NCBI GenBank assembly: GCA_964057225.1
Contig: OZ059899.1
Coordinates: 14,942,001-15,006,000 of the forward strand
DNA from: Auanema rhodensis
Taxonomy: Eukaryota > Animalia > Nematoda
DNA length: 64,000 nucleotides
Direction of reading: 5' to 3'
Positions within the stretch are counted from its first letter, which is position 1. Every line of letters starts with the position of its first letter. Position numbers and translations under genes: made by a program. This document shows, piece after piece, positions 1 through 64,000 of this stretch. Below the pieces are notes generated by a model. It searched no databases. It worked only from the letters and a program-made list of their open reading frames with translations, and had not been told where the DNA came from.

Positions 1-1034
1 ATGTTTCTGAGAGTCTCTTGTGCTCTTCCGAATCTTCAGAGTGACGTTCGACGACGTCTATTCATCAGCCATTTTTGCAGTTTAATGTACATATGTACAT
101 AATTTGACCCAGCTTTAAGTTTGTAACTACTTCAAAATTCTAATAAGTTCATGAATCGTGATGATGTTTTTGAAAAACTCTCCAAAATAACCAAAGAATT
201 TCTGGAATGCCCTTTAACAAAAAATAAGCGGACGACAACATATGAGATTATGTGAAATAACTTTAAATGATCAAAAACAAAAGAAAGTTTGCAATTTTTA
301 CTATATATAGTTATAATAAATAGAAATATGCTATGTACTAATAGAAAAGAGCAACAAGGTAAGCTACAAGTTAGAAATTTGCCAATGTCTAATCAAAGCT
401 GGTCGGCCGTCACTAAAACTTCCCCCGACCTACCCCCCCCCCTTTTCTCTTCCAAGCACCCACCATAAAGAGCAACACACAACCATATCATGATCATCGT
501 TATCGCGTGTCGTCATTATCAGAATCTGAATTTTATCAAAAAAAATTTATATTTTTCATTTCTTTTTTTTTGTTTTTATCCGTATAAAGTTTTTTTTGAT
601 TCAAATTAAGTAGACTGTATGAGAAGTTGATATATCACTTTCATAGTGATAGAACAAGCGTGAAATTATTCTTAAGCTTGTTGCAAATTAAATTTTTTGT
701 TGTAAAAATATTGAAAAAAGAAAAAAAAACGAAAACAACTGATTTGGTTTTCCTTTTACTCCTAACACTACCTCCTCTTCATCCTCCACCACCACCACAT
801 GTACCCATCATTGTCGTCGTTTCAATCATGCAGCTGTTCTTTCTCTCAGAGTAAAACAGTAAATGTTCTTCTTCTTTTTCTTCATATATTGAAGATTTTC
901 AGTTATTTTGAAAATTTTGATCTTAATATTCATTCGATTTTGTAGGCGACATTCTTATATTTGAATTCAAAGATTCTGAATATGTTCAAAATGTTTCTTT
1001 TTCGAAGATTAGTGGCTTTTGAACACAATTTTGT

Positions 1035-1087
<53 letters not shown>

Positions 1088-1507
1088 GATTATTTACTTT
1101 TTCTATGTATTATCATAAGTATATGTATAGAATCATATCAAGAATGTTGGGATAAAAACAAGTAACTTCAGAATCGGTTCAAATTTTCTTTCAAAATTCT
1201 TTTTCCGTGTGAAGTGATTAGTTCAAAAAATTAAATTTGTATATTGGTTGTTTGATATCAAAGACTACCATTTCTCTCTCTCTCTCTCTTTCTCTCACTC
1301 TCTCACTCTCTCACCACTTTTTTCAGGCTTCTCAATTTCGTTTTTGTTGATTATTATGTTCATATATGTATATCTATATATCTATATATACTAAAATAAT
1401 AATATATTTATTTAAATTTGAAACTTTTTCGATTAATTTTCAAAGTTTCACGAATAATTTTTCCTCAACGTATCAATGATCTTAAGACAAAATATTTCTT
1501 CCAATCA

Positions 1508-1553
<46 letters not shown>

Positions 1554-4500
1554 ATATTTCTTTGTAAAGCTATGAACATACATAGTACTACGTACATGTG
1601 TCCTGATACTAGAGGATCAATTACAGATCAGATTCCATCTGAACTCTAGCTTACAGCTTTAACATCCCAGCTTTTACTATATCCTATCACTTGAATTATA
1701 CATGTAAATATCAATGTTCAAAGTAATATTTTATATTTTTCGTTTCATCCTCATACCAGAGAGCAGTAGCGTAGCCTTTGTATGATGTTGCTCATTGCTC
1801 ACATCTTGTATTGTATACAAATCTTTTCAGATACATCTGCATCAACATCTATCATCAGAGAAAAGCCGGTCAGAGTTCATCACCCTCTCTTCAATAGCAT
1901 TTTCGTGCAAGTTTTTACTTATTTTTATGAAAAAAAAAACAATTATGATGGAATGAAAACAATAGTTTTGAGTTTCTCAAATATAAAATATTTTGAAAAA
2001 ACAAAGAAGAAAATATTGAAAAGACTATTAAAAACTGTTTCATTCATTTGTCTTCAGACTACATCAAAAAAAAAAGAGAGAAAAAGAATGATTCTTGTGG
2101 TTATCCTTCAACAGATGATATGAATACAAAATCATTTTTCATTAGTTTCAAGCATTATCCTTGTGATATAATAATATATAATATATACTATATACTATAT
2201 GTATATATCTATATGTATACATATTATGATTTTCCATGAAAATGCCAAGTGGAAGCCAAAATAACTACAATAACTCTTATATACATAGCTAAATCTTCTT
2301 TACTATTTTTTTTTCACAAAAATAAAGAAGAAATATAGGAAAAGCACGGTATTTTTGAAATTTCGTTAAATCAACAACAATAATCTTGCTTTCACTTCCA
2401 AATGTGCCAATGCAAAATGACTATTAAAGGTTTTGTTAGCCAGCTTAACTATTCATGCGTGTGTGTGTGTGTGCTCATTTCTGTCAGTAAATATTTCAAT
2501 TGAGTTTCTGATTATACTAGTTATATCTATGATTATCGGTATAAAAATTTTGAGTACGGAAGTGTATTCAAATTATATGTATAATATATATTTTTCTTTA
2601 TTATTTATTTTCACTCTATATCTCTCTCTCTCTCTCTCTCTCTCCCCTTCTCTCTGTCTCTCCATCTCTCCTTCTCTCTCTCTTTCAATCTTTGTTTCTC
2701 TATATCTTCTCCTTTTTCAGACGTATTGAAACGCATCTTGTGAAAATTGGAGAAGAAAAAGTTGCATTAGCATGAGCATTTTTCATATTTTCATATTAAA
2801 AAGTTACTGTAGACATTGTGTGATGAGATTGGGCTTTGTTTCTCATCTGAAAAATGAAAAAAGTTATTATTAAAACTATTATTATGAATATTATAATATT
2901 AATTGAATGCAACCAATATGGTGTGATTAATAATAATTTTTTTGATCAAATGGTATGAATATATGATATTAGCTTGACGTGTTGCACGCAGCCCGGAAAT
3001 TAGCATAGTTATATATGCTAATTAGGTACTAACTTATATTCATTATCATAGTTAGTTATCAAACAACAAAATAAAGAAAAGAAATACATATGTATGTGTA
3101 TGTATATAAGAAAATAATTATTTTTAAATCATTCAATTTATAGTTTGTAATAGTATGTAGTATATAGTATAATTTCTCTCTCACTCTCTCTCACTTCTTT
3201 TTTATTTTTTTAATTATTTAAAAACAATCTATTTAATTATATATAATATATATATATATATAAAGAATAATTTTAAATGATTTAGTTCTAGCTTATGCAA
3301 TACGTTTCTGAACAAAATTTCTCTCTTTTTTTTTCTTCAAATATCTTGTAATTCCAGGCCATTTGTATTCAATGAAACTGAATGTATCTTGGAAAAAACA
3401 ATTGCAATTCAAAACAACAGAAATGTTCGAATCTGGTTGAACTTTCAGAATTTTTTTTTGTTTTCTTGTCAAGTCATGAACAAGTTGAAATATGCTATAT
3501 ATATATATATGTATAGATATCAAGATATATATACTATGTATATGACAATACGTTTTGGAGCATAAATGCAACTTAAGGATCACATAATCATCACATTATC
3601 AGAGAATTAGAGCTGAATGTATGTATATTGGATGTATATTACTATGCAACTTTCAGTAGTTTATATAAAAAAAATGTGATGGTGGCAAGGAACCAGAGAG
3701 GGAAAGAACCTTTGGAGGATACATGTGCAGTACTAAAATGAGGGGGGAGAAACCTCTGAAGTCTATATGAAAGAGGGAGAGAGATGGAGGGGGAGAAGAA
3801 CCCGTAGATGTAAGTGTGTATGTGCAAATTCGTGCATGTGTCCGCCATTGTGTGCATGATCTCAAGTATATATTTTTTTCGTTTTAAAAAACGAAGCATT
3901 TATCTTTATTCATACTATTTTAACTATATTACCTATATTTTAAAATTATTTTTATAATATATATATATATATATATATATTTATAATTCTAAATTTAAAT
4001 ATATATTATATATTATTATTATTATTATGCTTAATGAACTTTCATGCATTTTTGTGCGTGACGTTGTCAGAAGTCATTGAAGTTTTATTGTTTTTACAGA
4101 AAAGTATAACAGAGTAGGTTATGCAACAACGACGACGACGACGACGACGACGTTCACTACAGCATCTGGAGATTGATCAAATGGAAAAGTTCAATTACAT
4201 TTATCCTGTTCGGAAGGAAAATTTATGTTTTCTATATATGAGCATGATGAGAGCCCACATGTACCGACGATCACAAACAGGCTCGACGTATTTCACTCGT
4301 ATTCCATCCACTCACATACATGCATAGTCCAGTGGGTCTTGTTATACCATTACGTCATCTAACTGTCGTCCTTCTTCCTCAATCAGCATCCTCTTCCGTT
4401 TTCATTGATAAGGTACATTTGCTACATTCACACATGTTCTTGAGGTTCTCCGAGAGTGAGATAGGGAGAGAAAGACAAAGAGAGATGTTGAGATTTCAGA

Positions 4501-6654
4501 AGACACAGCAGACTCGGAGAGCAAGCGAGAGAGATAGGGGTTAAGAGTAGGCAGAAGGACCGAAAGTAGCACGTACGCAAATTATATCAACGCTACTCTT
4601 TCTTAACAATTTTCTTTTCAAGAATTTGAAATTTGCTCCTTTGTTTCCTCAAGACTAAATTTGTTTTTATTCTTCTTTTTATCATCAAAAATTATACGTT
4701 TCGATTACTAAATTATTCTGTTTATTTTTGTGTATTTTCAGTTCACAAGAGGCATTTATTCAATTTTGAATTCAAATCCTTAAAGTTCGTTCGATTATTC
4801 TCTTTTTCATTCATCGTTAGTGTCAGTGCCATATGAGCACTGCACGAAAAGGTCAACGTCATGATGATGAAGTGATGTGAACTAGCTACCTCACGGGACA
4901 AAAACGCTTTGTTAGCATATTTTACAACGAAAAAAAACAACAAGAAGAGAAAGAAAAAAGAAAAAAGAAGGAGAAGAAATGATGGTAATGAGAATATAGC
5001 AGGTTATTGCTTTGCTCTCCAGCACGCTTTCTGCCTCTCCGCCCCGCATTCCCATTCCCTCTGTCTATCTGTCATGCCTTTCGGTACGACGGATACGTCT
5101 TCAAAATGCAGATAAGATTGCATCCAGAATAAGAATCAGAGTTAAAAAAAGAAGTTTGGAAGGCATCGCCGTCAAAACGATGCCGTCGTCTGTTATCCAT
5201 CCGGCTTTCTCATTCTCACTTTGAACATGTTTTGAATAATGAATGAGTGCTTCGGGAGCTATTTGTTTTCATGTTTCAATCTACATTTCACATTTCAACT
5301 TGTTACTTTTCAACTTCTCATTCGTTTTTCTGTTTTGTTTTTTATGTCTCATTGTTAATCTTAACTGTATACTTATATTCATCTTTTGGACGTTTAGCCT
5401 TCTCCCAAAGGACGTTTATATGACTTCTATTCACTCTACGTGTCATTCTTCTCTAGTTCTCACTCGATTCTTCTTCTTTTTTTCTCTTCGATCCTGATCC
5501 GATCAAGCTACGATGACACGTGTTGTTGATGTCGTCGTCGTTTATCTCTAGCTATCTTCACAAGCAGCTTGTTACTTCTATTCTACTTGTCATTATTTCA
5601 ATTTGTATCATGTGTGTGTATCTGTGTGTAGATAGAGCCCGAACATGTCAAATTTCATTTCCTACCGCTCCTGATGTCCACATCTTATCTATGAACAAGT
5701 TCACAATCTCTCACCAAATTACTCTCTCTCTGACGTCATGTTCGATTCTGTGACTTTCTCGACGTAATGTCACTCCATAGCATCGATAGTAACAGAAGCC
5801 GTCGTTCGTATTAGTTGAATTCTGTCTAGACATGCCTCAAGTCATAACTAGCAAACGTTATGTCAAAGACTTCTTTCCCAAAAATATATTGAAATACGAT
5901 AGTGTTTGACTTTTGTGGTTACCTGCATACCATAGCTTCCCTTTGAAGCGAATGTCTCTTTTCATCCAACCACCCAGATCAAAAACACATATGTTTAGCA
6001 GAAAATTAAAGAACTTCCGCCTTTGCTTGCATCAGATTGAGGCTCAAGTCGTTCATTCTCCCCTCCTCTCGCTCCGTGTCATCTTCCACCTGATTTTCAC
6101 ACAGACATAGATATTTCGATGAAAAATTCATTTCACAACTACCTTAAGCCATTACTCTTTATCTATACTGAGAATAAATTTCCTTTCAAGATGCTAACAT
6201 TCAAGTCGTCAGCAGCATCGGCGACGAATGAATGACATTACTGAACTAGGTAATCTGGAATCCATTCATCTTCTGATGTTTGGACGAGTTCAAGCTCGAA
6301 ATTCGCCAAGTTCATATGAATAAGAAAGAATTCTTTTTTCTTCAATTCTTGCGAGATGACACCTAGAATTCTATAGAATTCATTTGTCCCAAAAGATTTC
6401 TTATTTTTGAATTCTTTTGGTTAACTCAAATTTCGATGGAATTTTAAAACAGTTTGAACACGTCCTTACTCCCTTACTCCCTTCTCTCTCTCTCTCTCTC
6501 TCTCGCTGTTTATTTACCTTTTTCTATGTATAAATATCTCTGGATGTATACCTTTTTTTTTAATTTTTCGTGGTACCTGATTTTCGTTTTTTGAGGTTGT
6601 GATTGACTCCTTTTTCACTATCCACCTCACTCACTCTATCTCTTTCTCTCTCTG

Positions 6655-6660
<6 letters not shown>

Positions 6661-6731
<71 letters not shown>
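6661..6731 (+). repeat. (TC)n microsatellite, representative of many tracts in 1-17 kb
   Basis: Perfect TC run; similar tracts near 1019, 1511, 8406, 10099, 10759, 11191, 15186, 16309; GA-oriented near 7202, 13013, 14620. Confidence 0.98.
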
Positions 6732-6733
<2 letters not shown>

Positions 6734-7199
6734 CTCACATTCATCTCAATTTCAATAGTTTCGAGGGAGAATTGAAAAAAAATTTGGTTTGTCGTTGTTC
6801 AGGGCCACACATATGTTGAAATCGGAGATATTTAATGAAAACATCTGCCTTTTTGACCAATATTCGATACTCAATTTCTAACAAGCTCATCCAAAATTTC
6901 ATATTATCCGAATGAAATAACAGTATTTTTGAGTCAAAATAACAAAATAATTTTAAAATGAGATGAATGTACTGCCTTTTATAACCTTGAGAGAGACAAA
7001 AAAAACCACTACCACCACCACCGTCATGGCCAGCAGCCGTTCCATGAAGCAAAATAACAAATACGATTGTCAGAAAAAGAGAGAAGGATTGAAACTATTT
7101 TTAGTTTTTGTCTATATGAATATCGTCGTCATCGTCAAAGCTTCACTCTTTATACTCAATTCTGATGATGACGATAGCGACAACTGTTTACTAGACATT

Positions 7200-7247
<48 letters not shown>

Positions 7248-7569
7248 ATTTTCGATGAACACGATAACGCTGTACTAGCAAGAAAATAATGTTGTAGAAT
7301 CAAGATAAATACTCGTGTAAGATGTAAAATAAAAAAAAATAGAAGAATAAATGAAGAGAGCAAGAGTATTTGAGAAAAACTAAGTTGATACAACTCAAGC
7401 CATGATCTCAATTCTCTTTTTCCTATGTTATCCCATTTCTTTTTTTTTGTCAATTACTATTGTTGGAGAGAGAATAACCATTATAAGACTAAAAAACATA
7501 AAACAGAGAAAGTGAGAGAGCGAGGGGGTGAGAAGTGAGATAAAGGGGGAGGAAAGGAATGTAAGGTTA

Positions 7570-7656
7570 GAAGGCTCTAAAGAACAGCATCAACTGGAAG
7601 GCTCTGGAGAACTGGAGAACAGCATCAGTTTGAAGGCTCTGGAGAACAGCAGCAGC
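7570..7656 (+). repeat. Degenerate minisatellite (gaaggctct..agaacagcatca, three copies)
   Basis: gaaggctct at about 7572, 7597 and 7632, each followed by agaacagc. Confidence 0.8.
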
Positions 7657-8400
7657 ATAGATGGACAGATGTTATAACAACTCTGATCTCATCAACAGTA
7701 ATATATCATAAAAGCTTCAACTCGAAGCAATGCACTCTATTGCTTACCTTTTTCTACAATTCTCAGCTTTGCCCACAATTCCTTGATGGCACATATATCA
7801 AGCATATTACCAAAAACATGCACTTGCACCCCAGTTTCTGCTGCTCTAGCTGTGGTGTTTGCTGCTATTGATGTGACGCTTCAGTTACGGTCAAGTCTTC
7901 CCCTCCCCCATGCATGATAATAGAATAACCAAGATAGTAAAACTCGAAATTGGGACAAAGTTGCTGTCGTTGATAGAATCTGCCGTCGGGCATCTTCACA
8001 TGTTCATGCCACCCGCTAACAAACTTATCTAGTCTCATCAAAGCAGCTTTTTCGCGTACTTGTTTCTATGACACATCTCAATAGTGAGAGGCTTTGAGTA
8101 AGAGAGGAAAACTCAAGCTTCAACTTATGCTTCATACTAGTTATTTCATAGTAATATTTAATTTATGTTTACTAAACTATGTGTTGAATTTCGAAAATTC
8201 CACGAAAAAGACCAATCGCAGCAGAATATCAAAAACTCTTCCAGAAGTAATTTCCCTCTCTCTCTCTTTCTCTCTCTCCTTCTCTTCTTATATGCATCTG
8301 TACTCTCCCTCTTAATACTCTTTATATAACAGCCGAGATCAGAATTTCTTTCATTCTCATAACATCTTACTGCTACTTTCTAATCTTTCTCATCCTTTTT

Positions 8401-8468
<68 letters not shown>

Positions 8469-10089
8469 AAGCAGATTCTTTGAACTCGTTGAGCTCTTAT
8501 GTTTTGAAATCAATGTTGATGACACGTAAGGTATTTGTTTTCCTGATGTATCATTTGCAGAAAAATGGAGGAAAAGCGTTTTTTAAGCTTTTTGGCAGTT
8601 CTTCTTCATCACTCAACCATCAATCATTACAATCCTTCGACATCGTTTTCACACAATTTGAACTTAAGTTATCTTAAGCTTTTCGGAATTCATCATTTCT
8701 CATTTCTCTGTGTTCTCTCTCTCTATCTCTCTTTTTCTCTCTTTCTCTCTATTAACCTATAGCATATCTTCTTTTTCTTTTTCTTTTAACTCTCTCAACT
8801 GAGTTTATAGTTATTTTTTTTCTTTTTTTACCATCTATCTCTCCATATCTCTTCTATCTCTATACTCTCTTCTCTGTATCTCTGAAAGAGAGATGCAAAA
8901 GTTAGTTGAAAGAAACAATTAAGAGAAAAATAACTTCAGAAGACTTTTAATGACTATTTATCTATTATTTGTATTTATATACATACAAAAACAAACATAT
9001 TACACTCAATTTACTATTATACTTTAACAATAACTGTTCCACTCATCTTCATTCTTCATATCATTTCATCCACAAAATACATTTTAGCTATAAGCCCTGA
9101 CGGTTATTTTGTTTGTATACAGTAGATAGATGTATCTTTTACCAAATGTAGATCATATTTTGGTCTTTTCTCACCGACATATTATAAACATGTTGCTTGA
9201 AAGAAAGCTTTAAGCTATTGTATACATGTGTCCATCGAGTTATTCCACCAACAATTCCTCTTCTTTCCTCTTTTTCCTCCTATTTCCATTAACGTTTATC
9301 GCTCTCTGTCACTTGTTCTCTCTATGTTTCTCTCTTTATTAATATTTCCCTCATTATATTTCATCCTTATACCTTTGCTTTCCATTCTAGCATCTGACAC
9401 TTCTTTACTTTTCATTACTTGCCATCAGTTCTTCCACTCATCATCATCTCATCCTACGTACTCAATCATCTGCTTGTCGACTCACCTTACAAAAAAAAAT
9501 TTTTTTGAGAAAGCTACTGAAGCATCTGATTCAAGTTCATACAAAATCCCAGTGTTTTCTCTTAGAATATTGCATATACCTCATCTCTAACCCGGTTATC
9601 CACCGTTAAAGCATGCCAACCGCTTGCTTTACTCTTTCATTGAATTATACTCCGTTCTCCCCTCTCTCTCTATCTCTCTGTTTCTCTCTCTTTTCATAAT
9701 AACTTTTCTAGTTTTTTTCCAATTCATTTTATCTATTATATCTGGCAAGAAAGCTTTGTTTTCAGTTCCTTTTTAGTTATAAAAGCTCCGAAATGGGTAC
9801 GATGGTCTTGACAGCCTTAAGGGAGGATGTCTTAACTGAAAAAAAGGTTCCAAGAGCTCAATTGACAAAGACCAAGAAAAATAAAGAAAAAAACTTGTAT
9901 ATATAACGAGAAAGGAACTCAGGAATAGCTTAACTAGTTCTTGTTTCTGAGTTAACTGCTGTCGTTTCAAAAACATTTTTTTTTGTAATTATATTGTATT
10001 AAAATGAAAATTTAACTATAATTGCCAATATATTTAAAAAAATTTAAAGTTAATTTAAAGTTTTCTTTTTCTCTCTCTCTCTATCCCCC

Positions 10090-10164
<75 letters not shown>

Positions 10165-10754
10165 TCTTTTTCAAAGTTATATTTCAATTTATTCTGTTCA
10201 TAGTACTAGTAGAATCAGCAGTTTTTTATGAGTTTGATCTTCATTTCTACAACATTGTGATCAGTTATTTGAAGAAAATACATTAATTTCCTTCAAATCT
10301 CAACATATTGATAGGTTGAAAGATAAGAAAGTTGAACAAGTGCTTAAAGATGTAGAGAAAACGAAGAAAAACGCGTTGAAATGAGCAAGGAAGAAGAAGA
10401 AAAAAAAACGAAACAGAAGACGAAGACAAGGAAGTATAGTTAGTAATACCAGTAATAGATCATGTACATATGTATATGTACATACTCATCCATATATACA
10501 TATACAACATACATAGTTAAAGAATTTTTACTATCAAGTAGTAACTATATATAGAAAAGAGTATGAGAATAACGAGAGAGAGAGAGAGAGAAACAAAAAA
10601 AATAATTGCTTTAATGGTATTCATACCATATATCTTTCTAAAATATAAATTTATTTATGTATTTTAGTCTTGATGTAGTATGTATTATGCTCTTCATATG
10701 TTGTCTTCTCATTTTGATATAACAAAAACCAAAAAAAAGGAAGAAAAAGATTAT

Positions 10755-10819
<65 letters not shown>

Positions 10820-11184
10820 TCGATCTTGAGCTATATAGAGCAATGTATGGATACTGACCACTATTGTTCTATTCATCATTATAGATTTATAAACATATTA
10901 TTCGTGTTATTTATGCTTCTTTTCACAAACTTTTACGCAAATGCTTGCGCTTCCTTAACTCTTCTACCAGCTCGTCTACTGCTAATTCAGCACATCCACC
11001 CCCTCCCTAACTCTAATCCTCTGGATTTTCCCCTATTTCACGTCAGACTACTCGTCATGTCTCGTAACACGCCTGGCTGGTCAATTTCATTTAGTATTCC
11101 ATGTCAGACTGTAGAGCGGTTGAGCACGACGATGAGTAGATTCATGGTTGCTTTTCTCTTTCTCTCTCCCCTCTCTCTTTCTCT

Positions 11185-11247
<63 letters not shown>

Positions 11248-13011
11248 GATCTCTCACTCAGTAACTCAAATCAGACTTTGTGCATAGTTGAATTTCATCT
11301 CTTTCTAGATCTGATCACTAAATTATAATGAAATCTTGTTATATCATCTGTCCCATTGAAAACAAATTTGATGAAAAAGAACTATTTCGGTGAAATGCTT
11401 GAAAATAAAACTTTAAGAAATGAATGAAAGTGCAGTATAGGTATCAGATTGTAACCTGAGCAGTTGTCTTATGCCAATTTTCCAGCATTAAACCCATTGT
11501 TCTTGTTTTTCCATTGTAAAAATATTAATTTTTTCTTGTTACTTAGTTATTTGACTGTGTTTGTTTTCACTTTTTGCCATTTCTTACGTCTACAACTTCT
11601 CTATTGTGATCGTTTGATGGCTGGTAGGCTGTTTTGACTTCATCATGATGCTCTTTTACCGATCCATCTCGTACAACTTCATCATCTTCATCATTTTGCT
11701 CATCATCGACATCTCGTCTGATAGTTCTAGCTCACTTCTCTCATGACTTTTCTCGATATTTTCATTATATTCAACAAGATAATCAGCTGTTTCTGACATT
11801 TTTAATGACTTAGTTTTGAATGAAGAAGCTTAACCTGTTCCTGTTCCTGTTCATAGCTTTTTCTTCCTTCAAAATAGATCTTCTGAAGTTGATTTTTCAA
11901 ATTTCACCAGCTAATGTTACTATTAGAATGAGATTTTACATGTGCCTGTCAATGTGTTAGTGAGCATCTATCATTGTCAGATATAAAACTTACACCTACT
12001 ACAATCTCATTTAGCTGCTCGCACTCTTTTCTTTTGTATTTCCTTGTCTTCTTATCATATATCTTGTCTTGTTCTCCTCGTTCTCTTCTACTTCTCCATC
12101 TTGTTCTTCTACTTATTCTCATTCTTGTTTCAGCTTTCTACATTGTTTCTTCTTTGTCAAAGCCATTTGTTCATTCTAACTCTTCACTTGGCCCATATTT
12201 TTCTCTTTTGGCTTATCGTGTTTCCGAACTCTGTTGCAACTTCGTTTTTTTTCTTTTTGAATTTATTCCATACCCCTCCTCTTCGCTGCCACCTCTTACT
12301 CCATTTCTTGCTTCTTGTCAGTTCTTTCACTACTATTTCTTCGTTTCTCTCTTTCTGTATAACGTTAGCTTTCTCTCTTCCCCTCGAGGGCAACAATTGT
12401 CTTCCATCTATGAATCAGAAAATGTGTCGTTGAGGCCATCTCTGTCTTTGCCAGCTTATCTTCAAGTAATTCTATGTTTGACTTCAACTGTTGAGCTCAG
12501 CTCAGTGACCATCTCGTCTTAGTCGTCTCTATCTTTCTGAACCTTTTTGTCATTCTCTTCTTCTTTATCTATACTCTCTCTCTCTCTTAAATTACTCTCT
12601 AAAATTACTCTTCCAAATTATTCTCTCTTCCTATCCCTCTCTCTTCCCCTTTTCCAGCTCACACATCACTTATTCTGTTCAAAAATCTTTTTTTTTAGCT
12701 CAAACTTTCTAATAATACGCATAATTATATGAATATTATGCGTAAATTGGGTAAAAAATGTGGAAAAAGATTATTTAATTTATGATTTGTATCGTCATCA
12801 TCAACTAATATCCATCCATATATGATCCATTAGCTATATTACCTTTAACAACTTTTTTCATTTTCTTTTCTCTTTTGTTCTTCGGTTTCTTCTCTTCTTT
12901 CTTTCATTTATTTATAACAGCATAGCATCTTCCTGTTTCATACAAATGAAATAAGTAAATCACAAGAATCTGAGAACAGAAATCTCAAAGAGAGTGAGAG
13001 AGAGAAATAAG

Positions 13012-13043
<32 letters not shown>

Positions 13044-13829
13044 TAAAGAGAGATCTAGTATTAGAGAATTGAAAACAGCTCTTTGAACTCCTACTACCAC
13101 CTACAACAAACGACCTTCTTATACAACATCAAAAGACCAACAGATGTATCTTGAACATTACCTCCCTCACTGAAACAATACTCTCGTTATGCTGAAGTTA
13201 TTCTCTCTTAGCATGAATGAGTTTTCTTTCTTTAAAAACTGCTCAGTCTTCTTCCGAAAACGAAGAAGAACACGAAGAAGAAGAAGATGATGACGACATG
13301 ACGATGGACCCAATGATTCTGCATGCCAACACCCTTGGACTTTTGCTCAGCATCACCTCATGTCTTTTTTCTTCTTCTCTATTTATCTATTCATAAATAT
13401 ATATTTTTGGCATCTCCCCTAACCTTGAATCGCATCATTTTGCAATTTTGATCAACTTAGTATCAGATTTGGTTGTTAGCTTACTTGCAGAATCTCGGCT
13501 AAAGAGAGATCTGGTATTAAGAGATTCTGGAAGATCTAGTAAATCAGTAATCTGTATTATTGTACTAATGCTACTTCTTCTACTTTATTCAACTTATACT
13601 TCTATAACTACTAGAAGAAATTTCATATTTTTCTCCCAAACAATTCAAATTTCAATGTGTTTCCAAAATAAAATGAGCATCTATTTGGTCATATGAATGA
13701 GATGAGCCTGAACTGCAATTGACGATGGACAGGACGACGTTGTTCCCGTTTATTCTGAATATTCGTTCATACTCATTGTTCCCGTTCACTTACTTCATCA
13801 TCTTCTCATCATATTTTTCTTTCTTTTTT

Positions 13830-13875
13830 TTCATCTCCAGCTTCATCTCCAGCTTCATCTCCAGCTTCATCTCCA
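13830..13875 (+). repeat. 12-bp tandem repeat (ttcatctccagc, about 3.8 copies)
   Basis: Directly visible; it produces the spurious MKLE and FISS repeats in the ORF track. Confidence 0.95.
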
Positions 13876-15182
13876 ACCATCTTCTTTTTTCGTTTTTTTC
13901 TCGTTTTTCTATGTTTTTTCTTGTCTTAATTTTCATTTCAAAGTTGTGATTCATGAAAGAAGAAAAAAAAAGAAAATTATGATTAAAAATTTCCGAAATC
14001 GGGAAAGAATAACGAGAGAGCGGAGACCTTTTTATTCCTTTGATGCGATTTATCACGAGAAAAAAAATTTTAATAATCTACTTTTCAATGATTTCCTGCT
14101 CCATGAGTGACTTCTTTCACATATTTCTAATTCCCACGTTTCAATGGGTGTTTTATTCGTCTTCATTTGCGAAATTTAAGAAATCACAGCTTTAGTCGTT
14201 AACCATAAGATATTGCCTACGGCTTTTCTAAACTAAGAAGAAATTCGGAAAAATAACGTCATGTTCATATCTTGAAGTGGTATTTCCTTCGTCATTTGGT
14301 TGAGTTTTTTAATAATCTTTATTCTTGTTCTTTTCAACTTTTTTCTTACCTTTTACATATTTTACTTAAGCTTAACATTCATTTACTATTTTTTTTCTTT
14401 TCCCTTTCAGAACTTACCATCTATCTTCTTTATTGATTTTTTGAAATAAAAATTTAAATGTATAGAAAGCCAACAACCGCTCTACTGGCTAGTCTTATGC
14501 AAAATAATCGTCAAGCTTTTTGATTACGTGTGTTCACGTGGAGAGTTGTGTCACGTACATGAAATTTGACGACGCTAACATTAACTCTTGTATATGCTGG
14601 TAGTCAGGAGGAAAGAGAGGGAGAGAGAGAGAGAGAGAGAGAGAGTAGGGTAAAGAGAGAAACTAGCAAATTAAGGAGAAGAGATGAGAGGGTGGTTGAA
14701 AGAACATGATAACAATAACAATTACTATAACTATATATAGTAATTGTTATAATATTTGAGCATATTTAATATCAAACGTGTATGAATCATCTATTTCGTT
14801 CATGTTGAAGTACTAATTGGATTGGCTAGGCAGAAGCCAAAAAAGGAGTAATGCTCACCCTTCTATGCATCTCAATATACATATGATTATGTGTGTGCGT
14901 CTCGTGTATAGAAATACTATCAAGTAGTATATCATTCTAACAATGTTATTATTATTATTTTGTCTCTTAATTATGTAAATAGTTAAATATATAATATGTT
15001 GTTTTTGAATTTTCAGCTTATTCATTGGCAGCATGTGTGGTCGGATTGTATTCCAACACGTAGCAGCAGGGCCACAATGCGTAGCAGTACTAATACTAGT
15101 AATTCTCTTATGAGTTAGCCTTTTCTTCTCATTCATAAACTTTCGAATTTTACCTCTCATCATCCAACTACTTACTGCATCA

Positions 15183-15239
<57 letters not shown>

Positions 15240-17575
15240 TCTCCCTACACACACATAAACACATGCACATCCACACCTTCTCACCTCCCGTTAATCACAA
15301 ACGTTCGTCACCAACAGCCCAGCATCTGCTTTTGTCACATCATTGCATTCTTCTGCCACAACATATCAATAGTCTACGTACTGATACAGCTGATCAACCA
15401 TCGTTATCGAATGAAAAAAGATATTGTCTTGATCATTGTAAGCTTTGCAACCTTTCAACTTGAATCAATGTCCGTCTGGCAGATTGATAGCCATGATTAT
15501 CTCCCTTCCTTACACGTGTATTCCATGTCCTTCTATTTATCGAAACGTTGTTTTTCAAATTTCTAATTTTCTTTCCTTTTTTCGGATTATAAAATCTATA
15601 TATCTCATTTTAATCCCTTAAAACATTGAAGTTCTGCATTATATAAGCCACTGTTTTTGCAATATAATCATTTAATAAATCTGGGTGACCTCCTCCCCTC
15701 TCTCTCTCTCTTAGTCTCTCTTAATAGCATCTTCAGCTTGTCTTCCCTCTTAGTTCTTCTATTCCATCGTTTACTGTGTCTGTATTGCCATCATTTTATT
15801 TCTGTCTTCATCTTCATCGTTATTGCTTCATATCCACTCTCACACACGCATAGCTCTTCCTGTTATCCGCACACCAGCAACTGTGAGTATGCCGTTTCAA
15901 TTTCCGTTTTCTCTCTCTTCCGCGTTTGTGTCTGTCCATCAGATGAAGCTTACATCATCGATTAAGCTGAATTTGGAATCGACATATGATCATCAAGCAT
16001 CTTCTAATTGTCGAAACTGCAATTCGGACAAACATTGCCAATGATTTGCAGATATGGGTTGCCTGATCTATGCACCTAATTCCTATTACATCAAAAACTC
16101 AAAAGTATCAAAAACAAGATGATATACTGAAATATCAATTTAAGACATAAATGAAAAAATTCTTATTATTATTTAACAGCAAACGCTGACCATTTCATGT
16201 AATCTGTCAATTTTTTTTTCGTTTTTATTAAATTGATCTACTTTCTTCAACTTCAACTCATGATCTCTCTCTCTTCTCCTTTTATCATATCCACTCTCTC
16301 TTACTCTTTCTCTCTCTCTCTCTCTCTTTCTCTCTCTATCTCTCTCTCTCTCGCTCTATCATTTGAAGGTGTCAATAAAGAATTCTTCATCTTTATACAT
16401 ACTTATAAATGTTTGAAACACAGTATTATCTGCGGCCAAGGCATATTTTGTTGATTTTCGTATTGAATCTCTTTTATGTTACTTTCTTTTCACTTTAGAT
16501 GTCCTCTTGATCTCTGTACTCTTTAAATGCATACGTACAATTCCTTATTCCTTCATTACTGATAGAGCTCTTAGATCTTTAAGTCATTCTCAACTTCATT
16601 CCCTTTCTCTCTCTCTATCTCTCTTTTCTTTCTCTCTCTACATATCTCTCTCTCTCTCTCTGTTTCCCTCTCTATCTTTCTCTCTCACTTTCTTTTTCTC
16701 TCTCTATCTTTCTCTCTCTTTTTCTGATGACATTTGAATGGGCGGGGCGTCAATAACTCAGAATTTGCCACAATAGATTCAGTCTCAACTCCACCCTCCC
16801 TTTTCTTGTTTCTCGAACTTCATCCCTTTCTTGGTCTTCCTCTAAGTTGACGCCTCCTTTCCCATTCTTGCGAACGTCTTCCTCTGAATAATCTCTTCCT
16901 CATTCTTTTTTCTTCTTTCCTTGTTTATAGTATGATCTCCATACAATAACGAATTGAGTTTTTTGCAATTTTTTACATTATTTCGTGATAATCATCTGGC
17001 AGCGAACTTCAAGAAGCTGGTAGACAGATTCAGGCTGAAGAAGATCTCCAAGCTGTGAAGAAGGCATTAAGCCGGAGACCATGAAACAATTCTCCTGTTC
17101 TTTCCTCATCCTCGCAACAACATCCAATAGGCGGATACAAACAGCTCTTCACCCTTTAACCTCTTCTGATTTTGCATCCCATTGTCCTTTATACGAACAA
17201 CGCTAGGATTTCGTTGCCGACGTTCTTTATCCGTACTTTCCATTTGCTACCGTATTTACTTCCGGACACACTGCCTTCAATCAAATTTTTGTTGAAACAC
17301 CCGACGTCGCCATAATCGCTGTCTCATCATTTTTCTTTTCCATTTTTGCCTTTTCTTTATCGTCCATTCGTGTTATTACATTTATCTTCGTCAATATGCT
17401 ATATCGCATGTACAAATGCTTTTTCTATTTTAATCTGATTTCAGGAAAGTCTAAGGATTCATTCGACTTCCAACCTATTCTCCTCTAACATTCTTCATCC
17501 TCAATAGCTGAAAGTTGTCAAAATCATTGTCTCACACCGACATCGATACACGACGGTGTGTAGTCTAACTAGGAT

Positions 17576-20500
17576 ATGTCAGCCACTTGTTTGGGCTTGG
17601 ATCGTAACCAGACAACAGAGGCTCGGGACTATTATCGACAGGTTTGTTCACCAATATATTTCACTCAAGTGCTGCAGTTATATTCGATAATTTCTCTTGA
17701 AACGATTATTTCTGAATTTTTCTGAAAATACAACTTCTTTCTGCTGAAGGCTATATTCATCCATCCATTTCATTTTACAATAACCAATAACTGCTCATAT
17801 TGACATCGGGCTGATTGAGAGCCAGCTTAATAGCTTCTCCATAAGCCAATGTGCTAGATGATATCAGTGATCTATCTAATTGTCATGAGGTGCATCTCAA
17901 TTTAGAAGCAATGTACTATACTTTGAAACACAGAAATCTCATTTTCATAAGCTTTCAATCATGTGCTTTGTGTTTACTCAACGATTCAGCCTCGGGACAT
18001 TTGCTTTGGCAGATGGCAATGACCGCAGTTTGCGCCTTTCGCTAGAAAATCAGACATTGGGAGCAGAAAAAAAATCAAATTTCAAAGATAAAAAAGAAAA
18101 TCACACAAAGAATAAGTTTTTTCCGAATACTTAGCTCGCTTTGCTGTGATTGTAAGTGATATCCCATGTACATACTATGCTAAATGCTCTGGCTTTAACG
18201 TCATCATCGGCTTCCCTCAGCAATTGCTTACCAAAATCGAATTTTCTTTTTATCACCTCATATTTCCATATTCAATTTAGTAGGCTTTAGCGCGAAAAGC
18301 TTCTTAAAGCTGAAAGTTGAACGTTATTCGCAGAGTTTTCGGTTTATAATTATTTCCAAACTCGGGAAGTAATATCTAACATCGTTCGTTCACCCCCTTT
18401 TCTCACTTTTTTATGAAAAATGTGTCAGATGTAACACAAAAAGTGAAACTTTTAATATTTCCTCATGCTTTACAACTTGGGCGATGATGTTATAACGTAC
18501 TACCTAATGCTTTGGTTCCATTTTTAATAGTAAAAAAGGTTCAAGATATTCCTTTGAAACTTTAATTATGCATTTGGAATATCGTTAATACAGAAACTGA
18601 ACTCTCCCACTTTTTCTCTCTCTTGATCTCTCTCTATCTCTAGTCCACTTGCTCTTCAACCAACTTGAAAACTTAAAAAATATGTTATCTATCGGCTATT
18701 CAAGTACTTGTTTTTCAGTTTTTGAGCTTCAAATCTTTTCCTTGTTTCTGTATCAATCGCCTAGAAATGTAGGCGGTTATAACAACAATATGCACAAAAC
18801 AAGTTTGAAAAAAATGATTTTTGATTAAGTTTTAATAGTTTATTGGCAATTTCCTTGTTGTTTTATTTCTATTTCTCTTTGTTTCAAATAAACAATCAAG
18901 ATGATCAGCGCCCATCCACCCTCAATCGCATCATCTTCTTGTGCTTACTTAGTGCTTAGTGCTCAAAGTTCGATTGGAAGTTCTTGAATAAAACTAAAAA
19001 TTCCGAGAGAATAGCATTTTCGTGATCAGAAATCAAAATGATATTACCTGATTTAACTATTTGCATGAAGCCGTTCCTATGATATTAACGAAACGAATTT
19101 CTTTCAATCACACGGGTAGATGTTTGAGAGAGTATTTAGAAGAAGCAAAGCACACAGCATGTTTTTCAAGCTTTTCGTGTTAAGTAACTTTGAGCTGCGA
19201 TTTAGCCAAAGGTTTTGATTGGAAGCGAAAGCCTGTGTCGTCAAAGCTGTAAACCTTTGAATGCACTCGTGAAGCACAGGATATTATTGGAAGAATGAAA
19301 GAATTATATAAAGTGCTTGTAGGATAAAGAAATTGATGAAACACATTGTTTTATAAACGAAAACCTATCAGCAAAACGGTGTTTTCTCCATTAAATGCTG
19401 GAAGATAATTAGTTCATTCCTAATATGCTGACCGATGTTTTTTCTCGGAACATGCGTAAGATCATCAAAGATAATAAGCTATGCGATGATCAGAGGGATC
19501 ATCTCCTTGGTTCCATTGAAACTCCTCTATTATTACTTTTTCTGCTTTGTCCGTCGTCATTTATTCCTTCTGATCTCTATTTTTATTCTATAGATGTATC
19601 TCATCTGCTTATTTCGTCTTTCTTCTCCTTTTTCGTCCGTCTTAGCATTCTGTCTCTGCTTCTTCTAACTCCTTACTCATTTATGTGTATATCTATTCCT
19701 TCCACAAATCTATAATTAAACTTCATTTTAGTCTTTCTCGCGCCTAAAAGGACATGTGTTCAACATCTTTTCTCTGGTCTCTTACAATCAGGTTAACTGC
19801 CCTATACGGCTTCGCTGAACACATAATGTGCCTAAATCTCGAGAAAGCCGCATCTTCTATTCCTTCTCAATCTCTTCCTCTTCTTGTCTTGGCGCATACT
19901 GACCCACTCCTTCACTCCCTCCCTCTCTTTTTCGTACTTTTCATACACATCTACTTTTCACTTTTAAGTTTATTCAATCTTGGGCTTAAAGCTCAAACTT
20001 AATCCAGAATAAACTTGAAATGTTTAAAAGAATGTTTACTGTTATTGGGGGTGATCACGTGTTCTCTTGCCACTCTTTCACACCTAACCGCATTGTTTTT
20101 CTCACCATAAAGGAGTACTCTTCAACAAAAATATCTACATTGAAGTAATCTGAAGGAGGTTGAAGCCTGCTTGTCTTCAGTGTGTCAGTATCCATAGTTA
20201 GTAGATGCTACATGATGAAAATAATATATTTTACTAATTCTTTACAAGAAATATTAATATTAGAAGAGATAGCCAAAGAGTGGGAGGGGACAAAGAAAAG
20301 AAAATACGAGAAGAGGGGGCAGGAGAGAGAGAGAGAGAGAAGGGGGAAATACATATTATAACTAATCAACAAAAAGATTTCACCTAAAGTAACAATATCT
20401 GGAAAGTAATTGAGACGATGACAACTCAATGCGTGGCTACATCTATGAAATCTGAAAACCTAACTACTAAGCTGTAAACAAGCAGTGTCAATCTCATGTT

Positions 20501-23500
20501 GCACATGTTGAAAATGTTCAGATTATCATTGTACATCCAATTTCATCAACAAGCTACTTCACCGCACAAGTTCTTTACGCATCAATGAAAGAATATTGTT
20601 TTATCGACAATTCTAGAAATTATCTTTTGAATAATTGACAAAGTGAAAATACAAAACACAGATGTATGTTTTGCCATAAGTGGTCAGGAGTGGCGGCTGA
20701 TATCCGAGCCAAAAGACGCCTCCTGAAATTCAACTCCCCTAGCCATAAAACTTACAAACACACAAAGCATTTTCAGTCTTATTTCAAAATCTATAAAAAG
20801 ATACTAAATGCTGGAAAACAATGGCAAGTGATTGTGACGAAGCCAATTCTTTTCATGATTTTTGCATTTTCTTACTCAAAATAGCTCGTGCTTGTCCTTG
20901 CAGCAGTAATAGTTTACTCTTAACAGCTGGCATGTATGTATGGCGGCAATACTAACGAAATAACTATAGTTTTAACAAATAATATCAACAATGCTAGCTA
21001 GCATTCATTATCAAATCATTCCCATTAATTTTATTTGAACAAAAAAATAGAAATAATTATATGTATCAATACACACCAAGTGAAAAAACTAGCCCGAGAA
21101 AGTATGTGAAACAAAACAAATTTGGGAAACATGAATGAAATATCAGTGGAGTTACTGGTGCAAAAAGATAAACTAGTAGCTGATCTTGTAGTCAAGATAG
21201 TCAATAACTACTAGTTACCTATACAAATAAAACTCCTATAGTAATTGAAATAAAAGAAATGAAAACAAAAACATCAATGCTTACAAACGTGCAACCGCTC
21301 ATCCATCCAAATATTTCGAAATAACGGTTATTTTGATGTGAAATGTTTTACGCGCGCGAACAAATAATGTGATTCATATTATTTGTTATTATTATTATTA
21401 TTATTATCATTCTTATTATCGTGATGAGTTTACATGATTTGTTTAGAATTAATAGAATTCTATGAAAGCTGTTTAGAATTCGTTATTGTGATTCGTCAAT
21501 AAAGAATGAGTTTAATTAACTAAAACTATGTTGAGCATAGATTAATGGTGTATCTAAATCCTTATTAAGTTAATGATTTCAAGTCCTAGTCCAATAGATA
21601 TTTGATTAAATGAATGCAAAATCATGATGAGCATAATATACTATAATAACGTTGTCAACGTCCATCATGAAATCATTTCCAGAGCATTGCCGACATTCAG
21701 TTATGACATCAGTATTGAGATTGAAGTACTGGGAACATCGGCTTAACTCAAAAGCATAATGTATCTTTTTCATCTTCAGTCACATGCAACCTGCTCTGTG
21801 ACATCAAAGCCTTGCTGGTTATCGCATTCGGAGTCATCAAAGCTAATGCCCAACCAGTTTTATCATCATATTCATTTCTGTTTTTAGTCGGCTAAAACAA
21901 TATGACTCAAAGAATAGCTATGTACATCTTAAGAATTTAAGAAGACGATGTCCTATATCGTTTTGAGTATATCTTGACGAACTTCTCTCTTAAAATAACT
22001 GAGTGTATTAGTAGTTCAAAATGCAAAAACTGTAAACATGTTAGTTTTGAAATGGAACCTTCACTTTGAGAACCTATGCCCGCAATTTTTCAGAGAAATG
22101 CAAGTGTAAAAAAATTCTTCTTCATATAGAAATTATTCAATAAATTTGTAAAATTTATTTTTCTTATTCAAATTTTCGGTCGAAAAGCCGCCTTGAGATA
22201 AGAAATAGAGGATCGGATGCCATTTTGAACTAATAGTAAAAAGGGCATATCTATTAATGTCAAGAATGAAATATAGGTTATTCACGACAAGGTTATTTAG
22301 GATTATTTCCTTTTTTTCTGAAGAAAAATATTTTTATTGCTTCAAAAGAAGTTCGTGTTGGCGGAGAATGAAAAAGAGAGCATTCTGAGAAAAATTCAAA
22401 ATATGCTCTGAACTTTGTTCATTGCAACCAACTTTTGCAGCATTTCCATAAAAAAAAGTCTTCCCTTTAAAAGCAGATCTAGCAAATGTTTTAGTCAAAA
22501 AAAAAAAAAGAAAAAGCAAAAGAAATCAAAGTCCTATCTATGTACTACTGAGGAGGATTTCCTTTTTCCTTTACCGTGATTATCAACTATTCTTAGTGGG
22601 ACCGTGAAATCTCTTAAACATTGAAATTGAACTTATACTAAAATACAATTAAACTTTTTGTAAACTTAAGCTTCATCTTTCCAGGTTCTTCTTCCGTTCA
22701 CACAAGTTTTCAATGTCATACACGGATATGCATATATAACATTATGTATATTGGGGGTTTTTGCGAATATTTCAATTGTTGTCGTACTTTTACGGCCAGC
22801 CATGAGGTAAATTTCAGTAAAAATCGCCAAATATTGAAAAAATTTATTTAGAAAAAGTCCTTTTAATTTATTTCTTATTATGATTGCTGTATGTGATGCA
22901 ACGCTTATGGCTACTTATCTCTTGTACAAGCATGTGAGTTGTAACTTTCCTCCTTCCCTCAATCTTTTTCTTCTCCTCCGTCTTCTCTTGATCCAACTTA
23001 ACTACTATCCATTTCCAGATAGAATTTTGTCATCCATTTTTCTTTACGCACAGCTTTATCGTTTATACCAAATTTTATGCTGGATTATCAGTATTTGTAC
23101 ATAGTACGAGTCTTTGGTTAACAGTGAATATGGCTATTTTGAGGTAAGCTATGCTACTTTCATGATTTAACTTCAAATTAAGATATTTCAAAGCTAGTTT
23201 TTCTAAATATATATGCTTATAGGTATCTTGTATTATATCGAGGTAGCCGGTCATCTTCCCGCTTACCGCCTTGTAATGGTTTTCCAGCGGCCATAGTAGC
23301 TTGTATTATTGCCACGATCATAGCATTTGTTGGCAGTTTTCCAAATATGCTTCGTTATGAGGTTATTCATTTGACAATTCTTCTAATACGACTCTAAAAT
23401 TCGCACAACTCATAGAAGGGAGAAATACGAAAATTCAAATTTCCTTAATATGTATGTTCTGGCTGAAAAAAAAAAGATCTTAATGACCAACTTGAAATGA

Positions 23501-24655
23501 ACTTTATTCTTTATTCCATATAAAGTAAAAACACTAATTCAATTTGGAGAGTAGACTTCAATAAGGCCAGTGTCATGATTCTGAACCAAAACTTGCTTTA
23601 ATTCAATGAAATGTAGAATCTACCATATACTTATTCAGCTTACCAAGTAATCAAGCCAGATTGCAAGAACTCTTCCAATAAATTTTAATAAAATTAATGA
23701 AATTCTCTTTGCAATCCTATAATTTCAATCGTTTCAGATAACTATGAAGGATAAGCGCAGACTTCCAGTAGAATGCTTAAGTGGACCTTATGCTCATGAT
23801 TGGAAAGAGACAGATGAGATCTATGAGTACGGCTTAGATAAGCCAGAGTGGTATGGATGTAGATGGGAACGATTCAACTTCTGGATGGCAGGTAAAACTC
23901 ACTGAGGTTTTGGATAACATTGAAGATTTTACTTTACAGCTTGGGTCCTGAAGCTTATTCCATGTATCTTACTGACAGTTTTTATGACTCTTCTTGTCCG
24001 AATGCTTATCGAAGCTAGAGAACGACGATCACGTTTATGTGGCGGAATGACAACCGGAAATTCACAGGTATACACGGTTTATCTCAAAATAAAGTTTCAT
24101 GATGAATTATCAGGCTGAACGAACAACTGCTATGCTTACAATCATCGTGGCAGTTTTCTTGATTACCGAGTTGCCACAAGGGATCATCGGTTTTGCAGCA
24201 GGTAAGCTGAATTCTGAAGGATAACCTGACGTCAATTTAATGACTTCTCTTTTCAGGTGTTAACCCTCGTCTTATTGTTTTAACATATCATTTAAATAAC
24301 TTTTTTGACTTACTGTCACTTATTAACAGTGCTGTGAATTTTGTACTATGTGCCCTCATGTCACATGTGTTCCGCAGGTATTAAATAAATAGAAGAATGT
24401 CCCTAACTTTTATATCTTACAGGGAGTTTCTACTTACTTTTGCATCTTGTTGTCCACAGTCTAGTGAAAGTCACAGTGGGGCTCCAACAATGACGAATCA
24501 CACCAACGTACGTCATGTAATAGATACTGTTCCATATATATTATCAACTTTCATGTTTTCAGGTGTGGACATCATTAATCTCACGGATAGGTAGCAAAAA
24601 TGGCTTTGTTCAAGTTCCCACTGCTTCCCCAGAGGATAAAGCTCAATCGCTATGA
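17576..24655 (+). CDS. Class A neuropeptide GPCR, DMSR (myosuppressin receptor-related) family; multi-exon
   Basis: Hand-spliced: MSATCLGLDRNQTTEARDYYRQ (17576-17641, phase 0) | VLLPFTQVFNVIHGYAYITLCILGVFANISIVVVLLRPAMR (from 22685) | KSPFNLFLIMIAVCD.. | ..HSTSLWLTVNMAILR | YLVL.. | ..WVLKLIPCILL.. | AERTTAMLTIIVAVFLITELPQG | ..DLLSLINSAVNFVLCALMSHVFR | .. AQSL stop at 24653-24655. Seven TM segments; ERTTxML/ITELPQG/NSAVNF motifs typical of DMSRs. The 5 kb-upstream first exon is inferred from phase and the N-terminal Cys plus NxT site. Confidence 0.9.
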
Positions 24656-24851
24656 AAAAATATACATTCTTTATCAACGAGTCTTAATAGATACATCTAA
24701 ACATTCTTAACACAACTTTATAAGTTGGACATAAAAATTTTTTTAAAAAATCCTGTTTTTTTTAAAACCTCTACAGAAAAACTTCAAATGCAAAAACACT
24801 AACTTCAAGTTTGATATAATAGTACTTTTCAAAAAACAACTTCTATACTTT

Positions 24852-27800
24852 TTACGCATTAATTCTAAAATGAGCTAAACGGGTATTACGAAGACTCAAA
24901 AGATCGCAGAAACGATGATAGTCATGGGATGAAGACGAATCACTAGATCCTTCTTCAAACGAGGATTGCCTGAAATTAAAACTAATAATACCACATAATA
25001 ATACAATTTCCAACAAATAAGCAGATAGAACATCTCTTCCACGTTCGGCATATCGGTTAGCGATATAGAGGGGAGCCGGCAGACTAATTGCACTATTTAC
25101 AATTTGATAACCGTGGGCTAAAGCGAATGTAACTCCTTCGAGTTCATCAAGGCACATATCAATTTCATCATAAAGAACAGTATAGCGAGGAGTCTTAGCA
25201 CTTCCCTGAACGATAAGTTCAATATATGACAATTGTTCAGCAATAGTTACCTGGATGGTGTTATGTGAATTCAAGTAGAATTCTTTGAAACTGGGATGAG
25301 TGAGTTCCGAATCAATTACTACTCCGGTCTTAATATTTTGCTGTATTGGCTTGTCGTTTGGATTAATCTAAACATCATACTTTACGGAAAAAACAACAAC
25401 AAAAATCTTTACCTTGCTCAACATTAATCGCACATTATGATCTTTCTGAGCGATTATCAAAGTTACCTTACACTTTTCTCCACCATAACTGTCAACATTA
25501 TGGCGAAGTAGTGGAATTTCATATTTCAAAATCTATGACAAATCAGATTAGAATAGCAAGAATAGAAATATACCGAAGTGAACGATCCTTCACCAACTCC
25601 GGATCTGTAGATAATTAATTCTTCTGGAGACTGACCATCATGACTCTGTTTGAAAAGTTCAAATGCTCGCTCTATTATAAATCCAATAGAAAGAGAAGTC
25701 TAAACAAAATTAAAATACTACACAAAACAAAAAAGTACGCAACCTCTTCTCGTCCGCTTTCTTGGAACATATAGTCTCCAATAAAATCTTGTGGGTTAGC
25801 TTTAAAATTGCCGCAGAACTGAAAACATGAACATACCAAAAAATGAAAGCAAAAGAAAATGTTTTCGTACTCCTACAACCGACGGCTTTCTTGACTTTAG
25901 ATCCTCTCGATGAACGGGAGGTGCATGACTGATCGCAATACCAATAATAAGTCTTTTGGGGGAAAACCATTCCCTAAATGAGATAGGATTGAAAATAATA
26001 AATTTTTAATACTCTTACCTGGCTTTAGGACCCATGGAAGTGAAGTTCACATTATAATTTATACCACCCAATTTTACATTGGTTTTTTGTATAATATTTT
26101 GAAGAGTTTGGAACTTATTTTCTTTAACCACTTTGAGAGCATTAGATATTTTAACATCTTGTGTGATGATTTCAAACTCGCGTTCAAACAATTTGATATT
26201 TTCTAAAATGTTGTTGAGGTAATTCAATGCTAGAGGCAAGCAATATTAACTGTGCAGTCCAGTGATACTGTCCGCTGTCACAAATAGACAAAACTGGCAA
26301 TCCGCGCTCTGCGCTAACTTCATCCTTTGTTTTAATTCCTGTTCTTCCAGAAGCTGAAATCGTAAAGACTCTTCAACGCTCTGTATTCAATTAAAGTTAC
26401 TCTTATTTCAGCAGGAGGTGATAAATCTGTTCCAAACTCTTGAAGCGAACGGTAAAACCGCAGAGCAAATTCCCTGAACAATCTATGCTTTTTAGTTAAC
26501 TCAGCAACTTACTCTAAATCTTTTAAATTAATCCCCATGCGAGAGCCAAGAGCATTGACTCCATAACATGCCCAAACTTTACAAAATCCGGACACATAAC
26601 ACTTTGCTCCTCTAGGAACCTTCCATTGGCCATGCTCGTAAGGGCCGTTACTGTTTTTGAACTGAATATTTGGGCCAGGTAGACATCGGCCATTTACCTA
26701 TTGTAATAAGCTTTTCAAACTGTATGACTTGCTCGATATACCATCAAAGGTCCAGGAAAAACTTTCAAGCCTGATTCATTTATATATTCATTGTTTTGAA
26801 CGCCACCTACAGGCAGAAGGTTTAGGGCATTAGCGCCTTTCATTATGTTCTGCTGTCTGGTCGATGGAGGAACGGCAGAGCTCTGGACGTAAAAATAAAA
26901 TAATCTTAATGATTATTATTATTACTCTAGTGGTCTTCTGGCTTTCAATAGGAGTTTGTTGCGGTACAGTCACACGTTGACCCGGAACAGTTTTACAAAC
27001 TTCCATGGGATAATAGTTCACTTGATTTCTTTCCCTTGTAGTGATCAAAGGTATTGTAGGATACCTAGAAAAAAAGTACAAGGTCGAATAACATTAAGAA
27101 AAACATCGTACTTCAACTCAATTTCGTATTTTTCTTTGAAATATTTTTCAACAGTCATTTTTCCATTGGGCATCTCAATACTGCAATTAAGCTATATGTT
27201 GCTTAAATCTTTTTTCGGAATTCAGAGCAAGTTCATCATTCGACTTACTTGGCCGAGACTGCCGTCAGTGTTGAAACACCGGTAATTTGTACACATCGAG
27301 GTCGACGAGAATGAGTTAACGTAACAAATATGCCTGAAAACGTTACAATTAAGCATAAAACATATTGAGAAATTCTATACCCTTTAAAACTTGATTAAGA
27401 CGATCAATGGAACGTTCACTATCAGGTCTGTCCTTTCCAACAATTTCCTGAGCTTTCTCAATCAAATTGATTCCCTCATGAAACGCTGCCTTCTTAGCTT
27501 AAGTACTTTGATGTTAAAACTTCTCGGGTACTTAACAAACCATCAATGATCAGACATGGGTTACTATAATTACGGCCTTTCGGTCCTTCAATTTGTCTAG
27601 TTGACTTTTGGGTACCGACCATCAACCGTTTGCCATCACCAACAAGTGGACAATCATTGCTACTAAAGTTATGATTCCATGGCTCAACCATGAAGGTTTT
27701 GCCATTTTCAAAAGACATGTGCACATCCCTACAACTATTAAAGCACATTACAATAATTTCAACTTACGGGTTCATAATGGCGTATTGATTAAGAACAAGC

Positions 27801-28576
27801 TCCATAAAATGAGCATATTCTCTTTTAATCTTCGAAAGATCATTGTTTGCTGAATGATTCAAAACTTCTTCGTCATTGAAAAACAGCTAAAATCAAAGAT
27901 GATTTCTAATTATAAACAAAAAATTTGTACATCGTTTTCAGTTCGCGCTATAGTTATTTGACAAATCAAAGTATCCAGTAGCGGAATTCCTGTATCTACT
28001 CCTTGAATTTCAATTTTGCAATCCTTCTAAAATACAGCTGTAGAAAACTTTTAAAAAATTCTACCGAAACCTTTCGTACGCAAATTTCTTTTGTAGAATA
28101 CAGTATGGCTTGTCCATCATACCAGTGAGAGTATATATTAGTTCCAAATATATCTGGTAGCTTTTCGAAAGCAGTTTTCATAATAGCCACACATTTTCTG
28201 CGTCGATCAGAAACGAGATGACTAAAATTATACACATTCGGGATACAAAATCTTAATAGAACTCGTCTTTAGCTTTGGCCGTGAACTCCACAGTTCTATT
28301 AGCATTAAGATCAGCTTTAATAAAAACGTGATATTGATAAATGTTTTGTCCTTCTGAAGGAGGTTTTAAACCAAAAATATTAGTTTGAATTCTCATAGGT
28401 GCTCCCGCAGTTCCGGGATCCACTTGTGGAGCCATAATGGGGTCATTTTCTTTGATCTAAATAACTCTGGTACAAGCTGACTGTATAAAACATACATCCA
28501 GATTTTTTAGACGTGTTCTAATGTCTTTGACAATCTGTTTTTTGGGTCCTAACTCCTGATCTGGGGAGGATGACAT
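24852..28576 (-). CDS. Worm-specific Argonaute (WAGO class), PAZ-MID-PIWI, non-catalytic; about 21 short introns
   Basis: ATG at 28576 (MSSSPDQELG..); PGTAGAPMRIQTNIFGL; GTQKSTRQIEGPKGR..PCLIIDG; YPTIPLI..YYPMEVC..PGQRV; QNIIQKTNVKLGGINY; LIIGIAISHAPP..PSVVG; IIYRSGVGEG; QGSAKTPRYTVLYD; SLPAPLYIANRYAERG; ends RINA stop, a typical WAGO C-terminus. Confidence 0.95.
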
Positions 28577-29385
28577 GCTCTATAATACGACATAAAAACA
28601 ACATTTTGAATTTTGAAAAATTTTGAAAGAACGATTAAAAAGTTCATAACATAGTTAACGAATAATTCATTCATTACACTTTAAAACAGTAAACTTTTTT
28701 TTAACTTATGTTCCGAACAATGGCAAAAATTAGTCTACTTGAACAACTTAGGCCAGATGTACAGCTTATTTAACTTACAGAATCAGAATCAAAAAAAACA
28801 CTGATGACTGTAATTTCTAGACAGGAGAATTAGCGCGCGAATTCAAATATACTGATATTTATGTTTATGGTGATAATCACTTCTCACCACCAAACAGCTT
28901 TTCCTCAAAAATGGGAAGTCAAACGAAAAAAAAGATCGACTGCTCAACAGAAAGTTGAAGCCCAGAATGAATCCAAAATATTGTGTTGTTTTTAACGTCT
29001 TGATCATATCTAGTACGGTGTTTATGCAAATTTTGGCGTTTCATAATTGTCCTTTACACCTTTATTTTCCCGCTTATTCTGTTTTTTTTTTATGACGGGC
29101 AAAATAAAGAGTTTTAGATTTTCAATTTTTCACAAATGGAATATGCTAAAATTATCTGAATTATCAGAATATTTTAAAAATTAATTTATAATGTATTGAA
29201 ATTAGTTTTCTACTTATCCTTCGATTTGTGATAGGTTCTCCGACAGCTGGTTATTTCACCAAGTTCGTAATATTCTGGTAAATGAAAATGAACTTAATTT
29301 TTAATCAGTCTTATTAATGTAAAACTTATAAAATATTGAGTGATATATAGATGAACGTAGCATTTATTACTCATTTTGACTCTGA
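28577..29385. promoter_or_regulatory. Probable bidirectional promoter between the Argonaute and the G-alpha, with a CDE/E2F-CHR-like element
   Basis: Start codons diverge about 810 bp apart; GCGCGCG (28833-28839) followed by TTCAAA (28842-28847) in otherwise very AT-rich DNA. Confidence 0.5.
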
Positions 29386-31078
29386 ATGATCGAAAGGCTT
29401 CATTACTTCTCCTTTAAACGATTATTTTGGTTTGTAATTATCGCAAACTTTCTTATTAAATTTTTGCTTTTTCTTCTTATAGTCATAAAAACAAACGTAA
29501 ACAGCATGTATCCCAAGCTTCTTACATTGATCAAAAAGAACTGAACTTGAAACTATCAGCTTTGGCTAAGTTCGAAATTTTCTCTTTACTATTTCGTAAT
29601 CTTATTTATTCTAAGTGAACGTAGTAAGGAGATTGATCAATATCTGAAAAACACTTTCCGATCTTATAAAGCGGTTTTAAAACTTTTGTTATTAGGTTTG
29701 CCATTTTCAGACCTATATTTTTACAAAAACTTTGAGTTTAGGCAGTGCATCAAGTGGTAAAAGCACGATTTTCAAACAGATGCAGTACAATGTGCTCATA
29801 ATTAAAATTTTAAAAAATATTTCCTTTTAGAATAATGCATACAACTGGGTCTACCTTGTCGGGACGACAAGATTATTTCAAAAAAGTAATATGCAAGAAT
29901 ATTTTTGAAATTTTTTTCAAACTTCGATCCGCAGCTGTGCAACTTAATTTTTCTCTCGAATCAATCAATGTACATTGAAGTACTTTTCAACTTGATTATC
30001 ATATTCTTAGGATATCGTGGCTGCGATTTGCGATGAAAATCGGAGATTGAATACCGATTGTGATTCGGAATATCTCACTGCTAGAGTAGCGGCATTTCTT
30101 AAGAAATTCTGGGAATCAGACGTAATACAATTGACTTATTTACAAAGATACAAAGTGGATTTGCCTGATTCTACAAAATAGTAAGTCAATAATAAGAAAT
30201 CTCGTATTAAATATATTGAAGTATTTTCTATTTATTTAGTTTTATGGAAAATCTAGAGAGAATAGGTCAATTTGAGTACATACCGAATTTTGAAGATATT
30301 TTACGTGTCAGAGAAGTAATTCATCTTACTCGTACTGCTGTTTATAACATTGATAAGATACAGTTTTGGTAATCCCCGACAGGAAATCACAAATTTCAAC
30401 ACTTTTTACAAGTTCTCTCATTCTTTTTAGCGTAGTTGACGTGGGTTATCACAGTTCATTACGGAAAAAATGGTCACACATCTTCGACGATGCAGCTGTT
30501 ATATTATATGTAGTAGATTTATTGGAATGCGTCGGGACACAAGATAGAACTGACGTAAATCATGAAAACTAATTGAAATACTTATTGACAAACATCGAAT
30601 TGTTGTCGGCAATTCGCATATGAATGAATTTGCTTCTTTGTCCTCGATTATCAGCATTGTTTTGCAGATTTTTGACATGAAACTGTCAGTAAACCTGTTC
30701 TCAGAAATAGCCACAAACCGACTGCTCATGAACTCTGTATTTATGCTCTTCTTAAACAAATGCGATATATTCCAAGATTTTATTGAGTCTTCCACCATTA
30801 GCGAAGGTACAATATATTACCATATACATTATACTGCTTTAATTTCACAATAGAACCTGTAATAGTTGATTGTGCACTTTTAAAAATTCGCAACGATTTC
30901 CTTCAAGCAGTGAAGCATCAAAGAAAATTGTATTGTCACAATATAATAGCTATTCGAACGGATAATATCCGGGTTTATACTTTCGTTTTAAACATCATAT
31001 ATATGATTTTTTTAGAGCATGTTTGATTCTAGTCTAACAAATATAATGCGCAAGAGATCTAGATTTACGCTTCTATGA
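29386..31078 (+). CDS. Highly divergent heterotrimeric G-protein alpha subunit (about 375 aa, 10 introns), catalytic motifs altered
   Basis: All phases join: MIERLHYFSFKRLFC|HKNKRK..LAN|ERSKEIDQYLK..LKLLLLG|SASSGKSTIFKQMQ|IMH..|..FWESDVIQ..LPDSTKY|FMENLERI..YIPNFEDILRVREVI..|VVDVGYHSSLRKKWSHIFDD..|..FMLFLNKCDIF..|..LYCHNIIAIRTDNIR|SMFDSSLTNIMRKRSRFTLL stop. Confidence 0.88.
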
Positions 31079-32449
31079 TGTAATATATCCAGCAAATTTT
31101 CAATTTTCAAGTCACACTGCTTATTAAAACATGTATCATTCCTATTTAGTATAACATATATACGTTCAACATTTAATAATAATAAAAAGTTGAGTGAATA
31201 GATTAGAAAACCGGCTATCAATGGTTTGTTTATATACTGAGACCAGCTGCCACAGCTAATCTAAACGTATCATCTCGTTTATATTTTTAATAATTTCAAA
31301 AAGCTCACATATCTCTTTACGGAATTAAAACATCTCATTTTTCACTTATATCAAATGATAAAAAACAATTCCGCAGATTTCTTAATATAGAGAAGATTAC
31401 AAGATACTTTCGATTGACTACTGGGCGTCTTTTCTGTGTAAAGTGTGCATGTTTGTGCCAATCATATAACGGCAGCATTATATTGGCCTCATCGATATAA
31501 GTATATATACAAGGCGTTTTTCATTATTTTTATCTCATTTTACATATTATTTTGTAATTTTAATTAAAATTGATCTAATAAATTGCATATTATTCATAAA
31601 TTTAATTATTATAACGCATGAATATAATATTGTATTATTTGAAACTTTATTAACCAAACATGTTATAAATAATTAAATTTTTGAGCAAAACTACGTGATA
31701 TGTTAAAGCTTTTATTTCAATTATAAAAATTGAGCTAGAAACATCCATCCCTTGTTCACTCTCTCGAAAAATGGTCTCATATGGATGTTGGTGTTGAAAC
31801 ATGAATGAGGAATCTGTCCCTATGCGTCAGTGGGGGGGGGTGTGCTATTGCTCAGCTTTTCGTTGGTTGTTGCTGCTCTTTTGTTATTTCCAGATATAGA
31901 TTTTAGAATCACTGTTCAGAGCATCGGGACCGGTCAGCGAACAGTTGAAGCTCGTTTGAGTGTTTATTATGTCGGCGGATAGGGGCGGGCAATGCTAGGT
32001 GTGCTGCTGCATGGCCTATGCGCAGTCATCATAAGAATTCTAGGGCAAGGAACGCATTCGTTACGGCCCCGATTTGTTTCCCTTCAATCGATTCACTAGC
32101 TCTCCGTGTCATATTTCGTCCGTTTTTCTAACTGTTTTAGAATATTTTTCTGAGCTACTGATTCATTCTTGATATCATTACTATTGATCGGTATTCTCTA
32201 TTTGTCCAATTCCTCTTATCTGTTCTCTCTTGAATGCATTAAATTCGTTGTATTTCAATATTTTTCTTACTGGCTTTGTCTATACCATCAGTAAAGTAGT
32301 TCTAAAATAGCTACGTGTTCTTATTGAATAACCATTATCTATGTCACAGATTTCATTTTCATTTGTGATGTTTCGTTACACGGTTGCTTTTTTTTCTACA
32401 TTGCCTGTAATGTTTTTATTATATTTTTCTTGTTTCCAGGCAATTCTTG

Positions 32450-34700
32450 ATGAAACATTTGTGGATATTTTTGGCCTTAAGTAGTCTAGTGATAGGGCAA
32501 TTTGACGATTCTAGACCATGCTTCTGTAAAGTGGGTGAAGTAGTGGAGCCTTGTGAGTGCACAACCAGTAGTATTGACAAAATCAATAATGAACATGTCT
32601 TTGATCAGTTGCATGCTTTGCTTAAAAAGGATTTTTTTAGGTTTTATAAGGTAATAATTTTCTGATGATATTTTTTACACTATGTATTCAGGTAAATATG
32701 GACAAAACTTGTCCTTTCTGGCCCGATGAGCGTCAATGTGGCACACAACAGTGCGGCATCGCGTTTTGTGATGACGAGGTTCCTCCCGGCTTGCGTCGTC
32801 CTGCTACCGTTACGGTGCGTCTGCCAAGGGTTTCCGTGGCAGCTCATCATAATCAAACCGCCGTCACGGTGGAAACGACATCTGTAATTCAGGAGGGTTG
32901 CATTGCCAAAGAGGAAAGTAATTCCTTTGATCCAATGGACCGTACCCTGAAAGAGAGTGAGCGCGAGCAACTAAAAGATATGGATATCTATGACGATCTG
33001 AGCGATAAATTCTGTGAAATCGAAGGTTAGTTTTTTCTATCCCGACTATAGTTGAAACATGTAGCTTTTAAATAATTCTATTTATTCAAAACACTCACAT
33101 TCTATCACAAAATTAGCTCATTTTAACAATTATTATTTGCGCAGCTGTAAATTATAATGCGTACACGAGCGCTTACAAAGTCTAACTTTTCCAATTTATT
33201 TGTTTTCAGATGAAGATTCCACAGATGTACACTATGTTGATCTGTCAAAGAATCCCGAAAGGTATACCGGTTATAAGGGTAACTCGGCTTTGAGAGTTTG
33301 GCAGAGTATTTATCAGGAAAACTGTTTCAAGTAAGCTTTGACATCAATCACACTGATTGAACCATAATATTACAGACCTGATATGAAATTCGACAAAAAG
33401 TTTTTAACCAATCCAAATAACTTCGGTAGGTTCTACTAATTTATTTCTCACATTTTGTTAACTTTTTTTGTTATAATAAGTTGCACTACCCAACTAACAA
33501 TCTAATCCATATCTCATTTAGAAGGTATGTTGGTTTTCGTATCAATGCAAGGTGTTGGGTAAAGTTCTCTCTGTTGCACGTTTTTACACTATTCTTGTCG
33601 TGTTTCTATTAGAAAAAAAAAGAAAAAAATTAATTCCGTGTGGTTTTCCCCGATTTTCCTTTTTGCTTTCTTGAGGATTTTATTTCGATTCTTAGGTCTC
33701 TGCTTGGAAAAGAGAGTTTTCTATAGACTCATTTCTGGTTTACATTCTGCTATCACAATTTCAATAGCCGCATATAACTTTAAAGAAGGTTAATATAGTT
33801 GGTCACAAAAAGTGTTCTTAACTATTTTGTTTTAGCACCAGGAGGTTTTGGCCCTGGAACTTGGTTTAGAAATACAGAGATGTTCGCCGGTCGTTTTGGT
33901 ACCAAATGGAGCTGGGAAGGTCCACAGCGGTATTATTTGATTTTTTGAACTTGTTTAATTTTTCAAATTCAGTCTTCGTAATGTATACTTCGTCTATTTG
34001 ATGGAACTTCGAGCATTGATTAAAGCTGCTCCCTATTTGAAAAAGGAACTCTTCTATACAGGAAATGATAAAGTAAAATAATAACACTTTCTTTTTCTCA
34101 TATTACAATCATTACAGGAAGATTCTGAAACTAGGGCTGCTATTGAACAATTGCTTGATGTCCTTCGTTCAATACCCTCTTCTTTCGATGAACATGAAAT
34201 GTTTACGGTAAAACTTGATTTTCTTTTTTTTATTTTGAATATAAATATTCTCTTTTTAGGGAGTTGAAGCTCAAGCAAGAGAACTCAGGGAAGAATTCCG
34301 TTCTCATTTCCATAATATTTCCCGTATTATGGATTGTGTAGAATGTGACAAATGTCGATTATGGGGAAAAGTTAGAACTCGAAAACAAAAAAAACAAAAA
34401 AACTTATACATGTTATATTTTCAGGTGCAAACGCACGGAATGGGTACAGCTTTAAAAATCCTTTTCTCTGATCTACCGCATTCACTTTATCATGGTAGCG
34501 AAAACTCTGAACTTAAAGCGGCAGCTCCATTCCAACTTACTAGGTATAGTGCTCACCAGTTAATTTGGAATCTAAATTGAATTAATTGTAGAAATGAAGT
34601 CGTTGCTCTGTTCCAAAGTTTCGGACGTTATTCATCAAGCATTCGGGAAATTCATGAATTCAGGAAAGATATGGTGCCTTTTATCAAGAACGAGCTTTAA
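32450..34700 (+). CDS. ero-1: ER oxidoreductin 1 (ERO1)
   Basis: Signal peptide then CFCK; DFFRFYK|[21 protein letters not shown] (shuttle cysteines); [14 protein letters not shown]; [10 protein letters not shown]; [17 protein letters not shown]; [19 protein letters not shown]|[14 protein letters not shown] (CxxCxxC active site); ends FIKNEL stop. Confidence 0.97.
33522..33524 (+). other. Candidate 3-nt microexon (AAG) in ero-1
   Basis: ctcatttag|AAG|gtatgt inside an unusually long 270-nt intron; inclusion changes F-G-L-C to F-E-G-L-C, matching the ERO1 EGLCxEKR motif. Confidence 0.65.
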
Positions 34701-35493
34701 GTCATTTTTTTGTTTACTTTTCCGTTTTTTTCGCTTGTTGTGCTTTTCCAAATTTCTATCTTCACTCCTTTACATCCGCACGTGGTAGTTTAGCGTAGGC
34801 ATATTTTCTTGTGATATTCATATCTATTTTTATTGAGTGTCTAAAGTTCGAGGAGTGAGCCCTTTCTATTATGGGTTTTCTTCTTTTTAATCGGCCTATT
34901 TAAGCCGACTTCTGTGATTTTATATGTACATAGCCGAAATCGTTAATTCAAGTATATCTTTGATATGTGCAATTTAAAATTAATAATAATAAATATTTAT
35001 TTTATATCTGTTGTCCTTGAATTACTGAAATTAGGGTTGAGAGGTGGATGGCCCATGCATGCACGTCGTTTACAAAAACGCTGTGGCCATATTGCATGTC
35101 TACAAGCTGAGGGCCCACCGGAATAACTTAACCTCAACTAAGTTCTAATTAAGCTAATATTAATTATGAAACAGCAGACCTGAGCTGGAAGAATCTTATC
35201 AGCAATTTATTAGTTTTTAAAACTGTCAACATAAAACTCTGTTAAAATACAGTGGTGCTCTTCAAACCAAGCTAACTATTCAAATCCTTAAATCCTTACT
35301 GATTATTCCATATAAATTCATCTTTTCATATTATTATTGCTATCTTTTTACATTTCTTCTTAAAACATAATGAATATATGACATTTTGTTCTTACCCCGC
35401 CAGTTTTTTATCAAACTCGTGATATGTTGCTTCCACATTATGCACATTCTGTTGAATTAGCAACAACATTAAGTCATAATTTTTAGAATTTTC

Positions 35494-36575
35494 ATGGATC
35501 CTCCTCCACAATATTATGAAACAAATGACACTGCGAGACAAAGATCATCGACAAATCCTAATATGAAACCCGAGGATGGCGGTGGAATGCAATTCGGGGA
35601 TATGCAATCTCAACTTGGAAAAATGGTATCACATTTGAAATTACAATCACAGAATAAGTATTGAGTATCATGTTGAGGTCTGGGAAGCTGGAACTAAACA
35701 AGTACAAGACACTTTTAAATCTTACGGGCGAATTGACTTGTTCAGACCCTATTTTGATGTTGAACCTGTTGAGGTTTCATAGTAGCTTTTTGGGGTTTAA
35801 TCTGAATGTCTTAATTAGGTTCGATCACGTTTAATTCGTTCATTCATACCAAGAAAACCATCACAAATGGCTACAGTTCCTGATTTATATGGGCCTTCCA
35901 TGATTGTTTTAACTATGGCAGCATTATTGTTATTCAGTATGAAGTATAGTGGGTAAGTAAGCTAACTTGATAACATGAGAAGATTTGCTGCAAATTTAGA
36001 TATGTTGTTCCTAATGGGACCCTGATGGGAACCTCGTTATTTGTTTGTTTCGGCTCTTGGCTTGGAATTTCAGGAGCCCTTTACCTTCTATGTTTTCTTA
36101 TGAATGCGGAAATTCCTATGTTAAAGCTGGTTTCAGTATTTGTGAGTAGTATCTTTCTGTTCACTATTTCAAGTTTAATTTCAGGGGTATTCCCTTACTT
36201 CTCAATGTGTTGTTCTTTTTCTAAGTTCTATTTATCATCCTGTTCATGACCATATTTATTTCTTCGTTTTGGTTATTTTACTCTGTGTTCCTAGTGCTAT
36301 TCGTATGGTAAGTTCAACATAATTCTCTTACTTATATACTTTGTTGATTTTCTTTAGAGTTTGTTAGTATGCATGCATGCCAGGGTTCCTACAAATCGTT
36401 TTATATTAGCTGGAGCTGCATTCGCTTTACATTTTCTTTTGATAACATATTTACATTTTGGCTTTCATGTCATGGTTGAAGGTGAGACCTTTAACAAAAA
36501 ATAATATTATTGAGTTATGTTTCAGAATTGGATCAAATTATTGAAGGTGTTGGGCCAGAGAAACAAAATCCATAA
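35494..36575 (+). CDS. YIPF3: Yip1-domain Golgi membrane protein, YIPF3-like
   Basis: VWEAGTKQ..YGRIDLFRPYFDVEPVE|VRSRLIRSFIP..DLYGPSMIVLT..GTLMGTSLFVCFGSWLG..|GYSL..YLHFGFH; matches remembered YIPF3 motifs (IDILRPYFDVEP, ELYGP, GTLMGT); 6 short introns. Confidence 0.9.
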
Positions 36576-36744
36576 TTATTATAGAATATTGTGATAAATA
36601 TTATACGGGGGTGTCATAATTTTATAAATTTTTATTTATATAAATATAAACATATATATTCGTCCTATATAAAATCGTTATCTCGATTTTGAAATATCTT
36701 AATTTGCATTTTTTCATTTTTTTCTCAATTGAAGTTTGTAGCCA

Positions 36745-39036
<2,292 letters not shown>

Positions 39037-39197
39037 TAATAAGGATGATGATAGATTGTTATGTTTTCATGTTGTTAATATTTTATATGATTTATACAGT
39101 ATTTTCATATTTTTAGCAGTATTATGAGGTTTTTTAACCCATTTCTTATCTTTTACATTTTTTCTTTGATGGTTTTACGTACTCTATCTTCAGCACA

Positions 39198-41286
39198 ATG
39201 TCATTGAATTGCCACTTGTGCCCTTTTATGGGGTACACAAGAGATGTTACTGCATTTGTGGATGAATCTCGAAATTTTTGTTATATAGATAGATGCTCTT
39301 CATCGTTTACTAACCCCCAGGCGTTGTGGGAACATATACATTTGAAACACAGAGCGTGAGTAAAGAACCCTGTAATCTAGTTTTAACTGTTCGATTTTAG
39401 AGTAAAATGTGCCCACTGCGGAAAAATCGTTTTAAATTTGCTCCCTACAAGTGGAGATTTGAATGTTGTAACATCAGTTAATAATCTTGCAAAAGTAATT
39501 TTATTTTTAATGGGAAATTGAATTATCAAACTGACCTAATTTTAGAATATTCAAAATAAAAAAAGAAAGTTTAATGCTACTGCTGGACCATCTACTTCAT
39601 CGAGTTCCATTACAGCAGCTTTCAATACAGCAGTTGGATCATCTACTCAACCTGAAGGTAAGTTAAAAATATCAAATATCTTTGAATATATTATGTTAAC
39701 TTGATTTTTTTAAAATATAATTTTTCTTATAGCTCCTAAAAAGTTAAGGAGATTCCATGATTTACTATTGGAGGGTCACAAAATTTGGGAATTCGCCACA
39801 TATGAACAACTCAAAGCATATTTAAGTGGAAGAAGTGACGATAGCATAATTGCTCTTTTAGTTAGGTATGTTTATATACATTTGGAATTAAAATAAATTT
39901 TTTATATTAGATCGGAACTTCTCGTCTCTAAAAGATCATGCAACAAATGTGGAAATCCAATGAAGCTGAGGTCTCGCTTAGGGTCATATGTGAAAAATAA
40001 TCCCACAGTAGAAGTATTTAAAATATTTCTTGTTTATTTACTGAGATATATTGTGATTTAGTGGAGATGCCGTAATAATACTAATGGCAAGAAAAGAGAT
40101 TGCTCCACACAGTCTTGTAGAAATGGATCATTTTTTGCTTCATCGAACAGTAGTTTGCAAAATCAAGTTGAAACGTTATTTCAGTGGAAAGGTGTTGTTT
40201 AAATGTTTCTTTATTAATTCTATTTTTAAATTTTAGATAACTTCATCACACTTGATGGCTCTCTGGTTAGCTTCTCCAGCAGTCCGCTTGTTAAGCAATT
40301 TTCTGATGTCTGGATCAAATTCCTCGACAAGTCAGACAGACCCAATGATCAACTGAGCATGTTTGTTGATTTTGTAACTTTCCCTGCTCCTCAGCCTGCG
40401 AATGATGAGCATATTGTTTTACTTACTGAACGAAAGTTCAATGGAAGAGCTGCTGCAAGGGTAATTCCTATAATAGCGTTTACCATTTGCATTCTAATTA
40501 TTAAGATTGTTCATGGAGATCCTCGATCGTATCCCCAACTTACTCAATTTATCACCGAAAGTGTTGCTGCTGGATCTATTTTGATTTTTGAAGATAGTCA
40601 AGGCTATTTTGCTTCCGAATTTCCAGGTTGGAGAACAACAACAGCTTCAACCTTGAACAGTCCACAGTTTCAGTAAGTTTGTTTCAAGTTACATTTTCCT
40701 CGTGAACCAAAAACTCATTTTGAAAAGTTGTTGCAACCGATTTCGTGTGCTTACACATTTAAAATAAAGCCCACTACGGCGCATGACACGCTCATTTTCG
40801 CGAGCCGGTCAGATTTCAAACTTGCCACCGTATATATCCTTTTACATATTTCATTAATATATTAAAGAAAATCTTTTTATTTAGGCAAACAAGTGGGGAA
40901 ATGATTCAGTCATGCAGTTCTCCATGTCGTTATATCATAACTACTCTACTGAACACTCCATACAGATGTCCAATGTCTGAGATAGTTCAAGAGTCGATAA
41001 TCAAGTACGATTACCTATATCATTGATCTCTCTTATCAATATACTCAACCTAGGTTCAACAACCGTGAAGATCTCCCTAAATTATTCTGGAAATTGCTAT
41101 CAGTTGACGGAAATGTATATTTTACCAAACCACGAAAGATGTAAGTTTCTTTTTTTCGAATTGAAATTGTTTTTGTTGCTTTTTTCCAGAAAACACGATA
41201 ATGCTCCTAATTCATCTCAAGTATCTCAAAGTTCATCAGTGTTAAATACATTTTTGGCTTTCCATGGATTAAAAAATAATCTCTAA
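39198..41286 (+). CDS. Zinc finger fused to a degenerate Merlin/IS1595 (ISXO2-like) transposase domain; probable domesticated transposase (about 475 aa, 10 introns)
   Basis: Intact spliced ORF. N-term CHLC..CYIDRC-x12-HIHLKH..CAHC; CNKCGNPMKL..WRC..C.TQSCRNGSFFASS (Merlin-type zinc ribbon); MFVDF; LTQFITESVAAGSILIFEDSQGY; TSGEMIQSCSS; IVQESIIKFN..LFWKLL. The CDS is well supported; the family call is by motif recall. Confidence 0.75.
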
Positions 41287-41560
41287 TAACATAAGAATAA
41301 TATTTATATACATATTTTCCTTTTTATAATTATTTTAAAATTTGATGCTAATATACGTAAAGCTAATATTTATATTTTCAGCTTGTAATTATGTATGTAA
41401 TGATTTTTACGATAATTTTTCATCTATTGTACGGGTTGTAAATAGAACTGGGGCCTTTTTATTCTTTTTATTTATTCTTTTTATGATTATGGTTCAGCAT
41501 ACCATATTTCATATATTTCGAAAACAGTTTATTTACTTATTTTTTAATAGTTCGATATAG

Positions 41561-43876
41561 ATGTTCAAAGCGGAAGAAGAGCAGGATATAGGGTTCTTAC
41601 AGTATGAGCATGTTGTGAATTCGGGTAACCTAGAGGTTTATGACCAAGTTATAGAAGAAAGCTCATTCTTTCTCTTTAGGTAGTTGGAGAGACTTTAGTA
41701 GATGTGGATCAGGTAGAAGGTGTCATCGGTGACTCAGGGTATAATTATGTGGATATTAAAGTATTTAAAAAATTTTATTTTGAGTAAGCTTATTTTATTT
41801 TCAGGAGAGTGAACCTGTTTTCTTGAATACAATGCAGAAAAGAAAATATAGGATGAGGTCAAGACCTCAGGCGGCTACTTACTATTGTACCATATGTAAT
41901 AAGCACTTACGATATCCTTCTAAAATTCGTGAGCACATGAGGAAACATACAGGTGAAAAGCCGTTTGCATGCCACATTTGTAGTGCTAGGTTTTCTCAAG
42001 CTCATGTACTGAAGGTATGCCAATTGCTCATCTGTTATATTTGTTAAAAATAATTTTGTAGGATCATCTGAGATCACATCAAGGCGAAAAGCCATTTAAA
42101 TGCTCCTTCTGTGACAGGTGTTTTGTTTCGATTGGTCATAAAAACTTACACGAAAAGGTAAGAAAAGTGCTCCAATGATTTTATTTTTCATTTATTTTGT
42201 AGAGTCATTTCCGTAGACCAAATGCTGAAGCTAGTTCGTCAGAACCTCCTGCCGACGGGAATGTGATTGGCCAAGTTTACATGTGTCCCGTCGAGAATTG
42301 TGGTTTTCAAAACAATATTGGTCAAGTGGTAATCTTGATAACACCAAAAGTTTTCTAATATCGATTTCGATCAGGTTGATGAACATATCAGTATGATGCA
42401 TTGTGGTGACACCGAATGGGCCGATGAATACATAGATGCCGAATATGAGTGTGAACAGCCAATACAACAAGAACTCATCCAAGATGAAGAATATCAGTAT
42501 TATGGCTATGATATGAAGCAAATCCCAGAAAATGTGTCTGACAATAACCAAGAGTACGATAATTCATATTTCTGCCAAGAAGCTGTACCTCCTCCAACTG
42601 AAGAAGTTGAAGTTTGATATCATGTTTTGAGAAGAGTTTTATTGAATTCTCTTAGGTAGAGACATCTTCTAATATGATGAAGCAAGAGCCTGAGGATTCA
42701 GTTGACTCTGTGGATTCGGTTGAATATGCCATGGAAGGGTAAGCATTCATTGACTTAATCATATAATATAGCTTTTGTAGTCCATCTACATATGAAGAGT
42801 GTGCTATAATACCTGGCTCTGAAAGAGACGAAGAAATTATGTTCGAAGGTGAAGAAAGAGTCCGCGTTTGGATTGATCCACATCCTCCAAGGAAAGGACG
42901 GCAACATCCCGGTACAAGTGGAGACATCCCAGTTGGTTTTTAGATAATTTCTTCTATCTACGCTTATTCTTGTAGGCTATGGAAGAAGTAGTAGTAGATG
43001 CCCGAGTATTAGAAATGGTAGCCCCCAAGCGCTATCCTCCCTATTCTAACCGGAATTCACGAGCCAAAAAACCAGCTCGGAACCTGGATTGGATCATTGA
43101 TGCAGTCGCGAAGGTGTGCCAACTTCTTGTTTTTTAATATTCTTGGGAAATTGTTTTGATGCGAGAACTAAAATAGCTGTTCCAGGGACATGATGTAGAT
43201 CTTGCGTCACCACATAACAGAAGGAAACCCAAAATTCATGTCTGCTTATATTGTGGAAAAACAGATAAATATCCTAGTAAAATTTTAGTAAGTCATTCCA
43301 TCAGTTTGACTAGATTATTGGCCAATCCTTCAGGCACATCAGAGAACTCATACCGGAGAAAAGCCTTATACTTGTGATATTTGTGGAATGGCATTTGCTC
43401 AAAGAACTCCACTTAGGTTACATATTAGACGTCATCTGAATCAGAAACCGTGAGAATATTGTACAAAGACTTTGAGATTCAACAATGATATTTATAGATA
43501 TGTATGCTCATTCGAAGGTTGTACAGAAGAATTTGTTTCTGGAGCCCTCTTAAATTTACATATGGAGAGAAAACATTTAAAAAGAAGGAAATACGTTTGT
43601 ATTAAAGGATGTGGTCGTTTCTTTGCCAGTGCTCGTAATCAAAGATATCATGAAGAGAGGTGCTTATATAGTAAAGATATGGAGCCAATGTATCCTGATA
43701 TAGTATATGAAAGTCAATCTAGTGTAAGTTTAGGTTTTCTTTGAGAGTTATCAAAGTTATTTTCTTTGTTTAAGGTTGAAAGGCCAAATGTTGGCTACGT
43801 TATGGATGGTTTAGTCATGACAGATAATGAAGTTGATACAGTTTCAGAACAAGTGGAAGGAGAATATTTTGATTGA
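41561..43876 (+). CDS. C2H2 zinc-finger protein B, paralogue of protein A
   Basis: [32 protein letters not shown]..; acidic linker; [12 protein letters not shown]|G; [15 protein letters not shown]|[30 protein letters not shown]; CSFEGC; CIKGC; ends EYFD stop. Confidence 0.9.
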
Positions 43877-44526
43877 AATGTTTATAAATATGAATAATAA
43901 ATATTGTTTTATTGAAAAATTGTATCCTAAACATGTGCTTGAATTTCGGATGAACACGTGCAAATAGAACATTAGAAATCAGAAATGCTGCAGTTATCGG
44001 TAACGATACCTGGGTAGTTTTGTTCGAATCTTTCGCGCTCTCTATCTCTCACACACTGTCTCATCATCTCTCTCTCTCTCTCGCCTGTTTAGGTTACAGA
44101 ACTGTTTTTCTTTTTAAGCATTTAAGTATGAGAAAGAAGACATGATGATAGTTCTGATAATATCTGAATGATGTAGGATAAGTATAGTTGCTGTATGCTG
44201 AAGTTCTTGGCTGATGTCTTCACAGTCTTCTTCGTCGTTGGAATCGTTCTCTTTTTCCCTGACACAACAAGGGCAGGCGTTGATGATGCACAACAGGTTT
44301 ATATTCCTCTTTCTCGTATCTCTACCTTTTAGAATTATCTTTTCTCTGGGTAGTTTGACATCTAGATGATTACTGTTTTCTTTCTTTTTCTTTCTTACTG
44401 TCGTCACATCTACATTTCTTCTGATAATCATCTGTTTCTCTGCTGTTCTGCACTCTCTGCATCATCACCATTGCGAGTAGACCGACAGACATCTTAAGCC
44501 ATTACTGTGCATCAATGGGGTAACCC

Positions 44527-44533
44527 TATATAA
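44527..44533 (+). promoter_or_regulatory. TATA box upstream of the small 2-TM gene
   Basis: cTATATAAgg about 240 bp before the acceptor at 44769. Confidence 0.5.
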
Positions 44534-44774
44534 GGCTTCTCAACAGAACAGTCTGCATGCACTTAGCCATCTCTGAATTCCATTTTTGCAAATAAAAAAG
44601 GGTTTCAGAGATCCGCACGTGTATGTGTGTGAGTACTTTTCACCCACCCAGATTACAAAGACCATTTCGGCAATTTTGTTCTATATTTTTGTGTATATAT
44701 TTTAGCTTTTTATCTTTGTTTTGTTTATGACGCTAGGATTTTCAATTTACTCATATTTGTGTTTTGCAGATAAG

Positions 44775-45191
44775 ATGACTATCCCAACTACTAATGTCTT
44801 CAACCTACCAGCTAAGCCTGCTTCTAATGCTGGTTCTGCTGACAGCATCGAATTCACCTCTTCTGCATATTCCTTATCTGGAAAAGCTGTTCGTCGGCTT
44901 ACCTATGCTATCTACATTATTCTGATGATTGCTTCTGGAAGTCTTCTTTACATGTGTCCAAGCCAAACAACACTTTTGGTCTTCCTCGCTCTGCATGCTA
45001 TGATGATTCTCTCTCTATACTTCCTCATCCGACTTGTCATTGCTTCCCAGAACGCGGATATTGTCTTTTCCTGGTCCGGACCACGTTGGGAATCGCAAGA
45101 AAATATTCAGCCTCCACTCGGTTTCAACAGCAAGTCAAGAAACAGCAATGGGACTATCGGACGCGATTACATGAACTATGCCTTCATCTAA
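44775..45191 (+). CDS. Small single-coding-exon protein (138 aa) with two predicted TM helices, function unknown
   Basis: ttttgcag acceptor 5 nt before the ATG; coding-like composition; hydrophobic LTYAIYIILMIASGSLLYMC and TLLVFLALHAMMILSLYFLIRLVIA; ends DYMNYAFI. Confidence 0.75.
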   Translation: MTIPTTNVFNLPAKPASNAGSADSIEFTSSAYSLSGKAVRRLTYAIYIILMIASGSLLYMCPSQTTLLVFLALHAMMILSLYFLIRLVIASQNADIVFSWSGPRWESQENIQPPLGFNSKSRNSNGTIGRDYMNYAFI

Positions 45192-48100
45192 GTCTACGTA
45201 GCTGTAGTGACGTCGTCCAGCCCTCTGCCGAAACTGAGTAAGCAGCTGATCTCGAATGCTTACCGATCTCCGCCATATACCATGACATGCAATATATATA
45301 TATATATATAAATCTATAAAGATAGCTATTTTAAAGTAATTCAATGCTGTTTATATGATAATATAAATATTTCGAACTAATTATATGTATACCGTATACA
45401 AATAAGTATAAATGCATAGATTCTAGTTCTGATAATATGTTCTTAGTAGTGTAATAGATAGATCCTTTACCAATAGAATATACTTCTTAGTTTGCACTAC
45501 ATTTAAAGCACTTTAGCTACGTACGTACATGTATGTATGCCCATAATGATATATCATATTCGTCTATAACTATATATGTATAGTATATACTACTATATAC
45601 ATATTATGTAATAGTTTATTAATTAATATGACATTTATTATTATTCTAATCATATCAAGTATGTATTACTTGATTTAGCATATAAGATAACATATACGTG
45701 AGAAAATCACGTATGCTAATATCTTATATCAGCTCACGTGTCACGCAAGCCAATGTTGCAAAACGTTCATTTTCATAGCATGCACACAGGGCATAACGGT
45801 TGTTCGACGGTGATATTATCATTCTTTTTCTATTTTTTTGTCGCATATCGCCTTTAAAAGTTCGTCGTTGTTCTGATGAAGTCAGTAGTAGACATCATCA
45901 CAATAGACAATACATTGATAACATCTTCCTTGATGAACTGGCATCGTAGTTGAAACATTTCAATATACTTTGCTATAATGCTATAAGTACGCTGTTTACA
46001 AAAATTATATTTCTTATCATTACAGTAATAATAGTTTTATACTTGAGGAAAACAAGAAACTGTATAAGAAATATTTTTTAAATTAGAAAATGTTTTTTAA
46101 AAAAAGAAAAATTGAAAGTATTTGATGCCATATTTCGTGCATCTTTTTTTCTATATTTTTAATGGTAATCTAATGAAAAGTTAAAAAAAAGTATGTTATC
46201 TAGATGAATGAGTGAATTGAAGAAATGAATATGTACTTGACATCACTACTAATTAATTTTATTCTTTTTAAGACAAAAAAAATGTTGTCTCACTGTTCAG
46301 GTCCGGACACATTCACACGCATACACCAATTGATTAAGCGAAATTCGTTAATTATAGTTCAAACCGCTTAACAGTTTTTCAGAATTCTGACATGGTATAG
46401 AGAGGGTCAAGTTCTCATACAATCATCAATCAGCATTCAAAGTATGACTACTACTTCTGATGATGACCAGAAACACGATGAACGCGAGGTGTCTCTGACT
46501 TCACTTCAGATGTCCTGGACAGCCAATCAGGTCGTGCTTGTTGTCTCATCATCGATGCGAAAGACCAACAGTGGTCTGAATACTATCAATAGAACTAATA
46601 TACTTTTTAGTTTATTTTGTTCTCCAAAAAGAAAGTTTATTTATCTAAAAATAGAAGTTCTTTTTTTTTTCTTTTTTCATAATAGCTGTTACAAAATTGG
46701 CCGAAGTAAGAGTTTTATCATAACAATCTAACAGAAGTTTACAAAAAAAAACTAAAACTTGATCATAGATATGTATCAGTTTCATATTATATGAAAGCTT
46801 TATCTTCTTTTCGAATTCATTTTTCCTGGAAGAAAATTTGCAAAAAGTGTCAAATTTGCGCAACTTGCATCAGTCTTCGTTTATGGAAATAGTCGGGTTG
46901 ACCTTGGTTCAGGGAACTATAAAAGTACTGAAATAGAAAATCAGCTGATATTAAAGTTCAACAAAACAACTGATCATCTGGAAAGGACGAACTTTTCTTC
47001 AATTGGATACATATAGTATCTTATACACTTTTTATATTTTTCAGATCAGATTTAATTACTTGGAAAAGTGATTGAGGATGTTCAATTCCCTTCATTCACG
47101 TGTATTACAAATTAAAAAGGAAAACTCTCTTCTCTACATGAACTATGCTCTCAATCAATAGATCTGTGATGAAAAAATATTTGAAAAAATCTTTTTTTCC
47201 TATCAAAATGAAAAATTATTCATTCTAATCTGATTATGAATGGAAAACATTTTCTCGAATGCTTTTGAAGCAATTAAAGCTATTCTGGCTCTCATTCTAG
47301 CTCTGCTCGTCTGAATTGACTGCAATTTATCTTTCTTAAAACTTGGATTGCAAGGACTATAATTCTTCAGGATTGCTCATGACAAGTCGTCCAAGCTTAT
47401 GACTATATGCTTTTTCTCAAATATTTCTGAGAATAGAGATAAAGTCGTCAACATTTTCACTTCTTTTTATTATTATTAACTTTTCTTCTCAGCCTTTTAA
47501 TGCCTTTTTTAGGTTTCGTTTTCAGCTCACCGACTCTATTATGTATGTTTGTTCTCACGAAGAGCACATATCTCACTTTCTCTTTCTCTCTCTATATCTA
47601 TCTATCTCTCTCTCTCTTCAAAAACTTCTTTGAATCAACTTACAACTTACAACTAAAGTTGGTTATTAGCTTTTTTAAAACTTACAAAAATTTTACAAAT
47701 CATGTCTTTATTGGAGTAAACCGTTATAGTATATGCAAGTTATATAGAAGTTAACTTGAGCAAGTATTCATATATAGTACTCCTTAAACGAAAAAAAATT
47801 GAAATTTGAGTAAATTTAGAAAGAGAAAATAGAAAAAATACTTCGAAGTCATGATGAATGCAAACGTTTCTCACACATCAAAACCATAAAAAAGTTATTT
47901 TTCGAATATCATCATACACTCACGTAATAGTTAGCATATCGATTACGTGAAAGTTCACGTGATTCACATAAGCTAACATTTATTGAAAATTGGAAAATAA
48001 ATTGAATTACCTGATTATAGATTTTTCAAAAAAAAAAAAAAGAAGGAAATTCCAAAAAATTTCCAAGGACTGCACATGCTATAGCTTCAAAAGAGCTATA

Positions 48101-50230
48101 TGAAGCTTCAATATTAAAAGAAAAATATTATTTAAGCCAGTTAAAACAAGCTACAACTCAATGAGTATACAACATACTTTTTTGATTTTTTTTCCAATTT
48201 TTCTGTTCATTCACTAACTATCATCCATTAACTTTTTTAAATTTGTGATCTTAGCTACATGTATGTATGTATCTATGCTCTCATAGCAACGTTATACCCT
48301 ATAAGTATTATAATAATAATAATATATATAGTAAAAACATTTAAAAATCCTGTTGTCTTGACAAGCTCATTTCAATTGATTCATCATCATTGTCAGAATT
48401 TTTTTGAGCAAAAAAAAATGAAAGAAAAGAAGTTTATTTCCCTTTCTTTATTATTATTTGAAATAAATTTTTATGTACTTTATTCATATTAGAATTAACA
48501 TTTTTCTCTTTTTTTTTCTTTGTTTTCATTCATATAATTAAATAATATTTATATATGTACATGCAAATAAACATTATAATATTATATTTTACTACAATAT
48601 TTGAAAATTTTTGAATTTCTGTCATATATTCAGCTTTTTTTAAGAAAAAAAAATTCAATAACGAGTCAATACAGGAAATTAAAATCTTTTTTTTATCTTT
48701 TCAAGAAAGTCTTTGTTATATTTTATTTTTGAAATTTTTGAAATGTTTAAACATGAAACATAAAAATGAATAAAGGAATGTATGAACTAATAAACTTTTC
48801 ATTCTTTTCATATTATTTTTGTGACAAAAATATGAAAAAAAAATTCATTAGGATGCTTGTGACGGAGCATTTTTTTTTGAAGAAAAGTGAAGAAAGACAG
48901 ATGGAGGAAGTGAAAAAGATGTCTATAGATGTCGAGGTTATTGAAAAGTCATCTCCAAGGTATCTGAAACAAAAATAGAAATAAATAACGAATTCCAAGA
49001 ACAAAATAGATAAAGATGAGAGGGAAGACATACACCCACAACGAGATATTATTTATAATTTGTTCTTTTGTTTTTAGTTCTATCGCTTTCTCTCTATGTG
49101 TGTCGTCTCACAACCAGCCTCCCCCCCCCCACCACCCCTCCTCCCTCTATATCTCTAGATATGCTGTAATAGCTTCACCAACTTGGGTTAAGGGGGAAAA
49201 AGAAGCCTGACTGACATCTAATCTTCTTCTTCGTTCGCTACCATTTCGACTCACACATGCGTACATTGAAAGAGAAAAAGAAAGAGCTCAGCTCCTAATT
49301 AACTTCTTCCAGACGTCCTTTTCTTGCTTTCTATTCGTTTTTCCCCCTTTGTGTCGTTTTTTGCGTTTTCCTTAATATACTTCAGGATTCTCATTCCCAT
49401 TTCCTTTCAACTTATCTTTCTTATTTTGCTTCATTTCTTCTGAGTGATCTCACCTAACCGCATTTTTTTTCTAAGATTTTCCTACTAGCCTCTCTCACTA
49501 CTCGTAGTAGTTATGAACCAACATCTTGGAATTTCAGCTATTTTCATTGAAATTTAATTGAAATTTCGCGTTATACTAGCTATTTCAAAAATTTTAAATC
49601 CATTTATACCTCATGAAAGCTCCACCTCTATGAATCCTATAAATACAGTGAGGCAGTAGCTTGTGGAAGCTTGAACGAACAACGACTGACAGCTTTTCTT
49701 AATGTTATTGCCAGTAACTGGCAAACCTTGCTTCGGTCCTTAGTTCTAATGCTCAGATTCACGACAGAACACGACAGCAGAACATCAGTTTGAAGCCAAA
49801 CATGATGATTCTAGGTGTCCATTTCAAGACTGACGTCACATAATCATTTCTTCAATTTGAGCTTAAAGCTCTTTCTCTCTCTCTCTGTCTTTCTGGCCAT
49901 CTTTTCTTGTTTTCATCTCAACCAATGACTTTTCTCCGAAAAAAGAGTGAAAAGTCGACAAAAAGAAAAACTTTTTTTTCGCAGTCTTATTACATTCAGC
50001 ATAAATCTTTTCTCCTTCCACTTCAACCCATCCGGCTGTTGAGTGAGAGTCGATTGAAATATTCATGTGTGTGTGTATGTGTATCGGCTCGCAACAAGCT
50101 CCGTGTAAACTGAACACACTATGAAATTCGGTGAATCTTCAGGATTTAAGATAAAACGACAACTTCTTTCATTTTTTGCTTCGCTCTCCACGTATGCTTT
50201 TCTTTTTTTCCAACAAAAGGTGCCCTGTAA

Positions 50231-50272
<42 letters not shown>

Positions 50273-50510
50273 GTTAGGGGACAGGGAGTGAGATGGATGA
50301 GAAAAATACTTTTGGTCTCTTCGTATTCACCATATCGAACTTCCACATAGTATATCTGTATATAAGGATATATGTATGTGTGTTGGAGCAAAATATGAGA
50401 GAATAGATAACTCTGTGGTTACTCATATCAACAGAACTCCTTGTTACCCTTAATTCCCAATGGTAAATTTTTCAAAGGATCATCTTAGAGACCTTCTTCA
50501 GAATTTTCAT

Positions 50511-50513
<3 letters not shown>

Positions 50514-50596
<83 letters not shown>
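50514..50596 (+). repeat. (CT)n microsatellite, representative of tracts in 47-62 kb
   Basis: Perfect CT run; others near 50837, 51095, 56082, 59994, 61924; GA-oriented near 50235, 52518, 53161. Confidence 0.98.
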
Positions 50597-50601
<5 letters not shown>

Positions 50602-50833
50602 GTATCTTTCTCTCGTCTACCATTTCATATGAAAATGTCATGAAGAAATGACTTTAAAACAAGGAAATTGTGAAGATGAAGAAGCCAAGAATAATTCCAA
50701 TTTCCTTTGCTTTTATGAAAAAAAAAGTTTTTATTCAAATAAGGATATGTTTCGTCGTTTTTAAACTTTCATCATGCTCATAGGTGTAATTTAACCCAAT
50801 ACGTCAGGTAGATAGAACATGACGAAGATAAAT

Positions 50834-50876
<43 letters not shown>

Positions 50877-51090
50877 CTCTCACTCTCTCTCTCTCTCTTT
50901 CATACACATACATACACACCCTGAGTTATCACCGATTTCACTTGAACATCCAACGAACATCATAATATGGCTGAAAGTTATAAGAAATCACTGATGAGTC
51001 TTCAAAGAAAGCTAATAATTTCGAAGATGACATCAACATGTAGCTTCCTCTCTCGAATTTACTTCCTTCAATTGTTCATATAACACTTTC

Positions 51091-51152
<62 letters not shown>

Positions 51153-52513
51153 ATCTATCTTTCTCTCTCTCTCTATCTTTATTTCTCTATCACCCTGTTC
51201 ATCTCTCTTTCAGTAGCTCTCTCACTCTTTTTTTAGCTCAAACAAAAAAAAATTTTGGAGAATAAATTAAGTTTTCTTCATTTTAGAACGTATGTGAGTT
51301 TTCCAACTTTTTTTTAAGTTTCAAAGCAACATCTCTATATGATCAAAGCAACAATTTGCGTCTTTTTTTCTTTTGAAATTGGAGCTTATCGTTCCCATAA
51401 TAGGATTGAATATCTTCCCATCAGCTGCTCTCTGAGATCCATTGCTCTACCACTCCTCACTTTCACTTTTTCGAATTTTCATCTCCTCACTTTGCTCTTC
51501 TCATTTAGTAATCATCCTCGGATGAATTTGTTCAAATCATTGCCTTCCAGCTTCTTATTCTCAGCCTCTTCAGCCTCATAAGAATTGTTTTCAACTTCCT
51601 AATCGAGTAACAAAGCTAGAAGAGCAAAAACTTCAGATTGGGAATTAAAAACGAACGTTCTAGCTATTTGTTTTTTCCGGTAAACAAATTTTTTATGAAA
51701 AATCTGAGAGAAACAGTCGAATTTGCTATTAAAATATTTTATTCTTCTTATTATTCTTGAAGAAAATTCCAACTTTCTCAAAACCTTGAAATAATCTTTC
51801 CAGTTTGATTCCATCTGCTAATTTTTTGGGATTCCCCAGAAAATGCCCTATCATAACATCCTCATATGAGAAAAATTTCAGAAAGCAAAAGCAAAAGATA
51901 GGCACTTCAACGACTTTTTATGTTTTCAAAGCTGAAAAAGCTTGAATCTTTAGACTGGAGCTGGTTGAAGAAGCTCACGTCAAATCAGGCAAATCTTACA
52001 CTATCCCCAGGGAGATCATTCCAACTTCACAGGATTTTCTCTTGACTTTTCATATCTTTCTTTTTCTTTTGTTCTTTTATTCTTCTTCGTCTTCTTCATA
52101 TTCATTCAGCTTTTTGTCTTGTTTCAATAAGCCTATCACTACTGTTGTTTCAGATTCATCTAGCTACCCACATGCACAATTCTTTTTTGGCTTTTCAATT
52201 GAAATTTTCACAAAATTCTTTTTGCTATATTTGAAGAAAATATATTTTCGATATTTAAAGTTCGTAGTCTTTGATTGTATTTGGCTTAATCGTCTCTCAT
52301 TTTCCAATTGTTGAAGTCCAAATAAGCTGGCAATACCTAAGAAAGTGAAAAATTGAGATTGAGAAAACCATTTGATTTGATTTTATGGCATGAACTCTTA
52401 CTTTAAAGCTCAAAGAATGAAATAACTATAAGCTGTTCTTGACTGATGATCATATACGAACTTTCATCGAGAAAACGAGAGATAAAGGGAAAAACGATTG
52501 CTTAGAGTGAAAG

Positions 52514-52589
<76 letters not shown>

Positions 52590-53175
52590 TGCTGAAAGAA
52601 CATGATATATCCTAAAGTCAGTGAGAGTATACTAAAAATGAAAATCAAGGGAAAAGAAGAAATTGGAAGAGAGGAAGAGCGAATATAGACAGTGGGAGAG
52701 AGAGAGATTGAGTAGGAGTGAGGGAAGACCCAATTGAATTGACTAAAGCTCGTAGAACTCTTACTCTCTAATATTTCTTTGAAGATGAATCGTCTTCGCA
52801 CCCCCCTTCCCCAATCCGAATTCTTAATAGTAAAGTGCAGATTCGATGATTTTTTTTAAATTTTCAAATTACAACTTGTTTTCTTTTGAATTTCAATATA
52901 GTTTTATATTTAAATATTTTGTTCTGCAAATTGCCATTATTTTCTATTGTAATACATCATCAGCATAATATCATCATAACGATGATATTTTCAATTTATA
53001 AGTGTGTAGTAGTTGAGATTTAGTAAAATACACAATATTATTTCATTTTCAATTATTTAAAAAAAAAAAAGTTTTTTTTTTGGTGTTAAAAATATTTTTA
53101 AAAAATTGAAATAATCAAACGAATACAGTATTATTTCTTCTTCTAGTTACAAAGAGTTCCGAGAAAGAGAGAGAA

Positions 53176-53225
<50 letters not shown>

Positions 53226-56076
53226 TAAGTGTAATGAGATGAAGAAACCTTGTATTTGGTAATTAAGATGTTATGATTCTCCCTCCGTATTTTGAACTCA
53301 TAACTTCTAAAGATTATCTATTATATATCTATATAGATGTCCCATGATCTATATTAACTATATAAAATTGAAAATATAAATAAAGTTAATTTCAAATATT
53401 CATAATAGTAAAGCTAAATGCTTAATTCGGTTAATTTTATGTGAATGTTGCCTTCTAATTACATATAAATATAATATTTTAAGATGTTTATGATCTTCTA
53501 CCATTTAAATGATCATCAAAATCTTTATATGAAATATAAAATTATTATTTGTAAACGACGAAAATCATTAAACTATGCTCGAACTGCCATCCTAATGCTA
53601 TTGCACATCTCTTTAGCATATGATGTTCACGCAATCTTCACGTGAAACGCCAATAACTTTTCATTTCAATTCTTTGCAAACGTAATAAGCGGTTGAAATT
53701 TTATTTTACTTCAATACAAACGAAGTCCAATAGCAAGATTGGCTAAAGAAATAGATAAAGCTAATTCTTTTTTCCATTAAATTATCTTTTTGAAATCTTT
53801 ATGTGGCAGATGGCATAGGTTTGAATTAGTGCAATTAACATAATTGATATGCTATATGTATATATATAATCATTAGAAATCAAGCAACTTTTTAGAAAAA
53901 ACTAACTGTAAAACAAACCTCTCAGCGGATTAATATCTTTGAATGGTTTTTGAAACATACAAAGATGTTTGAACAGTATTAAGCAACATCTAGCTTAAAT
54001 CTCATACAGTTTCAACAAAAAATGAGCAAAAATTATGAAATATTTGTGAAAATTTTTATATTTTGTTATCAAAATATATAAAAAAATACACTGATAATTT
54101 GAACACGAGATGAGAAGATCATGCAATATGAAATAAATAAAAAAATTTTATTTTTCCAAAAAAAAAAAAAAAAAAACAAAAAAAAAACAAAATTTTGATG
54201 TGAGATTGCTATCCATTTTTACTATTGTATTCAATACTTTTTCAAATTATACCCATGAAAATGATCGGTAATCGTACATTATAATTACAATAATAATTTA
54301 ATCTTTGATTATACAACGATAACAATCTTGAATATGATATTTTTGATTTTAAAGCTTATATACTATGTGTATGTATCATCATATAGATATAGAAATATAA
54401 AGATATAAACACATTATATACATGTATACCAACTTTGAAAAGTGTCGTCATGACTGATGTCAACCGACGTCGTCGTTACCTATCATGCGTTGTCGTCGTC
54501 GTCGTCGTCGTAGTCGTCGTCGATGTAGCATTCTCATTCTCATCATCATCATACATACATTATAGATATACGAACTATGAAATTTTTGAAGCTGTCAGAG
54601 TAATATCTCCAGTTTCTCCTTAGTATTTCAAATTTCTATTTTCACATATCCACACAACATACACATTTACATCTCACATCTTCAATACACATTCAAGATG
54701 TATCTCTCACACTGTCTCTCATTCTTTCTCTCTTTCTCTCACTATCTCTCTGTTTTTTCCTGTATTTTACTGTATCTAGCTGTGTGCATCAGTTTACAAA
54801 ATGCAAACTATTCTTTTGTATCATAATTTTGTATATATTTACGTGTATTATTAGTCGTTTTGCTACCTTGTTTCATGGAATTTGGTTCAGATTGTTTATT
54901 TCATTTTTTCAAATTATACCATTGAATTTAATTTTTTTTTGTGATTTCTAAAAAATATTTTATTTTCACATACAATTTCCTGATTGCTGGCGAGTATATA
55001 AGGTTGCTTAACTCGTACTGATTGCTTCAATGTGATCATGCTGCTCCAGCAGCTAGCTAGCTAGCTTGCAAGTTGCCAGCCCGTGTAGCTTCTCTCTTAA
55101 GCTACTTCAGCCGATCAGCTTGAATTGTTTCATGGCTGGCATCTCAACATGCTCACTCTCGGCGCCTATCTCACTAAGCTTCGAGCTTTGTCTCCTTTTC
55201 GTCGTGGTGGTCGTTCATGTTTTTGCAGCTTTCGGATCGCAAGGAGAAGAGCTGTGCTTTCTGTCCAATAGATCGGAAACTTTTAAAAGTTTTTAGAATT
55301 ACTTTTCAGCTTTTTTAATCATTTTTTCCTCAATTTTCATTCCTTTCAAATGAAACAACTGATAAGAATACTTCATCATTTTAACTGAATATAGCCTCTC
55401 TTTCAGATATTACTTCTCTCTTGTAATACCAAATACCAAAACTTAATAGGTTTCATCTCATTTATATAGTTTAATAAGATACTGCCTCATTTACTACTTT
55501 AAGGCTGTACCCACCAACATACTCGTGATAACAGGCAGCATCATAGAAAACTTTTCGATTGTTCTTCTGCCGATATACAGCTGATATCAGCTTTCCTGTT
55601 TATTCACGAAAAATATGTTATTTTTCCCATCTGTACGTTATCGTTGTCTTTCCTCTTTTTATTTTTTTTTCAAACAACTTACAGATGAGGGTTATTAATC
55701 CCAGCACAGTGTAGATTATCTTTTTTTTCTTCTTTTTCTGTACATCTTCTTCTTTTTTTTTATAAAAAAACGTGGTTTACTCGTTTAAAAAAAAGAAAAA
55801 AAGAAGCAAACTATCAGATAATTGTCTATTTTTGTTTTTTTTTGTCATTTTTTTTGTTTAAAAAAACATAAGCAAATCAAAAATATACAAATAATATGAA
55901 TTGACGATAGTTTTGCTCCAAATTTCACTTCTACCTTTCAAGCTTGCAAGATGAAAATTGTCGTTAATTGTTCAAATCGGGTTGTATATGCTTTGTTATT
56001 CAGAAATCCTGATAATGAGAATACAAATCTCAAGAACCACTAACAGAGCTTTTCCTTCCAAGCAACTAGGCGGTTA

Positions 56077-56112
<36 letters not shown>

Positions 56113-58929
56113 TCTCTTTCTCTTTTAAAATGTTCTTCTCATGAACTGATATATTTATTTTCAAAAACTTTACCAATAATATCTCACAAATACATAAGTG
56201 TTCATGAAATTATTAGAAAAAAAAATGTTTCTAAATACAAAAAAAAGTTGACAACAAACAGTGAAAAAACTTTTTCTTTTCAGGATATTTTTCTTTAAAA
56301 AAAAAAAAGTTTTTCCCAGTAATGTTTTGTTTGTCAATTATTTTTCTCTTTCGATCATTTTTTTTTTGATGTGCCCGCCTCCAAACACAACATTACGTTT
56401 ATCGTCTTTTCCTCCCATTCATACCTTTTTATGGCTTTTGTTTTATAAAAAAAAAGTTTTAAGCTCAAGTTTTCAAGATTTAACTTCATTAAACTTTAAA
56501 ACAAAACTAATTATAATTTAACGTTTCATTTCACGTTCACGTAAATATGCTAATAATCATTTTGAAATACATCGTTTTACACGTAATTTACGTGAAACCT
56601 GAAAATGAATTGGCATTTTTCAAATCTCCACTTTCATCTACTAACATCATCAACTTATAATTGTAACTAAGGTTGGTAAATAACTAAGTTTTATAATCAA
56701 ATTCCAAAAATGCTTTTACTTCAAAGTTTCACATCTTGAACTTCAAAACTTGATATAGTAATAGAGTTTTGATTTCTTAATTTTTTTCCCTACAGAAAAG
56801 CTGTGAAAAAGAAAAAAGAGAGAAACGAACATCAACGGTGTGGAACGACGATCGGCTTCAGATTTGCTACCATCGTCATATTCACACCGTTTTTCCGTTT
56901 TGATGACGTTAATCTCTATATTCTCTCTCACTCTTCTATACTCATTCTTCTTTTTTTTTACCTTTAAGCTATCATGTTGATTTTCCGATTATGACCAAGT
57001 TCAAAGACAAAACGAACTTGTCACTTGACTGACTTATCTTTTCAAGTGTTTGTGTTTCGTATTATTCAAGTTTTTTTGTCACCTTGTCAGCATATTCTGG
57101 CCAAAGCATACTGTGTATTCTTACTTTTCATAGTTGTCTATTCAAGCTGAAGAAAAGCATCCCTCCCACCTCCTTCCCTCCCATCTTTCTTTATCTCCTC
57201 ATATAGAATTAGGTGTTCAGCTCTTTGTCCAGATACATATCACATTTGCTTCATCAATAACTCATTTAGACATTAACCGCTGTTGACCAATACTTCAGCT
57301 TGACATATTTTTTTGGAAACTACTCTTAATCCTTTACAAACTTTCCCTCTCTCTCTCTCTCTCCCTCTCTCTGTCTCTCTCTATCTCTATCTCTCTCTCT
57401 CAATGGCCGTCTTCTTCTCTTCCTCCTGCTATTCTTAACAACATGTCATAGTTTCTTGTTGACTAACTACTTCTTGCAAAACTTTTCAAATCTCCGACTT
57501 GTCATCCATGAAAAACTTTCGCAAGAAAGTTTGCCTTGACCGTATGACGTAATCTTAAAGCTTGACCCAATGACGAAACTCGTGATATTCAAGCTAGAAA
57601 CGTCAGACTTCGAGCTTGATGGAACTTGAGAAAAAAATTTTTTTCCGAGCATTCCTTCAAAAATATTGTTTGCATGGATTAAGACAAATAGGGCGAATTT
57701 GCTCAAAGTGATGGCTGGATGGATAGATGACCCTCCAAGCCAGGACAATCGTTTCTCAACTTCATCGCCGATCCATTCAAATCCTTTTGGCGAATATGCT
57801 GTTGTTTCTAATTCGATTTCTTTTCTCTGTCTCACTCTCAGTCTATCGTGCTATACATATGCATCTATATCTGTGTGTGTGCCTACCGATTCCCACAAGC
57901 TTTTTGGTCGCTTTGACCGGCTTTTCCGGCACATCCTTCCTCATCGTCAAGCTATTCTGGCATAATGCTGTCCGAAGACGTCGTATGACGGCTTGCACTT
58001 CCTTTTTTTGTATCACTTCAATTTGTCTTTTCTACCACAAGCTCTCAGTCGACCCAACGCCTCTAACCCTTTAACCAGATCAGTAGACATAGCATGCTTT
58101 TTCCGAAGCAGAATGGATGACGTGAAATCGTCAAACATGGCTGATAAATTCCGCCCTCAGTTCCACTTCCATCCTCCCTCCTCACTCTTCTGCTTTTATC
58201 TTTTTCGACTTTTTTGTTTCTCCCTTCATCCATTCTTTCCTTTTCAACTTTCATGTATTTTGGCCAGTTTTTATCCGTTTTTGCTCTTACTGAAACTAAA
58301 CTATTCCACTTCTTCGTCGAAAATTCTGGTTCTGTTGCTCTGGATGCTCTGACTGCCTTCATTCTCCAGATTTCCTTAGATCCGTTCTCGTTGTTGTCCT
58401 ATCTATACCCGGAAACAGGACGTATATCATTCAGTCGTTGGTCTGAATTCTCTTGTTAATGTGTCTTCAGGCATAAGTTCACCCCACATCATCATCGTTT
58501 TTCCTTGTCTTCTCCCACTTCTTCTTCTTATCTGTTGTCCTTGTACTTCGAACATATTCTTTCTCACTCTCACATGACGTTATCGAAAATGAGGCGGAGG
58601 AGGAGGAGGAGAATGAAGAAAAGAGTTGGCACGCCTCCAAAGATTTTCTACACCCTGGGGCATTCTGTGAAGTTGGAAGCCCATGACTTAACGTCTCATC
58701 CAACCGAGATAAAGCTGAAACATATATTACTTTTCTATTTACTTATCAACAAGCTTTTTTTAAGAATTTCAAGCCTTTCTAGGCTCTCTCATGATGCATT
58801 GTATCTTATTCGGAATCTGTTGTCGATCTTGTTCGTTCCTTCCAATCTTTTGATTATAATTATATTTTATTAATTTCTTTTTAATTTTCGTTGTAAGATT
58901 ATTATATTAAATCATTTTAACTATTATAG

Positions 58930-59989
58930 ATGTCTTCTGGAACTGTCGCTCCTGTCAGCAATGGCCTCAAGCTGGTTATCTTCGATAAGGATGGTACCCT
59001 TGTAGACTTCCATCGTATGTGGCTTCCATGGGCCGCTAAAACCGTCCAATTGTGAGTTCAATGAGATGAAATAACTGTTTATTCTTTACTTTTCACATAT
59101 TTAACGATGAAAAACTGTCTCTTTAGATTGGAAGAAGCAACCAAATTACCAGTTGCTCAGGCTGTTTACAAAGTTCTTGGAGTTGACCCCATCAAAGGAA
59201 AGGTATGTGATATTTCATTCTTGACTTGATTATCATATGCTCATATGCTCATTTCCCAATTTTTTTATTCCCCGGGATATCTAACGAGCTGTTTCTCGAT
59301 TTTCGATGTTTTACCTCATCTGATAAGCTATATAAGAATAAGATGAAGTACTAGCATTGCAACAAGTTCATATGAGTATGCGCACACAACCACATTGTTG
59401 TACCAAAAACATGTTTAGAAGCAGAAAAAAAACATTTTTTTGCTCAAACTTTGTCAAAAAGGAATGAAGAAAACACAAGCATGTTGGTGATGTACAAACA
59501 TGTGTGTATATACATATATCTATGCTTACAACATACAATGTTTCCAATGCTTATCAAGACATTTGGGCCAATTTTTCATCTTCACACATATGGTCATTAT
59601 TCATTTTGCCCACATATTCTTCAATATTTCTTTAAAAACTATGAAGAAAATGATAATATCAACTTGTTTACTTGACATATTAATGTTTTATACTCCTAAA
59701 TTGACTATTACATAGTCATTTGGCCTCTTTTTGATGTGTTTTGATATTGAGATGAGGCTCTTGTGAGTGGTAACTCAGCGATTTTAGCGTATAAGGAAGA
59801 GGAAGAGGTAAGACCAACTTGAAGAAAATGTTTAACGTTTTCCGAGAGAACATTACAAGGGATAGGATGAAAAACAGTTAAAGATAACAAGATTCACTGG
59901 ATTTTCCTTTGCTCTCCTTGTTGCTCAATTCTCCGTTGTCGTTCTCGTAATCTTTCTCGCCCACACTTACTCGCACTCTCTTCCTCCTC

Positions 59990-60054
<65 letters not shown>

Positions 60055-61921
60055 CTTTTAAAGCTTCATCGTTATCTGTTCATGCTGAGCTTTTCTTGTT
60101 CCAAAAAGAAATCAGCCGATTGCTCTATTTCTTTTTCTTACTACGGGAAATGAAATTTGGTTATTCGAATTCGGAATTCACTCACCACTCTTACATAGTT
60201 TCCCTTATGCCATCAGAAGAGCAGGACGGCAAGCAAGATAAAAGCAAGTGAATTATAAAACGAAGAACATGAAGTCAGCGACGAAATCCGCTAGATGTTC
60301 GTTGTCAACTTCAGCATGTATTCGATCGTTCAACTTTTTCTCAGCATTGTCTCCTCCGCTTCCTTTTCAGTTTTATTGTTTCTGTTTCTCTCGTTTTCAG
60401 TGACATTAAGAAATGCTCAGAATAAATCTAACTACATTTCAAGTTGCTTCCATGATTTGTCTGTATGTTCCGCTTGAATGCAGGCATGTATGTCATGAAA
60501 GGATACATGAAACATCAGAAATCTCACGAACATTTTTATCAGGAAAATCAGATGTAAACTGAATTCCCGTCGCTCTACATGACTTTTAGAAACAACGTCT
60601 GTATATGCAGCTCACTCATGTTTCACATACTCATTGTGGACTTACGCTGTTGCCGCATTATGCTGATAGCATGCTTTAAACTGATAAACCTGTCAGAAAG
60701 CTGTAAGAAAGAGCAGCTCACAACTGCTTGACTTGGCGAATAATTGACGAAAGGCTTAACGGAATTTCGCATCTCAATTTTCTTGAACCTGATCCATTTA
60801 TTCCCACGTGCTGTGCGTCATCCAAACCGTTTTTGGTCTTCCTCCCCTTCAAGGCTATCCGATGTCCAATGGTCGTTCAATGAACTCACCTCATCATTGG
60901 TCTGACAATAGAAACTAGGTTGTGAATCAATGGTCTAACTGACAGCATCAGAATAGATCCATTTGATAGCATTTGCAACCAGCGACATCGTGTCTATGTG
61001 CTGGAGAGCTGACGACGCCAATGTACACGCCAACCAGAAGCTTTCTCACGTCTCTGTCACCAACGAATAACGGCGAACAAAGAGATTGGATATGAGGATA
61101 TGAGGGATATGAGCAAAAAAGGAAAAGAAAAAGCATAGCTTAGAATCTGAATGAAACAGTGTGACGAATGATGGGGGGAAGAAGAGACATTGGGAAAAAT
61201 ATTTGGACTGCCAAGCCTAATCGAGATGACGATAGGATTGCAGTCTATTTGACCTTTGTTCGAACAAAATGAGAACGTGGAAGAAACAAATGTACGAGCA
61301 TATTTTCGAAGAAATGCTCATAAGAATGAGCTTAAATTTTGAAAACGAAGCTCACTATATGTTATGTTAAAACTTGAAAATTTTAGCTTAATTACTGGAT
61401 TACATACTTGATAATCTAGAATTTAAAGCTTACAACTTGACACATTGTTCTAACATCATCAACTTTTTATTTTTTTTTAAAGTTCAAAGATGCATCTGTT
61501 TACGGCATACATGATGGCTCCCTTGAGAATGTTACATCCTAAAATACATAAGATGATGACGATGTTGATGATGTTGATGATCTATTGCATCCATCTACAA
61601 GCTTTGCTCTTCCCACTCATCCACCCACTGCTTTTCCTTATCTTCTTTTGATTTTTTGTTTTTTTTCTCCTTTTCTGGTTAATCATTGTGAATGACCATG
61701 GACCAGGATACATCTATCTATCCATCTAAATCGTCTTCGATCTAAACTTTGCCTAATGAACTCTGAACCTCCTTATGCTCTCGTCTTTAAAAAGACTTTC
61801 TAAGCCAAAGAATCAAAAATAAAAAAAAAACAAAAAAAATGCTCATCAATCTGCATGACTTGAAGCAATCAAATTCAGATGATTGGCACGTGAACGTAAT
61901 TCCTCTCTCTATCTCTCTTCG

Positions 61922-62011
<90 letters not shown>

Positions 62012-63701
62012 TTCTCTCTCTTTCTTGTCTGTTTTTTTCTGTGTTTGGTGATGATGATGGCTTGTCTTTCAATCTTCTATGAATCATTATGAATCTTCAC
62101 TTCATTCATTTCAATCCGATATATCAGCACTACTTTAAAGAGAAAAAAAAAAGATTTTTCTCTCAAAATAAATTAGTTCACTCTGAAAATTTATTTCGTC
62201 TTTGCCTCACACGAATACTCTCACATGGCTATTCACATAGCTTTGTTCTCAGAAAATAAAATAAGAAAAAAGTTTCCCAAAAGTTCTTTCTCATCTTCAA
62301 CCACCCTCTCAGTTTTTTTTTAATTTGCTTACCATCTTTTTGACAAACAATGTGCAACTACATGAAGAAAAGACTTCTTCGTCCGGTTGCTCGTTGTCAC
62401 CATCGTTGTCATCGCTTTCTTCTTCTCGCATTCCTTCAATTCTTCTAATTGACAAAGCTTTAAGGCTTTAACAACTCAATCTTCCAACAACCAGTAAGAT
62501 GTGTGTTTGACCTAATGTCATATGGTATTTCCTCTAAATCAGACTCGAAAGACTCGAGAGAAATGGAATATTCCATCTGATGACGTCTGTATATACGAGG
62601 CAAGATGACGAATGCAAGAGAAACAACATCGCAGGCCACGTGCCTATCTTCGAATGTCGTCAGTAATTCAATGAACTATCTCATCATCGGCTGCTAGCCT
62701 GTTTCCAAGCTTTCACTAAGCTGCATCAGACATGGAACAACAAACTTTTGCAAATAGCCAAATCCGGTGCATAATATCACAATGTATCTTATAGGCTACA
62801 AACACTAAAGTATTTCTTTTCAAGACAATATGTTACTTAGGAAAATTTTTGGAAAATGAAGAGCATATAGATCTCAAACGTTTACATAATGATCTCAAAC
62901 AAGTTTTATAGGTTTCTATGGGAGCCTTAGCTGAGAAAACTCTCACCTTAATTCGTGCTGATATTTCTCTAACACTCCAGGTAATTGGTCCATCAACCAC
63001 AGATCTAAAAGCTTTATCTTCTTTTAGTCCTTTGGAATATCTGCTGAAGAGGCCGACAAGATCGTTGTGAGTGGAGTTCCAGAAGCTAGTAATGGCTTGA
63101 CAGCTCCCGTGTGTGATCTCGTGAGCTTATTCAGTGAATTACGCGATATGGGTTTGAAGTTGGCACTCTGCACTGCTGACAGCAGGTAAGCATGCATATA
63201 GTTTAGAAGATCACAGTATAGAACTGGAAATAGACAATTATCGAAATAACAAATTGAATTACAGACGTGCAACTGAAGAACAGATGCGCATTCTTGGAAT
63301 TTCAACAATGCTGGATGATGTTGTTTGTGGAAATGATGCTGGAATCGTTCCAAAGCCTTCTCCTCACTGTGCTATGCAGATTTGCAAACGTATTGGTGTT
63401 CAACTTAACGTAAGTTTATCCGATTATGAATGCTAATAAACCAGAATCAAATTGCAGGAAGCTGTCATCGTTGGAGATACCATCGCAGATCTGAAGATGG
63501 GACGTGTTGCAGGGCTTCGAGCTAGCATTGCTGTACTCAGTGGAGTGGGAAATCGTGAAACGCTGTCAGAATTCTCTGACTACTTCGTAAGTTTATATTT
63601 CAAACATCAAGCTTAAGCTGTAATGTATTTAGATTGAGGACGTTGGTGAACTACCATCATTGATCAGTGACAAAATGAATGAAGATACCAAAAGAGGATA
63701 A
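58930..63701 (+). CDS. HAD-superfamily phosphatase (phosphoglycolate phosphatase-like), 6 introns including one of 3.7 kb
   Basis: Motif I LVIFDKDGTLVD; motif II LALCTAD; motif III PKPSP; motif IV VIVGDTIADLKMG; VLSGVG; intron 59203-62911 is phase 0; stop at 63699-63701. Confidence 0.93.
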
Positions 63702-64000
63702 AAAGCTACAACTCACCGTTTCTCAGCATTCTTCATCACCTTGCATTTTAACAAAACCATATATTCACCCCTTTGATATTAAGAACAACATAGAATTTAG
63801 TTTTAATTTATGAAATTTGGCACACGATTCACTTCGTACCACAAATTTTTCAAATTTCTTTTAAAATATCTAATAGAGTTCAAAATATATATATATATAT
63901 ATTTATATTTAATGATTTTATAAAACAGGTAGATCTAATGCAAATTACGAAACATGAAGCAGCTTTTCGAAGTTTTCATATATTTAAAACAAAACATTTT

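Follow-up and report, generated by a model that had tools for sequence, protein, structure and literature searches.

A diverged G-alpha gene in Auanema nematodes with rewritten switch regions and a predicted non-cycling product

In animals, G-alpha subunits are the textbook example of a GTP switch, and to our knowledge natural switch-dead members of the family have been described mainly in plants, as the XLGs. Laboratory mutants provide another point of reference: Gi-alpha-1 G203A and Gs-alpha G226A are subunits that do not release G-beta-gamma, and engineered dominant negatives of this kind, in which E245 is another residue that has been changed, bind nucleotide and G-beta-gamma and do not dissociate on activation. 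The nematode-specific G-alphas of Caenorhabditis elegans (ODR-3, GPA-1 to GPA-11 and GPA-13 to GPA-17) are Gi/o-like, and as far as we know from the literature the described GPAs keep canonical switch residues. They make up 17 of the 21 G-alphas counted in a review of this species (PMC8045692). In plants, XLG2 is described as a decoy G-alpha and is reported to bind G-beta-gamma and RGS independently of nucleotide (bioRxiv 10.1101/795088).

The locus described here lies in a 64,000-nucleotide stretch of contig OZ059899.1 of the rhabditid nematode Auanema rhodensis (the window), where a G-alpha gene of 11 exons occupies positions 29386-31078 of the plus strand. It resembles the nematode-specific GPAs of C. 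elegans in its Gi/o-like ancestry, its position outside the four universal classes, its restriction to one lineage and its fast evolution, as well as in the presence of a chemoreceptor-type (Srw) gene nearby. It differs from what is known of the described GPAs in that all three switches are rewritten. With plant XLG2 it shares the character of a natural G-alpha homologue without the residues for the GTP cycle, and also the functional logic that we propose below. The likeness is, however, one of analogy and not of membership: in XLGs a long N-terminal extension with a Cys-rich region is fused to a G-alpha-like domain and the nucleotide-binding motifs are degenerate, whereas the window protein is an animal G-alpha of normal length (378 aa) with P-loop and NKxD kept, and in place of such an extension it has about 33 extra N-terminal residues relative to Gi-alpha-1. 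The engineered dominant negatives (Gi-alpha-1 G203A and G203A/A326S, Gs-alpha G226A; PDB 1gg2, 5tdh, 7ts0) are matched in the replacement of the switch II hinge Gly, and of E245 too; they carry one to four laboratory mutations in a canonical protein, whereas the changes in the window G-alpha arose naturally, go much further and are conserved between species.

We interpret the gene as encoding a selected, diverged Gi/o/q-derived G-alpha that probably binds nucleotide without switching and serves most likely as a decoy or sink, that is, as a natural dominant negative. What appears to be new is an animal G-alpha under purifying selection in which the nucleotide pocket is kept, with nucleotide binding predicted, and every gamma-phosphate sensor is lost. 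Our literature search returned no paper on a switch-dead nematode G-alpha and found 'gpa-18' in a gene list only.

Gene structure, orthologous locus and ancestry

The gene model was rebuilt from sequence and comprises 1137 nt of coding sequence, 378 codons followed by TGA. All ten introns are of the GT..AG type and are short and nematode-like in size (41-113 nt); GC content is 34.6% in the exons and 25.9% in the introns, against 34% in the AT-rich window as a whole. A frame open over 378 codons would be expected by chance with a probability of about 2e-13 in random sequence of the exon composition. An AATAAA hexamer at 31181..31186 (+), 103 nt past the stop codon, may be a polyadenylation signal, although such a motif is a weak indication in an AT-rich genome. 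An antisense open reading frame at 30499-30798 (-) was rejected as a gene candidate, having no Pfam match and no conservation at the orthologous locus. A scan of the promoters of both the window gene and its orthologue for X-box (RFX) motifs gave no promoter matches, with counts at chance level.

Exon 9 was used for an exhaustive HMMER search of 1.84 billion representative proteins. Of the five matches, four were generic or artefactual. The one close match, with 56% identity across the exon, was P0001, a protein of 379 aa annotated in Auanema sp. JU1783 as an 'unnamed protein product'. When this protein was compared with the window by tblastn, every exon of the model was matched and nothing else in the 64 kb; overall identity between the two proteins is about 43%. 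A word search with P0001 yielded three distant G-alphas and no further family member; when a profile combining P0001 and five window exon pieces was used instead, 233 G-alphas came back, mostly plant GPA1, all at or below 32% identity. The latter result reflects shared words and not relationship, and therefore no tree was built on that sample. The ESM Atlas held generic G-alpha neighbours only, and neither the exon 9 search nor either word search returned a GPA sequence from C. elegans or another nematode. In these searches of representative proteins the family has so far been seen solely in A. rhodensis and Auanema sp. JU1783.

Along the contig that encodes P0001 (L001) the genes are an Srw-type receptor, an Argonaute (opposite strand), the G-alpha, Yip1 and a zinc finger gene, and all 21.6 kb of it are collinear with the window at 22.6-41.3 kb (tblastx). 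The exons of the P0001 gene measure 50, 87, 80, 43, 139, 161, 129, 127, 142, 119 and 63 nt and those of the window gene 44, 87, 80, 43, 139, 170, 129, 124, 139, 119 and 63 nt, with identical intron phases throughout. The four differences in exon length (6, 9, 3 and 3 nt) are all multiples of three, for which the probability would be about 0.012 under neutrality.

Exon 1 (29386..29429, +) opens with ATG, runs over 14 codons and closes with 2 nt that open the codon of a Cys completed in exon 2; it is the least conserved exon, with 3 of 14 residues identical to the orthologue. The corresponding exon of the Auanema sp. JU1783 gene has the same phase and the same junction Cys, and an independently annotated orthologue sharing both features supports this otherwise speculative exon. 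Exon 2 (29483..29569, +; 87 nt in both genes) continues with the Cys, the basic patch HKNKRK and the start of the N-terminal helix. Exon 3 (29616..29695, +; 80 nt in both) holds the N-terminal helix and beta-1 (ERSKEID...KLLLL), with 15 of 26 residues identical, and ends 1 nt inside the codon of the first P-loop Gly.

Full-length profile, fold and structure searches were run on the orthologue, while the window protein was searched exon by exon. Taken separately, four window exons score 14.4, 20, 25.7 and 35.3 bits on the Pfam G-alpha profile (PF00503), each below the cut-off of 48.8; the four matches are, however, collinear, covering profile positions 99-142 (exon 6), 144-169, 187-217 and 232-273, and their scores sum to roughly 95 bits. 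P0001 reaches 183.9 bits, less than the canonical G-alphas scored for comparison: five of these, drawn from plants, Trichoplax, a protist and unnamed sources, gave 266-371 bits. Its AF2 model (pLDDT 79.5), with which the Atlas model agrees, shows the Ras-like and helical domains, and the best Foldseek matches are Gt, Gi and Gq structures, transducin and Gi foremost, at TM 0.75-0.85 by target; the Gi-alpha-1 G203A structures PDB 1gg2 and 5tdh are listed among the matches.

The sequence scores of P0001 against Gi/o/t, Gq/11 and plant GPA1 are all similar (105-127 bits), so that its class cannot be read from similarity. Gene structure is more informative. Window exons 7, 8 and 9 (129, 124 and 139 nt) share residue borders and phases with the 129-, 130- and 154-nt exons of an invertebrate G-alpha-i gene (L002), exon 7 equalling its counterpart in size as well as in phases. 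The 43 nt of exon 4 are presumably the size of the Gi-class P-loop exon; no upstream exons of the G-alpha-i gene were found with which this 43-nt exon could be compared. The borders of exons 7-9, with phases 2+1, 2+1, 0 and 1, are ancestral and common to GNAI and GNAQ genes, while in C. elegans they are altered in GOA-1, GPA-4 and GPA-16 (PMC5896119). The gene is thus a highly diverged G-alpha whose ancestry is, by its structure, of Gi/o/q type.

Selection on the two genes

Between the two genes, intron identity (0.448) does not exceed that of shuffled introns (0.454), whereas the exons retain an identity of 0.61 as opposed to 0.51 after shuffling. Nei-Gojobori counts, made exon by exon over 366 aligned codons, gave a pS of 0.82, as compared to 0.76 for random codon pairing, and a pN of 0.353, half the random level of 0.72. 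Since pS lies at or above the random value, synonymous sites are saturated and a proper dN/dS is out of reach, so that the bootstrap interval of pN/pS, 0.37-0.50, is to be read as the highest value that omega could take. With introns randomised, synonymous sites saturated and pN at half the random level, the gene is under purifying selection and is no pseudogene, since a pseudogene would by now be random in its exons too; this selection has acted during the greater part of the time that separates the two species. The measure is an average over both lineages since the split, with which a very recent loss of function in A. rhodensis would be compatible. The initial annotation had described an intact open reading frame over 11 exons and taken it as a sign of selection, proposing dN/dS against orthologues as a check; the collinear orthologue, the shared exons, their in-frame length differences and the pN/pS values bear this out.

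The dN of neighbouring genes ranges from 0.08 to 0.34 and that of the G-alpha gene from 0.40 to 0.48; it outpaces most of its neighbours, the adjacent Argonaute evolving at a similar rate.

Nucleotide pocket and switch regions

Residue numbers used here are those of Gi-alpha-1, set by the PDB chain numbering in phmmer alignments and by the established numbering of that protein. The register of the motifs was established by exon-wise phmmer comparison with G-alpha chains in the PDB, while the P-loop and the G5 motif were read straight from the sequence. The two species were compared by pairwise alignment exon by exon; a MAFFT alignment of all exon fragments was discarded, as the short ones were misplaced.

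Exon 4 (29742..29784, +; 43 nt in both genes) carries the P-loop, G-SASSGKST-IFKQM, with 10 of 13 residues identical. Both species keep the Walker A pattern GxxxxGK[ST] of the G1 box (GSASSGKST in A. rhodensis, GSPSSGKST in Auanema sp. JU1783); neither has G42 or E43, for which the window has Ala and Ser. Exon 5 (29831..29969, +; 139 nt in both) encodes linker 1 and helix A of the helical domain, which continues in exon 6 (30011..30180, +; 170 nt, as compared to 161 in the orthologue, 9 nt apart). The latter ends with LPDSTK and a split Tyr codon, and D150 and S151 are kept in it.

Switch I falls in exon 7 (30240..30368, +; 129 nt in both), which encodes helix F, linker 2 and the sequence LRVREVIHL. 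L175, R176 and the catalytic R178 are kept and are followed by E and V and by the replacements T181I, T182H and G183L. Of the G2 motif the Arg thus persists, but not Thr181, for which the orthologue has Val; T182 and G183 are replaced there as well. Exon 8 (30431..30554, +; 124 nt) comprises beta-3, switch II, alpha-2, beta-4 and switch III, and reads DVGYHSSLRKKW. With 25/41 residues identical it is the long exon on which the two species agree best, and its G3 motif departs from the canonical DxxGQ in each of them: DVGYH in A. rhodensis, DVGNQ in Auanema sp. JU1783. In the window D200, V and G202 are kept and are followed by Y for G203, H for Q204, S for R205, the retained S206, L for E207 and RKKW. 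The acidic loop of switch III is likewise replaced in both species.

In exon 9 (30668..30806, +; 139 nt), which holds alpha-3, beta-5 and the G4 box, R242 is replaced by Asp and E245 by Leu, and the NKxD motif is intact, as NKCD (aligned to NKKD by phmmer) in the window and NKFD in the orthologue. Exon 10 (30854..30972, +; 119 nt in both) encodes alpha-4, beta-6 and the G5 box, where TCAT is replaced by IIAI in the window and by LVAV in the orthologue, Ala326 being the sole G5 residue kept. These comparisons sustain the motif readings of the initial annotation, which had given GSASSGKST for the canonical P-loop GAGESGKST, REVIHL for switch I with the Arg kept and the Mg-binding Thr changed to Ile, Tyr for the switch II hinge Gly and His for the catalytic Gln, together with a kept NKCD and IIAI for TCAT. 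The P-loop and IIAI are evident from the sequence itself, and the switch and G4 readings follow from alignment to solved G-alphas.

Across the gene, 68 alignment columns have three canonical outgroups in agreement, and in 22 of these the canonical residue is lost in both species. The joint losses include G42, E43, T181, T182, G183, E186, G203, R205 and E207, and further E236 and D237 of switch III, R242, E245, K277 and the two Thr of TCAT. Some ten of the 22 have the identical new residue, E43S, E186T, E207L, D237T, R242D, E245L and K277F among them. By this agreement the rewritten state is ancestral to the two species and is itself conserved. Two positions at the centre of switch II do not share this behaviour: position 204 is His in A. 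rhodensis and Gln in Auanema sp. JU1783, and position 203 is Tyr in the former and Asn in the latter, which indicates that hydrolysis chemistry is not what selection maintains.

The kept residues are P-loop S44 to T48, D150/S151, L175/R176, R178, D200, N269/K270/D272 and A326, and within switch II S206, R208, K210, W211, H213 and F215. From the known structures of Gi-alpha-1, rather than from a liganded or partner-bound model of this protein, we take the kept set to comprise the contacts to the GDP moiety and part of the G-beta face, and the lost set to comprise gamma-phosphate and Mg sensing, the active-state salt bridges and RGS binding. All GDP-contact residues being kept, the pattern points to a nucleotide-bound protein that would not switch and not to one that has lost nucleotide binding. 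A GTPase fold under selection, with the residues of hydrolysis and switching lost, corresponds to the definition of a pseudoGTPase, inactivity being predicted here.

The alternatives to a nucleotide-bound, non-switching subunit can be weighed against the same residues. One is that the pocket binds no nucleotide and the protein works purely through protein-protein contacts. Changes at E43, T181, G203, C325 and T327 would agree with such a scaffold, and plant XLG2 offers a precedent (bioRxiv 10.1101/795088), yet GxxxxGKST, D150/S151, L175/R176, NKxD and Ala326 are kept in both species despite some 43% identity and saturated neutral divergence, which is not readily accounted for if the pocket has gone out of use; we consider this reading unlikely.

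About as unlikely is an atypical but still cycling GTPase, a fast-evolving chemosensory G-alpha with non-canonical hydrolysis, for instance by His at the Gln position, as in translational GTPases, in concert with Arg178. Thr181 and Gly203 are the two universal gamma-phosphate sensors of GTPases, and substitution of His for Gln at this position is known from Ras and G-alpha to give GTPase-deficient proteins. A cycling enzyme could well be expected to keep P-loop, NKxD, Ala326, Asp200 and Arg178, as both species do, and Gln204, as Auanema sp. JU1783 does, and nematode-specific G-alphas are known to be divergent (PMC8045692). It is, however, difficult to reconcile with the replacement of both sensors in both species by differing bulky or hydrophobic residues (I/V and Y/N), and with the unlike residues at position 204, a sign that hydrolysis chemistry is not being preserved.

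The idea of a dying gene, functional until recently and now a pseudogene in A. rhodensis that has yet to acquire a stop, could draw on the loss of Gln204 in A. rhodensis alone, on weak to moderate splice donors (GTTTGT, GTTCGA and GTACAA among them) and on the lack of RNA evidence (a search of public RNA runs found none containing the stretch, and three small runs with the same species label, which give no gauge of expression, placed 0 reads on it), but it seems very improbable in the face of a 378-codon open frame, ten of ten GT-AG introns, in-frame length differences from the orthologue and the balance of ancestral residues, ten of which are kept by the window copy and lost by P0001 and five the reverse, which argues against extra decay in the window lineage.

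Predicted mode of action

The favoured reading of a nucleotide-bound decoy or sink builds on the order of the losses. The common ancestor of the two species was already without Thr181, Gly183, Gly203, the ionic network of E43, E207, R242 and E245 and the acidic switch III loop, and A. rhodensis has additionally lost the catalytic Gln204, now His. The protein would fold normally and still bind guanine nucleotide, and the GTP-driven transition would be impossible. Q204 substitutions abolish hydrolysis and G183S blocks the action of RGS; the A. rhodensis protein is accordingly expected to hydrolyse no GTP at a useful rate, and with G183 replaced the G-alpha should be insensitive to RGS. In Auanema sp. 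JU1783 the presence of both Gln204 and Arg178 means that slow hydrolysis could persist. The suggestion of the initial annotation that this is a non-cycling G-alpha is well supported at the level of sequence, T181, G203 and E43/E207/R242/E245 being gone in both species and Gln204 not conserved within the family. The roles it envisaged, those of scaffold, G-beta-gamma sink or constitutive signal, are plausible extensions of that suggestion: action would be independent of nucleotide state and would consist in constitutive binding, with G-beta-gamma as the most plausible partner and receptors as a further, less certain one.

More tentatively, the family might be an animal equivalent of the plant XLG decoys, and the first of its kind: a natural dominant negative of Gi/o descent in the Auanema lineage that holds G-beta-gamma and/or receptors at the membrane irrespective of nucleotide state and thereby sets GPCR gain, a proposition that we rate as possible rather than probable. 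Were it true, selection would be keeping the G-beta face and the GDP pocket intact and leaving the switch chemistry free to drift, and the decoy or dominant-negative state known from G203A-type laboratory mutants would have been reached in nature as well. A family known from two genomes would then offer a genetically tractable case for what a non-cycling G-alpha does; genome editing has reportedly been achieved in Auanema.

Both ends of the protein bear on where and with what it might act. No Gly2 is encoded and hence there is no myristoylation site; what the N-terminus has is the Cys across the junction of exons 1 and 2, followed by HKNKRK, just as the initial annotation had read it (no N-terminal MG, a Cys and the patch CHKNKRK). 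Palmitoylation of the junction Cys, shared by the orthologue, together with the basic patch could attach the protein to the membrane in place of the missing myristoyl anchor. At the other end, exon 11 (31016..31078, +; 63 nt in both genes) encodes the C-terminal alpha-5 helix and the TGA, with 4 of 20 residues identical. Between the two species no part of the protein is less conserved than this helix and the N-terminus, and the weak conservation of these canonical contact regions for receptor and G-beta-gamma argues against a strict receptor decoy.

Collinearity with Auanema sp. JU1783

The neighbourhood of the G-alpha gene (window 29386-31078, + strand) is shared with Auanema sp. JU1783: window 22600-41300 is collinear with 21.6 kb of one of that species' contigs (L001 3400-21592). 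Synonymous sites between the two are saturated across the whole block. Over the aligned exon pieces, the amino-acid sequences of the Srw receptor are 88% identical, those of the zinc-finger gene 72%, those of Yip1 66%, those of the Argonaute 59% and those of the G-alpha 50%. The dN of the Argonaute is 0.34, close below that of the G-alpha, and the head-to-head arrangement of these two genes is also kept in L001. In the window, this Piwi/PAZ Argonaute lies at 24844-28600 on the minus strand and is transcribed divergently from the G-alpha.

Within the ero-1 region (window 31880-35000), tblastx detects conserved coding pieces matching L001 11600-15900, an interval for which no gene is recorded.

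Ancestral exon borders of the G-alpha gene

Exon 4 measures 43 nt, which we take to be the size of the ancestral Gi-class P-loop exon. Very diverged as the gene is, it retains the ancestral Gi/q-type borders at exons 7, 8 and 9, as seen by comparison with an invertebrate G-alpha-i locus (L002 10680-14174); these exons measure 129, 124 and 139 nt, against ancestral sizes of 129 nt, roughly 130 nt and roughly 154 nt. Loss of these ancestral borders has been reported for Gi/o-like genes of C. elegans (PMC5896119).

An antisense ORF of 99 codons (window 30499-30798, minus strand) spans exons 8-9 together with intron 8. It has neither a Pfam match nor a counterpart in L001, and we regard it as a chance occurrence.

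Other unusual G-alpha proteins

Protein P0005 (674 aa) is a tandem pair of G-alpha-like halves, both of which have GSSDSGKST as their P-loop and DVSGLSHHR as their switch II, the latter devoid of the Gly-Gln pair. P0005 is thus a further case of a G-alpha whose switch II has been rewritten in nature; its sequence leads us to guess at a fungal origin. In two G-alpha-i gene models, P0003 and P0004, the 154-nt exon occurs twice (L002 14021-14627), and the doubled exons look like mutually exclusive copies read through by the gene caller.

Follow-up and report, generated by a model that had tools for sequence, protein, structure and literature searches.

Results

A Spliced, Expressed Gene Lies between Two C2H2 Zinc-finger Genes

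Within the 64-kb window of Auanema rhodensis DNA that was analyzed, the coding region at 39198..41286 comprises 11 exons and encodes a protein of 474 aa (all features described here are on the plus strand). Exons 1-6 occupy 39198-39355, 39401-39494, 39546-39657, 39733-39865, 39911-40013, and 40062-40191, and exons 7-11 occupy 40237-40460, 40506-40672, 40885-41004, 41054-41140, and 41190-41286. Spliced cDNA contigs of ~1.5 kb from four RNA runs span 10 of the 10 GT..AG junctions with zero mismatches, which bears out the intact 11-exon ORF proposed in the initial annotation with one correction, namely that exon 5 ends at 40013. This donor of intron 5 inserts VKNNPTVE within the zinc ribbon and yields the 474-aa protein; position 39989 was ruled out as the donor by the cDNA contigs. 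The 5' end of the mRNA maps to a tcag acceptor (39190..39197) 4 nt ahead of the ATG. The transcript starts at the AG acceptor 39192/39193, and the contigs all begin at 39192, one of them with 4 additional unmatched letters at its 5' end. A 5' end at an acceptor would fit trans-splicing, as expected if the gene occupies a downstream place in an operon. The 3' UTR extends over 41287..41356, with contig ends in the four RNA runs at ~41344-41356. Intron 8 contains a GC-rich segment, in which we looked for Rfam families, repeats, and structure and found none.

The upstream neighbor (36850..39036) is a zinc-finger gene of the multi-C2H2 type whose product has an acidic N terminus, recognized by Pfam (zf-C2H2 and zf-H2C2_2, in residues 1-548 of the fused gene model of Auanema sp. 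JU1783) and by synteny, and the downstream neighbor (ATG at 41561) is a second C2H2 zinc-finger gene, recognized by Pfam, direct repeats, and synteny; HTGEKPF-type linkers are common to both. The stop of the upstream gene at 39036, the limits of the transcript, and the ATG at 41561 bear out operon-like spacing on both sides. As had also been claimed, no terminal inverted repeats (TIRs) flank the gene, the inverted-repeat search having returned AT-rich chance pairs only, and no second copy was found in the 64-kb window or in the 20-kb orthologous locus of Auanema sp. JU1783.

The Gene Is Conserved at a Syntenic Position in a Second Auanema Species

The ortholog in Auanema sp. JU1783 occupies the same syntenic place and is 68% identical overall. 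The JU1783 locus is collinear over ~17 kb, with full microsynteny across the G-alpha, ero-1, Yip1, and C2H2 genes, and one intron differs between the two species. The public JU1783 model is a 996-aa fusion of the upstream C2H2 gene with this gene and is devoid of the last exon, which holds LNTFLAFHGLKNNL. The ortholog retains every putative metal ligand of the protein, along with both of its basic patches. The zinc ribbon (aa 176-243) is 96% identical, with a dN of 0.03, compared with 0.13 in the pre-ribbon region. Overall, dN is 0.22 versus a saturated pS of 0.81, and, because dS is saturated, an exact dN/dS is not computable. These selection estimates rest on one species pair, because only two species are known; conservation of exons versus introns at the nucleotide level is blurred by the short introns and was left out of the evidence. 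At the level of the coding sequence, the comparison shows purifying selection, which is strongest on the zinc-ribbon/helical DNA-binding part.

The gene had further been described as old, which holds back to the split of the two Auanema species; beyond the genus, no homolog was seen in word-based protein searches with the C-terminal part of the ortholog, the ribbon region, or the full fused model, each of which retrieved only its own query, and an exhaustive phmmer search with aa 245-373 plus the in-frame intron returned one cluster only, a result that is limited by poor database coverage of other rhabditid genomes.

A C2H2 Module Precedes a Ribbon and Core That Align with IS1595 Transposases

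All motifs quoted in the initial annotation are present in the 474-aa translation. The N-terminal zinc-finger module (aa 1-61; 39198..39427) consists of C5/C8, a C2H2 finger formed by C28/C33/H46/H51 (spacing C28-x4-C33-x12-H46-x4-H51), and C56/C59. Its C2H2 and BED Pfam matches are below threshold, it is weakly C2H2-like by ESM features, and it does not resemble either flanking C2H2 gene; a C2H2-type module of this kind is missing from the IS1595 references. Two basic patches follow. The first, KKRK (aa 88-91; 39555..39566), is kept in the ortholog inside an otherwise divergent linker (40% identical) and is a putative NLS. The second, PKKLRR (aa 123-128; 39735..39752), opens a conserved block and reads PKKIRR in the ortholog.

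Compared by hhalign with 56 IS1595 transposases, the protein gave a collinear match of 237 columns (P 4.4e-5, score 40.5), for which the reported probability is only 69-83%; 100 column shuffles scored 15.2±3.0, with a maximum of 27.7. All 56 references are bacterial and carry PF12762. In this alignment, the four-Cys zinc ribbon C176, C179, C203, and C214 (39939..40103), which is split by intron 5 and belongs to the motif CNKCGNPMKL...WRC...C...RNGSFFASS (aa 176-228), pairs with the invariant C34, C37, C51, and C56. The post-ribbon helical region (aa 232-279; 40155..40343), strongly conserved between both Auanema species, pairs with the IS1595 helix-turn-helix, and W269 and R278 match the invariant W109 and R116. 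Further downstream, a conserved C-terminal helix, IVQESIIKFNNR (aa 407-418; 40982..41066), is split by intron 9, and its residues E410, N416, and R418 match E276, N282, and R284 of IS1595. Together with D288 and Y352, the residues C176, C179, C203, C214, W269, R278, E410, N416, and R418 make up the landmarks shared with IS1595. The protein ends in a conserved tail, LNTFLAFHGLKNNL (aa 461-474; 41242..41283), which is identical in the ortholog, has no IS1595 counterpart, and may be an interaction motif.

The Third Catalytic Glutamate Is Missing

D288 (beta-1, MFVDF; 40368..40370) corresponds to the first catalytic Asp; it is aligned with the invariant D136, is kept in the ortholog, and is placed on a strand by the alignment-based AlphaFold2 (AF2) model. 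The second position, at the end of beta-4, falls on E347-D348 (40590..40595) within ILIFEDSQGY; Auanema rhodensis has E347 here, where the ortholog has Asp (D-E, as in the IS1595 consensus TDE). At the third position, hhalign places G378-E379-M380-I381-Q382 (40895..40909; within TSGEMIQS, aa 376-383) where IS1595 has HTNxIE; conservation between the two species is poor here, and an indel is present. The profile alignment assigns E248 of the profile to Q382 here and to Pro in the ortholog; alternative alignments give K/K or D/S, without a conserved Glu. We note that the C-terminal alignment is ambiguous, as FWKLL may instead pair with FWslL of the catalytic helix. An intact DDE triad is absent, the third Glu being missing in every alignment tried; the loss claimed by the initial annotation stands, but the profile alignment has Q382 as the replacement and not the Ser that was named there. 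The protein is probably catalytically inactive.

Because each of the three catalytic positions still has an acidic residue close by (D288, E347/D348, and E379, the last being Asp in the ortholog), residual catalysis is conceivable, and we weighed a domesticated transposase that still acts as a nuclease or recombinase via D288, E347/D348, and a relocated acidic E379. In its favor, the acidic residues are at or beside the three positions in both species, and E379, or Asp, sits on a predicted helix, three residues ahead of the position aligned with the Glu. Such a protein might cleave at a defined sequence of the host, perhaps during the programmed DNA elimination of Auanema, whose chromosomes break at a 29-bp palindromic motif (10.64898/2026.08.27.747507; PMC13060919). 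The candidates that the authors of that work name for the machinery are zinc-finger proteins or a transposase, which would suit a still-active protein. However, HTNxIE..FW, the most conserved IS1595 motif, is lost, and the Glu that adjoins the first Asp (DE) is Phe. Further, nowhere in the core do the two species differ more than in the helix of the third residue, where the indel also falls, aa 319-374 being 46% identical. The break-site motif, moreover, also occurs in Oscheius, but no homolog turned up beyond Auanema, where database coverage is poor. We therefore regard retained catalytic activity as unlikely.

Profile, Feature, and Structure Comparisons Support Remote Homology to IS1595

The protein falls outside the operational definition of the IS1595 family because the standard Pfam and NCBIfam models miss its domains. 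PF12760 and PF12762 gave no match even at E≤10, either with the exon pieces of the window or with residues 542-996 and 780-996 of the fused ortholog model, although single exon pieces are uninformative in Pfam because an intron splits the zinc ribbon. The NCBIfam IS1595 models gave no match, nor did tblastn against plasmids. The closest Pfam ribbon match was Zn_ribbon_recom (E 7e-4, under its cut-off), with PF12760 unmatched. In the HMMER comparison proposed in the initial annotation, the curated profiles were silent, but a custom HMM built from the IS1595 references found three collinear segments in the protein (one-sequence E 7e-6 and 4e-5).

In the ESM Atlas, the clusters closest by features were IS1595 (score 0.92-0.94), as were 10 of the 10 best named matches. 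By structure, the C-terminal 300 aa matched arthropod Merlin-type and bacterial IS1595 clusters with a TM of 0.61-0.67 over ~269 residues. The DDE part alone gave a TM of 0.62-0.70, and 94 of its 100 feature matches carried PF12762; across these searches, the predicted RNase H-like fold resembled PF12762 clusters with a TM of 0.61-0.70. The feature and structure searches rest on one common underlying model. Single-sequence AF2 gave an unusable prediction (pLDDT 36). In Foldseek searches with the alignment-based AF2 model, the top AFDB matches were ISXO2-like/IS1595 proteins (E 1.7e-5), and the PDB matches were RNase H-like folds, but this model is not independent evidence because its input alignment contained IS1595 proteins. 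Further, the MAFFT alignment with IS1595 proteins shifts the first Asp and the C terminus relative to hhalign, and the AF2 model and its Foldseek matches were therefore taken as consistency checks only.

The likeness could in principle have arisen by convergence or chance in a lineage-specific zinc-finger protein that is not derived from a transposase. The missing Pfam/NCBIfam match and the identity of 16-21% to IS1595 proteins would fit such an origin, as would the facts that zinc ribbons arise often and that the ESM searches share one model. It is countered by the behavior of two non-overlapping halves in hhalign, each of which matched the correct, collinear part of the profile (aa 122-243 to columns 15-79 and aa 244-474 to columns 171-297) at P~3e-5, with scores far above the shuffles and a reversed control. 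The landmark residues are also conserved beyond the ribbon, and with the DDE part on its own both the feature and the structure search recover IS1595. We consider convergence or chance distinctly improbable. The Merlin/IS1595 descent put forward in the initial annotation is supported by hhalign, the custom HMM, ESM features, and predicted structure, which together support remote homology of the gene to IS1595 transposases.

Discussion

Overall, we consider it likely that the gene descends from a eukaryotic Merlin (IS1595-family) DDE transposase that was domesticated and, in Auanema, became a fixed single-copy host gene, which probably encodes a non-catalytic DNA-binding factor. Spliced transcripts, a syntenic ortholog, saturated dS with low dN, and the absence of TIRs and extra copies support domestication. 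Because the DNA-binding part is near unchanged, the cutting site is partly lost, and a zinc finger has been gained, the product is now most likely a host DNA-binding factor. We infer that it would be nuclear and sequence-specific, with the zinc ribbon and helix-turn-helix recognizing a DNA motif that was ancestrally the terminal repeat of the element, aided by the added N-terminal C2H2 finger and the two basic patches. The RNase H-like core, devoid of the HTNxIE glutamate, would serve as a folding or dimerization scaffold and not as a nuclease, the conserved C-terminal tail might recruit partners, and the gene is probably cotranscribed with the two flanking C2H2 zinc-finger genes.

A more specific proposal is that the protein is a trans-acting factor or subunit that recognizes the palindromic "sequence for elimination" of 29 bp and so causes the chromosomes of Auanema to break during programmed DNA elimination. 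It might then act with the two co-located C2H2 proteins, either cutting by a remodeled active site or recruiting a nuclease. We hold this to be very unlikely, but a DNA binder that is sequence-specific and derived from a transposase makes an obvious candidate for the DNA elimination machinery of Auanema, a genus for which CRISPR and RNAi tools exist. Least credible of all is that the locus is a decaying pseudogene or a Merlin element that was immobilized recently or can still move, a view largely refuted already by ten spliced host-type introns in an expressed gene, an ORF intact at one locus in two species with saturated dS and low dN, the lack of TIRs, and a single copy in the window and in the 20-kb orthologous locus.

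The domesticated Merlin descendant that we favor shares with Merlin/IS1595 transposases (ISXO2-like; PF12760 and PF12762) the order of a four-Cys ribbon, a helical DNA-binding region, and an RNase H-like core, as well as the C-terminal E..N.R helix, the first Asp, the second acidic position, and a D-to-E spacing of ~35 aa; arthropod PF12762 clusters are its best predicted-structure matches. Unlike them, it is under all curated HMM thresholds, has no HTNxIE/FW motif, and is extended by a C2H2/NLS region of 121 aa at its N terminus and by a conserved tail at its C terminus. Its gene is syntenic, exists as a single copy, and has ten introns but neither TIRs nor a target site duplication (TSD).

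Both DNA-binding regulators and programmed nucleases have arisen repeatedly from domesticated transposases, and domesticated DDE transposases and fusions include CENP-B/pogo-derived, ZBED/hAT-derived, SETMAR, THAP9, and PGBD proteins (Cosby et al. 2021, cited in PMC8101967). Like these, the Auanema gene is immobile, selected, and expressed, with the DNA-binding domain best kept, the catalytic residues eroded, and a domain added; it differs from CENP-B, SETMAR, and the others in stemming from the Merlin superfamily. In the literature that we searched, no characterized Merlin/IS1595 domestication in animals was found. The only candidate Merlin domestications that this literature lists are in protists (Stentor and Perkinsela), together with an uncharacterized chimera in Caenorhabditis brenneri (PMC8101967), in keeping with the earlier remark that no well-characterized case is known in nematodes. 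The Auanema gene offers a clean case, being expressed, syntenic, and selected, with a nearly frozen DNA-binding module, and it was missed by standard domain annotation, its ortholog being buried in a fused 996-aa protein in the public database entry. As with ciliate PiggyMac/TPB2 and the TBE transposases, a transposase-derived gene is present here in an organism that eliminates somatic DNA at defined sites. In the ciliate proteins, the catalytic triads are intact and the roles proven, whereas the Auanema protein has no third residue, and its link to DNA elimination is purely circumstantial. If true, a role in elimination would give metazoans a counterpart of the domesticated transposases by which ciliates carry out DNA elimination.

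Gene structure and expression

The plus-strand gene at 39198-41286 was rebuilt from raw sequence. As the initial annotation had proposed, its 11 exons could be joined in frame, with all introns running from GT to AG, and each of the motifs quoted there was found. Intron sizes were 45-75 nt, with one exception of 212 nt. Assembled contigs of ~1.5 kb in four public runs matched the window with zero mismatches and skipped exactly the ten introns and therefore must be cDNA, which bears out both the exon phases and all ten splice junctions. These contigs fix the intron 5 donor at 40013, giving a 474-amino-acid protein, start at 39192 (the AG of a tcag acceptor immediately ahead of the ATG), and end at ~41344-41356. 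We note that intron 8 (40673-40884) is four times the length of the other introns; positions 40769-40808 form a unique GC-rich segment, missing from the orthologous intron and with no Rfam match, repeat copy in the window, or unusual folding energy; no Rfam family was found in the window as a whole.

Amino acids 1-61 form a zinc-finger module, in which a canonical C-x4-C-x12-H-x4-H finger lies between two CxxC pairs; its similarity to C2H2/BED fingers was sub-threshold only, and no counterpart was found in IS1595 proteins. The gene starts 161 nt beyond the stop codon of a multi-C2H2 gene, and its transcript ends ~200 nt upstream of the ATG of the next C2H2 gene, a spacing that appears operon-like on both sides, as initially described. 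Both flanking genes are C2H2 zinc-finger genes of the Krüppel type; each has an acidic N-terminal region, and they resemble each other in their HTGEKPF linker DNA (38021-38079, 41934-41992, and 42065-42123). The domesticated gene may thus lie between two paralogs, a layout also kept in Auanema sp. JU1783.

Conservation in a second Auanema species

An exhaustive phmmer search with amino acids 245-373 against 1.84 billion cluster representatives returned a sole match, P0001, a 996-amino-acid "unnamed protein product" of Auanema sp. JU1783. The ortholog of the window gene spans residues 549-996, and residues 1-548 belong to the upstream neighboring C2H2 zinc-finger gene, wrongly fused. Word-based searches of protein collections, from which many nematode genomes are absent, revealed no relative beyond P0001. 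Mapping P0001 onto its contig locus (L001; GCA_943334845.2) revealed 12 exons, the final one absent from the public model, as well as one intron without equivalent in the window gene. The public model (L001:8001-12456), a chimera of the C2H2 gene and the transposase-derived gene, terminates early (…KSRKT) by read-through into an intron, so that the conserved final exon (L001:12363-12456) is left out. The additional intron (41 nt, L001:11549-11589) falls within window exon 7 (40237-40460, a single exon); being present in one species only, it was gained or lost after the two species split. The gene occupies the same slot in both species, with ~17 kb around it collinear (G-alpha, ero-1, a Yip1-family gene, the C2H2 gene, the window gene, the second C2H2 gene, and further genes).

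Across their full length, the two proteins share 68% identity; by region, identity ranges from 96% in the zinc ribbon (amino acids 176-243) through 80% (122-175), 73% (244-318), and 46% (319-374) to 40% in the linker (85-121); identities of neighboring genes are similar in these two species. The ortholog retains all Cys/His ligands and both basic patches, together with the final 14 residues. For this one species pair, dN was 0.22 for the whole protein and 0.03 for the ribbon, and constraint at the protein level is plain; synonymous sites are saturated (pS 0.81), so the comparison gives no exact dN/dS ratio. Consistent with the initial annotation, nothing resembling terminal inverted repeats lies beside the gene, which is single within the window and L001.

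Relationship to IS1595 transposases

Because the IS1595 models of Pfam and NCBIfam gave no match at E≤10 with the window exon pieces or the ortholog, we turned to a targeted profile comparison. A degenerate DNA pattern of HTNxIExFW yielded 120 bacterial loci and, from these, 56 non-redundant ORFs as the reference set, with the DDE_Tnp_IS1595 domain (PF12762) in 56/56 and the zinc ribbon domain (PF12760) in 53/56. Using hhalign, the two-species alignment of amino acids 122-474 gave a single collinear alignment to this set, comprising 237 columns and profile positions 15-297 of 311 (score 40.5, P 4.4e-5), compared with 15.2±3.0 (maximum 27.7) for 100 column shuffles and 16.7 for the reversed query. 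The ribbon (122-243) and core (244-474) each aligned separately to their own proper part of the profile (P~3e-5), and a custom HMM from the 56 ORFs detected three collinear segments in both species. The expected profile similarity emerged against the 56 IS1595 proteins but not against the curated models.

In the ESM Atlas, the closest clusters to the C-terminal 307 amino acids by language-model features were IS1595 (0.92-0.94; 10/10 named hits), and the predicted structure matched at TM 0.61-0.67 across ~269 residues, with arthropod PF12762 clusters of Merlin type matching best. The core without the ribbon gave TM 0.62-0.70, with PF12762 in 94/100 feature hits. AlphaFold2 produced a useless model from the single sequence; with an IS1595-containing alignment, strands β1-β4 and helices α1-α2 had pLDDT 63-91, and Foldseek retrieved ISXO2-like/IS1595 proteins from AFDB, while its PDB hits were integrase, RNase H, and Hermes folds. 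Because its input contained the IS1595 set, we count this second model as a consistency check only. We note that the AFDB cluster matches include animal proteins annotated as host factors with an ISXO2-like transposase fold over part of their length, e.g. "Forkhead box protein N4" (747 amino acids), "Ecdysone-induced protein 63E" (825 amino acids), and "CXXC-type domain-containing protein"; such cases may reflect mis-annotation, insertion, or additional fusions between host genes and Merlin.

Catalytic residues

Residues that hhalign aligns with invariant or near-invariant IS1595 positions are the four ribbon Cys, W269, R278, D288 (the first catalytic Asp position), Y352, E410, N416, and R418. 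At the second Asp position, the window gene has E347 then D348, and the ortholog has D-E, the family consensus order. In place of the HTNxIE motif, the window gene carries SGEMIQ and the ortholog HGDAALP, so Gln or Pro occupies the catalytic Glu position. An alternative C-terminal register, placing FWKLL on the family FWslL, scores about equally (20.1 vs 20.4), and MAFFT favors a variant of it. We prefer the hhalign register because it preserves the normal ~35-residue spacing, is consistent with the helix count of the models, and agrees with the near-complete Atlas structural coverage (187-193 of 202 residues). No conserved Glu occupies the third catalytic position under any register; the loss of this Glu proposed in the initial annotation is borne out, with Gln rather than Ser in its place in the hhalign alignment. 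An acidic residue persists close by (E379 in the window gene, Asp in the ortholog), which makes it likely, rather than proven, that catalysis has been lost completely.

Discussion

The observation of the gene is confirmed, and its interpretation as a domesticated Merlin/IS1595 transposase is supported: hhalign, the custom HMM, and the ESM features and structure argue for descent from the IS1595 family. We infer that the protein binds DNA and has lost catalysis.

Recent preprints report that early Auanema embryos eliminate up to two thirds of germline DNA. The break sites lie inside a 29-bp palindromic motif shared with Oscheius tipulae; for the machinery, yet to be identified, the authors suggest zinc-finger proteins or a transposase (10.64898/2026.08.27.747507; PMC13060919). 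This makes a transposase-derived DNA binder in Auanema a candidate of interest; however, its catalytic motif is lost, no homologs were detected outside the genus in the protein collections searched, and no result here connects the gene with elimination, making such a role very improbable.

A survey of eukaryotic Merlin elements found them in nematodes, proposed domestication only for Stentor and Perkinsela copies, and mentioned an uncharacterized C. brenneri chimera (PMC8101967). By the features that operationally define the IS1595 family (Pfam domains, DDE triad, and terminal inverted repeats), the window gene falls outside it, although the evidence above points to descent from it. We found no characterized Merlin-derived host gene in animals in the literature, and the window gene is thus a new addition to the familiar class of domesticated transposases.
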